From positions 318,844 to 382,843 of the forward strand of contig NW_005434665.1 in assembly GCF_000315625.1 (NCBI RefSeq): a stretch of DNA of 64,000 nucleotides, in the 5' to 3' direction. Of this stretch, positions 1 through 64,000 are shown piece by piece (positions within the stretch are counted from its first letter, which is position 1; every line of letters starts with the position of its first letter). Both the position numbers and the translations under genes were made by a program. The notes beneath the pieces were generated by a model that searched no databases, was not told where the DNA came from, and worked only from the letters and a program-made list of their open reading frames with translations. Source of the DNA: Guillardia theta CCMP2712 (taxonomy: Eukaryota; Protista; Cryptophyta).

Positions 1-3000
1 GGTTGTAACGAGTCTGAATGTATCCAACTTGCAGGTTTCCTGTTGCGCAGGTAAGTTGTGGATCAAGAGCAAGAGCAACAGATCCGGTTGAAGTTCCACC
101 ATCCCTTGAGTTCCTTGCAAACTGAGAGACGAGGTCTGCACTAATACGGTAATTGTTGGAGGTGCTAGGAGTTGCTGACAGCGTGGGATACAAGTATGCT
201 GTTTTTGTTGCACCATTGTATCCTGAAATGGTAGCTGACAGTCCTGCAGCAGTTTCGAGGGTGGCTGTGATGACAGCGTTGCAACTATCTCCCGCAGCAA
301 AGGAGATTGTTGGAGCACTATCATAACCCGTTCCTTTACTCACAAGGGTGACAGCATTCACAGCTCCACCGCTCACAGTATATGTGGCTGTGGCTCCAGT
401 TCCTCCTCCATTGGAAATGATGAGAGTACCTGCGTTTGTGCATGTCGTTCCGCCACTCTGAATATTGAGTGCTGAAAGGGGACCAGAGAAAAATATCTTC
501 ATGCCAACGTAGATATTGTTGACAGCAGAGGATGTACTACTCAGCTGTACATGGTCAGTGCTGCCCGCCTGCAAGTACCCGGTTGCACATGGGGAATCTT
601 CCGTGCAAGTATCGATCGTGCTGGAATCAGGATCGACACAATCGTTTGTAATGCAATTCGAATAGGCGGACACTGCCAAAGTTGCATCAGCATTGTCAAT
701 TCTGTGGGTTTGAGGACAACACTCTGTACCATCTGAGTTCTTGTAAACCCACATGCTTCCCATGTCAGAAACAGTATCCTTGTCGACCCTCATTACACTG
801 AGGCCATCTTCGACACCATCATAAGCAAATTTCGACCTCACTGCCTGACCAACATGACGAGTGACGTATCGAACGTGTTGCTGCCATGTTGCTGCCACGA
901 AAATTGTAACATCACCGGCAGGTAGAGGGAAATTTGGCTGTTTGAAAAAGTAGGAATTAGGTCTTTCGAGCGATGTGCGAATATAAGGTCCAGAATTGAT
1001 AGATTGCATGAAACAATGCAAGAGAGGGAATGACAAGGTAAGAGGACTGATTCTTGAGGCTCCCTCTGCATTTTGACTGAATGCATTTGAAGCGGGCGAT
1101 GCATAGAGATACAACTTTATCTGATCATTACTGGTCATGTTGATGAGTTTGTCACGAGGAATTCTCAGAGTGTCCGTGTAGTTCACCACGGTATTTCCCA
1201 TCGTCCACCGGTTGTCGGCAGGAATACAGTGAGATGGAGCCACTGGAGAAGTTGTATCACAATTCGTGACATTGACAAAGGGGATGGGAGACGGCTCAGG
1301 TCCAAAAGAAGTCGTTGAGTACATGGGATTGCCTTGCATGTGACTGCGCAGACTTTCAAATGATTCCTTCCTGAACAGATCTCCAATCTTCGTGAAATTC
1401 TCATCGTATACACTGATGTATTTGTTCAGCGAGAAGATGTCTGCTCCTACTGTCACGCTGAAGGAGGCATCACCCGATGGACTTCCCATACTCCCAGGGG
1501 GCACTCTGTAAATGACGGAGACATTCAAAGGGTCAGATCCTGGCACGCTGGCAGAGGCTGAGAATCGATAATCGGTAGCATACTTTTTCGTGTAACAGAT
1601 GCCGGCAGTGAATCTCAACCTCAAGGATCGAAAGATCACTTTTCCATCGAGTTCACACCCGATGCAAGCTGTGTTGTTCCCACAGTCATTAGATCCTGAG
1701 CCAAAGTTGCAATGAAATGTCGCTCCACCACCACCAACTCCTGTGAAAGTATTTGGGACACTACCATCTTTAAAGGATCGAAACGTGAACTTGAGCTGAC
1801 CATCAGCAGAGTACTGCATCATTCTATCTTGCGAAATTGCGATTGAGTCTATGTAAGGAGTACTTTCTGAAAATTGAACTGGGCCCTCCATATCATTTCC
1901 AGGCATCCATGGCTTGCAATGAGTGTTCTCCTTGCCGTAAACTCCAGGTTCGACAACGTCATTTCGACCTCCCCTAAAACCCTTCTGTTCAGGTCTGTAA
2001 CCAAGTGGATTGTTAGGGTCTGCAGGCATCCCAGTGCAACCTGTTTCTGGCCCATACGCATTGTAAGGATACTGCCCTTCATACATATACGACAGGTTCC
2101 CACTGAAAAGAGCACCAAGGTAAACTCCATCTTCACCATACACATGGATGCTTGTGCCAGGGCTGGCAATATCTCCCTGCGCCTCCACGGTCAAGGATGC
2201 AGAAGAGCAGATCTCGGGAACGGAACCGAAGTAGTAGTCCTTGACAAACGGCATGCGAATAGGAATACCCTTGATTCCAATGTTCTGATTTTTGGTTGCG
2301 GTTGTCCAAGATGCCGGTTCATTCAGTCCAGGTCCCTCAAAATCATACGAGCACCGAGAGAATCCGCTATTGTATTGACCAATTCCACCACCCTTGCAGC
2401 GATCCACATTTGGTGGAACGAAGTATGGTCTTCCTTCATTATAATCAGTTCCTTGAACGATTTGTGCTGCCGTCGACAAGTCATACGGTCTCGCAAAATT
2501 GCTTGGACAGTCGCCAGCCATGCAGCAATAAGCATCAGGAGATTGCATGCAACCTGGCCGATCAAACACAATTTCATAGTAGTCGTTACTAACGCAAGTT
2601 TTGGAAGTGCAACATGTTTGCGAAGCAGCAGGAGGGCTTGTCGAGCTGGAGTTCACCAAAGTGCCATTTATGAGTGTTTGAACTTGACTTGTTTCACCTC
2701 CTTTGTTGAGAGATCCTTCAATGATAGAAACGTTCCTCAGCCAAGTTGCCTCGTTTCCAGGAAAATATGAACCTCTGATCCAAATTCCAGTCATAGTTTG
2801 TAAGCACTTAATGAATTCGTGCTTCGTTGGATTTCTGGACACCAATTTACCATCTCGCGGGAGCTTTACATTGACCATTTCCCATTGAGAACCATTCCTG
2901 GAAGTGAACGTTTCATCAAGGCGAACATTGTACAGGTGGCTGAGGTAAGTTGGATCCTCACTGAATACACCCTTGATGCCCATAGTGAACTTCTTCTTGC

Positions 3001-3470
3001 TAGACACTAATTGCACATCATATGCAGGCATCGGAGGTAAACCCATGGATTCATACTCGTAATGCCCGAGGTTGTATGTCAACCACCTATCGTTAACATC
3101 ATTAGAGTTTCAAACAACAAAACATGCATATTTACCCATTGTAGGCTAAGGTCATATCACCAGGGAGAAAAGTGCTTGGAGATGCAAAATACCAGATGCC
3201 GTTGGTGACCTGACTGGAATCCATAGCTGCAAGAGATTCGCCTTCTAGAAACAATCCTTGTTGCGACCAGCCAGCTCCCTGATGAAAAGTCACGGCATCA
3301 GTGAAGTTAAATGTAGACAGGTTGGCACAGCAAACCTGTATGGTCCAATTCTGTAGTCCGAGAAAGAAATCCGAAACTGTTAGTACGTCTCCGGGCATTC
3401 CCATCGCTGACTTGTTGACGACAAGGAGAGATACCAAAAAAAGATATGCTGCGAAATGATTGATACGCAT
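1..3470 (-). CDS. Large secreted/surface protein with N-terminal laminin IV (laminin B) domain, Cys-rich segments and phage-like beta-rich repeats; 3' end outside window
   Basis: ATG 3470 with signal peptide MRINHFAAYLFLVSLLVVNKSAMG. GT-AG intron 3135-3087. Exon 2 is in the same frame at 3085 and at base 1 and was open wherever translated (>1100 aa total). Laminin-IV-like motifs WYFASPSTFLPGDMTLAYNGWLTY and PTKHEFIKCLQTMTGIWIRGSY. Confidence 0.8.
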
Positions 3471-4034
3471 ATTGACCAAGTAGTCTTGTGACAGACGAGC
3501 TTTCTTTCGCCTCCTGCACTCAGCAGAAGTTTTCCGTCTGCACCTCAAGAACGAACAAGGGTGCAGTGTCTTTGTGTTACAAACTGAGCGATGGCAGTAG
3601 AAAGAGAGGATCAACTAAGGACAAAGTGCAACAAGAGCAGCCAAGCAAAGAGACAGAGAGAGAGAGAGAGAGAAGTCCTATCCTCTTGTGACACCTCAAC
3701 CCTTCAACGCCGCGCTGAAACCATGGCGCATACTCAGGGGTGAAACGGATAGGGTTAGGGGTTCTTAGCCTGGGGTGGCGTGGGTGGCTATCTTCTCAAG
3801 TACCCCGTCCTGCTACTCACAAAGGAAGGGTGAGGGATGTGGCTAAGGAAACGGTTGGGAGCAATGAGGTAGGGGGGAGATGGGAAGATGAGGGTCGGGT
3901 AGGGCTTAAATAAATTAGTAGGTCCGCAATGTTGTTCTAGCAAGGATAATGTATGCTACCGACCTTGGGTGGTCAAAATCTCTTTTTAAAGCCACCCCGA
4001 CGGCGGTTGAATTATCCTTTGCTGCTATCAAGTG

Positions 4035-4370
4035 AGCCTGCCCCGGACCGGGGCTACCGTACTGGGCGCGGCCCGGCGTCCCACCGTCTACCCGGCACTG
4101 GCTTGACTGGCAGCTTCAGTGGAGCCCGGCCTAGTAACTTTGAAACGCTCGGAGCGGCAGCCCGGCCGGCGGCGTGACTCGGATCGGACCGGTCACCGTC
4201 CGAGTCCTGCCACTGTGACACCAGCCAGCCTGTGACACGCCGGTCAGTCGGCGAGACGGTGACCGCCTTAACGGGGCCGTACTCTTACTCAGTCAGGCTG
4301 AGTATTTTGAGGAGTCAGACCCCTCAGAGTCTCATCAGGCTGCCGGGCCGCAAGCCGGGTAAAACCGTTA
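4035..4370. other. GC/CpG-rich island with local inverted repeats in a divergent intergenic region
   Basis: GCCCCGG-A-CCGGGGC (4040-4054), GACTCGGA...TCCGAGTC (4176-4206), TACTCAG...CTGAGTA (4287-4305). Sharp switch to AT-rich sequence at ~4380. Confidence 0.6.
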
Positions 4371-5059
4371 CAATATGACAAGCGAAAACATAACCGCCAA
4401 AAATTCCGCCCTGCATTTTTAACAAAAGTTTCAAAAGTTGTATTAAAATTTCAAATTTTTAGATAATTAATTATAGTTGCAAGACCAAAAGAATGAGGGA
4501 ACCCCACCTACGCAGGTAAACATTGTGTCGATGACGCAGCCACGCGGCAGGCATGGCAGTGGAAGAGGAAAATGCAATGGGATGCAATGCAGAAGATATG
4601 GTAGACACCGAAGCAACGATGTTTCAGAGAGAAAATTTACCTGGAAAATGTGTGATGCATGTTTAGGGTGCTAAAATCCATGTGATGTAATGAGAGTTCT
4701 GGAATTGATACTGGGAGTTAGTTTGGATAGAAAGGAACGGTTCATTATGATCGGATAATTGTTTAGTTCGATGTTAGATTCCTGATTCGCTGAATTCTTA
4801 CGAATATTTTGTTCAGATTGAAGAAATTCATCTTCTTGTCAAGTTCTGCGAAGAATTTGATTCGCCCTCAAGATTTGTGCTTACGCAGCAGCCACTTGAT
4901 CTTTGAAGGTTGGCGTGCGGCGGCAGAGGGTTTTAGCAAAGGTAAGTTGTATGATCTTTCACGAATTTTCTTTCTGTTCTACCTCTTTGCTCTTTCAACG
5001 TATTGCAGTGACATGCACTACCAATGACTTTCTTTTCAGTCTGAAGGGATCAATTGAAA

Positions 5060-8000
5060 ATGTTCGAGAAGACGCTTTCGGATCTTGTGAAGGGTCTTAG
5101 ATCCAACAAGCGACGTGAAGCAGAGTATGTATCCAAATGTATTGCAGAGATCAAGGAAGAGCTTCAAAGCAAAGACAAGAGTCATACTGTCAAGGCCAAC
5201 GCGGTGGTAAAGCTGGCTTATTTGCAAATGCTCGGATATGATATGCAATGGGCTTCCTTTCACATTGTCGAAGTGATGTCATCTCCTGGTTTTGCTCAAA
5301 AGCGTTTAGGATATCTTGGTGCTTCCGTATCCTTTAATGATGAAACAGAAGTGGTGTTACTCTGCACAAACATGTTCAAGAAGGACTTCCAAGATGCTAG
5401 CCCATTCGTAGTTGGCCTTGCCATCAATTGCTTGGCCAATATCTGCACCACAGATCTTGCGCGAGACCTGGTTGCTGATGTTGTGCAGCTCATGAACAGC
5501 AACAGGGCTTATGTTAGGAAGAAGGCAGTTCTGGTCATGTACAAGATTTTTCTAAAGTTCCCTGACGCTCTCCGACCTTCGTTCCCCAAACTCAAGGAGA
5601 AATTGGAAGACAGGGATACTTCGACGGTATCATGCGCTGTCAACGTGATTTGCGAGTTGGCCAGGAAAAACCCTCAGAATTATCTTGCGCTAGCTCCCAT
5701 CTTCTTCAAACTACTCACGCACACAGCGAACAATTGGATGCTAATCAAAATCGTCAAACTTCTAGGAGCACTATGTCCTCTGGAACCACGCTTAGGCAAG
5801 AAATTGGTCGAACCTCTTACCAATTTGATTAATACCACACCTGCAAAATCGCTTCTTTATGAGGCAATCCATACAGTGTCAGTTGGTATGACCCCTCATT
5901 TGGAAATTGTTCAGCTTTCGATGGAAAAGTTGAAGGATTTTGTTGAGGATGAAGATCAAAATCTGAAATATCTTGGCTTGTTGGCTATGGGAAATTTCAT
6001 GAAGGTCCATCCAAGGATTGTAGCTGAGCACAAAACAATGATTCTCAAATGTTTGAATGATGAAGATATCACGATTCGCCATCGCGCCCTTGATTTGGTT
6101 TCAGGGATGGTTACCAAGAAGAATCTACAAGATATTGTTCGTATTCTTATGGAGCACGTTGACAACTCTGAGGGAAGTTTTCGGCATGATCTCGTCGACA
6201 AGATAATCGAGGTGTCGTCAGCAAATGGATACGCTGCGGTTACCAACTTCGAATGGTACATCACGACTTTGTGCAAGCTCGCCAGAGTTCCGGGTGTTTG
6301 TAACGGTCTGAATTTGAAGAACCAGCTGATGGACGTCATCATTCGTGTCAGAGCTGTTCGTGAATTTGGAGTTGCGGCTATGGTTGACATTCTCCGCGAC
6401 ATTGACATGTTGTCTCAGTGCAGCAGGGATCCTACCTCAGCTGAGGTGATGTATGCTGCTGCCTGGTTGGTAGGAGAGTTCTCTGACCTGCTCGAGGACT
6501 CAAAGAGAGCTGGAGTTATGGATTCTCTTCTCTCCAAGAGGGTGATGTGTCTCCCAGAACATGTACAAAGTGTGTACCTGCACAGTGCTTTGAAGATTTA
6601 CGTCAGTGCTTCCAAAGGCTTCTCACCAACAGGAAATCTCCTAGAGGATGAAAGCATCTCGAATCACACTGGAGATCTCCTCTCCCAAGCTGAGACTGCC
6701 TCATCCCAACTGGGGGAAGCGGCTGCAAACCCGCAGAATGACTTGGACCTTCTCCTAGGCTCTGATCTTCCTCCGATGCAACAAGCACCTCAAGTCGCTG
6801 AAGCTGCCGCAGTCCCTTCAGGTGCCGTACAAGCGAGGCCAGCGAATGTCCCCTCTGCTCAGCTATACAACATCTTGGACGAACGGCTTCCGGCTTTTGA
6901 GAAGAGCACGCTGCTGGAGGTGCAAGAGCGAGCCTGTATCTGTCATCACCTTTTGGAACTTGTAAAGGAAGCAGAATCTCTTGGATCCGAGACCATTCTT
7001 CAAAGCCAGTTCGAGTCGATGTTTCTGGACGAGCTGAAGCCCGTGGCACCCAAAGCTCAGTCAAAAGTGCCAGTTCCTGAAGGCCTTGACCTTGATGCAA
7101 GAATCCATGACGTTGAACTAGAGGATGAGCCAACAGAAGATGAAAGTGAGCACTCAGCAAATGAGCAAGATGAGGACAGCGATGGCGAGAAGAAGAAGAA
7201 GAAGAAGAAGGAAAAAAGTTCAGGATGGAGTGAAAATGACTTCATGGGCTCAGACAAGTTTGCAATTAAACCATCCAAGAAGGAACTGAAGAAGATGCAG
7301 AAACAAGCTGAGAAGGAACGCAAGAAGAGAATCACGGATCCGTTCTATCTTGGTGCCAAGACCGCATCAGAGGAGCAAGCTGTCTTGCTTGATGCTCAGG
7401 AAGTGGAGGCTATTCCGATCTTCCATCTCAGTGATGATGAAGAGGGGGGCAAGAAGAAGAAGCGAAAAAGCAAGAAGAAGAAGAATGACAGTGACGAGGA
7501 TGACGGGCAGGACGAGCCGTCAACTCCGAACTCTTCGAATGCTCCTCTTGTACACATGGGATACGAAATGCCTGACGCGGATGGCGATGACGAGGATGCC
7601 AACGAAGACGCAGGAGCATCGCGAGATGAACTTGCTGCCAAGCTTAATGTGGACTTGTCGAAGCCCCTGAAGGCATCTGAGGTCCTTCCTACCATCAAAC
7701 AATATGAACGCAAGTCGCGATATGAAATTGAAGAGGAAGAGAGGAAGAAGAAGAAGAAGGAGAAGAAGGAGAAGGAGAAAATGAAGAAGGAGAAGAAGGA
7801 CAAGAAGAGCAAGGAACACGAAGATGATACGAATTCAAAAGATGATCTGTTGGATTTTGAAAAGCTCTCAGAGGACAACAAGGATTCAGAGCAAAAGGAT
7901 GACTTGTTAGATGAAATTTCATCTTCCAAGCCGTCAGCGCCAGTACAGAATCGATCGGCCTTGGTTGCCTCTGACGACCTTGATCTCCTTTTTGAGACAA

Positions 8001-9012
8001 AATCTGCATCATTGCCGGAGGAAGTTGTGGTGAGTGGGTGACGAAGAATATCCATAAAGTCTGACTTATTGCATAGGACAAGGGTGGGAAGAAGAAGGAA
8101 TCGAAGAAGAGCAAGGATCACAGCTCCAAACGTAAGGATGAGACTGAGAGCGAAGAGGAGAGCGAAGAGGAGGACAAGAAGTCCAAGAAAGACAAGAAGA
8201 AAGACAGCGGGAAGAAGGACAAGAAGAAGAAGGACAAGAAAGAGAAATCAGACAAGAAGAGTTCCAAGAAGGATCGGGAGAGTCCGCGGGAGGATCAGTG
8301 TCCCCGTCTCATCCCTCGCTCGCTTGGGAGCGACAAGATGATCAAGGCCACTTACGAGGCCAAGGCTGCTCTCGACTCCAACGCCAAGGTGCCGCCGGTG
8401 ATAGTGACGGTCACTTTGACCAACACGGGAGACTTCACCTTGCAACCGGTCTCCATCAACGTGACTACAAGCATGAATGTACGGCTCTCCACTCCTCCCA
8501 ACGAGCTGCAGCTCCTGGGCCCTGGCAGCTCAGCTGAGATCAGGATGGAGCTGGTGGTCGCCAGCGTTGGCAAGCCGCACAAGGTCAAGTGCTCGATCAA
8601 GTACGAGGCGACGGGCGAGGGTGCCCCGGCAGCTCCGATCACAGTTCCCTGTGAGATGCTCCTCCCTTGCTCCTCCTTCCTCGTGGCACGGGCGATGACC
8701 CACGACGAGTTCAACTCTCTCATCGGCTCCAACTCAACGCCGCACAAGTCAAGTGCTGTGATCGAAGCCGGAGGGAGACCATTCAAGCACTCCCTCCACC
8801 TCCTCGCCTCTCTCCTCAACCTGCGGGTCGTTCACTCTATGGATGGAGCCGCCTGCCTGTACGCCATGTCGGTACTTGGCCACCATGTCGCAGTGCTGGC
8901 GAAAGCGAAGGGAGGAAGCATGGTTAGCGTTGACATGCGATGCAGCGATGAGGCGCTGTGCCAGCAGCTTTGCAACGAAGTCTCGGGGCTGCCGTTGTTC
9001 ATAGCCCAGTGA
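5060..9012 (+). CDS. AP3D1: AP-3 adaptor complex delta subunit (exons 5060-8029, 8077-9012)
   Basis: MFEKTLSDLVKGLR start, Adaptin_N motifs (WASFHIVEVMSS, KRLGYL, NNWMLIKIVKL, DQNLKYLGLL), ELKPVAPKAQSKVPVPEGLDLDA, acidic/Lys-rich hinge and C-terminal appendage. A 47-nt GT-AG intron joins the two ORFs in frame. Confidence 0.95.
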
Positions 9013-9035
9013 ATGATTTTGTAAGAAACTTTGAG

Positions 9036-9073
9036 GGGCAGGAGAGGGGCAGGAGAGGGGCAGGAGAGGGGCA
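9036..9073 (+). repeat. Short tandem repeat (GGGGCAGGAGA)x3
   Basis: Directly visible just after the AP3D stop codon. Confidence 0.85.
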
Positions 9074-9278
9074 GTTTTTTCATTCAGGGATCCAATAAAG
9101 GCAGCTCATTAGGGATCGAATAAAGGCAGCATTAGCGAATCTCTTAAAGATCTTCCTCAAGCCTCACCTCTAACTTGTGATTCAAACTCTGCTTCAAACT
9201 TCGCGCGAAAGTTTCAAAGTTCGTTAGGACCCGCTAAGTTCAAGGTCGATCGAACATGTGGGCCCAGAATGAATCATG

Positions 9279-9427
9279 NNNNNNNNNNNNNNNNNNNNNN
9301 NNNNNNNNNNNNNNNNNNNNNNNNNNNNNNNNNNNNNNNNNNNNNNNNNNNNNNNNNNNNNNNNNNNNNNNNNNNNNNNNNNNNNNNNNNNNNNNNNNNN
9401 NNNNNNNNNNNNNNNNNNNNNNNNNNN
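9279..9427. other. Assembly gap followed by GA-rich low-complexity tract
   Basis: N run; purine-rich repeats 9430-9630. Confidence 0.95.
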
Positions 9428-9629
9428 CGAGGGACGAACGGACGGATGGATGGAGTGAGGGAGCGAGGGGAGCGAGGGGAGCGAGGGAGGGAGCGAAGGA
9501 GATTGAGGGGAGCGAGGGAGGGGAGCGAGGGGGATTGAGGGGGAGGGGGGCGGAGGGGACCGAGGGGACTGAGGGGAGGTAGGTGGGGGGGGAGTGGGGG
9601 AGGGGAGGGGGAGGGAGGGGAGGGAGAAC

Positions 9630-11370
9630 CAGAGGAGTCGTAGAACATCCAGGAATGAAGAGAGAGTTAAGTACGCGACTGCTGATTTAGAGTCACTCCT
9701 GCAGGTCCAACGCCTTGCGGTCGAACGTCTGATGGCTGATGCTCTTTCCGACAAATCTCGCCATTTTGCTCGCTGACTAGGTTGATACGCCCATGGCAGA
9801 CGTCGTCGAGGACGACAAGGATGGTAGCTCTATGATACTCATTTCGCTCCTTTCATGTAGCTCGTCCGCAGACTCCTCCTCCTCGTCCTCCTCCGACTGC
9901 TGGGAATGCACAACATGCCTTAAGAGCATTCCTGGAATCATCTGGCAGGTAGCCTGAACCTCCTTGCGCGGAACTTTCGATCGACATGTTTTTCTGTTTC
10001 CCAGTGCCGTAGCGGCCACCTGCTTTGCGGCGACTGCCATGTTCTTGCCAAGAACCACTGCCCCACATGCTCAGTAGAGCTGGAGGGCATCAGAAATCGC
10101 GCTGTCGAGCGAATACGAGAGCGAAGGATACTGAAGAAGGAGCGGAAGGTGAAGTTCTGGGTTGCGCTACCTCCCTCATTGTGCGTTAGAAAGGGAAGCC
10201 TGCGGCTGAAAGCGAGCAGAGCAAGAAGCAGCGGGTCCACAATAAGGGCGGAAGATCGCAGTATGCTACATCTGTGCTCTTTGAACTTGTCTTGAGCGCT
10301 GTCAGCCACAGGAACGAGCAGGCGAGCGCTGAGAGCGCAAGGCCGCCCAACCCGATCCCCGAGGTTCTCCTGCTGATGTCTATTTGCAAACTTGTGGTGA
10401 AGAACTTTTGTAGATTGTTCGGAAAAATTCGCTGGTTGTCATCAGCGCGTGTGTGGCATTGGTAGCTGTCTTGCTGTTCCCGGTATCTGGTGTTGTTGGT
10501 ATCTTGCAATGCAGCTGACACAGTACCAGTACGCAAGAACGGGGCTCGGGACTCTCAGGGAGGGAGCAAAATCTTCGTGGACGAGCTTGTTTGCAGGAAT
10601 ATCCTCCTAGAGACGAGCTCCCGCAGCTGACAACCTTGATACAGGGCCATCAAGAGCTGCAGAGGGTGCGGTGTTGATCAATCATACCAATGGGACCAAC
10701 ACCACAAAGAACATCAGCGACGGTGAGAGAGGAGATGAGAATTCTACAGCCAGCAGCAACACGAGCATCGACTCGTCTCCCACAAACAGCACGCAGAGTC
10801 ACCAAGAAGGGTGTGTCTTATCTTGTCTCTGATTTCAATGACAAACATTCAACTTCCCCCTCAGTTCCAACCAGACTCTGCTATCTAAACCTATCCCTCG
10901 CTGGGCCGAACTTCCTGTCCCACGTCCCTTGCGATTGTGCTCTTTCAAGAGGGATGAAGTGGTGAGCTGAACCCTCGAGATTTTGACGCTGCCAGCTCAT
11001 CCTGTGCCTCTTGCGCCTTGGCTGACTTTCCCTTAAGGTTGACCTTGACTGGACTTGGGTTGTCATGGCAGACGCCATGGGTTGGGCCCACCAGGTGAAG
11101 AGTTTTGGCACTCGGCCGTGACTGAGATGAATCCGGCAGGGCCCCCTCATGAATGTCGATCGTCCTTCGAGTGATTATGGGGTGTGGGTTTGCATCTGCC
11201 CTGAAGCGATGTGAGCGAGGGGATGGAAATGGTTCTCAGTGTGCTAACTCGTTTGTTCTCCTCTCCCCCTTACGTCAGAGTCCGTCAACCCTGCGTCAAG
11301 TATATTAGTTCAGGAGATCCGGATTATGCCTGCATGAGGGTAAGGAGCCGTGATGTTTCGCGGCTGCCAG
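9630..11370 (+). CDS. Multi-exon gene with SINA/Siah-type RING finger (putative E3 ligase); both ends uncertain
   Basis: Removing intron 9949-10004 gives WECTTCLKSIPGIIWQ-CRSGHLLCGDCHVLAKNHCPTCSVELEGIRNRAVERI, the Sina RING pattern including the RN-x-A-x-E tail. Further short GT-AG-bounded exons follow. The 5' part may lie in the gap. Confidence 0.65.
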
Positions 11371-11536
11371 CGATAATTCGTTTGACAGTACCACGAAACG
11401 AAGAAAATCTTTCAATTCTGGCGATGGAATTTCGCGCCAGACGTGAGAAATTTCAGCTCTCTGATCCTTGTTTCTTCCCTCGTTCGCCCTTCCTTCATTT
11501 TGCTCGGAATTTCCCATATTTCCATCCATGTCCTCT

Positions 11537-12850
11537 ATGATGTGCCCCTTTCGTGTGATCCTGGACTTTCTCTCTTCGGGTAAGATGGATTTACATGGTG
11601 GCTAATGGAAGTTTTTGCAGCAAACGAGTTACATTCCCGTCCGATCAGAAGGTAGGACTTTGCACTCGAGGATGTGGTACTGACGTGAAGGGACTCCCAG
11701 TCGCTGCTGTGTCTCGGCCGTACTACTGCTCCCATGAGCCAGGTCTGAGACAAGGGGAGAATGAAAGGAGGGGGGGCGCATGAGAGGAGAGAAAGGAGGA
11801 GATAGAGGAAGAGAGAGGAAGAGGGAGGAATGAGCAGGGGAGAGTTGATACTCAACTGGAAAATGTGCAGGCGACTGGATCCCCGTAGATTGGATTCAGA
11901 TGGAACACCTCATTTCCACTCAGGTTACCTTTTAAATCCTCCCCCCCCCCCCGGCCACTTCTCCTCTCTCCTTCCTTTTCGTCTTCCTTCTCTCCGTCCT
12001 ATCCTTCCGACTCCTCGCCATGCTCTCCTGCTTCTCATTTGTCCCCTTCCACCACCACCACCAGCTCCTCCTCCTCCTCCTCCTCCTCCTCCTCCTCTTC
12101 CTCATCCACCTCCGCCTGACCTTCCTCCCCAGAGGGCTTTCAACGGTTCGCTATCTCCAGAGGAGCAAACTTCGGTACTTTCCCCCTTCAGCCTGCTGTC
12201 CTCTCAGCTTGTTTTCAGTCCTACAGCCGCTGGGCTTGCCTTGGACCCCATATGGTCGCCGTACTCCACAACAGAATCTCCGTCCCTAAGACTCCCGGTC
12301 AGCTCAGACCTTGTCTCACGGCTTGTGACGCGGCTGGCAGGGCTTCGGAAGGCTCCGATCTCCGAGAAGGTGATAGAGGAGGCTGTCTCTGCTAAGACGC
12401 TGATAGTCATGATGGAAGATGCGGCCTTGTGTCCAGTGGTCCTCCGATCTAAGTATGGACTCACTTCCCCCGCCTCTTCTCTGACTCCCCGCAGCCATCG
12501 ATCACTTTATCTACGACCTGCTCTGCATGAAGTACCACGAACAGAACGACGAGTTTCATTTCTGGTCGCATTCTCCCTCCCTCCCTCCCTCCCTCCCTCC
12601 CTCCCTCTCTTTCTCTCCCTCCCTCTCTTTCTCTCCCTCCCTCTCTCACACTCAATCTCGTTCTTCTCCTCCTTCCTCCCCCCCCCTCCCCTCCCTCTCA
12701 ACATCTCACGAGAAACTTGTCAGGACGTGGAATTCGATGAGGAAGGACGCAGGGAAGGTGGGATACAGGTGAATTTGCTGATTTGCCCTGACGCCATGTG
12801 ACCTCTATGGGCAACAGCAAAGCATACAAGCTGATAAGGAAGTAAAGAAA
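11537..12850 (+). CDS. Hypothetical multi-exon gene, no recognisable domain
   Basis: Short complex segments bounded by GT/AG alternate with SSR-rich introns (e.g. exon AIDHFIYDLLCMKYHEQNDEFHFW at ~12494-12565). Confidence 0.35.
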
Positions 12851-12916
12851 TGTTGCATTACTACAAACGCTATCTACCTCAATCATTCCTGTACCATGTA
12901 CCATCCTCTTCCTCCT

Positions 12917-14092
12917 CTAACTCTCGTCGAAGTCACCCTTATCGTACACAGAGTCGACCTCCACTCTGATTGCCCCGTGCTCCACCCGCACGTCCACATT
13001 GTTGTAGCACCTGGCGGGAGACTCTAGCAACTCACTGAGCTTCACCTCCACCATGAAGGCAAGCTCGTGATGCACAAAAGTCTCCACCCCCCTGCCACCG
13101 TCGTCGAGGTAGACCTCGTTCAAGATACACTCTCTCGCAATGTGCGCTGAGACTGCTCGCCCCCACGTCAACTTTCCCTTCCACATGTCGTACTCCCGTA
13201 TGAAGTTCGCTTCCAGCTTCTGCAATTCTATGTCGGCGACTCGCCGCAGCTCGTCCTCGTCCAGCGGAAGGAAGGGAACCATGTTATGCAGGATGATCCT
13301 GTGCAGCATGGGCGACGTCCCATAGGTGGACACCAGCGCTGCTTCGCGGATGACCGACGTGGCCTCGTCTCGGCTCATAGAAGCGTTGAGCTTGCGAGCA
13401 CCCAGGTCAGAAACCAGGATGAAGATGCCGGGAGGATGCAAGTCGACCTGGCCCAGCATGGAGTCCAGCTGCTGGTAGGAGATGCTCTGGATCTCATCGA
13501 GGATCACAGCTGATCGAGGGCAAGTGTGGAGCTGGCTTCGTATCCTCCCCGTGATGTTGGCCATCGCCCCACTCATCTGCCATGGCTTCAAGCCTGACAG
13601 CGACCGCATGTTGATCTCAAGAACCCCGCAGACGCTCCCTTCCTCTCCCTTTGTCCTCCCTTCCTCTCCCTTTGTCGCTGCAAACAAACACCTTGATAGG
13701 ATCCTTGCGACCAGCGACTTGCCGACCCCCGTAGGTCCAGAGAAATGGAAGAACTGCGCAAACGTGCGGTTTCTTAACACCTCCTTCTCCACCAGAACAT
13801 GCTGTATGCTGTGCGGTAGTCCAGACAAGAGACTGCTGACACTCTGGAATGAGAACTTCGACCCCTTCCATTTCTCGTAATCTCTCATGTTGTGCGCGAA
13901 GGCCTTGCTGATCGTTCGGATGGCAACTTGCTGTCCTGCTACTTGACGCTCGACAGCTGCTTCAAACTTCGAGAGAGGGTTCGCCTCCAGCGGGCATGCA
14001 TCTTGAGTCAGCAGGAGCGAGCTGCAGGATCCCAGAACCTTGGGTAGAAGCAGCGACGGCAGGATGAGAATGCAGAACCATTTCATTCTCAT
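12917..14092 (-). CDS. Torsin-like ER-lumenal AAA+ ATPase (single exon, 391 aa)
   Basis: Signal peptide MKWFCILILPSLLLPKVLG; VAGQQVA; Walker A FHFSGPTGVGKS; CPRSAVILDE Walker B; VPFLPL; sensor-2-like DDGGRG. Layout matches the torsin/ClpB-NBD2 clade. Confidence 0.8.
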   Translation of the reverse strand: MRMKWFCILILPSLLLPKVLGSCSSLLLTQDACPLEANPLSKFEAAVERQVAGQQVAIRTISKAFAHNMRDYEKWKGSKFSFQSVSSLLSGLPHSIQHVLVEKEVLRNRTFAQFFHFSGPTGVGKSLVARILSRCLFAATKGEEGRTKGEEGSVCGVLEINMRSLSGLKPWQMSGAMANITGRIRSQLHTCPRSAVILDEIQSISYQQLDSMLGQVDLHPPGIFILVSDLGARKLNASMSRDEATSVIREAALVSTYGTSPMLHRIILHNMVPFLPLDEDELRRVADIELQKLEANFIREYDMWKGKLTWGRAVSAHIARECILNEVYLDDGGRGVETFVHHELAFMVEVKLSELLESPARCYNNVDVRVEHGAIRVEVDSVYDKGDFDES

Positions 14093-14334
14093 CAGACAAA
14101 ACTAGGAGCGGAGATCAAGGACTGGAGTGAACAGGAGGAGCAAGAGTGAACAGGAGGAGCAAGACAGGGGGGGAGAGGGAGAGAGAGAGAGAGAAGGAGA
14201 GAGTGAGGAGCGAGTGGGAGGGAGGGAGGGAGGGAGGGAGGGAGAGAGAGAGGGAGAGGGGGCAAGACGGGAAAGCTGTTCTTATGAAAGTTAGGAAATT
14301 GTTTCTTCACTCAAAGTTAAGTTAATTTTACTAT

Positions 14335-14760
14335 CACGATTGCCTCTTTCAGTTCCGACGACTCGGACCCGCGGTGGCGCGGCGGCCGGGCCCCGGTGAT
14401 CGGACCCGGTACGCCTTGGCACGGTACTAGGGCGGCGCCGGGCCGCCTCAAATTGATAGTCACCGTGCCCGGCGGGCCCCGGCCCATCATGGCCGCGCAG
14501 TACGTGACGGCCCATGCGCCGCACTGTGGCAGGACAGACAGTGCAGTGCGGCGTGACTGGTTCAATGACGCGGTTTCGAGTAAAAAGTTGCAGTGACTGC
14601 TCCTCCGTTTCATCACGTTGAATCATGTTCTGGCGGGTGCCAGTGAGTGCTCAGTGAGGCTGGGCCGGGCAGAACCGTCCGAGTCACCGGGTGACTGCCG
14701 ATCGTCCGGCGGCCTCCGATCCTGGGCAGTTTTCAGCCTCAGGCTTTTAAGTGTCCGGGC
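14335..14760. other. GC/CpG-rich palindromic island in a divergent intergenic region
   Basis: Dense CCGG/GGCC/CG with GACTCGGA and CCGTCCGAGTCAC motifs shared with the 4035-4370 island. Confidence 0.6.
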
Positions 14761-15059
14761 TTTCTTTTCTTTTCTTTCTGAGTCTTTTTTTTTAGGCTTT
14801 CTGGCTGTAAAAGGACTTGGTTCGGAACAAGACCTTGGACATGTTGATCAAATTTACTATAAAACGTTTAGCTGATGATTATATTCTGTACTATATGCAG
14901 GGGGTATGGGTGGTACGATATGTGGCATGAGAGATTTCGCCCTGCGGGAATCACAATGCNNNNNNNNNNNNNNNNNNNNNNNNNNNNNNNNNNNNNNNNN
15001 NNNNNNNNNNNNNNNNNNNNNNNNNNNNNNNNNNNNNNNNNNNNNNNNNNNNNNNNNNN

Positions 15060-15218
15060 GAGGATGAGGATGAGGATGAGGATGAGGATGAAGATGAGGA
15101 TGAGGATGAGGATGAGGATGAGGATGAGGATGAAGATGAGGATGAGGATGAGGATGAGGATGAGGATGAGGATGAGGATGAGGATGAAGATGAGGATGAG
15201 GATGAGGATGAGGATGAG
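15060..15218 (+). repeat. (GAGGAT)n hexanucleotide microsatellite adjoining assembly gap 14960-15059
   Basis: About 26 visible units with occasional GAAGAT variants. Confidence 0.95.
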
Positions 15219-15397
15219 AAGTCTCCTCATGAGAGACAAGGTTGGGGTGTGTGGAGGCGATTCGGGAGAGAAGGAGACGACACAGTTGGTACGATACTGG
15301 TAGAGAGCCGGTGTGTGGAGGCCTACAGCAATGTTTCTCTACTGCGATGAGCATCTGAAATGAAGGAGTTTGTAATATGTGCTCATGTGTGCTCAGG

Positions 15398-17872
15398 ATG
15401 CTCGGACAAGTCTCGAGAACATCATTCAAGCCAGGGCTGAAGCTTTTCATCGATTTGCGAACCAAACAGGGTATTCGATTTCTCTCCTCGGACGGGGAGT
15501 CGCACAAGAGGCAGAGACCGCAGCCTAGGAGCTTAAACTTGTCTATCCCCTCGTATGTCGTGTGGGGCTCCGGCACCAATGTGGGAAAGACTTTGATATC
15601 AGCAGGAATCTGCAACTTTCTTAGCAAGGATCAGGCAAGGATGGTCGGCAGACGGGTTGTGGTGATCCTTCATGACAGGAGAGGTCTGTCATGTTCATCA
15701 AGCCCGTTCAAACAGGATTCCCTGAAGACTCAGATGCAGACACTGTAGCTGCTGTTTGCGGAGGAAGGAGTGAGGTACCCCCCATCCCCCACCTCCTTGC
15801 CACCCCTGAGCTCTGGCCAAGGTGGGAGAGCATGCGTCCCAGATCTTGATCAACGGACCTGAAGTCTCGTACTTCCCTGATCTTCTTCACCAAGATCAAG
15901 CATGCAACGTGCTGGCAAGGACCGAGTTCGCCTGGTCGCATGCTGTCGGCCCCCACCTGGCCGTGCAGATGGAGGGGAGGGCAGTTTCCGACGAGCAGAT
16001 TCTGCAGCGGCTGCAAGAGGAGCTGAGCACCTTCGGGGAGAGAGGGGGAGGCGCGAAGAAGTTTGCTATCATCGAGACAGCAGGCGCTGTGAGGAGGAGA
16101 CGCTGCGAGCTCTCGGGGCAGTGACTCGGTCACAGGTCAACAGTCCTGCCCCTTCGGGCACCAGCCAAGTGGACTTGCTGCGGGACTTGCGACTTCCGGG
16201 GATCCTAATAGGAGACGGACAGATCGGAGGAATATCAAGCACAGTCTCAGGCAAGGGGATGGGGACAGGAGGAGGAGGCGAGAAGGATTGGAGGGGTAGA
16301 GAGGGAGTTGGAGAGGTTTTGGAGAAAGAGCGAAGTGCGAGGCGGGCAGGGGGGGCAAGGGGGCAGGGGAGCAGGAGGAAGTGATTGTTATGCATGTGCC
16401 TTGTAGCGATGGAGAGTCTGCTCCTGCGGGGAATAGACATCTCTTGCATCGTTATGCTCGACATGGGGCTGAGAAACGAGGAAGCAGTCGCAAATGTAAC
16501 ATCCTCCTCCTCCACCACCACTACCTCCGCCTCCTCCACCACCACCACCACCACCACCACCTCCTCCTCCTCCTCCTCCTCCTCCTCCTCCTCCACTTTC
16601 AACTCGAATACTGTCACCTGTGCTACAACCTTCCTGCTTCTCCTCTTTCAATCTCCTCCTCGTTCACCACCGGCATTGCCACTTCCGAGTTCATGCTCCC
16701 TGTGGTCCTTTCACTTCAAACTCTTACCTTCTTATTCATATTCGTGTTGCAGATGGTGAAGAAAGGGTTTGGAGGGTATACAGGGAAAAGGTTGCGAGCT
16801 GGCTGCTGAGGAGAGAGTGTGACTGTGCTGGCTGGCAGCATTCCAGTCTTCGGCCTGCCTCCTCTCCCTCGCCGGAGATCAAACTTCTCCGCTGCTGCCC
16901 TGAGGTCATGGTTTCTGCAGTGCCAGGACAAGTTCGAAAAGGTTTGAAAGAGTGGGAGGGGAATGGAAGGCAAGGGAAGGGGAGAGAAGAAAAGGATGGG
17001 GTGAGGAGAGGAAGTGAAAGGAAAGAAGTGAGAATCGTTCTAGAAAAGTTGAGAGGAAAGAATAACGATGAGATTTGAGGCAGGAACTGTAGTAGACTGA
17101 AAGTATTGAGTAAGAGCAAACCATGATTGGGCGGGCAGAAGAGTGCATTAGGGAGAGCAAGAGGAGGAGCAAGAGGAGGAGTAAGAGGAGGAAGACGGTG
17201 ACTGACTGGCTGCAGGTCACTAAGTTGATGGAGGCGGATCACAAAGAACGCCTGCAGCTTCTTGCGGTCTGCGACTCCCTTCCACTGTCCCCCTCCGCTC
17301 TCTCTCCTCCCTTTCAACTCTCTTCTCCTATCTCTCTCCCTTCCCTCTCCTCCCTCCGTCTCCTCTCACTCCTCGTCCTCTTCCTTGGATTTCTGACATG
17401 TTTTGTTTCAGTCTGCAGAGGAGCGAGCGAGAAGCTCCGTCTGGTGGCCCTTCACTCAGCATGACCTCGTGCAGTCGGTCACACACATTGATGCTCGCGC
17501 TGGAGAGGACTGGTGGCACATGCTCCTCTTGCCCTCCTCCTCCTCATCCTCCTCCTCATCCTGCTCCTCCTCTCGTTCGACTCCTCCTCCTCCTCCTCTC
17601 TCATCCTCCTCCTCCTCCCCCTCCATGCATCCATGCTTCTTTGCTGTGCTCATGCTGTCTTACCAGGTGGGTCTACTCCAAGGGTTCGATGAGCCGGGAG
17701 GCTCCTCCCGCACTTCTCCGCTGGATGGACGGGGCAGCGTCTTGGTGGACGCAGGTGTGGCGAGTTGGGGAAGGAGTTCTAGCGAAGTGACCAACTTCAA
17801 GGGAGTGGATGCGAGACTCCACCAGTTGTTAACGAAAGCTCTCGGTGATCTTGCTCAGCCTACTTCTCCGCC

Positions 17873-17959
<87 letters not shown>

Positions 17960-20702
17960 TTTCCTTCTTCCCATCCCTTTTCCTATTCCTTCTGTCCGTC
18001 GGCTCTTTGTGATTGCCTTCATATGTTGATCTTGACTACAGCGTATGGATGTGGGAGATATGGCCATGTTCTGTTCCCAGAGAACTCGCATGAGGCAGCT
18101 TTACAGGCAAGAGAAGGAGGACGGAGGAGGCGTCAGTGATAAGAGACGGAGGAGAGGAGGGAAGGAGACTGAACTGTTCGCTGGCAGCTGACCGAGCGGA
18201 TCTTGAAAGGACCAGCGAGGGGCTGGGGCTCGAGAGTGTTCTTCTCAGATGACGGGTCAACTGCTGTGGAGGTTGTGGCTGCAGGTGGTAGGAGGGCGAG
18301 GAGAGTAATTGGATTGCAGGTCGCGCTGAAGATGGCTATGAGGAAGTTCATGCGAACGCACTCGCTGCTGGAGGTCGACCTCTCCTGAGGTTGGGATGTT
18401 GCTGAGCATTTGCTGAGCAGAAGTCGCCAGAGGAGCTGTCGAAGTTGAAGGTGAGAGGAGGAGGGGGGCAGGGAGAGGGAGGAGGAGTCAGGCAGCACGA
18501 TCAGTATAGACTGCAAGAGACTGAGGGACTGAGAGGAGGAGGTGGAGGTTTAGTCCCGTGACATGTCAGATCGCTGACTGTTGAGTTTGGTTCGTGCAGG
18601 TCCGCATCATGGGCCTCAAGGGGTCGTATCATGGAGACACTCTTGGAGCCATGAACGCGCAAGCCCCGTCCGTGTTCACAGGCTTCAAGCAGGTGGTCCT
18701 CACGTTCACTCTCTTCCTCCTCCTCCTCACCCTCCACTGCCTCCACTTCCTTTTCTACTTCCTCCTCTTGCTCGTCTGCTTCGTTCTCTGTTCTTGACCT
18801 TCTTCGGCCTTTCGATCACCTGCAGATGCCCTGGTACGACCCCAAGGGTGTCTGGCTCGACATCCCAACGCTAGCCATCGTCAAGGGAGAGTGGCGCATC
18901 GACCTGTCTGCCATCCCTCAAGGTTCCACTTCGACTAACTGCTGTGAACGCCTTCCTCTCTCCCTTCCCTTCCCTTCCCTTCCCTTCTCCTCTCCTCCTC
19001 TTTCCCTTCCCTTCCCTTCCCTTCCTCTCTCCCTTCCCTTCCCTTCCCTTCCCTTCTCCTCCTCTCTCCCTTCCCTTCCCTTCCCTGAACTTCCCCCCCC
19101 CCCCGCGCTTTCTTCTATACCGTAACACCGCTGCATTTCAGTCACCGAGCAAGATTCGAACTTGACCTTTGCAAGGTCTGTGTTCCTTAGCATTGATCAA
19201 GTCTGATGTGCGGGAGCAGCTGGGAAGCAGCTCTTGACATGCCGAAGCGTTCGGTGTCCTCCCTGGCCACGTCGTACAGGTGATCCATGTTCCTCTTCTT
19301 CATATGTGCCTCTCCCCCTCCTTCTCTTCATACGTGCCCTTTCCCATCCTCCTCTTCATATGTGCTCCTTTCTGTTCTGCTTGTTCTTGGCTCTCACTGC
19401 ATCGCACAGAAAGTATATCACGTCACATTTCGACAACTTGCCCGATGAGGCGACTAATCTCATGTGACCAGCAAGTGTTTGACGCATATCGACAGAACAT
19501 CAAGATAGGAGCTCTGGTCCTCGAGATCGCCATGCATGGAGCTGGAGGGATGGATTTCATCGACCCTCTCTTTCAGCGCATCCTCGCGGAGGAGGCGACG
19601 AAGCGCCGGTGCCTCTCTTGTCTGCGACAAGCAGCGGAGGCGTGACTAGGCTTGCAGCATCCCAGTCATAGCCGATGAGGTCTTCAGCGGCATGTGGAGG
19701 CTTGGAATGCAAACAGCCTGTAGCATGGGAGGCTTCCATCCTGATATTGCCTGCTATTCAAAGGTTATGACACTTTCCCTCTGCGCACTCCCTTGCTTCC
19801 TACCTTGATCCCTTCTTGTCGCTTTCCTTGCTGCTCCCCTCCCTGTGCCCTCCTCGGCTTTGCCTGCTCTCTTGTCCTGTCCTATGCTCTTTGCAAGACG
19901 AGTTGATGACCTCTGGTCCTGCCAGCTTCTCACAGGAGGAACGGTCCCTCTGGCGCTCACGGTAGCCTCCGAAGATGTCTTTCAGGTAGAGCGAGCCTGC
20001 CTCGCAACTCCTCCAACTTTCTTCCTGTCCCTGCCTGTTGTTGCCTCCCTTTCTCTCTGCTGTCCTCACTATCCTCGTGTCGCAGGCGTTCACAGGTAGC
20101 GAGAAGAGCGAAGCTCTGCTGCACGGCCATTCCTACACCGCCCATCCCATCGGGTCAGCACGCTAGCGTCAGTTTGCCTCGTCCTCACCTCCAGCAGCTG
20201 CTCCGTCGCCATCGCTGCCTTCGACATCTTTTCAGATCCCGAGCTCAATCCCAACCTCTCCGCCAAGCAGGACAAGGTCTTCTCCCTCCCATCTCGCCTT
20301 CTCCTCTCATCCTTCCCAGCTGGTGGAGCTCTGGCCCATGGACAAAGTCGTCGCGCTCTCCCAGCGAGCAGTGGTCAAGAGGTAGTCTGACTCGCGGGCC
20401 TGGTCGCTCTGACTTCCTTCAGAGTCGTTCCTCTTGGCACCGTACTTGTTCTTGAGCTGCAGACTGTTGGGAGCTCCGAACAGGCGTTCGAGGGGTACGC
20501 CTCTTCCCTAGCCAAGCCCTACGTGGAGAAGCTGAGAGAGAGGTTGTGCTGGTGTAGGAGGAGGAAGAGGCTGAGAGCATGCGGCAGGGGCATCTTCTTG
20601 CGACCTCTTGGGAACGTGATGTACGTCATGGTCACGCCGACAACAAGCCCGAGCAAGTGTAGAGAGATACTAGATCTGATCGCCGACGTGATCCCAGCAT
20701 AA
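15398..20702 (+). CDS. BIO3-BIO1: Bifunctional dethiobiotin synthetase / 7,8-diaminopelargonate aminotransferase, many introns, probable mitochondrial presequence
   Basis: BioD motifs VWGSGTNVGKT, FIKPVQTGFPEDSDA, IETAGAVNSPAPSG, LIGDGQIGGISST. BioA motifs VWWPFTQH, DGAASWWTQ, FFSDDGSTAVEVALKMA, SYHGDTLGAM, HGAGGM, ADEVFSG, PDIACYSKLLTGG (PLP Lys), HGHSYTAHP, RPLGNVMY. Stop TAA 20700-20702. Confidence 0.95.
17876..17958 (+). repeat. (CTCCTG)n intronic microsatellite
   Basis: About 14 units inside a BIO3-BIO1 intron. Confidence 0.9.
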
Positions 20703-21118
20703 TGTGACTGAGGTGACGTCGCTACACGTTCCACTTGCTGGTCATGGAGAGTCATGGCTGTGACTTGCTGGGTTCAAGCGTGTGAAACGAATCGCAGTGG
20801 AAGACAGCAGTTGTGAGTCGCAGCCAAGTTCATTACAAACATTACGGGCTGATAAAGGTCTTGTTCATAAAGGAATCAAAAGTGGCAGTGAGACCAACGA
20901 CTGCTCGAGAATAGAAAGAGAAAAGACATCGAAAGAAATGATCATTTTCACAACGCCTGCATCATTATCATCATTTTGTTTCTAATTGTACATGTTGCAA
21001 GTGCGCAAGTGAAGATTCCTCAGTCTGATCGATCTACGCCTTTGGACAAGTTCCATTCTCGGCTGAGTATGTGTGGCACGGAAGCTTACAGGGCCTGCTT
21101 TCCTCTCTTGTTAGCAGC

Positions 21119-22695
21119 TCAGGTTGAGTCGCTTGAGTCGCTCCCACTGCTCGCCCTCCGCTCTGCTTCTCCTACTTTCTTAGCGCTTGCCCCTACTTGT
21201 AAGTACGCGACTTGATCTAAATGCGCAGCTCCGACAGACTTTGCGTGTAGTGCCACTCCTCTCTCAGACAAGGAGCTCGAAGGGACTCCTCCCTGCTCCA
21301 GGTCAGCCTCCACAGGCTTTGCAACTGGCATCACAGATTCCATATCATGAGCTGGAGCTGGAGTCGAGCTGCCTGTTGTCCATTCGTCGGGATGACAGCA
21401 TAGCGAGCACATGATGATTGAAGACGTGAGCTGTACAACGAAGAGCATGAAGTTGAATACAAAGATCGCCCATGCACTGCCAGTGAATGTCGAGCAGAAC
21501 TTGCTCCCGCCGTATATCTCGTAGTCACCTGAGAGCAAGAACTTATCAGCATACTAATTACTTAGCATTGTCATCATGACAACGTACCGCAAAAAGTAGT
21601 GGCGAAAAGCGCGTATATGATAGCAAAAGACATGGCATTTAACAACAAGAAGATATCGCAGATTAGGAATGCCAGGTGGAAACCTCCCCATATCTTGTTT
21701 CGAAACTTACTGGTCGCAATCCCAAGACCTCCGAAGACGAGAGTGAAGATACCAGGAACGAGTCCCCATATTCCTATAAGCAAGAGCCCAGCCTTTGCGT
21801 CCCTTCTGTCTTGTTCACAAGTCGAAAAGCTATAGTAGTAATAGTCCGAAGACCGAATGGTTGAAGTAGAAATGTTGCTGTTGTTGATCTTGTTTTTGGT
21901 GCTTTTTTGAATCCATCTCAAACTTCCAAGAAGGTTTGTGAGAGCACGGCGATTGCTGTACCCCGCGTTGTAGCCCGAGTTGTACGCCGAGGGCATATCT
22001 TGATTGTAGTCCGAGGTTGAGGATTGGTCTGCTCTGTCGCTGTTGTAGTAGCCCGAGTAATAGCCTGTGTTGTAGTAGCCTGAATAGCCGTAGGTGTCAT
22101 AAATGCTATGACCGGTGTTGTACCCCGAGTTGAAGCCCGCGTTGAAGCCCGAGTTGTACGCTAGCCTGTAGGTGGTCAACGCGTCTCCCTGGTCGTATCC
22201 GTTGCAGTATCCGGAGTTGTATCCGGAGTTGTATCCAGAGTTGTAGTCATAGCTATGCCCCGACAAGGCGCTCGAGCTGTATGCTCCGCTTTTCCCGGTG
22301 TAGTAGGCGGTGGAGTACAGGGTGCTGGTGTAGTCATAGGAGGAGTATCCGTTGTTGACGCTGGAGTAAGCGGAGTTGTATCCGTAATTGTAGTATCCCT
22401 TGTTGTATCCCCTATTGTATCCGTAGTTGTATCCGTCATTGTAGCTTGACCTGAACGTCGTGTCGTATCCTTTGTTGAAGCCCTTGTTGTATCCGTAGTT
22501 GTATCCGGTGTTGTATCCAGAGTTGTATCCGGAGTTGGAGGAGGAAGAGCTGCTGCTGCTCGAGGATGAAGACGAAGACGGGCAGGTTGGGGGCGTGTAG
22601 GCGGCTGGGACCACTCCAGCAATGAACAAGGCGAACCCGAGCACCATGCTCACGATGGTCGCAGGAAAGATAGAAGTCATGGAACAGTTGCACAT
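21119..22695 (-). CDS. Four-TM MS4A/CD20-like membrane protein with long Tyr/Asn/Gly/Ser (YNxG) repeat loop, paralogue A (intron 21587-21529)
   Basis: TM1 IVSMVLGFALFIAGVV; ~250-aa YNSG/YNTG/YNKG repeat region; TM2 IGIWGLVPGIFTLVFGGLGIA; TM3; TM4 AWAIFVFNFMLFVVQL followed by CSLCC. ORFs 21574-22773 and 21119-21538 join by a 59-nt intron. Confidence 0.8.
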
Positions 22696-22781
22696 GGTTG
22701 GTAGCTGTGGGTATGTTCGAGTACTGAAGCAATGGAGCAAGTTGTGATGGCGAAGCACTCGCACCTGCTCCACTTATGTTT

Positions 22782-22833
22782 CCCCTACATCCCCTACATC
22801 CCCTACATCCTCTACATCCCCTACATCCCCTAC
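22782..22833 (+). repeat. 9-bp tandem repeat (CCCCTACAT)x5
   Basis: Directly visible upstream of paralogue A. Confidence 0.85.
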
Positions 22834-23455
22834 CCTCCTCTCTACTTCACCTTGCACCCAGGGGTCCATGCTGGTCAACCTGCGCCCAGGCGAAGGAAGC
22901 GTGTAGGGCCTGACGCATCGCAAATGTCACCAAGAGCCTTAGCAGGCCACCCCCACCCCCTCTATACCCCTGAAAGATGCTAGTACCGGTTGCTTCTTGA
23001 AGGGGGTAGAAAAACATTGCCATCAACACGTATCCTTTCGCACCTACTGCAGTTAAGTCGATGCAGGTTTTAATTGCAAGCAGCTTGAAGCAACATCATA
23101 TCACAACCAGTAGGTTTTCATTGCAAGCAACATGAAGCATATGCTGTGCAACACTCCAACATGAGCGCGCCATCGTTAGGCAGTGAATGGACCCCCGCCA
23201 CATCCCAAATCCTAAAGAGAGGTTTGATACTATGGGTCCCCTACCATATCTATGTGCGAAATCCTCAGAAATCCTGCTGAAAATCGATTGGAAGGCAAAA
23301 TTCGCGAAATTTTCTCCGAAAGAATCGATTGGAGGGAAGTAGCAACAGAACCTTTTCAATGATGGAGTCTCAACATCAGACTAATCTAGTGTACCACCTA
23401 TTCAACTAGCTATTCTACCAGCCGGTCTACGCGCTGATCTTCTACCACTGCGAGA

Positions 23456-26400
23456 TCATCTCGCGGCTCTGAGGTCTCCCAGGTGCTCGGGAATCTGCTC
23501 GAGACATCAAGACCCGGAGGCGTCTCGATCGGTGCATACCTCGAGGAAGCTGACGATGGCTTCTGCTGGGGACATGACGGAGGAGGTGGAGGCAGCGGAG
23601 GTGTTGACAGGCGAAGAGATGTCTTCCTGGTCGAGCCTCTGCTCCACGCACCAAGACATCAACAGAACGCCTCTCCACCAGGACGAGCTCACCGCAAGGA
23701 GATCCTCGAGATACTTGAGGAGGGCCTGCCGCCGGTGCGAGATTACGCGGTCGCTATGGCTGCCGAAAAGTTGCTTGGACGGCAAGCGGAGGGAGGAGAC
23801 GTCGAGAAAGCGCTGGAGACGCTGGTGGAGCATGTGGAAGTCCTTGTACCTCCTGCGGATCTCCCAAGTAACGTCCTCATGCCGACACTGGAAGACGTAG
23901 ACTGTGTGGCCGTCGTGAGGACAGCTGTAGGTGCGGAGGATAAGGAGAGAGAGACTTTTGAAGTTGACGATCCTGCGAAGAGCGTGAGGAAAAAAGCGTC
24001 ACGGAAGGGATCGGAGCGACACAGCGGCAGGAGGAGAAAGAAGAGGGAGAAGGAGATAATATTAAGGATAAAAGGTGCGATGGCAGCACAGAGAAGACAA
24101 TACAATCTAGAGCAAGATGAGGAGAAACAATTGCCTCGGCATCAAAATAATGAGCAAGTGCTCGACAAGTTGCAAGACAGTTGGAAGGAGAGGAGAGCAC
24201 AATAGGGTTGGAGCGTTTGTTTGTGTGTGTTGTGGGGGGGGATTATGGAGACGAGGGTTGGAGAGAGATAATGACGGGAGGAGTCAGAGCGGGACAGCAA
24301 GACAGACACAGACAGATGGACGAAAAGGGAGAGAGGTCTACGGGTGGTGCAGACGGATAGAGGTAGGAATGGAGGCGCAGACACAGGCAAAATCGCGCAG
24401 GTACAGACAGAGAAAGAGAGAGGTAAAGAGCCAAGAATGCAAAACAGGGGGCAGGGGGGGGAGAGAGGGAGAGGGAGGGAGAGCGGGGAAGACAAGGGCA
24501 ACACGAAGAAGAGAAGACTGGTACGAAAAAACCTGTCGCAGGTGGAGACGTCACAACCCTCCATCTCAATAGGCGAGAGACTTTGAATGCAATGCTGCAT
24601 GAGTGTGCCTGCCGGCGTATCAGGTGGCGACAGATGCGACTCCTGCGCGCTCTCTCCTCTCGGTGGGGCTGCCGGGCTGCGATGCTCGCCTGTCCCAGCA
24701 TGTGGAGCGTGCGAGTGGGAGGTAGAAGAGGCGTGTGGTCTCCTCTTCCCCACACTATCCATAACCTTCTTGTCTTCTACACCGTCAACCTCGCTGAGAG
24801 TAAACGTGAAGATGATAAATCCTGCTTGCTGCTCTCCATTCTTGAGCTCCACCCGGCAAATGCCGTAGCGACAGCATGACAGAGCGAGTGCGACTCTGCC
24901 GCTGGCAGTGAGACATGCTTCTGGATCTTGGGGCTTGTGAATGACTGCGCGAATCAACAGTTCCGACGTATCTTCGTCTTCTAACATGCCATGATGGCTA
25001 AGGACAACTCGGGCATCATTCTTGTCCATCATACTTCTTGGCCCATGGCCTCGCGCTGGACATGAAAGGGGGGGCGTCAAGCTCGCATGCTGGTCGATCA
25101 TCATTTCGAAGAGGAACTCTTCTGCTCCATCATGTCCTATATTCCAGTAGAAGCTAAGAATGTTGATATCCACAAGGAGCGTTCTGCCCCTCCTGATCTC
25201 TCGAGGGCAGGCCTGAAGAGGGAGCAAAACATCCAAACAGCTCATCCTCGCTTGCAGCTCCTCGCCGTTGACATTCCAACGTTCATCGACATGATGGCTC
25301 GCATTAGAAAAATCGATCACAGCTCCTTTCCAAACACACTTGCCCGTTGCAGATTGAAATAAATGTGAGAACGAGAAATCTTTGCGGACCAAGTCAAGAT
25401 TGATGGAAACATAATGATCCGTGTCGCATGGAATGACAATGGCAGAGCCTCCCCGTCGTAGGATTTCCGTCTGATATCTCGTGATATTCTGGCCATTCGT
25501 TAATGCATATCGCAATAGGATGATGCTTGAGCTCAATATTTCCTCAAGTTTTCTGTTGTGTTTGAAGTCAACCAAGAGTAGTTTGCTGTAGTGATTCGAC
25601 AGGTGCGCTTCGACTTTCTGGCTGATCTGTTCGCTCCTCTCGTTCTGCCGTTTCATCAAGATACAACGCATCACATCTTGCACGTTCTCATTTACAACCC
25701 TACCAAGAATCTTGTCAAGTTGTGAAGTGTCGTTCCAACAACATTTTTCCTCACCTCCCTAGGGCCTGCAGTGAAGGAGCATCGACGACATTCTTGACCT
25801 TAACATACATGTGCGGCCAACCATCACTTGTCTTTGAGACATTCAAAATCAGAGATGCACAATTGAAGTTCAAGGAGAAGGCAACCGAATTCGAAGACGA
25901 CAATGAACTGGACACGGTTCCTTCAGTGTTGCTCAGCATTTGGCTCCATCCCTTCCAAAGGGGACTATCTTTGATCAGATATTCCCAAGTCAATCCTTCG
26001 ATGCTCACAACCTTGCCAAATCAGTGACAACCAGCAGCAGGAAGAGACCGTGACTTACTTGCTTCGTTTGGATTGAAGCCATGTCGATATGAGTGGCTAC
26101 TGAAGACACGAGCTTGAAATTCCCTCCTTTCACCTCAGGTCCAGCTTCATAGTCGGCATGTTTCTCTTCTGCCATTGTCACCGTGAAGGATCGAATATCA
26201 AACGCCCCGACAGGGAGGAATTCGTCCAGCTGATTCTTGAGAGACCTGTCAACAAGGGCAGGCAGATTGTCGGGAAGGATGATCAACAAGCGAAAGGCAT
26301 CAAACAAGATACGTGAAGCTCTACCGCATGCAGACGGACTCTGCTCCCAACCTGAACCATCTCTTCCTTTGCTGCGGGAGTCGATTATCGGCTCATCAAC

Positions 26401-27256
26401 AAATAATTGCAACAAGACTTGATCCATGGCCAGCACTTCAGTGAGCAGATACAGGCACAAGACGTGAGCATCAGCCCGAGAAAGTACTTTCGCAACAAAA
26501 TAACTTTCACACGATTCCGAAAGGCAGTTCAGCACAAGAAACACTCTCTTGCAACTGCCTTCTTGAGGACAGGCGCACGCGTCCTTGTCCACCATGTAGT
26601 AGTTCCAAGCAGCAAATGACAACATGAGCATGTTTGTGTTCATGTCTGATGTGACAGCAAGAAGCTGGACTGACAAGTAAATAAAGATGCATTTGATAAT
26701 TGAGAATCCTATCCTGTTCGAGAATGAAGAGAGGCAGCAATCCATGCTTGTACCAGATTTGTAGCCACACGAGTATACTCACCACAACTGCCAAATACGA
26801 GATGACACGCTTGTCTCTTGCATCTTCACTTCCATGAGTTGAGATATTGGAAATACAGGGCCTCCTCTCCTTCACTCGCGGTCTCTCCTGCCTCTTCCGA
26901 TAGCAAGTTCGCCTCCTACGCCTCCCTCGCCATGCTGCTGGTACATCGATTGAGCCTGATTCAAACTGATTCGCCTTTGATTCAAATGGATTCAACCGCA
27001 CAAAAGAGGCGGACTCGAAGTTGGCCCAGCCGCCGGCGACTCCCGTGTTTGAGAGTCAAGTCCTCTTCCTTGGCCAGTGAAAGAAGCAAGTTTGCTCCGC
27101 CGGGCAAGTTTGCCTTTTCTCTTTCCGAAGTTCAGCTTCGGACCGTACCGTATCGACCCGCCTCACCAAAATACTAGGTCGGTAGAGGAGGCAGCGAAAA
27201 CTGCTACAAGCTTGAGGGCTCACTGAGTCCTGACGAGTCGTAGTGACATAAACCAT
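23456..27256 (-). CDS. Multi-exon protein with N-terminal TM segments and C-terminal PX (phox) domain; start uncertain
   Basis: PX: GHTVYVFQCRHEDVTWEIRRRYKDFHMLHQRL...LPSKQLFGSHSDRVISHRRQALLKYLEDLL (~23695-23915). Hydrophobic VISYLAVVVSILVWLQIW / IGFSIIKCIFIYLSVQLL near 26650-26810. Long exons in ORFs 26005-26745, 25751-26008 and 24142-25683. Stop TGA at 23456. Confidence 0.75.
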
Positions 27257-27409
27257 GTCCCAGGCGGTAGAGAGGACCCTACCCCATCACTACCCGAAAA
27301 CCACCCAACCCCATGCCCCCTATCCTTCTCTTCATATACTTACCCTCGCTCCTCCTCTCTTGCCTTGCTAGTAAAAGCCCATCCCTCCTGCCTCGTACAT
27401 CCACCCGAT

Positions 27410-28188
27410 ATGTGTAAGTGTTCCAGCTCCTCCGTCCTTCCTGCGACCATCGTGAGCATGGTGCTCGGGTTCGCCTTGTTCATTGCTGGAGTGGTCCCAG
27501 CCGCCTATAAGCCCCCAGCCTGCCCGTCTCCGTCTTCATCCTCGAGCAGCAGCAGCTCTTCCTCCTCCAACTCCGGAAACTACGACACCGGATACAACAC
27601 CGGATACAACACCGGATACAACAAGGGCTTCAACAAAGGATACGACACGACGTTCAGGTCAAGCTACAATGACGGATACAACTACGGATACAACTCCGGA
27701 TACAACAAGGGATACTACAATTACGGATACAACTCCGCTTACTCCAGCATCAACAACGGATACTCCTCCTATGACTACACCAGCACCCTGTACTCCACCG
27801 CCTACTACACCGGGAAAAGCGGAGCATACAGCTCGAGCGCCTTGTCGGGGCATAGCTATGACTACAACTCTGGATACAACTCCGGATACAACTCCGGATA
27901 CTGCAACGGATACGACCAGGGAGACGCGTTGACCACCTACAGGCTAGCGTACAACTCGGGCTTCAACGCGGGCTTCAACTCGGGGTACAACACCGGTCAT
28001 AGCATTTATGACACCTACGGCTATTCAGGCTACTACAACACAGGCTATTACTCGGGCTACTACAACAGCGACAGAGCAGACCAATCCTCAACCTCGGACT
28101 ACAATCAAGATATGCCCTCGGCGTACAACTCGGGCTACAACGCGGGGTACTACAGCGGCTCCTACTCACAGACGTCGAGCTCATACGG

Positions 28189-28225
<37 letters not shown>

Positions 28226-28944
28226 TCATATTCATACAAATACTATTACTCAAGTTGTTACAGTGACAACAGTGAGGCAAAGTCTTTCCTCGTTTTCTTA
28301 GGAGTATGGGGAATCGTTCCTGGTATCTTCACTCTCGTCTTCGGAGGTCTTGGGATCGCGTTCAGCCGCATGCGAACGAAGCTGCTGGGAGGCTTTCACC
28401 TCGCGTACCTGATCATTGACATCCTTTTGTTGATGACTAGCATGATCATTTCCTTCTACTTCGGATTGTTTGCCTCAGTGGTTTGTGGTGAGTTGTCTGC
28501 AAGTGCTGTAAGCTGGATAGAGGCGCTGACGGCTTTGTGATTTCTGCAGATGAATACGAGATATACGGCAAGTTCTGCTCGACATTCACTGGCAGTGCAT
28601 GGGCGATCTTTGTATTCAGCTTCATGCTCTTCGTTGTACAGCTCACGTCTTCAATCATCATGTGCTCGCTATGCTGTCATCCCGACGAATGGACAACAGG
28701 CAGCTCGACTCCAGCTCATGATATGGAGGCTCAAATGCCTGTGGCAAGCGTTGCATTTGCCAAGCATGAACCCAGCCCTGCTGTCCAGCCGAAGGGAGTT
28801 GCAGCGTCGAAGTCGGAGACGAGCAAACCTCGGGTCGACGGCCCTCCTCCCGTTTCAGCTCTGAGCAGCCAGCCATTTACCCGCGAGCATCCTGCTGCAA
28901 GCGAGTCGTCCGTAAGCGCTTCCTCGTCGGAATCTGATGTTTGA
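27410..28944 (+). CDS. Four-TM MS4A/CD20-like membrane protein with YNxG repeat loop, paralogue B (intron 28488-28548)
   Basis: Same architecture and intron position as paralogue A, in inverted orientation; repeat region nearly identical in DNA. Confidence 0.8.
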
Positions 28945-29279
28945 AAAAGGAACCTTACGTTTGAAAAAGGAACCTGATGTTTGATTATGCTTTCAAAATC
29001 TTGTATCGATGATGGTCTGTAGAATGGTTACAGTAATTCTATGCTATGATTAGTTGTATTGTATCACGTCATTATCCACGTCTTAAAGTTGATTACACGC
29101 GTGGTTTGTTGTCAGACGCCTCCACCCCCTACCCAAACTCATCAAGCACATGCGCCAGGTACCGGTGCTCTCCCCCTCCCCTTCCCTTGCTTCCTCTACC
29201 ACCTCTCTTCCATCTAGCTTCTTCTCTCCATAATCCCTCCCCTCCTCTTTCCGCTCCCCCTCACGACCGTCTATCCTCG

Positions 29280-29530
29280 CGAAAGCCCATCCCTCCCTTA
29301 TGCATCTACCAACTATGAATATGGAGGCTTATACATCTACCAACTATATGTTAGTACTCCAACTCCTCCGTCCTTCCTGCAAGCATACTACGACTGCGGA
29401 TACAACTCAGCTTCCTCCGGACATTCCCCCTATGACTACACCAGCACCCTATACTCCACCACCGCGTACAACTCGGGGTACAACACCGGTCACAGCACTT
29501 ATGTCAGCTACCATAACCCGTACTAGTACC
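29280..29530 (+). pseudogene. Heavily deleted third copy of the YNxG gene
   Basis: Collinear scraps: aagcccatccctcc, ctcctccgtccttcctgc, cctatgactacaccagcaccct.tactccacc, tacaactcggggtacaacaccggtca. Confidence 0.75.
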
Positions 29531-29829
29531 TTTGGGTGGACCAGCAGGAGACAGATGCTGGATGATACAGACACTCAAGAACACTCAAAATGTTTTGAAG
29601 TGGGTTACGGGTTCCTCATGTAAAAAGATTATCTGTTGTGTATCAAGTTTTCCACCATTGGTGTTGGAGATGAAAGAATCTGACGATTCGCTTTGACCCT
29701 CAGAGTGAAATGAACACTGCAAGTCACACCACACAGATAAGCCATTCCATGCTTGCTGTGTCAAAGACAAGGTAGACTATGACGCTTCGAGCTAAGAGAG
29801 CAGGGGTTTTTGCGCTCATCTTGACACAA

Positions 29830-30200
29830 TGTCGCTCTGATCCCTTCCGTGACGCTTCTTCTCACGCTCTTCTTGGGATCGTCAACTTCAAAAGTCTCTC
29901 TCTCCTTATCCTCCCCACCTACAGCTGTCCTCACGACGGCCACATCGTCACTAGGATCTCCTTGCGGTGAGCTCGTCCTGGTGGAGAGGCGTTCTGTTGA
30001 TGTCTTGGTGCGTGGAGCAGAGGCTCGACCAGGAAGACATCTCTTCGCCTGTCAACACCTCCGCTGCCTCCACCTCCTCCGTCATGTCCCCAGCAGAAGC
30101 CATCGTCAGCTTCCTCGAGGTATGCACCGATCGAGACGCCTCCGGGTCTTGATGTCTCGAGCAGATTCCCGAGCACCTGGGAGACCTCAGAGCCGCGAGA
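29830..30200 (+). pseudogene. 3' remnant of the PX gene with the PX core deleted
   Basis: Reverse complement of ~23459-24020, introns included. About 200 bp (23706-23904) are replaced by tcgtcacta at 29945-29953. Confidence 0.85.
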
Positions 30201-31883
30201 GGATCTTGTGAGCAGCGGTAAGGCCGCTCATGCCTGCCGCCTGCACCCTGTCAAGAGAGAAGTCAGTCGCCAGGGAGCGCATGGAAGCAAGGAGGCGAGG
30301 AAGAAGTCAGTGAATACCCATGATAGATATCAGCCAGTCCAGAACTTGTGAAGTCCCCGCAGACAGCAATCTTCATCTCTTCGTTGGAGGTCTCAGTCAA
30401 GCTTCCCGCACAGAAGGCTGAGCCCCATCGATGAAGGATCGGCCCGAAGGAAGCTTTCTATTGGCGGGTCATTGGCATGGCAACAAAGGAGACAGGAGAA
30501 GCTACTACCTTGGGCAGGTCATAGCCAAGTTCCTTGAGCAGCGCCTCTCCGCTCCTGCATAGCTCCTCGAGGACAATCTTCTCTTTTTCCTTGTTCTCTT
30601 CCGACCTCCATCTGTCCGACAGCTTCGCAGCAGCACTCGTCGACCCATAGACCTCCTCGTACTTGCGAGCGAAGTCATGGGTGGAGTGCAGTACCAGGGA
30701 GGAGAATCCCCCGACGTTGTTGCGGATGACTCGTGAGATCACATCATGATGGGATACATCCAGCACGTCAAACGGAAGAGAGTCGATCATGTCTGCTCCT
30801 TCCCCCTGGTAGGCGAGCATCGCCACCATGACCGGCGATGATCTCACAGCCTGCAGCTCTCCCACCAGCGAGTTGAGCGCTGGGAACTCTTGGCTGTGAA
30901 GGAGATATTTCATTCTCAACGGTCAGTCTCAGCGCATCAAGGAAGAATCGACTAACCTGAGCTTCTGAAGAGGCGGCGGCGAGCCGAACACTTGCTCCCA
31001 GCGTTTGTGTCCGACGGTGTGACTGGTGACCACACACCAATCGAATCTACCAACCTCCTTCTTCATGCAGAGTCAGCGGCATCTTCGTGCCCTCCTTCCT
31101 CATCAACCTTCTCCTTGTCGAAGAAGACCCACTCGCCATCCCTCTTTGAAATCTCCGATACCTGAGTCTGCAAATGTTTACAATGAGGTCGAAAGCCCTT
31201 GTGGGAGGAATACCTGGTACTGTACTTGTACACCTTCAAGCAGGGACTCACAGAGAGAAGTCATGTCAGGCTGAGCCACAAACTTCTTCGCCATCTTCAC
31301 TTGCTCCATCCCTTTGGTCTTCCAATCCAACGAGTAGACTTGAGCGCTGCTCTCCTTCACCACTCCCTTGGAGACATAGCGCTCCATCAGGCCCGTGAAC
31401 TCGGGGTCGTCGACCACGAACAACGGAGCTCCGTGGTTGATCGCAAGTCCTGGATGCTCTCTTGTCTTTCTCGTCGCCATGCGACCTCCAGCTCCCCTCC
31501 CCTGTCATCGAGTCACCCTCAGATCGCATGTGAGACACGCCAACCATCTCGAAGACGGAAACCGAGGCGCCAGCATCTTGAAGTACACGAGCCAGGGAGC
31601 TTCCGGCTATACCCGCACCCACAACTCCAACCCGTTGCATCCCCTTGAGGGAGTGAGAGAGAGAGGAGGACATGCTGCGGCATGTGTAAGGCTCTGCTAC
31701 TCGATGCAGGGTCAACGATGATTGATGAGGAGAAAACGCCGCAGGAGTGTAAGAAGAGCTTGGAAAGGCGGAGGAGGCAGAGGAAGGAGGAGGAGGAGGA
31801 GGAGGAGGAGGATGGAATGCTGCAGGGCTGCTGAGAGAGCAGAGCATCGGGAGCATCCCAGCGAAAGTTCGCCTCCCCAGCAT
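30187..31883 (-). CDS. Renalase-like FAD/NAD(P)-dependent oxidoreductase, probably plastid-targeted
   Basis: Presequence MLGRRTFAGMLPMLCSLSSPAA-F; Rossmann VGVVGAGIAG...VSVFEM..GGRMATR..INHGAPLF; C-terminal HRWGSAF, CGDF, GVQAAGMSGLTAAHKILSRL*. Confidence 0.85.
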
Positions 31884-32185
31884 CGCGCTTTGTGAGGACA
31901 AAAAATTAGCAGAGGGGCTCGGTGTTGCCTGGTTAAAAGCTGAGTTCACATCGCGATGGCCGTTTGACAAGAGACCAGGTGGGAGAGGAGGGGAGGAGAT
32001 GATGATTGGAAGAGAAGGTGGGATAGTTGCGATGAGATGAGAAATGCAGGGGAAGGGGAAGGGGAAGGGGAAGAAGCGACTTCAATCAGCTTTACACGCG
32101 CTGAATAAGAATCGTTCTGCTCCTGACTTTGTGATTCTAACAAATCTTTGTCTGATTCTCACAGCTGGCTTAGAGCGACAGAGGA

Positions 32186-34353
32186 ATGGAGTCAGGGCTT
32201 AGGGTGCTGTCGCAGCGATCAAAGGTCTTGAGAAACTTCAGAGCAACATGGCCAACTATCACAGACATGGTCCGATCGCGTCACGAGTGGTTCTCCCTGC
32301 GCTGACACTCATTAGTTGTGGAGGGGCCGCTTCCTCTTCTATGACGTCGCTCTCCTTGCATACTCGGTCCAGGTCTGCTTGCTGACCCGATGGAAGCCTC
32401 GGGCCGATAACTCTCACAAGGTCCTCCGCACGTACGGGATCGGTGCAATCATCCGCTCTCCCAAGATCTGCTTGATCGCGCTTCCATGGGCAGGTGCCCT
32501 TCCACTGCTGCTTGTTTGTTTCCTGATACCGTGCAAAGGTCGCGCATGCCATCGACTGTTGCACTTTCTCCTTTCAATTCCAGTGCTTCCAGCACAATTG
32601 ATTTTCAACCATGTGAAAGAATGTTTCGCTCTCCATTTCAAATCACTCTGAGGTACAGGGCATCTTTGCCAAAATGTTTCCCAAGAACTTCGAGTCTGTA
32701 AACAGCGAGATGAAAAAATATGCTGTTTTTCTGCAGAAGAACTTTGAAGGTGCAGCACAACACAAAAATAAGGAGCGCGATTCAGACGTAACGGTTTGTG
32801 CTGACAGGCATACCGGTAGTCATCTCAACTCCTGGTACTCTGCTGCAGGAGAATTCAACCATGATGATTCCCTTTGTCTTCAGATGGAGTGAATCTTTCC
32901 GGCATGTTCTTTCTTGGTGTTTCTTGTGCGCTGTCGTTTTCCTCGACTGATTCTTACGTAGGGAAGGAGCGTGGAGCCGGGACAGGCAGGCGAGCAGACA
33001 TAATATGACTTCCACCCATCCTTTCACTGAAACCATTCGCAATCAGCATTCATGGTCCAAGCATCATTCGGTTCAATGGAAACGGGGAGGTTTGAGGTTC
33101 TGGTCTTGTGCGATGGATGATCATGTTGTCGGAAGGCGTGGGAGTACATCGACCCAGGCTCAGTAAGAGATTATGTCGACCAGGTTTGACTTGTACAGGT
33201 CACGTGTGACTCGTTGAGACTAGCATCCGCAGGGCATCAACCTTTTGGTATTCAACTATCGGTATTTGAAAAATTGCAGCAAGAAAATGAAAAGGCATTG
33301 AAAGATATTACCAGGGGTGTCAATGAGAGCACTTGGGCCCCTGTGTTTGGAAGCCAAGTATTGGGAGAGTTGATTGGAAGGTGAGCAACTCCCGTAATGT
33401 TTTGCTGGCTACCTTTTGACATGACAGTCTCGAAGATACACGACGATTGAGCGCGATGGCATCGTCCTGGACTGCATGAGTGTGATACAGTATGTCGTGA
33501 AGGGGCTGGGAGTGAAGGAGGATAAAGTGACGATGACATCTGTGCTCGTTGTTTGCATGACGAGGTCGACAGGTTCTTCTTCTGGGTCACTCCATCGGAG
33601 GAGCTTTCAGTCTCCAGGCTTCTGTCAAGCATCATCCGAGGTAGATTCATCATCTCTCCTCTCCCCCTTCCTTCTCCCATTCCCCTCTTTCCCCTCCTCA
33701 GGCGGAGCGCCTCTTTTGACATGAGATGGCAGAGCCTGTATCTGCAGTAGTAGATCATTCTCTAAGTTGTCTTGTACCGTAAGGGAGCATGCTGCCGAAT
33801 TTCTTGGAGTTTCGCCGACGTCGTGGATTGGTAGTCAATCTTTATGGCTAAGCTTCGCATCGTGACTGCGTTTGGTTCTGACAACAGGAAAGTTCCTCAA
33901 GTGGTTGGGAGGAACGCTCGTTCACGTGACTGGCTGGGAGCTCAACTCCGTTGAAGTTTGGCACAAGACAAATGGTTTCAAATGGATTGAATTTTGCAAG
34001 TAAGCTGATCTTTGCACATCTGTGGTTGAAGCGTCACTTGTATACGTGACGGTCCCTTCTTCAGGAAAGATCACATCATTCCTGTCAAGACATCTTTATA
34101 TGAAGCAGCTGGCGGAGTCGAGTCGAACAGGTGATCATATCGCTGCCTGTTTCTTTGTTCTAACGAGAAGGCGATACACAGGGTGCTGGAGCTTGAGTCT
34201 CTGCGTGGGGACAATCATAACAGGTTCTGCTCAATAGAATGAAGTTGCTGCTGACTTTCTCATCCCAGAGCCTTGACCATCATGGAACTTCGAGAGCACC
34301 TTGCTCTCGTCGAAACAGCGCTCAGTTTACCTGGAACGAGCAAGCAGGGCTGA
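32186..34353 (+). CDS. Alpha/beta-hydrolase (ABHD-like), multi-exon, with N-terminal hydrophobic segment
   Basis: Spliced motifs IIRFNGNGE, INLLVFNYRGVNES, nucleophile elbow LLLGHSIGG (~33573-33605), SRSFSKL, KDHIIP (Asp), DNHN (His). Stop TGA 34351-34353. Confidence 0.8.
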
Positions 34354-34503
34354 CGGGCTTTCGGAGCTATCCGTCTACATGGGCTGCTTCATGACAGTGA
34401 ATATTATCTGATTTTAGGTTGAGATGTAGAGCTCATTGCTAGATGATTAAACTTCAACATATGCTGCTCGCAAGTGTCCCTCATTCCGATCAGGTCTCCA
34501 AGA

Positions 34504-35354
34504 TCAATCTTGTTTCTCTACAGGGAGGACTCACCCTCGATGCCGCCAATCACAGCGGAGGCACTCACCTTGTTTCTTGTCGTCTATGCGCGTGCTACCG
34601 CCATCTTCTGTGGGCCCTTCTCTCTTCCTGATCTCGAACGGCTTGTCGTTCTTCTGTCCAAAGGGTCGACGAAGCTCTTCAACTTCGTCGGACTGCCCCA
34701 GCATGTGAATTCTGAAGAACAAGACGGTCATGCGCGAACTCATGCAAGAGAATGCTGTAAGATCAACCTGAATAGCTCGCTCTCCGCGATAGAGAAGGCC
34801 ATGTAAACCGACACCATGAAAACGACGCGGAACTCCCCAAGTTGATATGCAATCATCCTTAAACGCTCCAAGTCATGCTGGATCGAAGTTGACTCAATAC
34901 ATACCCGACAAATACCATGATTGTCACAAATGCCTGTAATGATTCACCAAGTTTGTTGATATCATACTGAGCAAGATGAATCTGTCAAACACATTGAACC
35001 CCAATAGTGTTTTTTCACCTCTTTTTTCGAAAGTGTCATCACTGTTCCCTCTGCAGATTTAAATTGAAAGTGAGAGTTATCGTTCTTGAAGAAGATGGCT
35101 CTGTACATCCAGATAAACCCAAAGCTACAATAGAGCCTGGCAACAAACAAGGAATCAATGGATGACTGCAGACACCCCTCAGCACGAGGCAAGCACAGGT
35201 TTCGGTTGGGGATTCAGAAAGGGTCGACAAGTACAAGTCCGCACACCCATTACCAAGATAGAACGTAGGCGGTCAGGAACGTGACTTTAGCATTCTTTTC
35301 CTCCACTCTCGCCATCACCAGCATTCCCACCAGCCCTGCCGTGAGCTTGTTCAT
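34504..35354 (-). CDS. PHO88: Pho88/Snd3-family ER membrane protein
   Basis: Spliced product contains ...YRAIFFKND...QYDINKL...hydrophobic segments...ESELFRIHMLGQSDEVEELRRPFG, matching the Pho88 C-terminal KIHLFG...LKRPF motif. Confidence 0.7.
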
Positions 35355-35409
35355 TGGAAGCAAAGAAGGAAGGTTTCAGGTTCAACTCACCCATCAGAAA
35401 AGTAGGAAG

Positions 35410-35610
35410 AACTTGTCCGGACTCCGGGACTCTCGTCACTTCCGAACTCGGAACTCGGAACTTCGGAAGGAACTTCTTGCAGTTCGGCCCGGGCGCCGCC
35501 CGGGCCCCGGAGGTTCAAAGGTCCTCCTGGGTCCGGTGTCGACTACTCGTCAGGGCCTAGAAGGCCCCGACCGTAACATCGGAGTCGGCGCGGAGAGTCG
35601 GCAGGTACTA
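35410..35610. other. GC-rich palindromic island in a divergent intergenic region
   Basis: GGCCCGGGC-GCC-GCCCGGGCC hairpin, repeated GGAACTC/CGGA units, CGGAGTCGG. Confidence 0.55.
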
Positions 35611-36452
35611 CAGGGAAGCGGGGGGGAGGGGGGTCATATCGGGGGCTCTTTTCGATGATTCAAGTAGGGGTACGGTAGTCATGATACCCTCACACCGGTG
35701 CCCCGTTGACTTCCACAGTCAGCTGTAGGGGTAGATGATCGATGAGACCCCCTTGTAGCCCACAAATCTCCATGATGGTTGAGGAAGGGGTGGGGTCCCT
35801 GCCTTCCGCCTGATTTGACTGTCAGGGTGCTACCGGTAGCTCTGGGCCAAGGAGCTTTTCCGAACTTGGTCGGTCAGCCCAATTTTCAGGTCCCTAATTG
35901 TAGTTTCAAAATTTTTGAGGTAATTTTGGGGTGAATTAATTTAAGTTGAACTTATTTTTTCAAAGAGAACCTTCCCCCATATTTGCCTACCCCTCCATCC
36001 TACCGATACTACCCCATAACCTTGGCTTCCTGCATCATACCATTTGTATCCTACCCCCAGTTTCCCCGAGTATGACCCCCTACCTTCGCACCAACTTTCT
36101 CCTCCGTTGGCGCCATGCAATGTTGAAAAGTGGCTTCGTAATTCCTGCCATAAGAGCTTCACAATCCCATGCTTGTCTGATGTCATCTTCAAACATTTAA
36201 ACTACATACATCTTGTCTTGACTTGGGATATTCTCTGTGGCCTCAAACCGATCGGAAGACGCCTTTAGAGTATGTTTGTTGAGCGTTCGAGTGACGATGG
36301 CACAAGGGAAACTCATTAGACAGTTCACGTGGTTTAACTCGTGCATGGCTTGCTGAGATTCAGAAATCTTATTTGCTTTTGCCTGATTGTACGACAGGAA
36401 TCATGATCAATTGCCACCAGCGACGGTCTTCAAAATGATTTTTTGAATTACC

Positions 36453-39400
36453 ATGAGAAGTGTCAGCCTTTCAATCCCTCCAGGGCTCAGAACAGGCAAA
36501 CCTTTGGGTGATAGCTTTCATTTGCCGCAAGTTGCTCCTGATGATAGTCTTTCAGGTCCTGTACCCTCGAATATTCGAAGCGCTAAGCAAGACTTTGTGG
36601 TATAACTAGTTGGGTAGTTGAGGTAAACTTTATCTAACTTCTTGAAACTAGGGCATCGGGATTGCATTAGTTAGGACAAAAGCTGGCACAAATGCTGTCA
36701 TGCAAGTTTGGCCAGGATCTCCAGCTGAAATTGCTGGCATTCGACGGAATGATGTGCATTGCAAATGCTCGGATGCACTTTTTTAACATTTAATCATGCA
36801 TCAGGTCATGCACTCTATTGACAATGTCTGCGTTGTGGATGCTCCAATCGAGACTTTGCAGGATGCACTTCGTGGACCTGGCGGTCTGTGCCTGTGAGCT
36901 ATAAAACCACATTGAAGTGTCGAACAGGATCCACCGTGAATGTCTCAGTCTTGCGAGAGCAAGTGGTTTATGATATCGGCCCAATCAAACGACATGAGTG
37001 CCAAAGTGTGAGAAGTTTGGGAGAAAACATCGCTCAGCTGCGAAAAATTTGTTCCGAGCAAAGGCATACAGGTTTGTAATCACTAATTCTGTTCATTCCT
37101 AAACGATGGATCTACAAGGATTGGACGAAGTTCTGTCGAAGCTTAATCAAACATCAATTGAAATGGACAGGGAAAGAAGAGTGTATCGTGAAGAATTGTT
37201 GAAGTCATATTCAAACGAGCAGAATGCTATATTTAAGCTTCAACATCTATCTGATCTTCTGGTGATTGTTGCAAATCACCTTTTTGGGTGGTTGATCGTT
37301 TTGAAATTAACAGTTGGACAAGATCAATCACCAGAACGAAATCCAACAATCTATGCATGCCAGAATCCATGAAATTGCGCATATGAATCAAGAAGTGTTC
37401 CAATCCTTTGAAGACATCCAGCTGGAGATTAAATCACTGCAAGATGATTTCAAATCCATAAACGAATGGTCCCAAACCAGTGGCAACAAGTATGGAGATG
37501 AAATTCAGCATTTCAACACTGACCCATACTTTCTTGCAGGATACGAAGATTTGCATCGGAGGATGAAAGCACAATGGACTGGAAAAGAAAAAATGTCGTG
37601 AAATCTACACTGGTACATGTTTTGAAAACTGATTTAAGAACAGATTTTTCCATTCAGTTTTCGTAAGAAAAATTCTCAGTCTGGTGGTACAGAGGTATGA
37701 ATTTGATTGAATTTTCGTGCCAATCTGAATTTGTTTCAGAATCTCATGAGGGAGAACATGATAAACTTATTGAAAGACCACAACAAACTTATTTCACATC
37801 CTTTCTCCAGAGTCAAAAAGTTATCTGATCAGCTCCAGACTGCCAAAATGCTTCTCGGAAAGTCACAGGACCTGCTGAAAGGATGCACAAAGGATAACGC
37901 CGAAAATCTTGAGAATGTATCACCATGCCAGGTAAGCAATGAGAGAGCATAAGTCATATTAGCTTTCGTCTATCAGGGGTAAACAGCAAGTATGCTGAAG
38001 CTATTTTGTTTTACAGAGTTCGGATGTTTTGTGTAATCATAGACAAAAGATTTCTTGCTTCGACGATTCGTCTTCCGAGAAACAGAACAGCAGCTCAGAT
38101 CAACGAATATCTAGGCAATGTGGAGTGTTCTCAACACCGATGGAGGCTGAGACCAGCTATACGATGGCTTCAAAACGAGTAGATCAATGTCGAATATCGT
38201 GTGGGAGCTTCAATTTGATTGGTCGAATCTATTTCAATGGAAGAGTGAGCAGGGTCAACGGGATCGCCCGAAGGGTCGATTGTATACTATCAAATCCTCA
38301 AATAGACCTGGAGGAAATCAATGACTGCATTATCATCATCGATCAAAGATCAGAAAACTTTGCTAGTCATGCCAGAAGGGCCATTCTTGCGGGTGCAACT
38401 AGCATCGTCATCATCGATGATGGTAACCTTGACCATGAAGTGATAGCAACCATATCCAGGACAATTCCAATCATTACAGTTGCAGTAGCAGAGGGCGAAA
38501 TGCTGCCTGACGGATCGGAAATCAGTATTCAGTGCAGTCCCAGAGGAAATGATAACACATATCATTCTAGCAATACTATTTTGAAATACGTATCGAACCA
38601 TTGCAGTGCGAGTCTCTGCAGCCAAGACATCACCGGTGAGAAACTGAAAGCTGTTCGGCATGCAATTGACAAGGAAACAGATGAACATTGTAGCATAGAT
38701 CGATTATCATTAGCAGGAAAGAAACACGAGGATATTCCTGCATGTACATGCTATGAGTATGCTGGAAATTCATACGCAGGTGCGTCACAATTGGATCACG
38801 ATATGAGATGTTCAGCATGCTAATTCTTACTTCAGGTGGTATGATACAAACCAAAACAAAAAGGTATGATTCTGGTCAAGTTGCAAGTTTGAAGGACGCG
38901 CATAATGACTTGGATAACTTTCAAGTGGGCATATTTCATGAGGAAAGTCAACTTTTAGTGACGTTTTTGGCAGCATCGAAGTACTCGATCCCATTTGAGC
39001 TCCAGGAAAGACCGTTCTTCAAAGGTCCTCCTGAGGATTAGCAGCATCTTGCCTTGACTCTTGAACAGGTCAAGGAGGCACTTTACCAACAGGCGTTGGA
39101 GCAAGTTGGCCCCGTGGACCTTCCACTTGGATGGAGTATGAGAATGTCCAGAAGCCGAAACCAGGTCTAATGACTTTGAGTGTGGTTGGCCTGTAACCGC
39201 TTCGTTTCAGGTGTTCTACTACAACAAGGAAACCAGAGAAAAACGATGGACTGTACCTGAGCTTCCTGAGAGGCATCATCTCCAGCAGACACCACCGATA
39301 GCACCGCAAAGTTGTCCTTGTGCTCAACCCAATTCTCCCCTGTCCATTGCTACACAGGTTCAGATGACTGCTGGAAACTATGTAGCACTTGTCTGAACTT

Positions 39401-40350
39401 TTCTGTACTGTACAGATGCAACTTGGAATAGCTGATGAAATTTCTTTGTGTGCTGAATCTTCGGTTGCTGGCGATTTGACAAGATGTGAGAGCGGCATCA
39501 GTCCAACATTGGATGCTTATGCAAGTGGTCAGTACTGTTTGGGGTTCATCTGTAGTTTGCTTAACAACCTGCCTGGAACAGATTCTGGGATGGAGATGAA
39601 GATTCCACCGTGGCCGCAAGATTTGATATCAGCAATGAATGCATTGGCTCGAATATTTGTTGGCGGGCGGCAGATAGTTTGCACTCGAGCAGAATTTGGG
39701 ATGCAGGTAAAGTTGTTTTGTGTCAAACTGGATTAGATGTGATATGTACGGTAGGTGCATCCTCAATTCAGCAATATGATCATCAAGGGAAAGATTGTTC
39801 GCACACAACCATGGCTTGCAAATGGGGCTCTTGAGAATGTTGATGAAATCAAGGGATGCATCGCGATAATTGGACGAGGCGGCTGTCCCTTTACGGAGAA
39901 AGCAAGGCGTGCAGAGGAAGCTGGTGCAAAGGCTGTTGTCATAGTCAACCATGCAGATTTCTTGTTCAACGTCTTGGGAAAGGTACGGTCGCGATGGCAA
40001 TGCCATGTGGAATGTACTTATGTTTTTGATTTTCAAGGTTTCCAATATCAATATCCCAGTCGTCTCCATCACTAAGAGCGATGGCGACTCGTTACAGAAT
40101 GGAATGTCTGCTGTCTTACAATGGGGTGAAAACCCGAAGAAGGCACTTGAAGACTCGAAGAACATGGAAGTGAAGGAGCTTGCCGAGAAGGAGGAGTTCC
40201 CCTACAGTTTCAGATTAACCTCCCAGGTGATAATCGCTTACTCTCAACCTCCCAACACCGGATTTTGACATACTGATGATGCAGCTAGTGGAAGCGAAAG
40301 ACATGGTTACAGAAAGAAGATCAGAATATGTCAATCTGACCGTCATCTAA
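36453..40350 (+). CDS. Multi-exon multidomain protein: PDZ - coiled coil - PA - WW - PA
   Basis: PDZ DFVGIGIAL...VWPGSPAEIAGIRRND; PA1 CIIIIDQRSENFASHARRAILAGATSIVII; WW LPLGWSMRMSRSRNQVFYYNKETREKRWTVP; PA2 IKGCIAIIGRGGCPFTEKARRAEEAGAKAVVIVN...IPVVSI. Could be two adjacent genes. Confidence 0.7.
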
Positions 40351-40428
40351 CAAGTTCATCTTTATTTACTTGGATAAACTTAGTGTACACTTTGCTCTTG
40401 TTGAGTATCCTCGTGTGAAAAGGAGAAT

Positions 40429-42091
40429 TTACTGTGCAAACACATCGATTCTCTTGTCGGGAAAGGTGTAAACATCAATCTGCGATGTTCATCATATCAG
40501 AGAAGCATGAGCAGCTGTATCACAAACACACCTTATCCATGAGAGGTCCTGGGAAGTCACTTCGTGGACCTGCCACCATGTTCTCAGCTGCTCGGGCAGC
40601 AGTGGCTTCAGCACGTACCCATCACACTCGCGTCTGTAGACACAGGGTATTCGCAGCCGTCGTGCTTCACCATGTACATTCCAGCCTGCAGAACGGGTGA
40701 CTTGAGCATGGGGGCGAGGAAGCAGAGGGTTACCCGATCTCCTCCGTATCGATCGATCCCCAGCTCCTTGGCCTTGTCAAACATCTGCTGCAGCGTCAGG
40801 GACAAGCGAGACTAGTTTCTCAAGCCCACCTCATCAAGCTCGGCTTTGCTGACTTTGGGGCCCCTGGAGGGTTGGGGGGTCAGGCGAGGCTCGACGGTTC
40901 ATGGCGTACCTTGCAAGGAAGTTGATACCCACGAAGAGAATCTTTCCCGCAGCCTCCACGCACTGCAGAGATTTCAGATCATGATTGGACATCTCCTCAG
41001 CTTGTCTACTTGACCTGCATCTGCAACGATCTGTCGTAGTAGGTCTTCCCATTTGCAGTCTTCTTCCACACGTAGAGCACGTAGTTGGGAAAATTGTAAG
41101 CGAAGCTGAAGGAAGGTCAGGGAGCGTTTCCTTGTGTGAGTGAACGAGTCTCACCCTTTCTCAAGAAACTCTCCAGGCTTCGACTTGTCATACTGGATAG
41201 TCATGTTGAGAGTATAGATCTTCTTGGCCACGTCCTCGCCTGCTCAGACCTTCACTGACTCCCCAGCAGCAGGAGAGAGTCGCAACCTGGAAGCACTCCA
41301 GTCATCGGGCACGTTGTAGTGAACATGTCCTCGATCATGTTGTTGCTGCGAATGGTGAAATTGAATCGTGTGCATCCACCTGGCAAGCGACGAGGTCAAC
41401 GCGATCGGGGGAGGGCAGGGCTCGTACAGAAGTAGTTGGCTTGAGTGACGTCGTGATATGCAAGCTCATACCAGATCCCCTGATACAAGTCTTCCTGCCA
41501 TGCTCGAGCTCAAAAGATCGGAAGAGAAACCTTGTGTCACACCGTGAAATCGCTAGGACGAGACTTCTTGCTGATCTCCTTGAGGTTCGGACACTTGTCC
41601 GCTGCGGCGGCAGGCTCGTCAGCGTACGCTCGCTGTGGGCATTAAAGTCACAGGGGGGCAAATCTGAGAGAGAGAGTTCGAACCGGTTGAGGAGCAAAGC
41701 AAAGAGACGGCGCCAAGAGCGCTGAGGCTGAGAACACCTTCTTGGCAATGTGAAGGAACACGTCTCGCCTTGCGATCTCCTGCTTGACGGCAGAGATCGT
41801 CTGAGCCTGCATCCTCTCTCAACACGCCCAACAGCAACGGCAGCTCATGATCACCAGCGCCTCCACTCCTCTGATCGCCTTGGTCAACCTCGTGCCCGAA
41901 GCTGGCGAGTGCCCTACATGTCGTTTGGGAACAGGGATGCTCACGAATGGAGGAGGTTGATTACAGCTCCCTTCCCGCACTTCATGACCCGGCTGCGCCG
42001 GTACTAAGAAGTGTCGGAAGGAGGAAGCCGTCTGCATCATGCAGACGCAAAGCAAGAGGCTGAGCACTGGCCGAAGACTCATCTGCATCAT
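40429..42091 (-). CDS. Lipocalin-family protein with tripartite targeting to the thylakoid lumen
   Basis: Signal peptide ending TASS-F; twin-Arg IARRDVF plus hydrophobic FSASALLAPSLCFA and A-Y-A cleavage site; lipocalin SCR1 DLYQGIWYELAY; later CGCTRFNF, YVLYV, FVGINFLAR, MFDKAKELGI, MVKHDGC. Confidence 0.75.
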
Positions 42092-42153
42092 CAAGATCAC
42101 AAGATGAAAGTTGAGGAAGACTTTATGGGGTCGCCGTCACCGGTTCTTGCTCT

Positions 42154-42303
42154 TTCACCCTAAGATCAGACTAGAGATCTAGCTTCACCCTCAGATCAGA
42201 CTAGAGGTCCAGCTTCACGCTCAGATCAGACTAGAGGTCCAGCTTCACGCTCAGATCAGACTAGAGATCTAGCTTCACGCTCAGATCAGACTAGAGATCT
42301 AGC
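42154..42303 (+). repeat. 30-bp minisatellite x5 (TTCAC(C/G)CTCAGATCAGACTAGAG(A/G)TC(T/C)AGC)
   Basis: Five head-to-tail units with no spacers, ~60 bp upstream of the lipocalin ATG. Confidence 0.95.
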
Positions 42304-42399
42304 TACTTTCCTCAACTCTATCCCCCTTTTGCCCTTGTGCTTCAGTCGCGTCAGGGTCTGCAAACGCTTTCCTCCTCTTCCCCTCCACATGGAGGCCGA

Positions 42400-42740
42400 T
42401 CTGTTGAACTACCCTTCATTTCCCAGGGTGGTGGCGTGTAAAAGGACGGGTCATGAAAGGGGGATACATTTGATCCTTTGATCCTCAACAGGGGTGGTTT
42501 GAAAGCAAAATACTAGGGTGGTGAAGTTCTGCGAAGAATGGGTGGGTATTTCAATATACAAAAGGGGGTAGTGGTGGAATGGGGTAGGTTGTAGGCTCTA
42601 GAATTCCACAGGAGGGTGGGGTGAGGTCAGAAAATATTACTTATATTACTGAAAATATTTACTCATCTCAAAATCATATTCTTCATCAAGGGGTTTATGG
42701 GGGTTATTTGTGGAGTTGGTGGGGGTGGTGGAGCCAGTGC
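42400..42740 (+). promoter_or_regulatory. Array of GGGT(A/G) boxes upstream of DnaJ
   Basis: Boxes at ~42425, 42448, 42491, 42516, 42540, 42564, 42580, 42614, all on the + strand. Regulatory function is inferred from position. Confidence 0.4.
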
Positions 42741-42753
42741 GGGTGAGGTGGCA

Positions 42754-44590
42754 ATGGTGCGAAAGCTCGGGAGGAACGGAGCTGCGATGGCGGGGCTGTT
42801 GTTGCTGTGCTGCATGAGCATGCAGGCAGCTGCGGAGAAGGACCTATACAAGATCCTTAACGTCCCAAGGAACGCTGACGAGAAGGCCATCAAAGCTGCG
42901 TACAGGAAGTTGTCCCTCAAGTGAGTTGAGACACGTGGAGGGGTTCTGCTGGGTAAAGCAGGTCATGTGTAGGTATCACCCCGACAAGAACAAAGACCCA
43001 GATGCCAAGGAGAGGTTTTCGGAAGTTGCAGGTGACTTCAATCAGCATTGCTCTAGGTGTTCCCTTTCCTTACCTGTGGATTGTCGTAGCTGCCTACGAA
43101 GTCCTCTCTGACTCTGAGAAACGTCGGATTTATGATCAGCAAGGAGAGGAAGGGTTGAAGAGACACGAGCAAGGAGGAGGACAGGCACACAACCCTTTTG
43201 ATATCTTCGCCCAAATGTTTGGTCATCGAAGTGCGGGCTCGGAGGAGCAACGGGGACCGGACATCAACATGGAGGTAATGCTTCAACGGTGTAGCAATGG
43301 GATGTTCTAAGTCACGTGTGGACTCAATCTCACATCTGCATCAAAGACTCTACAGATGTCAACTCATGGGATTTGCAGATGGAAGTGAGCTTGAAGGACC
43401 TTTACCTTGGGAAGCAGACCGACATTCTGCTCAAGAAGCAGATCATCTGCAGACAATGCGGAGGTTGTTTCTATCCATCGGGTCCTTCAGCGTGTAACAA
43501 CGGATGACATAGGATCCGGTGCTAGATCTCCAGAAGATGTCAAACGCTGCAGCGCGTGTGGCGGGTCTGGTGTGCGGGTAGTCAGGCAGCAGGTGAAGTA
43601 TGATGTCCATTTTGCCTGCATTTTCGCCTTTTTTTCCCCCTCCTCACATTCATACCCCCGTCAGATTGCTCCTGGCTTCGTGCAGCAGATGCAGACAACG
43701 TGCGAAGAGTGCGGAGGCAAGGGAAAGAAGGTGGCGCACAAATGCCCCAAATGCAAGGGACGAAAGGTCCAGAGTGGGTCAGAGACGATAACTGTGGACA
43801 TCGAGCGAGGAGCTCCGGACGGGCATGAGATCGTTTACGAGCAGCAGGTCGGCTCCTGGAGACACGAAGTTTGAGTGGAATTGCTGACTCCTTGCGATGT
43901 CAGGCGGACGAGAACCCTGACATGAAGTCTGGAGACATTAAGTTCAAGCTCCGCCAGCTGCCCCATCCCCTCTTCAGGTGAGTGCGCGGGTTCACGTGGG
44001 ACGTGTTGTATCTTTGCTTATTCGATGGTGCAGGCGAGATGGAAAGAACTTGAAGATGAAGATGCGACTCTCGCTGAGGGAAGCGCTACTAGGATTCGAG
44101 AGGAAGGTTCGGCTCTCTTCGTCATGGGTGCTCGACAGATCTGAAAAGATTCCACAGGTCTCACATCTCGATGGACACGTCGTCACTGTGTCGGACTCAG
44201 GAACAACTCAGCATGGCCGAGTCCGAACGGTTCGATGACGCCCTCCTACAGCTGCGGCCGTAGCAAGTTGTAACATGTCGTCAACAGGTCAGGGGCGAAG
44301 GTATGCCGGAGCACAACTTTCCTTCTAGCAAGGGAGACCTCCTTGTTGAGTTTGAGGTTGAGATGCCCACCAAGGTATCAACCCCTGACATGATGTCTGT
44401 TGCCGGGAGACTCAAGGTGTGGCAGTTAACGGATGCTCAAGAAAGGGACTGGAAGAAGTTTTCGCCATGGCTGCTTAGTCGCTCTGTATTCACTTCAGGC
44501 ATCATGTCAAGCAAGCCGCACAATATCGCTCGGCTCATTGTCGACCATTCTTCTACAACCTTTCAGGACAATCCGAACACATGTTCGTAA
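42754..44590 (+). CDS. ER-targeted type-I DnaJ/Hsp40 (Scj1/ERdj3-like); C-terminus uncertain (44478 or 44590)
   Basis: Signal peptide, J domain with YHPDKN, G/F region, four CxxCxG(x)G-type repeats ([30 protein letters not shown]), C-terminal GEGMP...KGDLLVEF. Confidence 0.92.
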
Positions 44591-45038
44591 CGTCCATACA
44601 GATTTCTTTTTTTAAATATTCCTTTCTTGTACAATGAAGTGGCAATCTGCATTCAAAGCAAGGGGTTTCTCGATTCCCTCCGCGGCTTCTCACCTAGAAT
44701 CGAATCACTTCTCTTTGCTGTGTCTTTCTTCGGTCTCCACCCTCTCCTCTTCCTGCCCTCCAAACTCTCCCTCTCCCTCTCCCTCTCCTCCTCTCTGCTC
44801 TATCTCCAACCATGTCCTTCTCTCCTCTGTGACCCTGCCATCCCTGCCCCTTTGCCGGCACCCTACACCACCCCATGTATTATCACCCTACCCCACAGTT
44901 ACACCACAACCACTCACCTACCTGGTCAATGACCATCGTTTTCACCCCTCAATACGGGCTTCATGCACAACTCACCCCCTGCAAATATACCCCACCCCTC
45001 AGACCGTCACCAAATAAGCTCCGCCCTGCCCGCCAGCG

Positions 45039-47540
45039 ATGGCGGCACGTGGGTGGCGACTCGGACCTCTCGTCCTTCCGCTGCTGCCTCAACCTACATC
45101 CTCCTCTCACGTTGCTACTCTTCGCTGAAGCTCCTCCTGCATTTCCCCAGCCACTCTCATGCACGCCCATCACTTGTTTCGTCCTGTTTCTTCCCCTGGC
45201 TGTACCACCCTTGTCTGCATCATGAGCTCTTCGTGGGACTTTGCCTGCGTTGCGAGTTAGAGAATCGTTCCTTTGATACCAGCAGTTAGATCATCGTACA
45301 TTACCTCTGTTAAGCATCTTTCTGTTCCTCCCTTGCCTTGTTTGGAAATATCTCACAGTGATCATTGATTACAGAGGCAGTCCTCATGACGTCAGCGGGA
45401 ATCGACTAGATAGCGTGACTTGGAAGCTCGAAGATGTCATCAGGATCGAAGAGGAGAATTGGGGAAGCATTTGGAAACAGCGATCGAGACAAGCACCAAA
45501 ACAACAAGGTTTTCTCGCTGTGACCGCTTCCTCGCACTGACGATTTTCATTGAAGACTAATCAACACTTGAGTCCAGAGGAACAACTTGCACAAGCTGTG
45601 AGCCGTCTTGAAGATATCAGAAACGGTGAAAGATACCCCGAAATGACATGTTGGTGTGATGCGGTGATGATCAGGAACGGATGATGAGCTCATTAGGGAG
45701 TCGGAGGATCTCTCGCGGAAACGAGATGAACAGCTCAATGCACTGCTGGCGAAAGGTGATGGAACTTTACTTCCCATTTCCGCTCAGGATCAGTTCAGGG
45801 AGTGGAGGACACAGCAAAGGAAATCTCTCGCGGTCCTCGGTTGGATCTTTGGCCCTAGGAAGACCGATCTAACTCGCCAAGCAGGTGGAAGCACAGCGAA
45901 GAACGATATGTGACGAGTTCGAGGTTGAGAGCTAGAGCTTGAGAGGGTGCAAGAGTTGCTGAGTGTGCCTGAAGAGCGCACGCGCAAAGGCACAAGATCG
46001 CTTGAGAACAGAAATGGAGACTTTGCAACAAGTATGAATCCTCTGCCATGTGAGGCCTGAACTGAAAGCATCCAGTGGGCTCAAGGGGAGATCGAAACTG
46101 CTGCCAATTCCGGTGCTCAACTTATTTGAAAGTCCTTCAGTCAGCTTCTAACTTGCTGCTCAAAGGCATGACCTCAAGGGTCAGGCGCAAAACTCGGGCG
46201 AGAGGAGAAGCTGACGGTGACGTGCTCCTGGTCCTGCTGCTCTTCTCAAAGAGTTGGAATAGGTTTCCTGGCTGATCGTGAGAAGGCCTCGAGTATCATG
46301 TAGCCTCTGCATCTTGCGCAAAGAATCGCATGTCTTGTCTTATCTCCCCTGGTTGACAGATACCGACTTCAAGAGCTGCAACAGCGCGTCATCCTCACAA
46401 AGGTTTGTCCCTGTGCGCTTGCCTCAACTTGAATTGAATTGAGCATAGGATGACCTTGACCGAGATCTTGACACATTGAGATCCAAGGTAAGAGGAGGGC
46501 TCGGCCGGGAACATTTATTCATTGAGCTCGTTACAAGGCGCCTAAGACAGAGAAAGAATCATCGAAAACAGCGAAAACAAAGCAAGCGGAGGAAGTGAGT
46601 CATTCGCTTGCTACTGCTTACACGACTGATTATCCGAACAGGATCATTCGGGAAAGAAGACAAATCCATCCTCAAAGGTAATGCTTTCTCCTTTCAAACT
46701 TGAAAGCTGATTTTTCTGATCTTGGACCACAAAGGCCCCTGTTTCTAGCAATTCAGCTCCCTCAAAAGCAAATACTTCTTCATCGAAATCGGACAAAAGT
46801 ATGTTTTTCCATCCATTTTTTCATTGATTTCATCGATTGATTATCTCATGGTATAGCGGCTAACAAATCTGAGAAATCCGCTCCAGCTACTAATGACAAG
46901 ACGAGCAAACCGGCTTCATCTTCCTCAAAGGTGATTTCCCGTCTTCACATCTCCCCTCGAACCTTACTTGAAACTCAACCGAAGCAGTCAAACACCAACA
47001 CAAGCGCTAAGGCTGGAAGCAGCAGCAAGGTATTTCTCTCAATTTTTTCGCGAGCTATACTGATGTTCATCTTACAGGCAAACAATGCTCAAGGTGAGGG
47101 TCTTGGTGTTGGTCGTGCTGCGTATCGCAGGGCTGAACACTCGTCAGCCAACGGCAAGGGAACTGCCGAGAAGTCAGCTCGTCAGGATCGGGCTGAGAAT
47201 CGAGCAGGGAGCTCGAGCGTGTACACATCGAAGGGAGTGCTGTACATGGACAAGGAGAGGTTCGAGAAAGGCGATGCTGTCAGCGTGATCTTGGAGGACG
47301 GAACTTCGGTGATTTTAGTAGGGCTTTGCTCCCTTCTATTCAACGTATGGTCCGCAGATCAAGGGAACGATCAACACTATCAACTCGTTGGAGTTGCGAA
47401 TTCAGGTAAAACTACTTTGGGGGATGGCCCATCCCTGACAGACTTGCCCGCAGCAGAGTGAGGGAGACAGCATCTCAAAGGTGTACCTCAGTCACTTGAA
47501 GAACAAGAAAGCTTCTCTCCACAAGCAGGAGGAATCTTGA
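45039..47540 (+). CDS. Sds3/BRMS1-like Sin3-HDAC complex subunit, multi-exon; start uncertain
   Basis: Coiled-coil N-terminal exons, DDLDRDLDTLR segment, and C-terminal VYTSKGVLYMDKERFEKGDAVSV...IKGTINTIN...SKVYLSHLKNK resembling the SUDS3 C-terminal domain. Confidence 0.6.
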
Positions 47541-48412
47541 CGCCATGGCGATGACAGAGCATGTGAAGTAATGAAGTCAATCTGTCTGCCTCTATTCTAT
47601 CCCCTTTGAATGCTCCATGGCCTCATCGGATGTTTGTGTCTTGTGATTAGTCACATCATTTGCCTTCCTCTTCACCTTATCTGCCTACACCTAATATCGC
47701 CTAGAACTAATCTCTCCCTCCCCTTTCCCGGGAGTCTCCCTCCCTCCCTCCCTCCCTCCCTTCTCCCTCCCTTCTCCCTCCCTCCCTCCGGAGGCCTCCC
47801 TCCCTCCCTTTTCCTCTGTAGTCACTTCACTCCCCATCCCTCCTCCCTGCTCCCTCCCCAGTCCCCACCTCTCGCCCTCCTTACTATCTCGCACAACTGC
47901 TGGGTCCGACCACGGGATCAGCGACTAGGGCTCACTGATTCCGATTCCATCACCGGTGCCGCCATGCTCGGGATTGAGGGTAGGGTTAACTTCTGTCATC
48001 CAATGCAAGAGGGTGGGTGCTCCAAGTTATACGGTCATGTGTCGTAAAGGGGTACTAATTCATGTATTCGGGGTGGGTATTTCAAGAGAAGCAAGCCGGT
48101 GGTGTGCCAGAAAAATACTATGATATGGTGGGTAGTCCTGCAGTAGACGGTGGGGGTACAGAAATAGCAGTTTCCGTTGGTATAGGAGGATAGGAGGGGT
48201 GGACGGTAGAAAGGGGTAGTTCTTCTGATCTCCGACGCCAGCGGACTTTGCGATTTCCCCGATCCCCACCCACCTTTACCTTTACTGTTTTTTTTTTTTA
48301 ATGTGGGTAAGGAAGTACCCCCTCTACAGGCCTGACTTTCATGGGTTAGGAATTTGCCATGGGGTGTATTGCGGCACGGGGGTGGGTCCATTGTGGTTTA
48401 GCTCCGTAAGTC

Positions 48413-50924
48413 ATGGGAGGCTTCGACTTCGCCAGCTTCGATGGGTCAGAGCCGCTGACGTCGTCGAAGAGGAGGGAGAGGACGGAGAGATCGAGCACAA
48501 GAGACTCTCAGGAGGAGGACTCCAACAGCGATTTCGTGCTGCGAAGGTACAGGTTCGATGCGCAAGGAGGAGGACAGGAGACGAGATTGCCTGCCCTGCG
48601 GCATTATGACGTGAAGATGAGAAGGTCTTCTGCTGCCCCATCCGAGTCTGAGCTGCAGTACCACATGACCACCAACAGAGACTATCTGCGGTTCTACTAC
48701 ACTGACTACCTCGGATCCCCACCCATGGAAGATTCGAAACCCAAGTTCGCCGACGACCGGGGCGAGGCCATTGAGATCCAAGAATTGTGTAGGTGGATCA
48801 GCTCTGTCAATCCTCGCACTCGGCTAGAGAGCTATCCTCTGTTCGTCCTCTGCAAGGATGTTCTCAATCGGATAGCGACGAAGGAGCTGAAGATCATAGA
48901 CAGTGACAAGGCGGAACTAATGGACCTGCTCGCAGATGCGAAGAATCGAATTGCGGAGCTTGAAACGAAGCTTGCAGACGCACAGGATGAATTCAGAGAG
49001 GAGCTAGACGGGCTCAACAAGAAATGGAAGCAGAGGCTCCTTGACTCCACTGCAGAAACACTAAGGGATGATGGAGAGCTGAAGCTCTTGAGGGAACAGC
49101 TTGCGGCGAGTAAGAACGAACTTTGCCAGAGAGAGGGGGAGCTCCAAGAGTGCAAAGAGCAGCTGGAAAAGTTCACAAAGGAGCTGGCAAAGCAGAAGAA
49201 GGAAGCCTCCTCGATGAAGAACCAGAACACTTCTCTGTCAGAGAAGATAGCATCGATGGAGCAAAAGTTGAAAGCGTTGAAGAGCGGCGATCAGCACGAC
49301 CCATTCTCGAAGCTCGATGACAATGTACAAACATGCTTGCTCGCTCTCGTTGTCTCGTCTCAGACGTTTCTGTTGCAGGGGAAGATAGACGCGCTCAAGA
49401 GATTGCTCCTTGATGACTCTCTGTTCAAACAAGCCAAGTTCAAGAACGTGCTGGTAGACACGCTCCTTGTTCCACCGACGAAAGGCATTCCGGTCTCAAT
49501 CAAAAAAGCTCTCTGCTTGAGGTGCTACCTTGAGCATGAGAAGGCTTCTTGTTGTGTGTCCACTCGCTGATTCCGATCACAGATTGTTGTCGTTCATCTT
49601 CGAGTCAGAACAAGGGGCAGGAGACAACCTGACAAAACTTGCTACCATCTCGAACATGCTTTCAAGCGAGGAGAAGCCGATCATGATATCAGAACTGCTA
49701 AAAGAGGCGGTTGAGAAAGACTTGCCGAAGATGAAGCTCAATGAACAGGCATTCATCCTGTCGTCTCACAAGTCGTGCGATGACAAGGTGGACAGGTTGA
49801 GTTCTTGGAAGTCATCGTGAAGTCTTGGATCTCCACATTCAAGTCAGATCAGCGATGTGTCTTCGACAAGTCAAAGGTGTCGCTTGTCAACTCGATTCTT
49901 GTGCGCTGATTGCTTTCACTCTCACGATGCGCAGGAGCTCATGGCAGAGTGGGGCAAGGGGAAGGATCAGATTTCATTGCAGGAGCTTCAGCCGGCGATG
50001 AATCAGATTGGAATCCCTCCCATACGATCTGAACAATTCTTCATCGACTGTTCTGGTTGAGAAATGACTCACAGTTTACTGGGCTGACGTTTCTGATTCT
50101 AGGCGACGAGTGGGAAAGGGTGAAGATCCGATGCATGGAGGTAAGGAGGGGAAGGAGGAGGGGGGGGAAAAGGGAGGGAGGCGGGGGTTGGGGTGATTGG
50201 ATTGTGTATACAACCCGCTGACTCGTGGGCCTCCTGGATCCTCAAAGGAGAACATTGAGAATCCTGTCAGTCGGCTGGAGACAGATTTCAAGATAAGGTG
50301 GGGAGCTTGATCTGTGCCGTCATGATTTGAAATCGGTTTTGAGCGATTGCTTGACAGGCATGAAAACCTCGTCGAGCTGTTCCAAGTCTTGCTTCTCGCT
50401 TCTCTACCTCGTCTCACACGAGGAAGCGCAGGAGGAGGAGTCTCAGTGGGACTACATGGTGAAGAAGGATGAGCGGACGGCTGCAGTCTGGGACTTGATG
50501 AGGAGGTTCATCGAGAGGGACTTCCTCGACCTCACGGAGCGACAGTATGCTCCTGAGGTAAGTGTTGACGTGGCAGCTCTGCGTTGAGCGGCTGAATGTC
50601 CGGTGGACAGAGCGGGACTCTGTTGCACTCGATAGACGACAGGACAAGCTGCAAATGGATGCTGAGAACGATCGGGTGAGGTTGCGAGGAGGAGGAGGAA
50701 AACAATAGCGGGCAGATTGATGATGATAATGGACGCAGACGCTTGTTCGGGGGGAATCATGATACAGTCCTGGCCTTCTTCGGGCATGTAGGGCTGAACT
50801 CGATGGACTCGTTCTCTCAAGCTCACCTTGCCTTCTGGTAGTTCGTGTCGACTGAGACCCTCTACCTGTCGCTCAAGACTGACAGCAAGTCAAGACAACT
50901 TGTGATGCGTCCTCGATCACTGTG

Positions 50925-50955
<31 letters not shown>

Positions 50956-53637
50956 ACAGAGGAAGAAGCTGCTGAGATACATCACCTGCATCGTTCGGGC
51001 AGAGAAGCTGCCTTTCTCCGAGTGGGCCTTCGAAGTTCACGTACCTTCATTCCTTGCAGAGGATGAGAAGAGCTGACGACAAAGCCGAAGATTTCAAAGG
51101 CAGAGCGAGCGGCAGAAATCAAGGCTAAGCAGGAGGAGAACGAGAGGCAAGAAGGAGGAGGGGGAGGAAGAGGAAGAGGAAGAGGAGGGAAGAGGAAGAG
51201 GAAGGTTTCTCAAGCTTTCTGTACGGCAGGCGTGCAAAGCTGAAGAAACCCGGAACGAGAAATATGAGCATGTATGCGGGAGGAAGACCAACAGCCATCA
51301 AGACGATCGCTGCTCAAGTCTGACGACCACCCACTCGTGCTCCCTCCCAATCCTTCCTCCTCCCTCCCATTCTCTCCTTCTATCTCTCGTGTCCTGTCCT
51401 CATACCTCTAAGTTGGCGTTTGTCCATCCCCGGCTCCTCCAACTCTCTGGGTTCTTGCTCTTGCCGTTCATTGCTCCTTATCCTCAGCTCGCCTCCTCCT
51501 CATCCTGTCTCTCACCTTCTCTTCCCTCAGATCGGGCAGATCTACGAGGCCAAGGTGCTGATAGACGAGACGTTTGACAAGGTGATAAGAAGGAGGAGGA
51601 CGAGGACGAGGACGAGGAGGAGGAGGAGGAGGAGGAGGAAGTGGAGGAGGAGGAGGAGGAGGAGGAGGAGGAAGAAGAAGCTGACGGGGGACCAAGACGG
51701 GGAAACCGAGAGAGCCTCTACCTGAGTTCCTCAAGAACTTCCTGATCCGGCAGTACGGGCTCAAGAGCATCGGTGAGTGAAGGAGAGGATTGAACCTCTT
51801 GCTCCCTGCTATCAACAAGCTTCACCGCCCTCACTCTCCTCCTGATGCTTCTCCTCCTCCAGCGTTGAAGAACCTCGCCAACATCGGTGCACCTCTGCCC
51901 CCGGGCAAGGAAGAGGAGCTGACGATGAAGCAGCTGCGGGAGTGAGGAAGGAGTTTGAGAAGGCGTTGAGGCTCAAGATCTTCGGAAAGATCACAGGGAT
52001 GATCGACCAGGAAGGTAACTTTCTCGCTGCTCCTCCTCTCCTCGGCTTGTTTACTTGCTCCTCTATATCAGAGTACGAAGACGGCCTCTGCGACGCGCTC
52101 ATGCAAGGGCTCAAGAATATCTTCCCCCCTGATCAGATCAAGGAGAGGATGGGTGATACCTCCCTGCCACCACAGCACAACACTACCACCTCGACCACCA
52201 TCTCTATCTCCTTCTCCTATTGCTCCTCATCCTCGCCATCTCCTCCTCCATCTCCTCCTCCATCTCCTCCATCTCCTCCTCCTCTTCCGTCTTCTCCTTT
52301 GTCTCCTCCGCCTTGTACTTCTTTCCTTCGATCTCGCCCTTCTCTCCCTCCTTGTCTTTCTTCTCCTCTTTCTCATTCCCTTTCTTTCTCATTGGGGCTG
52401 CAGATGACGGGAATATTTCCATCCCCTTGCTCAGTATTGCGTCAGCGACTCTTTCAGTGTTCTCGTCCAAATACTATTACAGAGACACAGATGGTGGGGA
52501 GGAGGAGGAGGAGGAGGAGCGGACTTTTAGGATCTTGAGGATCTTGAGGAGCAGCAGCAAGTCAGGAGGAGGAGGAGGAGGAGGAGGAGGAGGAGGAGGA
52601 GGAGGAGGAGGAGGAGGAGGAGGAGCAGGTCATGATGATGATGAGCAAGTCAGGAGGAGGAGGAGGAGGTAGAGGATGAGGAGGAGGAGGAGGAGGAGGA
52701 ATGAAAGTGCTCACTGGCCGGCAGATATTGTAACTCGGAATGGAACGGATGACTTGAGGTACCTCATAATCTTTTCTTTTCTCCTCCCGCTTGTTCACTA
52801 CAACTCCCTACCACTACTCTTTTCATACCCAAGTTGTTACCATCATCACCACCACCACCACCACCTCTACTGCTGCCTACCTGGCTAAAGAGAATTTTCA
52901 GCGACGTTGTCAAGCAACAGCTCATGGAACTTGCAGAGGTTCTCCCACTCGCTTCCTCCTCGTCTTCCACCTCCACATCCCCGCCTTGTCTCATCTGTCC
53001 CTGTCCCCGCCAAGTACCTTCCCCTTCGCTCGTTCTTCTCTCCCTGCTCTTTCCAGAATGATCTGTTATCTCATTCCTTTCCTCTTCAACTTGTTCCCCT
53101 CTCACTAACTGCCATTTCTTACATGTGCAGGGTGGCACTCCAGAAACAATGACGATCGGAATTGACACATGGATGGAATGGTTAATCAAGGTATTTATCT
53201 CTTCCCTCCTTCCTGGTCCCTCGTTCCTTCACCCCCTCGACCCTCGTCCCTCGTCCCTCCCTCGTCCCTCGTCCCTCGTCCCTCCTCCCTCGTCCCGCCC
53301 CCTCTTCCCCCATCTTTCTAGTCGTCGTCGTCGTTATCATCATCGTCTACACCATCATCGTCTTCACAATCAAAATTTGAGTCGAAAACATCGCTTCCAA
53401 TTTCTGCTACAAACACCTGATCGTTATCTCACGTCGATCTTTCTGATGTCTCTTCTCCTCCCAGGTATACAAGGACAGCAAACTGAATGCCGAGAAATTC
53501 TTTGAGGCGCTTTACAATGAGTTTGACACCAACCAGGTGAGGAGGAGGAGGAGGAGGAGGAGGAGCAAGGGATCACTATCAGAGGCAAGAGTTTGAAGAT
53601 GGCCGACTAGCAAGATGATGTGTGAAGGCGAGGCAGC

Positions 53638-53672
<35 letters not shown>

Positions 53673-53850
53673 CAGCAGCAGCAGGAGCAGGAGCAGCAGC
53701 AGGGGGCAGCAAGTTTAAGCCAGGGGAGAAGCGCATGAGATGGGCATGGAGGCAGAGACAAGCAGGGAGGGGGGGAGGAGAATGCTTTGACTGTTCCCGT
53801 AGGACCATGTCCTCGACTTCAATGAGTTCACCAACCTCGTACGATCAGGT

Positions 53851-53899
<49 letters not shown>

Positions 53900-54315
53900 A
53901 CTTCTTGCCGCCCTGCCTCCCTACCCCCCTCTGCTGTGATATTTCACGTTGACGCCCTTTCAGTTCAGCCCAAGCTGGATGACCACGAAGTTCTCGAGCT
54001 GTACAACCAAGCACTGGACTTGACAGGTGGGAACATGGGGCACGTGACGTGGCTGGTTGACAACCTTGCTGGGGTGCAGGTGAGGGTGACAGCATCTCCC
54101 TTGACGCCTTCGTGTACGTCGCATGTTTAAATCACGTAAGTTGTGCTTGGCATTCCCTACTTCCCGCTTCCTCCCTTCTCCCTCTCCAACTCTCTCCTGC
54201 CTCTCCCTCCCGCCCTCTCTCTCCCTTGCTCTGCATCTATCCTTCCTCCCACATCCTACTGACCGCCTGCCGCGAGCAGCTGCCGTGCGTCAGGGCAGAG
54301 CCCCCGCGGCAATGA
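48413..54315 (+). CDS. Coiled-coil/EF-hand protein, TSNAXIP1-like, copy 1
   Basis: Long first exon with heptad-rich region; GQIYEAKVLID...EFLKNFLIRQYGLKSIA...RLKIFGKITG; EF-hand FDTNQDHVLDFNEF; many SSR-filled introns. Confidence 0.65.
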
Positions 54316-54669
54316 AGTTCGTAGTCCCAATCATGTTACCCTAGATGTTATGTAGACTCTGGAAACCTTTCAAATCTTCCACAACCATCCCCTCTCGCAG
54401 CAGTGACGGCAGATCCTGTTCTGTCCATGTAGCGATTGAGACATCCAGGACCTTGAAGGTGACTTGGATTTCATTGATTCTTACTCAACATCTTCGAGTT
54501 GAAAGATCAAATCTCTCGCGGCTCTGAGTTCCTGATCATCTCCTGGGTGAGCAAGGCTCGTCAACACGGAACCCTTCATGAGGGGCATGAGTATGATCAA
54601 CAACATGCTGTTGCTGTTGGACATGTTGACAGCGTGTTGTTGATCAAGTTGTAGAGCAAGATTCCATCC

Positions 54670-55085
54670 TCTCTACATCTCCGCCTCAACCATGTGCTAC
54701 ACATCTCGACGACTTCACTCTCTTCTCTCAGCCTCTCACCTGGAACTTCTCGTGCGCCTCCTTCCACACGCTCTGATTCGTCGAGAGATTCTTCTTCTGC
54801 GCAGATCTTCACTGAGGACAGCTCTCAGACTTGTCAGCTCCCGTTACCTTCCTATCGGGGATGCTCGCGACGTCGATCTCGGCATCTCCGACGAACCCCG
54901 GCTGGGAGGAAAAAGTTGATGACCACCTACAAGAGCGTTCAGAGCTTCTTCCTAGCTCCCCTCCACTTCCCTGCTCTCCGCTTCTCCCTCACTTCTCTTC
55001 TCCCCTGGTCTCCTCCACAACCCAGCTCTCCTCTCTCCCGGACCTCATGGCGGTCCTGAGACCAGATGTACTGATCGCATGTCCC
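54670..55085 (-). pseudogene. Truncated, internally deleted copy of the NudC-like gene
   Basis: Matches ~62300-62523 fused directly to 63219-63407; lacks the 5' exons. Confidence 0.85.
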
Positions 55086-55776
55086 TTTGGTGATCGTATC
55101 GTGATCATCGGTGGCTTTGTCTCTTCCGCGTTCTACTTCTATTCCCTCCATCCCTTCCTCATCTCAGCTAGTCCCTCAGTCCACTTCTTCCCCCCTTCCC
55201 CCCCACCCCCTCTCCACTTCCGTTCTTGACGCCTGTCTTGACGCTATCTCGCACAACTGCTGGGTCCGACCACGGGATCAGCGACTAGGGCTCACTGATT
55301 CCGATGCCATCACCGGTGCCGCCATGCTCGGGATTGAGGGTAGGGTTAACTTCTGTCATCACACGAAGGAGGGTGGGTGATCCAGGGTTCATCTGTCCCA
55401 ATGGGGTACTAGTTGCTGTCATTTGGGTGGGTACTTTCAAGAGAAGCAAGCCGGTGGTGTACTAGGAAAATGAGGGAGTGTAGTGGGTACTCTTATATAA
55501 GACGGTGGGGGTACAGAAACAGCAGTTTCCGTTGATGAATTCCGAAACGAGAGTCTGAGGGGTGGTCTAATTTTGAAGGGGATAGGAGGGGTACACAACG
55601 AAAGGGGTAGGGTGGTCGGTCACTTTGCGATTTCCCCGATCTCCACCCACCTTCGCTGCCTCAACATGGATAAAAAAGTACCCCCTCTACAGGCCTGACT
55701 TTCATGGGTTCAGGAAGTTGCCATGGGGTGTATTGCAGCACGGGGGTGGGTCCATTGTGGTTTAGTTCCGCAAGTC

Positions 55777-58700
55777 ATGGGAGGCTTCGACTTCGCCAGC
55801 TTCGATGGGTCAGGGCCGCTGACGTCGTCGAGGAGGAGGGAGAGGACGGAGAGATCGAGCACAAGAGACTCTCAGGAGGAGGACTCCAACAGCGATTTCG
55901 TGCTGCGAAGGTACAGGTTCGATGCGCAAGGAGGAGGACAGGAGACGAGATTGCCTGCACTGCGGCATTATGACGTGAAGATGAGAAGGTCTTCTGCTGC
56001 CCCATCCGAGTCTGAGCTGCAGTACCACATGACCACCAACAGAGACTATCTGCGGTTCTACTACACTGACTACCTCGGATCCCCACCCATGGAAGATTCG
56101 AAACCCAAGTTCGCCGACGACCGGGGCGAGGCCATCGAGATCCAAGAATTGTGTAGGTGGATCAGCTCTGTCAATCCTCGCACTCGGCTAGAGAGCTATC
56201 CTCTGTTCGTCCTCTGCAAGGATGTTCTCAATCGGATAGCGACGAAGGAGCTGAAGATCATAGACAGTGACAAGGCGGAACTAATGGACCTGCTCGCAGA
56301 TGCGAAGAATCGAATTGCGGAGCTTGAAAAGAAGCTTGCAGACGCACAGGATGAATTCAGAGAGGAGCTAGACGGGCTCAACAAGAAATGGAAGCAGAGG
56401 CTCCTTGACTCCACTGCAGAAACGCCAAGGGATGATGGAGAGCTGAAGCTCTTGAGGGAACAGCTTGCGGCGAGTAAGAACGAACTTTGCCAGAGAGAGG
56501 GGGAGCTCCAAGAGTGCAAAGAGCAGCTGGAAAAGTTCACAAAGGAGCTGGCAAAGCAGAAGAAGGAAGCCTCCTCGATGAAGAGCCAGAACACCTCTCT
56601 GTCAGAGAAGATAGCATCGATGGAGCAACAGTTGAAAGCGTTGAAGAGCGGCGATCAGCAGGACCCATTCTTGAAGCTCGATGACAATGTACAAACATGC
56701 TTGCTCGCTCTCTTTGTCTCGTCTCAGACGTTTCTGTTGCAGGGGAAGATAGACGCGCTCAAGAGATTGCTTCTTGATGACTCTCTGTTCAAACAAGCCA
56801 AGTTCAAGAACGTGCTGGTAGACACGCTCCTTGTTCCACCGACGAAAGGCATTCCGGTCTCAATCAAAAAAGCTCTCTGCTTGAGGTGCTACCTTGAGCA
56901 TGAGAAGGCTTCTTGTTGTGTGTCCACTCGCTGATTCCGATCACAGATTGTTGTCGTTCATCTTCGAGTCAGAACAAGGGGCAGGGGACGACCTGACAAA
57001 ACTTGCTATCATCTCGAACATGCTTTCAAGCGAGGAGAAGCCGATCATGATATCGCAACTGCTAAAAGAGGCGGTTGAGAAAGACTTGCCGAAGATGAAG
57101 CTCAATGAACAGGCATTCATCCTGTCGTCTCACAAGTCGTGCGATGACAAGGTGGACAGGTTGAGTTATTGGAAGTCATCGTGAAGTCTTGGATTTCCAC
57201 ATTCAAGTCAGATCAGCGATGTGTCTTCGACAAGTCAAAGGTGTCGCTTGTCAACTCGATTCTTGTGCGCTGATTGCTTTCACTCTCACGATGCGCAGGA
57301 GCTCATGGCAGAGTGGGGCAAGGGGAAGGATCAGATTTCATTGCAGGAGCTTCAGCCGGCGATGAATCAGATTGGAATCCCTTCCATACGATCTGAACAA
57401 TTCTTCATCGACTGTTCTGGTTGAGAAATGACTCACAGTTTACTGGGCTGACGTTTCTGATTCTAGGCGACGAGTGGGAAAGGGTGAAGATCCGATGCAT
57501 GGAGGTAAGGAGGGGAAGGTGGAGGGGGCGGGATTGGGAAGGAGGCGGGGGGTGGGGTGATTGGAATGTGTATACAACCCGCTGACTCGTGGGCCTCCTG
57601 GATCCTCAAAGGAGAACATTGAGAATCCTGTCAGTCGGCTGGAGACAGATTTCAAGATAAGGTGGGGAGCTTGATCTGTGCCGTCATGATTTGAAATCGG
57701 TTTTGAGCGATTGCTTGACAGGCATGAAAACCTCGTCGAGCTGTTCCAAGTCTTGCTTCTCGCTTCTCTGCCTCGTCTCACACGAGCAAGCGCAGGAGGA
57801 GGAGTCTCAGTGGGACTACATGGTGAAGAAGGATGAGCGGACGGCTGCAGTCTGGGACTTGATGAGGAGGTTCATCGAGAGGGACTTCCTCGACCTCACG
57901 GAGCGACATCACCCTCCTAAGGTGAGTGTTGACGTGGCAGCTCTGCGTTGAGCGGCTGAATGTCCGGTGGACAGAGCGGGACTCTGTTGCACTCGATAGA
58001 CGACAGGACAAGCTGCAAATGGATGCTGAGAACGATCGGGTGAAGTTGGGAAAACCATAGCGGGCAGATTGATGATGATAATGGACGCAGACGCTTGTTC
58101 GGGGGGAATCATGATACAATCTTGGCCTTCTTCGGGCATGTAGGGCTGAACTCGATGGACTCGTTCTCTCAAGCTCACCTTGCCTTCTGGTAGTTCGTGT
58201 CGACTGAGAGCCTCTACCTGTCGCTCAAGACTGACAGCGAGTCAAGACAACTTGTGATGCGTCCTCGATCACTGTGTGATGACGACGATGACGATGACGA
58301 TGCAGAGGAAGAGACTGTTGAGATACATCACCTGCATCGTTCGGGCAGAGAAGCTGCCTTTCTCAGAGTGGGCCTTCGAAGTTCACGTACCTTCATTCCT
58401 TGCAGAGGATGAGAAAAGCTGACGACAAAGCCGAAGATTTCAAAGGCAGAGCGAGCGGCAGAAATCAAGGCTAAGCAGGAAGAGAACGAGAGGCAAGAAG
58501 GAGGAGGGAAGAGGAAGAGGAGGGAAGAGGAAGAGGAGGGAAGAGGAAGAGGAAGAGGAAGAGGAGGGAAGAGGAAGAGGAAGGTTTCTCAAGCTTTCTG
58601 TACGGCAGGCGTGCGAAGCTGAAGAAACCCGGAACGAGAAATATGAGCATGTATGAGGGAGGAAGACCAACAGCCATCAAGACGATCGCTGCTCAAGTCT

Positions 58701-61267
58701 GACGACCACCCACTCCTCCTCCCTCCTCCCTCCTCTCTCCTCCCTCCTCCCTCCTCCCTCCTCCCTCCCATTCTCTCCTTCTATCTCTCGTGTCCTGTCC
58801 TCATACCTCTAAGTTGGCGTTTGCCCTCCCCTGGCTACTCCAACTTTCTTGGGTTCTTGCTCTTGCCGTTCATCGCTCCTTATCCTCAGCTCGCCTCCTC
58901 ATCATCCTGCCTCTCACCTTCTCTTCCCTCAGATCGGGCAGATCTATGAGGCTAAGGTGCTGATAGACGAGACGTTTGACAAGGTGATAAGAAGGAGGAG
59001 GACGAGGACGAGGACGAGGAGGAGGAGGAGGAGGAGGAGGAAGTGGAGGAGGAGGAGGAGGAGGAGGACGAGGAGGAAGAAGCTGACGGGGGACCAAGAC
59101 GGGGAAACCGAGAGAGCCTCTACCTGAGTTCCTCAAGAACTTCCTGATCCGGCAGTACGGGCTCAAGAGCATCGGTGAGTGAAGGAGAGGATTGAACCTC
59201 TTGCTCCCTGCTATCAACAAGCTTCAGCCTCCTGATGCTTCTCCTTCTCCAGCGTTGAAGAACCTCGCCAACATCGGTGCACCTCTGCCCCCGGGCAAGG
59301 AAGAGGAGCTGACGATGAAGCAGCTGCGGGAGTGAGGAAGGAGTTTGAGAAGGCGTTGAGGCTCAAGATCTTCGGAAAGATCACAGGGATGATCGACCAG
59401 GAAGGTAACTTTCTCGCTGCTCCTCCTCTCCTCGGCTTGTTTACTTGCTCCTCTATATCAGAGTACGAAGACGGCCTCTGCGACGCGCTCATGCAAGGGC
59501 TCAAGAATATCTTCCCCCCTGATCAGATCAAGGAGAGGATGGGTGATACCTCCCTGCCACCACAGCACAACACTACCACCTCGACCACCATCTCTATCTC
59601 CTTCTCCTATTGCTCCTCATCCTCGCCATCTCCTCCTCCATCTCCTCCTCCATCTCCTCCATCTCCTCCTCCTCTTCCGTCTTCTCCTTTGTCTCCTCCG
59701 CCTTGTACTTCTTTCCTTCGATCTCGCCCTTCTCTCCCTCCTTGTCTTTCTTCTCCTCTTTCTCATTCCCTTTCTTTCTCATCGGCGCTGCAGATGACGG
59801 GAATATTTCCATCCCCTTGCTCAGTATTGCGTCAGCGACTCTTTCAGTGTTCTCGTCCAAATACTATTACACAGACACAGATGGTGAGGAGGAGGAGGAG
59901 GAGGAGGAGCGGACTTTTAGGATCTTGAGGATCTTGAGGAGCAGCAGCAAGTCAGGAGGAGGAGGAGGAGGAGGAGGAGGAGGAGGNNNNNNNNNNNNNN
60001 NNNNNNNNNNNNNNNNNNNNNNNNNNNNNNNNNNNNNNNNNNNNNNNNNNNNNNNNNNNNNNNNNNNNNNNNNNNNNNNNNNNNNNGAGGAGGAATGAAA
60101 GTGCTCACTGGCCGGCAGATATTGTAACTCGGAATGGAACGGATGACTTGAGGTTCACGATTACTATCGCCACCACCACCACCGCCTCCTCTTTTTTCTC
60201 GTTTTTGCCCTCCTCCTCCTTCTCTACAGCTTCCTACCCAGCTAAAGAGAATTATCAGCGACGTTGTCAAGCAACAGCTCATGGAACTTGCAGAGGTTCT
60301 CCCACTTGCTTCCTCCTCGTCTTCCACCTCCACATCCCCGCCTTGTCTCATCTGTCCCTGTCCCCGCCAGATACCTTCCCCTTCGCTCGTTCTTCTCTCC
60401 CTGCTGGTGCCAGAATGATCAGATGTCGCATTCCTTTCCTCTTCAACTTGTTCCCCTCTCACTAACTGCCATTTCTTACATGTGCAGGGTGGCACTCCAG
60501 AAACAATGACGATCGGAATTGACACATGGATGGAATGGTTAATCAAGGTATTTACCTCTTCCCTCCTTCCTGGTCCCTCGTTCCTTCACCCCCTCGACCC
60601 TCGTCCCTCGTCCCTCCCTCGTCCCTCGTCCCTCGTCCCTCCTCCTCCCCCCTCCCTCTTATTTCCCTTCCTCCTCCTCACTCCCTCCCTCTTCTCCTTC
60701 CTCCTCCTCCTCCCTCCCTCCCTCGTCCCTCCTCCGCCCTCCCTCGTCCCTCCTCCGCCCTCCTCCATCCCCTCGCCCTCGTCCCTTCATCCCCTCGTCC
60801 CTCCCTCGCTCGTCCCTCGTCGTTTGTCCCTCGCTCGTCCCTCGTCCCTCGTCCCTCCTTCTCCCTCCTCCATCCCCTCGCCCTCGTCCCTTCATCCCCT
60901 CGTCCCTCCCTCGCTCGTCCCGCGTCCCTCGCTCGTCCCTTCATCCCCTCGTCCCTCCTCCGCCCTCCCTCCTCTTTCCTATCGCCCTCTCTTCCCCCAT
61001 CTTCCTAGTCGTCGTCATCGTCTTCATCATCATCGTCTACACCATCATCGTCTTCACCGAAAACATCGCTTCCAGACTCTTCTCCTCCCAGGTATACAAG
61101 GACAGCAAACTGAATGCCGAGAAATTCTTTGAGACGCTTTACAATGAGTTTGACGCCAACCAGGTGAGGAGGAGGAGGAGGAGGAGGAGGAGGAGCAAGG
61201 GATCACTATCAGAGGCAAGAGTTTGAAGATGGCCGACTAGCAAGATGATGTGTGAAGGCGAGGCAGC

Positions 61268-61302
<35 letters not shown>

Positions 61303-61942
61303 CAGCAGCAGCAGGAGCAGGAGCAGCAGCAGGGGGCAGCAAGTTTAAGCCAGGGGAGAAGCGCATGAGATGGGCATGGAGGCAGAGACAAGCAGGGAGG
61401 GAGGGAGAAGAAGCAAGAGGGAGGAGAATGTTTTGACTGTCTCCGCAGGACCATGTCCTCGACTTCAATGAGTTCACCAACCTCGTACGATCAGGTCCCT
61501 GCCTGCCCTGCCTGCCTCCCTACCTGACTTCTTGCCGCCCTGCCTCCCTACCCCCCTCTGCTGTGATATTTCACGTTGACGCCCTTTCAGTTCAGCCCAA
61601 GCTGGATGACCACGAAGTTCTCGAGCTGTACAACCAAGCACTGGACTTGACAGGTGGGAACATGGGGCACGTGACGTGGCTGGTTGACAACCTTGCTGGG
61701 GTGCAGGTGAGGGTGACAGCATCTCCCTTGACGCCTTCGTGTACGTCGCATGTTTAAATCACGTAAGTTGTGCTTGGCATTCCCTACTTCCCGCTTCCTC
61801 CCTTCTCCCTCTCCAACTCGCTCCTCCCTCTCCCTCCCGTCCTCTCTCTCTCTTGCTCTGCATCTATCCTTCCTCCCGCATCCTTCTGACCGCCTGCCGC
61901 GAGCAGCTGCCGTGCGTCAGGGCAGAGCCCCCGCCGCAATGA
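55777..61942 (+). CDS. Coiled-coil/EF-hand protein, TSNAXIP1-like, copy 2 (contains assembly gap 59987-60086 in an intron-like SSR tract)
   Basis: Paralogue of 48413-54315 with few substitutions; EF-hand FDANQDHVLDFNEF. Confidence 0.65.
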
Positions 61943-62299
61943 AGTTCGTAGTCCCAATCATGTTACCCTAGATGTTATGTAGACTCTGGAAACCTTTCAA
62001 ATCTTCCACAACCATCCCCTCTCGCAGCAGTGACGGCAGATCCTGTTCTGTCCATGTAGCGATTGAGACATCCATGACCTTGGAGGTGACTTGGATTTCA
62101 TTGATTCTTACTCAACATCTTCGAGTTGGAAGATCAAATCTCTCGCGGCTCTGAGTTCCTGATCATCTCCTGGGTGAGCAAGGCTCGTCAACACGGAAAC
62201 CTTCATGAGGGGTATGAGTATGATCAACAACATGCTGTTGTTGTTGGACATGTTGACAGCGTGTTGTTGATCAAGTTGTAGAGCAAGATTCCATCCTCT

Positions 62300-63507
62300 C
62301 TACATCTCCACCTCAACAATGTGCTACACATCTCGACGACTTCACTCTCTTCTCTCAGCCTCTCACCTGGAATTTCTCGTGCGCCTCCTTCCACACGCTC
62401 TGATTCGTCGAGAGATTCTTCTTCTGCGCAGATCTTCACTGAGGACAGCTCTCAGACTTGTCAGCTCCCGTTACCTTCCTATCGGGGATGCTCGCGACGT
62501 CGATCTCGGCATCTCCGACGAACACACACTTCCACCAGAGGATGACTGGAGAAGGAAAGGAATGAGAATACGGAGCGAAGAGCGAGGAGGAAAGAGGAAG
62601 AGAAAAGGGGTAAGAAGGAAAGAGAAAGGGGCAAAGGGCATGTAGGAAGGCAACCTACCACTCTCTTCCACAGGGAGAGCAGGGAGCGACGTCATTCCCG
62701 GCAGAGTTTTCCTCAAGCTGGACCACGTCAGCGTTGGCAGCATGACCTCCGTTGGACCTGATTCGCAGAAGTCGCCGTCCGTCATGAAAGTCTTTCAACT
62801 CCCAGTCCAATGAGTCTTCGTTGTTGACCACTGATGTGGGGTTAGATGGGCGGTGGCAAAGGGGACACTGATCGAGGAAGCAGGAGGCAGGAGGCAGGAG
62901 GCAGGAGGCAAGGGTGAGGGGAGAGGAGAAGAGAGAGGAGAGAAGAACGAAGAGGGGATGCTGAAGGAAGAGTGTTCATGAGTTAACGAGGCACGAGGGA
63001 AGGTAGAGAGCGACGAGAGGGGAGGGCAGGGTGAGGGAGAGGATGAGAGGGAGGAAAACGCCGCAGTGTCACCTGGATACGACAGGTCCCTGTCAATGAT
63101 GACAACCTCCTGCGATCCGCGGTCACTTCCACTGACACGCGCGAGCAGCGAGCACCTGATTCTTTGCGAGCAGATGCTTCTCAGACGTCAGCCTGACTGA
63201 CATGTCCTTGGCTCTTGTCCCGGCTGGGAGGAAAAAGTTGATGACCACCTACAAGAGCGTTCAGAGCTCCTCCCTAGCTCCCCTCCACTCCCCTGCTCTA
63301 CGCTTCTCCCTCACTTCTCTTCTCCCCTGGTCTCCTCCACAACCCAGCTCTCCTCTCTCCCGGACCTCATGGCGGTCCTGAGACCAGATGTACTGATCAC
63401 ATGTCCCGCCGTTCCTCGACATCCTCGCGAGAGAGGAAGCGATTTCCTCCTCCCGGCTCGCACTCGTGCCGCTCGATCTCTGCTCTGTCAAAGGTTCCTT
63501 GCCCACT

Positions 63508-63557
<50 letters not shown>

Positions 63558-63711
63558 CTTCAGCAGAGTTCAATTAGAGTCAACAGTTGCCAGCCAGGTG
63601 TCTCACTGGCATCGAGATATTGCTCCCTCTCTCCTGTTCCACTTCCTGCTCCACCTCCTCCATGTCCTCGTCTTCGCTATCGCTCACTTCTTCCGTGAAC
63701 CTGTCCAACAT
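62300..63711 (-). CDS. NudC-like CS (p23/HSP20-fold) domain co-chaperone with acidic and polyQ N-terminus; stop approximate
   Basis: Spliced: NGGTCDQYIWSQDRHE-VVINFFLPAGTRAKDMSVRL...DSLDWELKD...SLRK...WWKCVFVGDAEIDV...VWKEAHEKF. Confidence 0.8.
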
Positions 63712-63773
63712 GATTTTTAACCCCTTGGAGCGGGGAGGGTGTTCCGTGCGCTGACCTGTCCCACTTGGAATAA

Positions 63774-64000
63774 TCCAGCCCATCCCTCTTCTTGGCTCCC
63801 GCTCCCTCTGAATTGCACCTCAATCACCTCAAACCAATCCATCAGATTGACACTCACATTACGCTCAAGCCAGGGACCTTGCCCATTAACTGCAGGCCAT
63901 ATCGCATCCCCCTTCATCTTGAAGGAGAACTCCTGGCTACCATCGCGTACATGCTCGAACACGACATCATCGAGCCATCCAATAGTGAGTTTGCCTTTCC
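63774..64000 (+). mobile_element. Ty3/gypsy LTR-retrotransposon pol fragment (start of RT), continues beyond window
   Basis: Open frame THITLKPGTLPINCRPYRIPLHLEGELLATIAYMLEHDIIEPSNSEFAF, typical of the gypsy RT N-terminus. Confidence 0.85.

What the first reader, a model, noticed from the sequence alone, without database searches (positions are those of the whole stretch)
21119..28944. Tetraspan membrane proteins displaying a ~250-aa YNxG tyrosine-repeat ectodomain
Seen: two genes with MS4A/CD20-like topology (TM2 GxWGxxPGIFxxxxGGLGI, a Cys pair in the TM3-TM4 loop, juxtamembrane Cys clusters). The TM1-TM2 loop, tiny in MS4A proteins, here holds dozens of 4-residue G-Y/F-N-x units grouped in blocks, with poly-Ser and a Cys near each end. 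Established: GxxxG runs of this type form helix-packing repeats (FliH/Yae1-like), and Y/N/G/S-rich low-complexity domains self-assemble or crosslink via dityrosine. Inference: an undescribed membrane-anchored self-assembling adhesive or coat protein (periplast, ejectisome membrane or cell recognition).
Basis: partly seen in the sequence, partly recalled or inferred. Interest (0 to 1): 0.75.

Follow-up and report, generated by a model that had tools for sequence, protein, structure and literature searches.

The report
Algal four-helix membrane protein, tyrosine-repeat loop
Two mirror-image genes of the cryptophyte alga Guillardia theta encode small CD20-like four-helix membrane proteins whose first outer loop has grown into a 250-residue tyrosine/asparagine/glycine/serine repeat domain; the family is real, uncharacterised and so far seen only in cryptophytes, and its function is still a guess.

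Summary
Two inverted two-exon genes (B: 27410-28944 +; A: 22695-21119 -) each encode four hydrophobic helices. A 250-260-aa loop lies between TM1 and TM2: S 26%, Y 21%, G 13%, N 11%, with period-4 G-Y/F-N-x units in seven blocks, poly-Ser at both ends and a bracketing Cys pair.

The loop is coding. An intronless paralogue reads straight through it, and dN/dS between paralogues is 0.19-0.41.

The genome holds about 13 loci. An exhaustive HMMER search of 1.84 billion proteins found 22 relatives; the named ones are all cryptophytes (Guillardia, Hanusia, Proteomonas) and the rest are environmental. Many relatives have a tiny TM1-TM2 loop. One paralogue carries an SRCR domain in the loop and Proteomonas a Cys-rich module, so the loop is an extracytoplasmic insertion site.

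The CD20/MS4A idea is partly borne out:
- One short-loop relative passes Pfam's CD20 threshold.
- 7 of 13 relatives match weakly and in register.
- The best Foldseek hit is FcεRIβ.
- The window genes themselves stay below threshold.

I read this as a new variant of a CD20-like scaffold that displays a self-associating surface domain. The function is inferred. Expression of these two genes is not shown. Other first-stage notes flagged this stretch and a paralogue; none was followed up.

The parts
27410..28487 (+). Gene B exon 1: N-terminal M-C-K-C, TM1, the 250-aa repeat loop, TM2, a K/R-rich cytosolic turn, and TM3 ending in Cys
   Evidence: ORF and sequence. Splice donor G|GTGAGT lies at 28487/28488. 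The same junction is read through without an intron in paralogue L003.
28488..28549 (+). Gene B intron: 62 nt, GT..AG, phase 1
   Evidence: The position is shared by most paralogues and the intron is absent in L003.
28550..28944 (+). Gene B exon 2: the short TM3-TM4 loop with its Cys (KFC), TM4 ending C-S-L-C-C, H-P-D-E-W, and a C-terminal tail with the M-P-V-A motif. Stop codon at 28942-28944.
27443..27508 (+). Gene B TM1 (residues 12-33), read as an uncleaved signal anchor
   Evidence: Hydropathy. TM1 is conserved across the family. It packs in the bundle at pLDDT 77-93. The hydrophobic run is 22 residues, with P-A-A-Y before the loop and no small residues at -3 and -1.
27509..28258 (+). Gene B TM1-TM2 loop (residues 34-283): Cys38, Ser12, seven blocks of G-Y/F-N-x units, central Cys165, Ser13, Cys283
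   Evidence: dN/dS is 0.19-0.41 against paralogues at other loci. There are no N-x-S/T sequons, against 8.7 expected.
28286..28360 (+). Gene B TM2 with the family motif G-x-W-G-x-x-P-G-I-F-x-L-x-F-G-G-L-G-I
28597..28677 (+). Gene B TM4 (A-W-A-I-F-V-F...S-I-I-M-C-S-L-C-C)
   Evidence: This stretch is 99% identical to gene A at the DNA level.
21588..22695 (-). Gene A exon 1: same layout as gene B, with a 260-aa loop. The C-terminal poly-Ser is replaced by the divergent stretch S-N-R-R-A-L...S-T-I-R-S-S.
21529..21587 (-). Gene A intron: 59 nt, GT..AG, phase 1
21119..21528 (-). Gene A exon 2: TM3-TM4 loop, TM4, and a tail with M-P-V-A-K-P-V
21817..22596 (-). Gene A TM1-TM2 loop (residues 34-293)
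   Evidence: It is 98-100% identical to gene B over about 570 nt.
29332..29511 (+). Degenerate third relic of the 5' end and loop of the gene, collapsed and ending in a stop. This is a pseudogene fragment downstream of gene B.
   Evidence: blastn of gene B against the window, plus translation.

Best explanation
Genes A and B are recently gene-converted, inverted paralogues. They belong to a small family of four-helix membrane proteins seen so far only in cryptophytes.

The core of the family is TM1-TM4 with both ends in the cytoplasm. It has conserved juxtamembrane cysteines that are likely palmitoylated, and a conserved tail motif G-[IM]-P-[VI]-A-x-P. The core is most like the CD20/MS4A-sarcospan-tetraspanin group of tetraspan scaffolds and is probably a distant relative of it.

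In the ancestral form the first outer loop is only a few residues long and is closed by a Cys-Cys pair. In Guillardia that disulfide-bracketed loop has become an insertion site. Most paralogues, including these two, carry a 130-260-aa Ser-stalked domain there, built from period-4 G-Y/F-N-x units. One paralogue adds an SRCR domain to it, and one Proteomonas gene carries a Cys-rich module instead.

My inferred mechanism is this. The palmitoylated four-helix core sits in the plasma membrane, or another exocytic membrane, and oligomerises as CD20-like proteins do. It then presents many copies of a sticky aromatic/polar repeat domain on the outer face. Those domains associate with each other or with secreted surface material, by glycine-face helix packing or by Tyr-mediated low-complexity contacts. 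The result would be a coat or an attachment layer, with the conserved tail motif linking to a cytoplasmic partner.

Shown here: the gene models, topology elements, coding constraint, family range, loop variability and extracytoplasmic modules.

Inferred: the orientation, palmitoylation, the disulfide, oligomerisation, self-association, the location and the biological role.
For: Gene models:
- ORFs, GT..AG introns and an intronless paralogue that reads through the junction.

Topology:
- Four helices by hydropathy.
- AlphaFold four-helix bundles: P0010 at mean pLDDT 78.6, and the L003 core at 80-95.

Loop is coding and constrained:
- dN/dS is 0.19-0.41 at dS 0.44-1.7, as low as or lower than in TM2-TM3.
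- Non-repeat anchors such as Q-G-D-S-L-T-T-Y-[RK]-L are conserved between loci.

Loop faces outside:
- SRCR (PF00530, E 6e-24) sits inside the loop of the C29 paralogue.
- Proteomonas carries a Cys-rich insert.
- The TM2-TM3 turn has 3 K/R.
- N-x-S/T sequons are absent or nearly so (0-2 against 8-9.5 expected) in the five long-loop paralogues.

Loop is an insertion:
- Relatives of 190-206 aa have loops of about 6-20 residues.
- The two bracketing Cys co-occur: 9 relatives have both and 4 have neither.

Family range:
- About 13 loci in the genome.
- Only 22 representatives among 1.84e9 proteins.
- Named sources are Guillardia, Hanusia phi and Proteomonas sulcata, with transcript-derived members.

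CD20-like affinity:
- P0015 scores 32.4 bits against PF04103, above the 27.9 cut-off.
- P0010 scores 21.8 bits over profile positions 3-156 of 156.
- 7 of 13 members match.
- When the CD20 model is run over the whole genome, its best hit is a member of this family.
- The top Foldseek hit is FcεRIβ, 8y81_B (E 0.019, TM 0.61/0.72). CD20 and sarcospan are also listed.
- VIA-align Z: 14.0 for FcεRIβ, 13.9 for sarcospan, 14.3 for uroplakin Ia.

Gene conversion:
- Mosaic identity of 98-100% in TM1, loop and TM4, against about 72% in TM3, the intron and the tail.
Against: - The window genes and their closest paralogue do not reach Pfam's CD20 cut-off. L003's TM2-TM4 scores 15.4 bits, and the exon-wise scan finds nothing at E <= 1.
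- Profile searches of PDB sequences give nothing significant; FcεRIβ comes up at E 7.2.
- Z of about 14 is what unrelated helical bundles can reach (note). Tetraspanin, SUR7 and DUF4064 give comparable weak hits.
- No transcript or protein evidence was obtained for genes A and B themselves. No protein at least 64% identical and 198-628 aa long exists in the large database.
- The loop is modelled at pLDDT below 50, so its conformation is open.
- Sequon depletion may simply follow from the G at +2 in the N-x-G unit.
- Nothing locates the protein in the cell.
Confidence: 0.6

Rival explanations
1. The four-helix core is an independent, lineage-specific tetraspan family, or belongs to another 4-TM group such as MARVEL, claudin/SUR7 or tetraspanin proper. 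Its likeness to CD20/MS4A would then be convergence of short hydrophobic helices rich in Gly, Pro and Trp.
For: - All but one CD20 hit are below threshold.
- Tetraspanin matches 8 of 13 members (best 27 bits), and SUR7 reaches 25.4 bits in Proteomonas.
- UniRef labels paralogue P0002 'MARVEL domain-containing'.
- VIA-align Z-scores for uroplakin, synaptogyrin and claudin-like chains are within 1-4 units of FcεRIβ and within the helical background.
- A 2010 survey found no MS4A genes outside jawed vertebrates and treated short TM similarities as convergent (PMC2826416).
Against: - P0015 passes the curated CD20 cut-off.
- P0010 aligns over the whole CD20 profile, in register.
- Pfam MARVEL gives no hit at E <= 1 in 13 members.
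- There is no tetraspanin-type large second loop or CCG motif.
- FcεRIβ chains rank first in Foldseek with probability 1.00.
- The genome-wide best CD20-model hit is a family member.
Confidence: 0.25
2. The loop is a folded helical glycine-zipper domain of the Yae1/FliH GxxxG type that mediates defined dimerisation or oligomerisation. It would not be a disordered, prion-like or cross-linkable low-complexity coat.
For: - Gly recurs every fourth residue (z 7.7).
- Yae1_N (PF09811) hits score 19.9-24.8 bits in genes B and A. The database's precomputed Pfam list attaches PF09811 to P0002 and P0012.
- Bacterial and phage proteins with G-Y-x-x-G-Y repeats are the only non-family hits to the loop.
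- AlphaFold draws helices over the GYNx blocks (residues 68-103, 162-170, 181-200 and 231-245 of L003).
Against: - The Pfam scores are below the 27.5 cut-off.
- The predicted helices have pLDDT of only 25-43.
- N, G, S and Y are poor helix formers.
- The blocks are short (2-6 units) and separated by Ser/Tyr-rich spacers.
Confidence: 0.3
3. TM1 is a cleaved signal peptide. The mature protein would then have a free N-terminal repeat ectodomain followed by three membrane helices.
For: The N-terminus before TM1 is only 11 residues long, and the loop begins right after the hydrophobic run. No signal-peptide predictor could be run.
Against: - TM1 is 22 residues long.
- There is no small -3/-1 pair before the loop (P-A-A-Y | K-P-P).
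- TM1 is conserved through the whole family, including members with 6-residue loops.
- TM1 is covered by the CD20 profile alignment in P0010.
- TM1 packs in the bundle at high pLDDT.
- A conserved Cys2 upstream of it would be lost on cleavage.
Confidence: 0.07
4. One or both window copies are non-functional duplicates that are unexpressed or decaying. They would be preserved only by gene conversion from functional paralogues.
For: - No matching public protein or transcript-derived protein was found.
- Gene A has lost the second poly-Ser run to a divergent N/K-rich stretch that holds the only two sequons.
- A metagenomic relative (L038) carries an A-like copy lacking TM1 and most of the loop, with in-frame stops.
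- A degenerate relic lies at 29332-29511.
- The A-versus-B dN/dS is 0.56-0.64.
Against: - Both genes keep intact ORFs of about 500 codons.
- Both keep canonical splice sites at the family's conserved position.
- All conserved Cys and motifs are present.
- TM2-TM3 has diverged to dS 0.66 without a stop or frameshift.
Confidence: 0.12

Closest known systems
CD20-like / MS4A family (Pfam PF04103; CD20, FcεRIβ/MS4A2, sarcospan)
   Same: - Four-helix bundle with both termini on the same side.
- A Gly/Trp/Pro-rich TM2.
- A Cys-containing TM3-TM4 outer loop.
- Juxtamembrane cysteines.
- One family member passes the Pfam cut-off and several align in register.
- FcεRIβ is the best Foldseek match, and sarcospan and CD20 are also listed.
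   Different: - The window genes score below threshold.
- The loop sizes are inverted: here TM1-TM2 is 250 aa and TM3-TM4 about 17 aa, whereas from my own knowledge of CD20 the first loop is tiny and the second about 45 aa.
- The family comes from cryptophytes. MS4A proper has been described only in jawed vertebrates (PMC2826416), and the CD20-like family is treated as metazoan (PMC5620054).
- The tail motif G-[IM]-P-V-A-x-P was not looked for outside this family.
Tetraspanins and uroplakins (PF00335)
   Same: - Palmitoylated 4-TM scaffolds that build ordered surface arrays.
- Weak Pfam hits in 8 of 13 members.
- Uroplakin Ia gives the top VIA-align Z of 14.3.
   Different: - There is no large second loop and no CCG motif.
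- The best score, 27 bits, is below the 32.1 cut-off.
- The displayed domain sits in loop 1, not loop 2.
Yae1_N / FliH GxxxG repeat segments (PF09811) and bacterial or phage G-Y-x-x-G-Y repeat proteins
   Same: - Glycine at every fourth position with Tyr next to it.
- Sub-threshold Pfam matches.
- Bacterial 'Yae1 family' proteins are the only outside hits to the loop.
   Different: - This loop is rich in Asn and Ser rather than in acidic residues and Ala.
- It is interrupted by Ser/Tyr spacers.
- It is placed in an extracytoplasmic, disulfide-bracketed loop of a membrane protein.
- Homology is doubtful; the match may be repeat convergence.
Tyr/Gly/Ser-rich low-complexity domains (FUS-type) and Tyr-rich structural proteins cross-linked by dityrosine
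   Same: - S, Y, G and N make up 71% of the loop.
- There are almost no aliphatic residues (7 of 250).
- Aromatic residues are regularly spaced.
   Different: - There are only 3-5 [GS]Y[GS] motifs.
- The strict period-4 order and the positional conservation between paralogues point to a defined structure or contact pattern.
- No assembly or cross-linking data exist. This comparison rests on my own knowledge and was not tested.

Membership tests
CD20-like / MS4A (PF04103) | Sequence match to the family profile at or above the curated cut-off of 27.9 bits | tested here: inconclusive
   - Window genes, scanned exon by exon: no hit at E <= 1.
- Paralogue L003, TM2-TM4: 15.4 bits.
- Family relatives: P0015 32.4 bits (passes), P0010 21.8 bits end to end, 7 of 13 with weak hits.
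- The link from the window genes to P0015 is a family profile at E 7e-17.
CD20-like / MS4A (PF04103) | Four transmembrane helices with N- and C-termini cytoplasmic | tested here: met
   Four helices by hydropathy and AlphaFold. The orientation is inferred from the SRCR and Cys-rich modules in loop 1 and from the K/R-rich TM2-TM3 turn. It has not been shown experimentally.
CD20-like / MS4A (PF04103) | Very short first outer loop and a longer Cys-containing second outer loop | tested here: not met
   In genes A and B, loop 1 is 250-260 aa and loop 2 about 17-19 aa. Short-loop relatives such as P0010, P0015 and P0016 do fit this feature.
CD20-like / MS4A (PF04103) | Fold match to solved MS4A structures standing above other folds | tested here: inconclusive
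   FcεRIβ is the top Foldseek hit (E 0.019, TM 0.61/0.72). VIA-align gives Z 14.0 for FcεRIβ and 10.2 for CD20, but uroplakin scores 14.3 and designed bundles 13.4, within the helical background.
Tetraspanin (PF00335) | Profile match above 32.1 bits, and a large second loop with a CCG motif | tested here: not met
   The best score is 27.0 bits. The second loop is under 35 aa and has no CCG in any member.
MARVEL (label given by UniRef to paralogue P0002) | Match to the MARVEL domain profile | tested here: not met
   MARVEL (which I recall as PF01284) is absent from the Pfam hits at E <= 1 for all 13 members scanned, and from the scans of L003 at E <= 10. The PROSITE profile behind the label could not be run.
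Yae1_N / FliH GxxxG repeat (PF09811) | Runs of G-x-x-x-G | tested here: met
   Lag-4 Gly autocorrelation is 17 observed against 3.9 expected, z 7.7. The units fall in seven blocks.
Yae1_N / FliH GxxxG repeat (PF09811) | Profile match above 27.5 bits, and a helical conformation | tested here: inconclusive
   Scores are 19.9 bits for B and 24.8 bits for A, both below the cut-off. AlphaFold draws helices on the blocks, but at pLDDT 25-43.
Prion-like / self-assembling low-complexity domain | Concentration-dependent self-assembly, or an amyloid or dityrosine signal | not testable with these tools
   Only composition could be measured. The ESM Atlas gave no usable hit for the loop.

The most novel reading that the evidence does not exclude
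The family would be the membrane anchor of the cryptophyte cell surface. A CD20-like scaffold outside animals would have turned its first loop into an exchangeable display site. The Tyr/Asn/Gly repeat version would self-assemble on the outer face into the surface layer of the periplast, for example the 'knobbly' plasma-membrane surface seen in Guillardia theta (PMC6212826). The conserved cytoplasmic tail motif would tie it to the inner periplast sheet. That would give the first molecular handle on how the cryptophyte plasma membrane is sandwiched between two protein layers. It would also push the CD20-like fold back to deep eukaryotic ancestry.
Probability: 0.15. Interest if true: 0.75.

Novelty: new variant of a known kind. 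Interest (0 to 1): 0.5.

Why it matters
Cryptophytes wrap their plasma membrane between an inner and an outer protein layer. The inner layer's proteins (epiplastins) have been proposed (PMC6212826). I found no report of a membrane-spanning or outer-face component.

This family has three properties that make it a concrete candidate for such a component:
- It is multigene (about 13 loci) and so far seen only in cryptophytes.
- It is under purifying selection.
- It displays variable extracytoplasmic modules from one disulfide-closed loop: a Tyr-repeat domain, an SRCR domain and a Cys-rich module.

It is also a natural example of a tetraspan scaffold used as a display platform.

If the CD20-like relationship holds, the fold is not confined to animals. 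That revises the view that CD20-like proteins are a metazoan or vertebrate invention (PMC2826416, PMC5620054).

The period-4 G-Y-N-x domain is also a compact natural system for asking whether such repeats fold as glycine-zipper helices or act as aromatic 'sticker' low-complexity domains.

Tried and rejected
- The first alignment of exon fragments (A1) put TM3 onto TM4 and was discarded. A2 was rebuilt with shorter fragments plus two read-through rows.
- Profile searches of PDB sequences with A2 and A4 gave nothing significant.
- The word-index search with the TM2-TM4 region found only one protein, the mis-modelled fusion GUITHDRAFT_99158.
- The ESM Atlas gave no usable hit for the loop, and only leads below 0.9 for the core.
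- Foldseek against viral models gave only weak 4-TM look-alikes from giant viruses. I do not read these as kinship.
- A search of the genome for animal-type haem peroxidase, as a possible dityrosine cross-linker, was uninformative because the control rang nowhere.
- No paper mentions the six GUITHDRAFT identifiers of the annotated paralogues.
- Looking for transcript contigs of a spliced Guillardia paralogue found none on record.
- I considered that the divergent 129-nt stretch of gene A before TM2 is an extra in-frame intron (GG|GTACAG ... TATAG|C). The metagenomic relative lacks that acceptor AG, so I left the stretch as coding but uncertain.
- The exons of genes A and B were not joined for any search or fold. 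They were searched exon by exon by reference, and full-length work used the intronless paralogue L003 and database proteins.

Full report
**What is there**

The window is contig C9:318844-382843 of an 87.1-Mb, 669-contig genome. Database hits identify it as Guillardia theta CCMP2712.

Two ORF pairs lie in mirror orientation. Reading the DNA and locating the junctions by script gives these models:
- Gene B (+): ATG 27410, exon 1 to 28487, a 62-nt GT..AG phase-1 intron, exon 2 28550-28944. Product 490 aa.
- Gene A (-): ATG 22695, exon 1 to 21588, a 59-nt intron, exon 2 21528-21119. Product 505 aa.

The splice model is confirmed independently. A paralogue on contig C141 (L003:1156-2589:-, 478 aa) has no intron and reads ...W-I-C-E-E-Y-D-R-Y... 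straight through the same point.

They were searched exon by exon by reference. Full-length analyses used the intronless paralogue and database proteins.

**Anatomy**

Hydropathy gives four helices. In gene B the order is:
- M-C-K-C at the N-terminus.
- TM1, residues 12-33.
- The loop, residues 34-283.
- TM2, with F-L-G-V-W-G-I-V-P-G-I-F-T-L-V-F-G-G-L-G-I-A.
- An 11-residue turn with three K/R.
- TM3, ending in Cys at the intron.
- A loop of about 17 residues with a second Cys (K-F-C).
- TM4, ending C-S-L-C-C-H-P-D-E-W.
- A tail of about 85 residues.

The loop composition is S 26.4%, Y 20.8%, G 12.8% and N 10.8%, with only 7 aliphatic or Trp residues in 250. It holds 14 strict and about 30 relaxed G-Y/F-N-x units in seven blocks. 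Ser12 and Ser13 runs lie near the two ends, and Cys38 and Cys283 bracket it. Lag-4 autocorrelation is z 7.7 for Gly and z 7.1 for Tyr/Phe against shuffles.

**The loop is coding and constrained**

Five long-loop paralogues at four loci align with conserved non-repeat anchors, for example D-T-T-F-R-S-S-Y-N-D-G-Y-N-Y-G-Y-N and Q-G-D-S-L-T-T-Y-[RK]-L. Nei-Gojobori dN/dS for the loop between loci is 0.19-0.41 at dS 0.44-1.7. That is as low as or lower than for TM2-TM3, at 0.23-0.58.

A Hanusia phi sequence from the EukProt protein set (P0006) translates a shorter S/Y/N/G-rich loop in frame.

**A and B against each other**

The identity is mosaic. It is 98-100% from TM1 through most of the loop and 99% over TM4. 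It is about 72% or less over TM3, the intron, the tail and the flanks. This pattern is what patchy gene conversion between inverted copies would give.

Gene A has replaced the second poly-Ser run by a divergent N/K/S-rich stretch.

**Family and range**

Six-frame searches of the genome find about 13 loci: C141, C9 (two), C52, C1, C29, C139 (two), C36 (two), C130, C142 and C65, with a possible one on C5.

I built a TM2-TM4 profile from referenced pieces (A2) and ran it exhaustively over 1.84 billion representative proteins. It found only 22 hits. The named sources are Guillardia theta, Hanusia phi and Proteomonas sulcata, plus MMETSP transcripts of unnamed species. The rest are metagenome or Logan contigs. 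All annotated members are 'hypothetical' or 'uncharacterized'. One carries an automatic 'MARVEL domain-containing' label. No paper in the library cites the gene identifiers.

**The loop is an insertion site on the outer face**

Several relatives are only 190-206 aa long, with a TM1-TM2 loop of a few residues. In P0010 it is C-T-A-G-D-T-A-C. The two bracketing cysteines occur together or not at all: 9 relatives have both and 4 have neither. That suggests a disulfide closing the loop, though this is inference.

Three different modules occupy that loop:
- Guillardia paralogues carry 130-260-aa Y/N/G/S domains.
- The C29 paralogue also has an SRCR domain in the middle (PF00530, E 6e-24).
- The Proteomonas protein carries about 230 aa that include a Cys-rich segment.

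SRCR and Cys-rich modules are extracellular modules. Together with the K/R-rich TM2-TM3 turn, this places the loop outside the cytoplasm.

N-x-S/T sequons are absent or nearly so in the five long-loop paralogues: 0, 0, 0, 2 and 0, against 8-9.5 expected by shuffling. This could mean avoidance of N-glycosylation. It could also be a by-product of the N-x-G unit.

**TM1 is not a cleaved signal**

- It is 22 residues long and lacks a small -3/-1 pair.
- It is conserved in all members.
- It is covered by the CD20 profile alignment of P0010.
- It packs into the bundle at pLDDT 77-93.

No dedicated predictor was available.

**What the core is**

Pfam results:
- The window exons give only sub-threshold Yae1_N hits, from the repeat.
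- The L003 TM2-TM4 piece gives CD20 (PF04103) at 15.4 bits.
- Among 13 relatives scanned one by one, 7 match CD20 and 8 match Tetraspanin.
- P0015 reaches 32.4 bits for CD20, above the 27.9 cut-off. P0010 aligns over profile positions 3-156 of 156 at 21.8 bits. The best Tetraspanin score is 27.0 against a cut-off of 32.1.
- MARVEL never appears.
- Scanning the whole genome with the CD20 model puts a family member (C130, 25.1 bits) first.

Structure results:
- An AlphaFold model of P0010 (pLDDT 78.6) has FcεRIβ (MS4A2, 8y81_B) as its best Foldseek hit, at E 0.019, probability 1.00 and TM 0.61/0.72. Further FcεRIβ, sarcospan and CD20 chains are listed.
- VIA-align gives uroplakin Ia Z 14.3, FcεRIβ 14.0, sarcospan 13.9 and CD20 10.2. 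By the tool's own note this is the range that unrelated helical bundles reach.
- The ESM Atlas's first named neighbours are CD20 and Tetraspanin clusters, at sub-0.9 scores.

I conclude that the family is probably (about 70%) a distant branch of the CD20-like/tetraspanin-type tetraspans. Membership of the window genes is not proven. Their loop proportions are the reverse of MS4A.

**What the loop is**

Outside the family, the loop finds only bacterial and phage proteins with G-Y-x-x-G-Y repeats carrying PF09811.

AlphaFold models the L003 core at pLDDT 80-95. The loop is below 50, with low-confidence helices exactly over the GYNx blocks.

Two readings remain open:
- Glycine-face helices that zip together.
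- A flexible aromatic/polar 'sticker' domain.

**How it most likely works**

This section is inference. A palmitoylated four-helix core would oligomerise in the plasma or an exocytic membrane. It would hold out a disulfide-closed, Ser-stalked, Tyr-rich repeat domain. That domain would bind copies of itself or secreted surface material, forming a coat or attachment layer.

A tail motif conserved across the family, G-[IM]-P-[VI]-A-x-P, would bind a cytoplasmic partner.

The cryptophyte surface fits such a role. Guillardia has a thin inner sheet of epiplastins under a 'knobbly' plasma membrane (PMC6212826). In the reference list of that paper, the title of a 1997 study says that the outer periplast layer of Komma caudata self-assembles from a secreted polypeptide. 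No result here locates the protein.

**Limits**

- Expression of genes A and B is not shown. No protein at least 64% identical and 198-628 aa long exists in the large database, so they seem to be absent from the public gene set or mis-modelled.
- The annotated paralogue GUITHDRAFT_99158 is a fusion that skips TM3 and runs into a downstream beta-helix gene.

**Verdict**

The feature is real and uncharacterised. It is a new variant of a known kind of membrane scaffold, with an unusual and well-defined displayed repeat domain. Its functional reading is reasonable but untested.

Noticed in passing
window 23453-23711 and 29948-30206: A second inverted repeat pair (259 nt, 99%) lies beside the two genes. 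The local order is gene A - unit X ... gene B - inverted unit X, which is an inverted segmental duplication. The ORFs in X (for example 23483-24205) and between the genes (24142-25683 and 26005-26745, both on the minus strand) have no Pfam match.
   Followed up: partly
window 29332-29511 (+): A third, collapsed relic of the gene's 5' end and repeat loop lies downstream of gene B. It reads ...Y-D-C-G-Y-N-S-A-S-S-G-H-S-P-Y-D-Y-T-S-T-L-Y-S-T-T-A-Y-N-S-G-Y-N-T-G-H-S-T-Y and ends in a stop.
   Followed up: partly
L038 (ENA metagenome ERZ930071, PRJEB17505), 600-1800: A Guillardia-like environmental contig carries the same neighbour unit X and a copy that is gene-A-like in TM2-TM3 but gene-B-like in the tail. 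It lacks TM1 and most of the loop and has in-frame stops before TM2. It is either a decayed or recombinant copy, or an assembly collapse of the repeat.
   Followed up: partly
L005 / P0001 (GUITHDRAFT_99158, contig C1): The public 836-aa model of this paralogue skips TM3 and fuses the gene to a downstream right-handed beta-helix (PF13229) gene. The model looks wrong.
   Followed up: partly
L007 370-2199 (-), contig C29: This paralogue has a complete SRCR domain (PF00530, E 6e-24) inserted in the middle of the Y/N/G repeat loop. The SRCR is followed by an (S-S-S-S-T)n run.
   Followed up: yes
window 22773-22900 (-), upstream of gene A: A tandem GGGGATGTAG-like repeat (about 6 units) lies just upstream of gene A's 5' region. 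It is absent upstream of gene B (alignment A3).
   Followed up: no
G000:C89:114773-115042 and C11:1085366-1085563: Two further weak matches to the CD20 profile (20.5 and 18.5 bits) lie outside this family's loci. They may be other tetraspan genes.
   Followed up: no

What the first reader, a model, noticed from the sequence alone, without database searches (positions are those of the whole stretch)
40429..42091. Tat-targeted thylakoid-lumen lipocalin in a probable cryptophyte
Seen: signal peptide + Phe, transit-like region, RR motif, hydrophobic stretch, AYA cleavage site, then a Cys-containing lipocalin (GIWYELA). Established: lumenal lipocalins include violaxanthin de-epoxidase and plant LCNP/CHL (qH quenching); cryptophytes keep their phycobiliprotein antenna in the lumen and lack a classical xanthophyll cycle; several lipocalins bind bilins. 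I do not see the Cys-rich N-terminal or Glu-rich C-terminal domains of VDE. Inference: a candidate lumenal bilin/pigment carrier or photoprotection factor.
Basis: partly seen in the sequence, partly recalled or inferred. Interest (0 to 1): 0.7.

Follow-up and report, generated by a model that had tools for sequence, protein, structure and literature searches.

The report
Thylakoid-lumen lipocalin of a cryptophyte alga
A real, expressed Guillardia theta gene encodes a small ligand-binding barrel protein (a lipocalin) whose three-part address label should send it into the thylakoid lumen; it belongs to an unnamed family shared with brown and yellow-green algae, which argues against the proposed role in the cryptophyte bilin antenna.

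Summary
On the minus strand, 42091..40429, lies a 13-exon gene with 12 GT-AG introns of 45-52 nt. All the junctions appear in spliced RNA contigs. It is GUITHDRAFT_133874 of Guillardia theta CCMP2712 and is single-copy.

The RNA-supported 359-aa product has:
- a signal peptide cut before Phe (TASS|F);
- a transit-like stretch;
- a lumen-targeting domain: RR, then a 16-aa hydrophobic core, then PRAYA|DEP;
- a 235-aa mature protein with six Cys.

The public gene model removes the hydrophobic core and mis-ends the protein, so the Tat signal cannot be seen in databases.

The mature part folds as a canonical lipocalin (VIA-align Z about 16 to Blc, ApoD, sandercyanin and TIL; 15.2 to VDE). It does not reach any Pfam threshold. 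It lacks the VDE domains and LCNP's Met-rich ends.

It belongs to an unnamed family of at least 131 proteins. A strongly supported plastid-type clade joins cryptophytes with brown, yellow-green and related algae. Most full-length members of that clade carry RR-type lumen signals. Other marine eukaryotes and Lingula have plain secreted versions.

Orthologues in algae without phycobilins weaken the bilin-carrier idea. An LCNP-like role in handling lipids or pigments is more likely but untested. The scan holds only this same stretch, with no earlier report on other DNA.

The parts
40429..42091 (-). Whole coding region: 13 exons, 12 GT-AG introns of 45-52 nt, 359-aa product (GUITHDRAFT_133874, model corrected). 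Exons: 41855-42091, 41684-41806, 41543-41632, 41428-41494, 41287-41379, 41155-41239, 41015-41105, 40910-40962, 40830-40863, 40734-40784, 40619-40685, 40532-40569, 40429-40479.
   Evidence: Spliced RNA contigs. Splice-site adjustment and translation. Identity to P0001.
42020..42082 (-). ER-type signal peptide MSLRPVLSLLLCVCMMQTASS. Hydrophobic core mean Kyte-Doolittle 1.93. Predicted cut ASS|F.
   Evidence: Relatives have ADA|F, GDA|F, AAG|F and AEA|F at the same place. The AXA-F rule for G. theta comes from PMC5784005.
42017..42019 (-). Phe25 codon at +1 of the predicted signal-peptide cut, the mark of import into the complex plastid.
   Evidence: Sequence. Conserved in P0003, P0005, P0006 and P0010.
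41855..42016 (-). Transit-peptide-like region (rest of exon 1): net basic, Pro-rich, poorly conserved.
41684..41806 (-). Exon 2, a phase 0-0 exon of 41 codons. It encodes the n- and h-regions of the lumen-targeting domain (AQTISAVKQEIARRDVFLHIAKKVFSASALLAPSLCFAPQP).
   Evidence: X1 record 2 covers it without a break, and X4 loose ends confirm both junctions. Translation.
41765..41770 (-). Twin-arginine codons (Arg92-Arg93).
   Evidence: Sequence. RR is invariant in 5 of 5 cryptophyte sequences and present in P0016-P0019 and P0024.
41690..41737 (-). Hydrophobic core of the lumen signal (VFSASALLAPSLCFAP). The public gene model removes it as part of an intron.
   Evidence: P0001 lacks it and the RNA contig contains it. 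The equivalent cores in P0003-P0006 are hydrophobic but diverged.
41621..41629 (-). AYA, the predicted thylakoidal processing site. It is preceded by Arg121 in the c-region.
   Evidence: PRAYA is conserved in P0003-P0005, and P0006 has PRAAFG.
40619..41620 (-). Exons 3-11: mature lipocalin domain. It holds the N-terminal Cys-Pro, GIWYELAYHD, CGC, TTTCP, MQCVE, FVGINFLAR, the C-terminal helix and HDGCEYP.
   Evidence: AF2 model with 8 strands and a helix. Foldseek and VIA matches to lipocalins. Family alignment.
41459..41479 (-). GIWYELA, the first lipocalin signature (GxW).
   Evidence: G, W, Y, E and A are invariant in A1. It aligns to the GTWYEIA / GRWYEI motif of Blc and ApoD.
40429..40479 (-). 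Exon 13: C-terminal tail IDVYTFPDKRIDVFAQ plus the stop codon. It is missing from the public model, which reads into intron 12.
   Evidence: X1 joint 40479|40532. P0003 has a homologous tail, VELYAYPDARVDSY.

Best explanation

Inferred route:
1. The signal peptide takes the precursor into the ER and outermost plastid membrane.
2. Phe at +1 and the transit-like stretch carry it across the periplastid and envelope membranes into the stroma.
3. The exposed twin-arginine domain (RR, a moderately hydrophobic core, a basic c-region and AYA) engages the thylakoid Tat translocase.
4. The lumenal peptidase cuts after AYA.

The mature protein belongs to a previously unnamed lipocalin family that falls below every Pfam threshold. 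The plastid-type branch of that family is shared with brown, yellow-green and related ochrophyte algae.

Its most likely job is to bind a small hydrophobic or amphipathic molecule at the lumenal face of the thylakoid, such as a membrane lipid or lipid-oxidation product, a carotenoid or a tetrapyrrole. That would be a role analogous to plant LCNP, not a cryptophyte-specific bilin function.

Shown: the gene structure, expression, the fold, family membership and conservation of the signal. Inferred: the location, use of Tat, the disulfides and the ligand class.
For: - Gene and expression: spliced RNA contigs from two studies give all 12 junctions, including the RR and AYA exons. The ORF is continuous.
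- Identity: the gene is GUITHDRAFT_133874 and is single-copy in the 87-Mb genome.
- Targeting in cryptophytes: SP + Phe, RR, hydrophobic core and PRAYA are conserved in 5 of 5 cryptophyte sequences while SP/TP and the core diverge.
- Targeting in ochrophytes: orthologues carry classical signals, TTRRSMIK, SSRRRALK, QSRRNLLK, STRRGLLG and VNRRGFLG, each followed by a hydrophobic stretch and AxA.
- Precedent: the same tripartite design is documented for G. theta phycoerythrin alpha subunits (PMC5784005).
- Machinery: a TatA/B-family gene is present in the nuclear genome.
- Fold: AF2 pLDDT 72, pTM 0.77, eight strands and a C-terminal helix. Foldseek top hit ApoD, E 4e-8, TM 0.75. VIA Z 16.4 Blc, 16.3 sandercyanin, 16.1 ApoD, 15.9 TIL, 15.2 VDE. 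Atlas neighbours are ApoD-like.
- Distant sequence link: sub-threshold Lipocalin_2 hits recur in 6 of 6 plastid-type members scanned.
- Cysteines: six Cys are invariant across the family where the sequences are complete.
- Phylogeny: the plastid-type clade has 100% SH-aLRT support.
Against: - No experimental localisation, and no targeting predictor could be run on the joined model.
- The RR is separated from the hydrophobic core by a charged 9-residue spacer (DVFLHIAKK), which is unusual for Tat signals.
- The Ectocarpales orthologues have RG(R/E) instead of RR.
- TatC was not found in the nuclear assembly. It is expected on the plastid genome, but that rests on my own knowledge.
- Transcript abundance is low: word depth about 5-7 against 57-1058 for the neighbouring gene, and almost no reads in the sampled 6% of run X13.
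- The ligand and function are entirely inferred.
- Structure cannot tell lipocalin subfamilies apart, because all Z values lie within about 1.
Confidence: 0.65

Rival explanations
1. It is simply the cryptophyte (and ochrophyte) orthologue of plant LCNP/CHL, highly diverged, working in a qH-type sustained quenching pathway.
For: Both are lumenal lipocalins. LCNP has seven conserved Cys with six in disulfides (bioRxiv 10.1101/2024.11.01.621559), and this protein has six invariant Cys. Weak Lipocalin_2 similarity recurs in the family. From memory only, LCNP also carries a CxC motif at the equivalent strand.
Against: Lipocalin_2 scores 14-18 bits against a cut-off of 24 in all six members scanned. 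No LCNP-named protein appears among the listed profile hits. The Met-rich N- and C-terminal stretches called a feature of LCNP proteins are absent: no Met between the cut site and the barrel, and two scattered Met in the tail. A direct alignment could not be made because no tool supplied an LCNP sequence.
Confidence: 0.12
2. It is a bilin (PEB / 15,16-DHBV) carrier or chaperone serving the lumenal phycoerythrin PE545 antenna.
For: It shares the compartment with PE545. Some of the nearest structural neighbours bind biliverdin or heme (sandercyanin, BBP, TIL, nitrophorins). Tat export would allow a ligand loaded in the stroma to be carried across. The cryptophyte branch has a long stem of 1.04, so a change of function is possible.
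Against: Orthologues with the same signature motifs and lumen signals occur in brown, xanthophyte, phaeothamniophyte and Chrysoparadoxa algae, which have no phycobiliproteins. The structural matches are equally good to lipocalins that bind fatty acids, steroids or carotenoids. PE545 is thought to be assembled with its bilins in the stroma before Tat export (PMC5784005).
Confidence: 0.08
3. It is a lipocalin-type enzyme acting on a xanthophyll or lipid in the lumen, as VDE and VDL do, and not a passive carrier.
For: Many polar residues are invariant from cryptophytes to Lingula (H40, D41, T43, Q44, R53, N55, D66, N91, Q138, N152), more than a plain hydrophobic carrier would need. The VDE lipocalin domain is a close structural match (Z 15.2). 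The best feature-based atlas hit is a fungal lipocalin cluster named after a secondary-metabolite gene cluster protein, in which 17% of members carry PF07137.
Against: No PF07137 match. There is no Cys-rich or Glu-rich domain. The family also includes secreted animal and protist members with no obvious carotenoid context.
Confidence: 0.1
4. The protein is not lumenal. It stops in the stroma, the periplastid space or the secretory pathway, and the RR/AYA segment is only a conserved N-terminal part of the mature protein.
For: There is a charged spacer after RR. The h-region hydrophobicity is only moderate (1.58). Localisation data are lacking. Relatives outside the plastid clade are ordinary secreted proteins.
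Against: Phe at +1 is conserved. The hydrophobic core changes sequence but stays hydrophobic, and it is always followed by a small-x-small site just before the conserved Cys-Pro. Ochrophyte orthologues have textbook RR signals. Six conserved Cys fit an oxidising compartment better than the stroma.
Confidence: 0.05

Closest known systems
LCNP / CHL, the plastid (thylakoid-lumen) lipocalin of plants
   Same: A soluble lipocalin in the thylakoid lumen. It is disulfide-rich: LCNP has six Cys in disulfides, and six Cys are invariant here. Size is similar: LCNP is listed at 28.4 kDa, and this protein is 26.7 kDa.
   Different: It does not reach the Lipocalin_2 threshold. It lacks the Met-rich N- and C-terminal stretches that SOQ1 acts on. 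It has six Cys, not seven. Orthology is untested. It is imported through five membranes, not three.
Apolipoprotein D / Blc / TIL / sandercyanin group of lipocalins
   Same: These are the best structural matches (Z 15.9-16.4). They share the N-terminal Cys-Pro, the GxWYE motif and the (A/S)R-P...helix segment. The profile aligns the second Cys of CGC to the ApoD strand-B Cys.
   Different: Sequence similarity is marginal (E 0.02-0.05 against PDB). This protein has an extra Cys pair (the first Cys of CGC and TTTCP), the invariant YHDxTQ loop and a tail of about 45 aa. The compartment differs.
Violaxanthin de-epoxidase family (VDE, VDL, VDR)
   Same: A lumenal lipocalin domain with a close fold (Z 15.2 to 3cqn).
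   Different: No PF07137 match, no Cys-rich N-domain and no Glu-rich C-domain. A separate VDE-family gene lies at G000:C39.
Tripartite presequences of Guillardia theta phycoerythrin alpha subunits
   Same: Signal peptide with AXA|F, a transit peptide, then a lumen-targeting domain with RR, a hydrophobic core and AXA (PMC5784005).
   Different: The passenger is a lipocalin, not an antenna subunit. The RR is followed by a charged spacer before the core.
GtCPES, the S-type phycobilin lyase with a modified lipocalin fold
   Same: A cryptophyte beta-barrel protein related to lipocalins that binds bilins (bioRxiv 10.1101/2020.03.31.018853).
   Different: No sequence relation was seen: no CpeS-family Pfam hit at E<=10. 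GtCPES has a 10-stranded barrel. The model here has 8 strands and the classical GxW, Arg and helix layout.

Membership tests
Lipocalin superfamily (calycins) | Eight-stranded antiparallel beta-barrel followed by a C-terminal alpha-helix | tested here: met
   AF2 model: strands at 32-39, 51-60, 63-72, 86-96, 103-107, 113-125, 128-142 and 145-155, helix at 162-174. 451 PDB chains reach Z>=8, and all 50 listed are lipocalins.
Lipocalin superfamily (calycins) | Conserved sequence regions: GxW at strand A and a conserved Arg near the end of strand H | tested here: met
   G32, W34 and R156 are invariant in A1. The profile aligns them to the GTWYEIA and SRTP segments of Blc.
Pfam Lipocalin_2 (PF08212; Blc, ApoD, TIL and, from my knowledge, LCNP) | Score at or above the curated cut-off of 24 bits | tested here: not met
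   14.8 bits for P0001. 14.2-17.7 bits for five other plastid-type members, and no hit in the secreted-type members.
LCNP / CHL | Met-rich N-terminal and C-terminal stretches (AtLCNP M121-M129 and M309-M315) | tested here: not met
   The mature protein here has no Met between Asp125 and the barrel and only two separated Met in the tail.
LCNP / CHL | Seven conserved Cys, six of them in disulfides | tested here: inconclusive
   There are six Cys here, all invariant in complete family members. Their pairing is not determined, and positional equivalence to LCNP could not be tested.
LCNP / CHL | Groups with LCNP in a lipocalin phylogeny | not testable with these tools
   No tool returned an LCNP sequence.
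VDE / VDL / VDR | PF07137 domain with a Cys-rich N-terminal domain (and a Glu-rich C-terminus in VDE) | tested here: not met
   No PF07137 hit at E<=10. Only one Cys lies before the barrel. Glu is 5.5% and the tail is not acidic.
Thylakoid Tat (delta-pH pathway) substrates | Twin arginine in the n-region, a moderately hydrophobic h-region, a c-region with a basic residue, and an AxA cut site | tested here: met
   R92-R93. The 16-aa core has a mean Kyte-Doolittle of 1.58 against 1.93 for the ER signal. Arg121 lies in QPRAYA|D. The layout is conserved in orthologues.
Thylakoid Tat (delta-pH pathway) substrates | Transport that depends on the proton gradient and on the RR pair | not testable with these tools
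   This needs in vitro thylakoid import or in vivo mutants.
Nucleus-encoded plastid proteins of cryptophytes | Signal peptide followed by a transit peptide beginning with Phe (or another aromatic residue) | tested here: met
   TASS|F25 here. P0003, P0005, P0006 and P0010 have ADA|F, GDA|F, AAG|F and AEA|F.

The most novel reading that the evidence does not exclude
The plastid-type branch of this unnamed lipocalin family is a lumenal factor specific to cryptophytes and the brown/yellow-green algal lineage. It would use its invariant polar pocket (His-Asp-x-Thr-Gln, Arg, Asn, Asp) to bind or chemically act on a thylakoid pigment or oxidised lipid. It may be loaded in the stroma and carried across in folded form by Tat. 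That would make it the functional counterpart in red-lineage algae of the LCNP or VDE type of photoprotective lipocalin, recruited independently from a secreted ancestor.
Probability: 0.2. Interest if true: 0.7.

Novelty: new variant of a known kind. Interest (0 to 1): 0.5.

Why it matters
Plants have two lumenal lipocalins, VDE and LCNP, and both are central to photoprotection. Nothing comparable has been described for cryptophytes, whose lumen also houses the phycobiliprotein antenna.

This gene gives a concrete, single-copy candidate. It has orthologues in genetically tractable brown algae. It also defines a family of at least 131 proteins that no Pfam model covers.

The work shows that the public G. 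theta gene model hides the lumen signal, so proteome-wide predictions of lumen proteins based on that annotation would miss this protein.

The distribution (cryptophytes plus one ochrophyte lineage, with secreted relatives elsewhere) bears on how host secretory proteins were retargeted to complex plastids.

Tried and rejected
- Exon-by-exon Pfam scan of 8 exon translations by reference gave nothing meaningful. The exons are too short.
- A six-frame search of the genome with PF08212 gave no hit. This is uninformative because exons are about 30 codons long.
- phmmer of the public protein against PDB gave nothing at E<=10.
- A profile against PDB gave only marginal Blc and ApoD hits.
- Literature searches for the locus tag, for lipocalins in Guillardia or Ectocarpus, and for cryptophyte Tat substrates found no description of this protein.
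- The supplements of the G. theta proteome paper are not held. The Malnoe 2018 LCNP paper is not held.
- No LCNP sequence could be obtained from any tool, so the comparison with LCNP rests on features quoted from papers, not on an alignment.
- Structure-based ranking could not separate the ApoD, Blc, TIL and VDE subfamilies, because all Z values lie within about 1.
It was built only inside scripts from window coordinates. The public protein P0001 (residues 102-324, identical to model residues 121-343) stood in for it.
- For the same reason, SignalP, ASAFind and TatP-type predictions on the joined model were left out.
- The idea that the gene is GtCPES or another bilin lyase was rejected. The motifs differ, there is no CpeS hit, and this is an 8-stranded classical lipocalin.
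Full report
**Gene structure and expression**

The region 40429-42091 carries a gene on the minus strand.

Public RNA data settle the structure. A 1048-nt contig of run X1 and several contigs of run X4 lie on the stretch. They show 12 joints whose skipped parts all begin CT and end AC on the plus strand, which is GT..AG on the minus strand, and are 45-52 nt long. The DNA run X9 is collinear with the window. After shifting each joint to its GT-AG position, the 13 exons give one open frame of 359 codons, from ATG 42091 to the stop at 40431-40429.

Both RNA contigs stop aligning at 42084, and the sequence cag|ATG sits there. The real start may therefore be the third ATG (42082, MSLRP...). This does not change the protein's features.

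Transcript abundance is low. Word depth is about 5-7, against 57 (X1) and 1058 (X4) for the convergent neighbour. Almost no reads fell on the gene in the sampled 6% of the raw-read run X13.

**Identity and the annotation error**

Pfam found nothing in eight exon translations.

Exon 1 (79 aa), sent to the exhaustive representative search, recovered two proteins. One is P0001 (327 aa, 100% identical), later named as hypothetical protein GUITHDRAFT_133874 of Guillardia theta CCMP2712. The other is a mis-predicted relative, P0002. The assembly has 87.1 Mb in 669 contigs, and the window is C9:318844-382843.

P0001 differs from the RNA-supported model in two places:
- It uses a donor at 41737 instead of 41683. 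This deletes VFSASALLAPSLCFAPQP, the hydrophobic core of the lumen signal.
- It reads into intron 12 and ends ...MDKVCL, instead of splicing to exon 13 (IDVYTFPDKRIDVFAQ).

X1 covers 41684-41805 without a break, and the X4 loose ends join 41632 to 41684 and 41805 to 41854. The long form of exon 2 is therefore the expressed one in both data sets. A complete transcript from a related cryptophyte (P0003) has both the core and a homologous tail.

P0001 residues 102-324 equal model residues 121-343 and were used for all database work. The joined 359-aa model itself was never sent to any search or fold tool.

**The presequence**

Residues 4-24 (MSLRPVLSLLLCVCMMQTASS) form a signal peptide with a core of mean hydropathy 1.93. 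The next residue is Phe25.

Residues 25-80 are net basic and Pro-rich. Residues 81-124 read QTISAVKQEIARRDVFLHIAKK-VFSASALLAPSLCFAP-QPRAYA, followed by DEP.

The second hydrophobic stretch is less hydrophobic (1.58) than the ER signal, and the c-region holds an Arg. From general knowledge of Tat signals, both are typical of them.

Exon 2 is a phase 0-0 exon that encodes just the n- and h-regions of this domain. Exon 1 holds the signal and transit parts, and exon 3 begins RAYA|DEP.

The design matches what is documented for G. theta phycoerythrin alpha subunits: AXA|F, a transit peptide, RR, a hydrophobic domain and AXA (PMC5784005).

Conservation is the strongest argument that this is not chance. 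Four other cryptophyte sequences keep (S/N/A)RRD(V/M)F, a basic spacer, a hydrophobic core of different sequence, and PRAYA (PRAAFG in one). The distance from RR to the GxW motif is 64 residues in all five.

Ochrophyte orthologues carry textbook signals in front of the same mature N-terminus:
- TTRRSMIKNVGRGVVTATAAM..PALA
- SSRRRALKRIGQGTMAATGAA..PALA
- QSRRNLLKSLGTGLTSILAV..ANA
- STRRGLLGGLALGGGMLV..SPA
- VNRRGFLGLAFGAGAAL..AEA

The Ectocarpales have RG(R/E)FL instead of RR.

A TatA/B-family exon exists in the nuclear genome. TatC was not found there. From my own knowledge it is plastid-encoded in cryptophytes.

Two unchecked notes from the scan report other G. theta proteins with similar tripartite Tat leaders.

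**The mature protein**

It has 235 aa, 26.7 kDa, pI 5.4, six Cys and 5.5% Glu.

- Pfam gives only Lipocalin_2 at 14.8 bits, against a cut-off of 24.
- PDB sequences give nothing with the single protein.
- A family profile gives only marginal hits to Blc and ApoD (E 0.02-0.05). That alignment places GxWYE, the second Cys of CGC and the (A/S)R-P-helix segment on their lipocalin counterparts.
- An AlphaFold model built on a 10-sequence alignment (pLDDT 72, pTM 0.77) has eight strands and a C-terminal helix.
- Foldseek ranks ApoD first (E 4e-8, target TM 0.75), followed by sandercyanin, crustacyanin, Blc and bilin-binding protein.
- VIA-align gives Z 16.4 (Blc), 16.3 (sandercyanin), 16.1 (ApoD), 15.9 (heme-bound TIL) and 15.2 (VDE lipocalin domain). 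These are ties, so the fold is a canonical lipocalin but does not pick a subfamily.
- Atlas searches agree.

**The family**

The word search and then a profile search found at least 131 relatives, none with a precomputed Pfam domain apart from one fusion artefact. Invariant features are:
- Cys-Pro before the barrel;
- G-x-W-Y-E-x-A-Y-H-D-x-T-Q;
- C-x-C-x-R-x-N;
- a fourth Cys about 23 residues on;
- Q-C-V;
- F-x-G-I-N-F-x-x-R;
- a last Cys in H-x-x-C-x-Y-P.

A maximum-likelihood tree of 73 domain sequences was built with the quick method and SH-aLRT support. Forty-seven fragments lacking both anchor motifs were left out. It splits the family into two parts:
- A plastid-type clade of 16 rows with 100% support and a stem of 1.51. 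It holds 5 cryptophyte rows, themselves monophyletic at 100%, and 11 ochrophyte rows. The named ones are Vaucheria, Tribonema, Ectocarpus, Pylaiella, Discosporangium, Phaeothamnion and Chrysoparadoxa.
- A group of 57 proteins of about 200 aa with plain signal peptides, from Lingula, Triparma, a diatom, a dinoflagellate and many unlabelled marine eukaryotes.

One of the unlabelled proteins sits in an intronless tandem array on a 581-kb contig.

Sub-threshold Lipocalin_2 hits (14-18 bits) recur in all six plastid-type members scanned and in none of the secreted ones. The G. theta genome holds only this one copy.

**Comparison with the known lumenal lipocalins**

VDE/VDL/VDR membership fails. There is no PF07137 hit, no Cys-rich N-domain and no Glu-rich tail. 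A separate PF07137 gene lies on contig 39.

For LCNP I could obtain no sequence from any tool, so I used features stated in a 2024 preprint. LCNP has seven conserved Cys, six of them in disulfides. Met-rich N- and C-terminal stretches are described as a feature of LCNP proteins and as the target of SOQ1. The protein here has six Cys and no Met-rich stretches, and it is below the Lipocalin_2 threshold.

It is therefore not a plain LCNP orthologue. A distant relationship is not excluded. From memory only, LCNP also has a CxC motif on the equivalent strand. This remains the main open point.

**Function**

Structural similarity to biliverdin-binding lipocalins is no stronger than to fatty-acid, steroid, heme or carotenoid binders.

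The many invariant polar residues suggest a specific, partly polar ligand, or even catalysis. The six conserved Cys fit an oxidising compartment.

My best reading is a lumenal ligand-binding lipocalin with an LCNP-like role in handling thylakoid lipids or pigments. The location is well supported by sequence and conservation. The function is inferred.

No paper in the held library mentions this gene or family.

**Verdict**

This is a new variant of a known kind (lumenal lipocalins and tripartite Tat presequences), of moderate interest. A practical by-product is a corrected gene model.

Noticed in passing
window 42154-42304: Five tandem copies of a 30-bp unit (TTCACGCTCAGATCAGACTAGAGATCTAGC, 95% matches) lie just upstream of the lipocalin transcript's mapped 5' end. 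The unit occurs nowhere else in the 87-Mb genome. RNA run X1 has word depth 5.8 over 42175-42261 but none over 42088-42174, so a 5'-UTR exon inside the array is possible.
   Followed up: partly
window 42080-42091: RNA contigs from two studies both stop aligning at 42084 with 4 unaligned letters, and cag|ATG there looks like a splice acceptor. The true start codon may be ATG 42082 (MSLRP), not 42091.
   Followed up: no
window 41633-41737 and 40480-40531: The public gene model GUITHDRAFT_133874 (P0001) is wrong in two places. It uses an upstream donor that deletes the 18-aa hydrophobic core of the lumen signal, and it retains intron 12, which gives a false C-terminus (VCL).
   Followed up: yes
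G000:C39:46876-48395 (L001-L003): A VDE-family (PF07137) gene exists in Guillardia theta. Exon hits score 38.1, 28.3 and 14.9 bits, and the tool gives 57.2 bits for the last hit together with its neighbours in the frame. Cryptophytes are usually said to lack a xanthophyll cycle. Whether it is VDE, VDL or VDR was not examined.
   Followed up: no
G000:C97:46090-46203 (L009): A nuclear TatA/B-family exon scores 29.9 bits, above the cut-off. No TatC was found in the nuclear assembly.
   Followed up: partly
L010:2855-3451, 6001-6597, 9933-10517: Secreted-type relatives of the lipocalin form an intronless tandem array on a 581-kb ENA contig from an unidentified, apparently eukaryotic organism. Several carry N-x-T sequons (FNYTKCP, NLTKF).
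   Followed up: partly
window 39755-40394 (+ strand): The convergent, highly expressed neighbour gene has one 58-nt intron (40224-40281) and is polyadenylated at about 40394. That is only about 35 nt from the lipocalin stop codon, so the two 3' ends nearly touch.
   Followed up: no
P0008, P0009, P0010 (Ectocarpales orthologues): In the lumen signal the twin arginine is replaced by RGR or RGE, while the FL-hydrophobic-AxA layout is kept. Other ochrophyte orthologues keep RR, and P0015 has a single Arg (NRVDFL). This may be a natural test case for RR dependence.
   Followed up: no
window 41684-41806: The lumen-targeting domain's n- and h-regions are encoded by a single symmetric (phase 0-0) exon lying between the transit-peptide exon and the exon that starts the mature protein. 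This is the layout expected if the targeting module was added as a unit.
   Followed up: no
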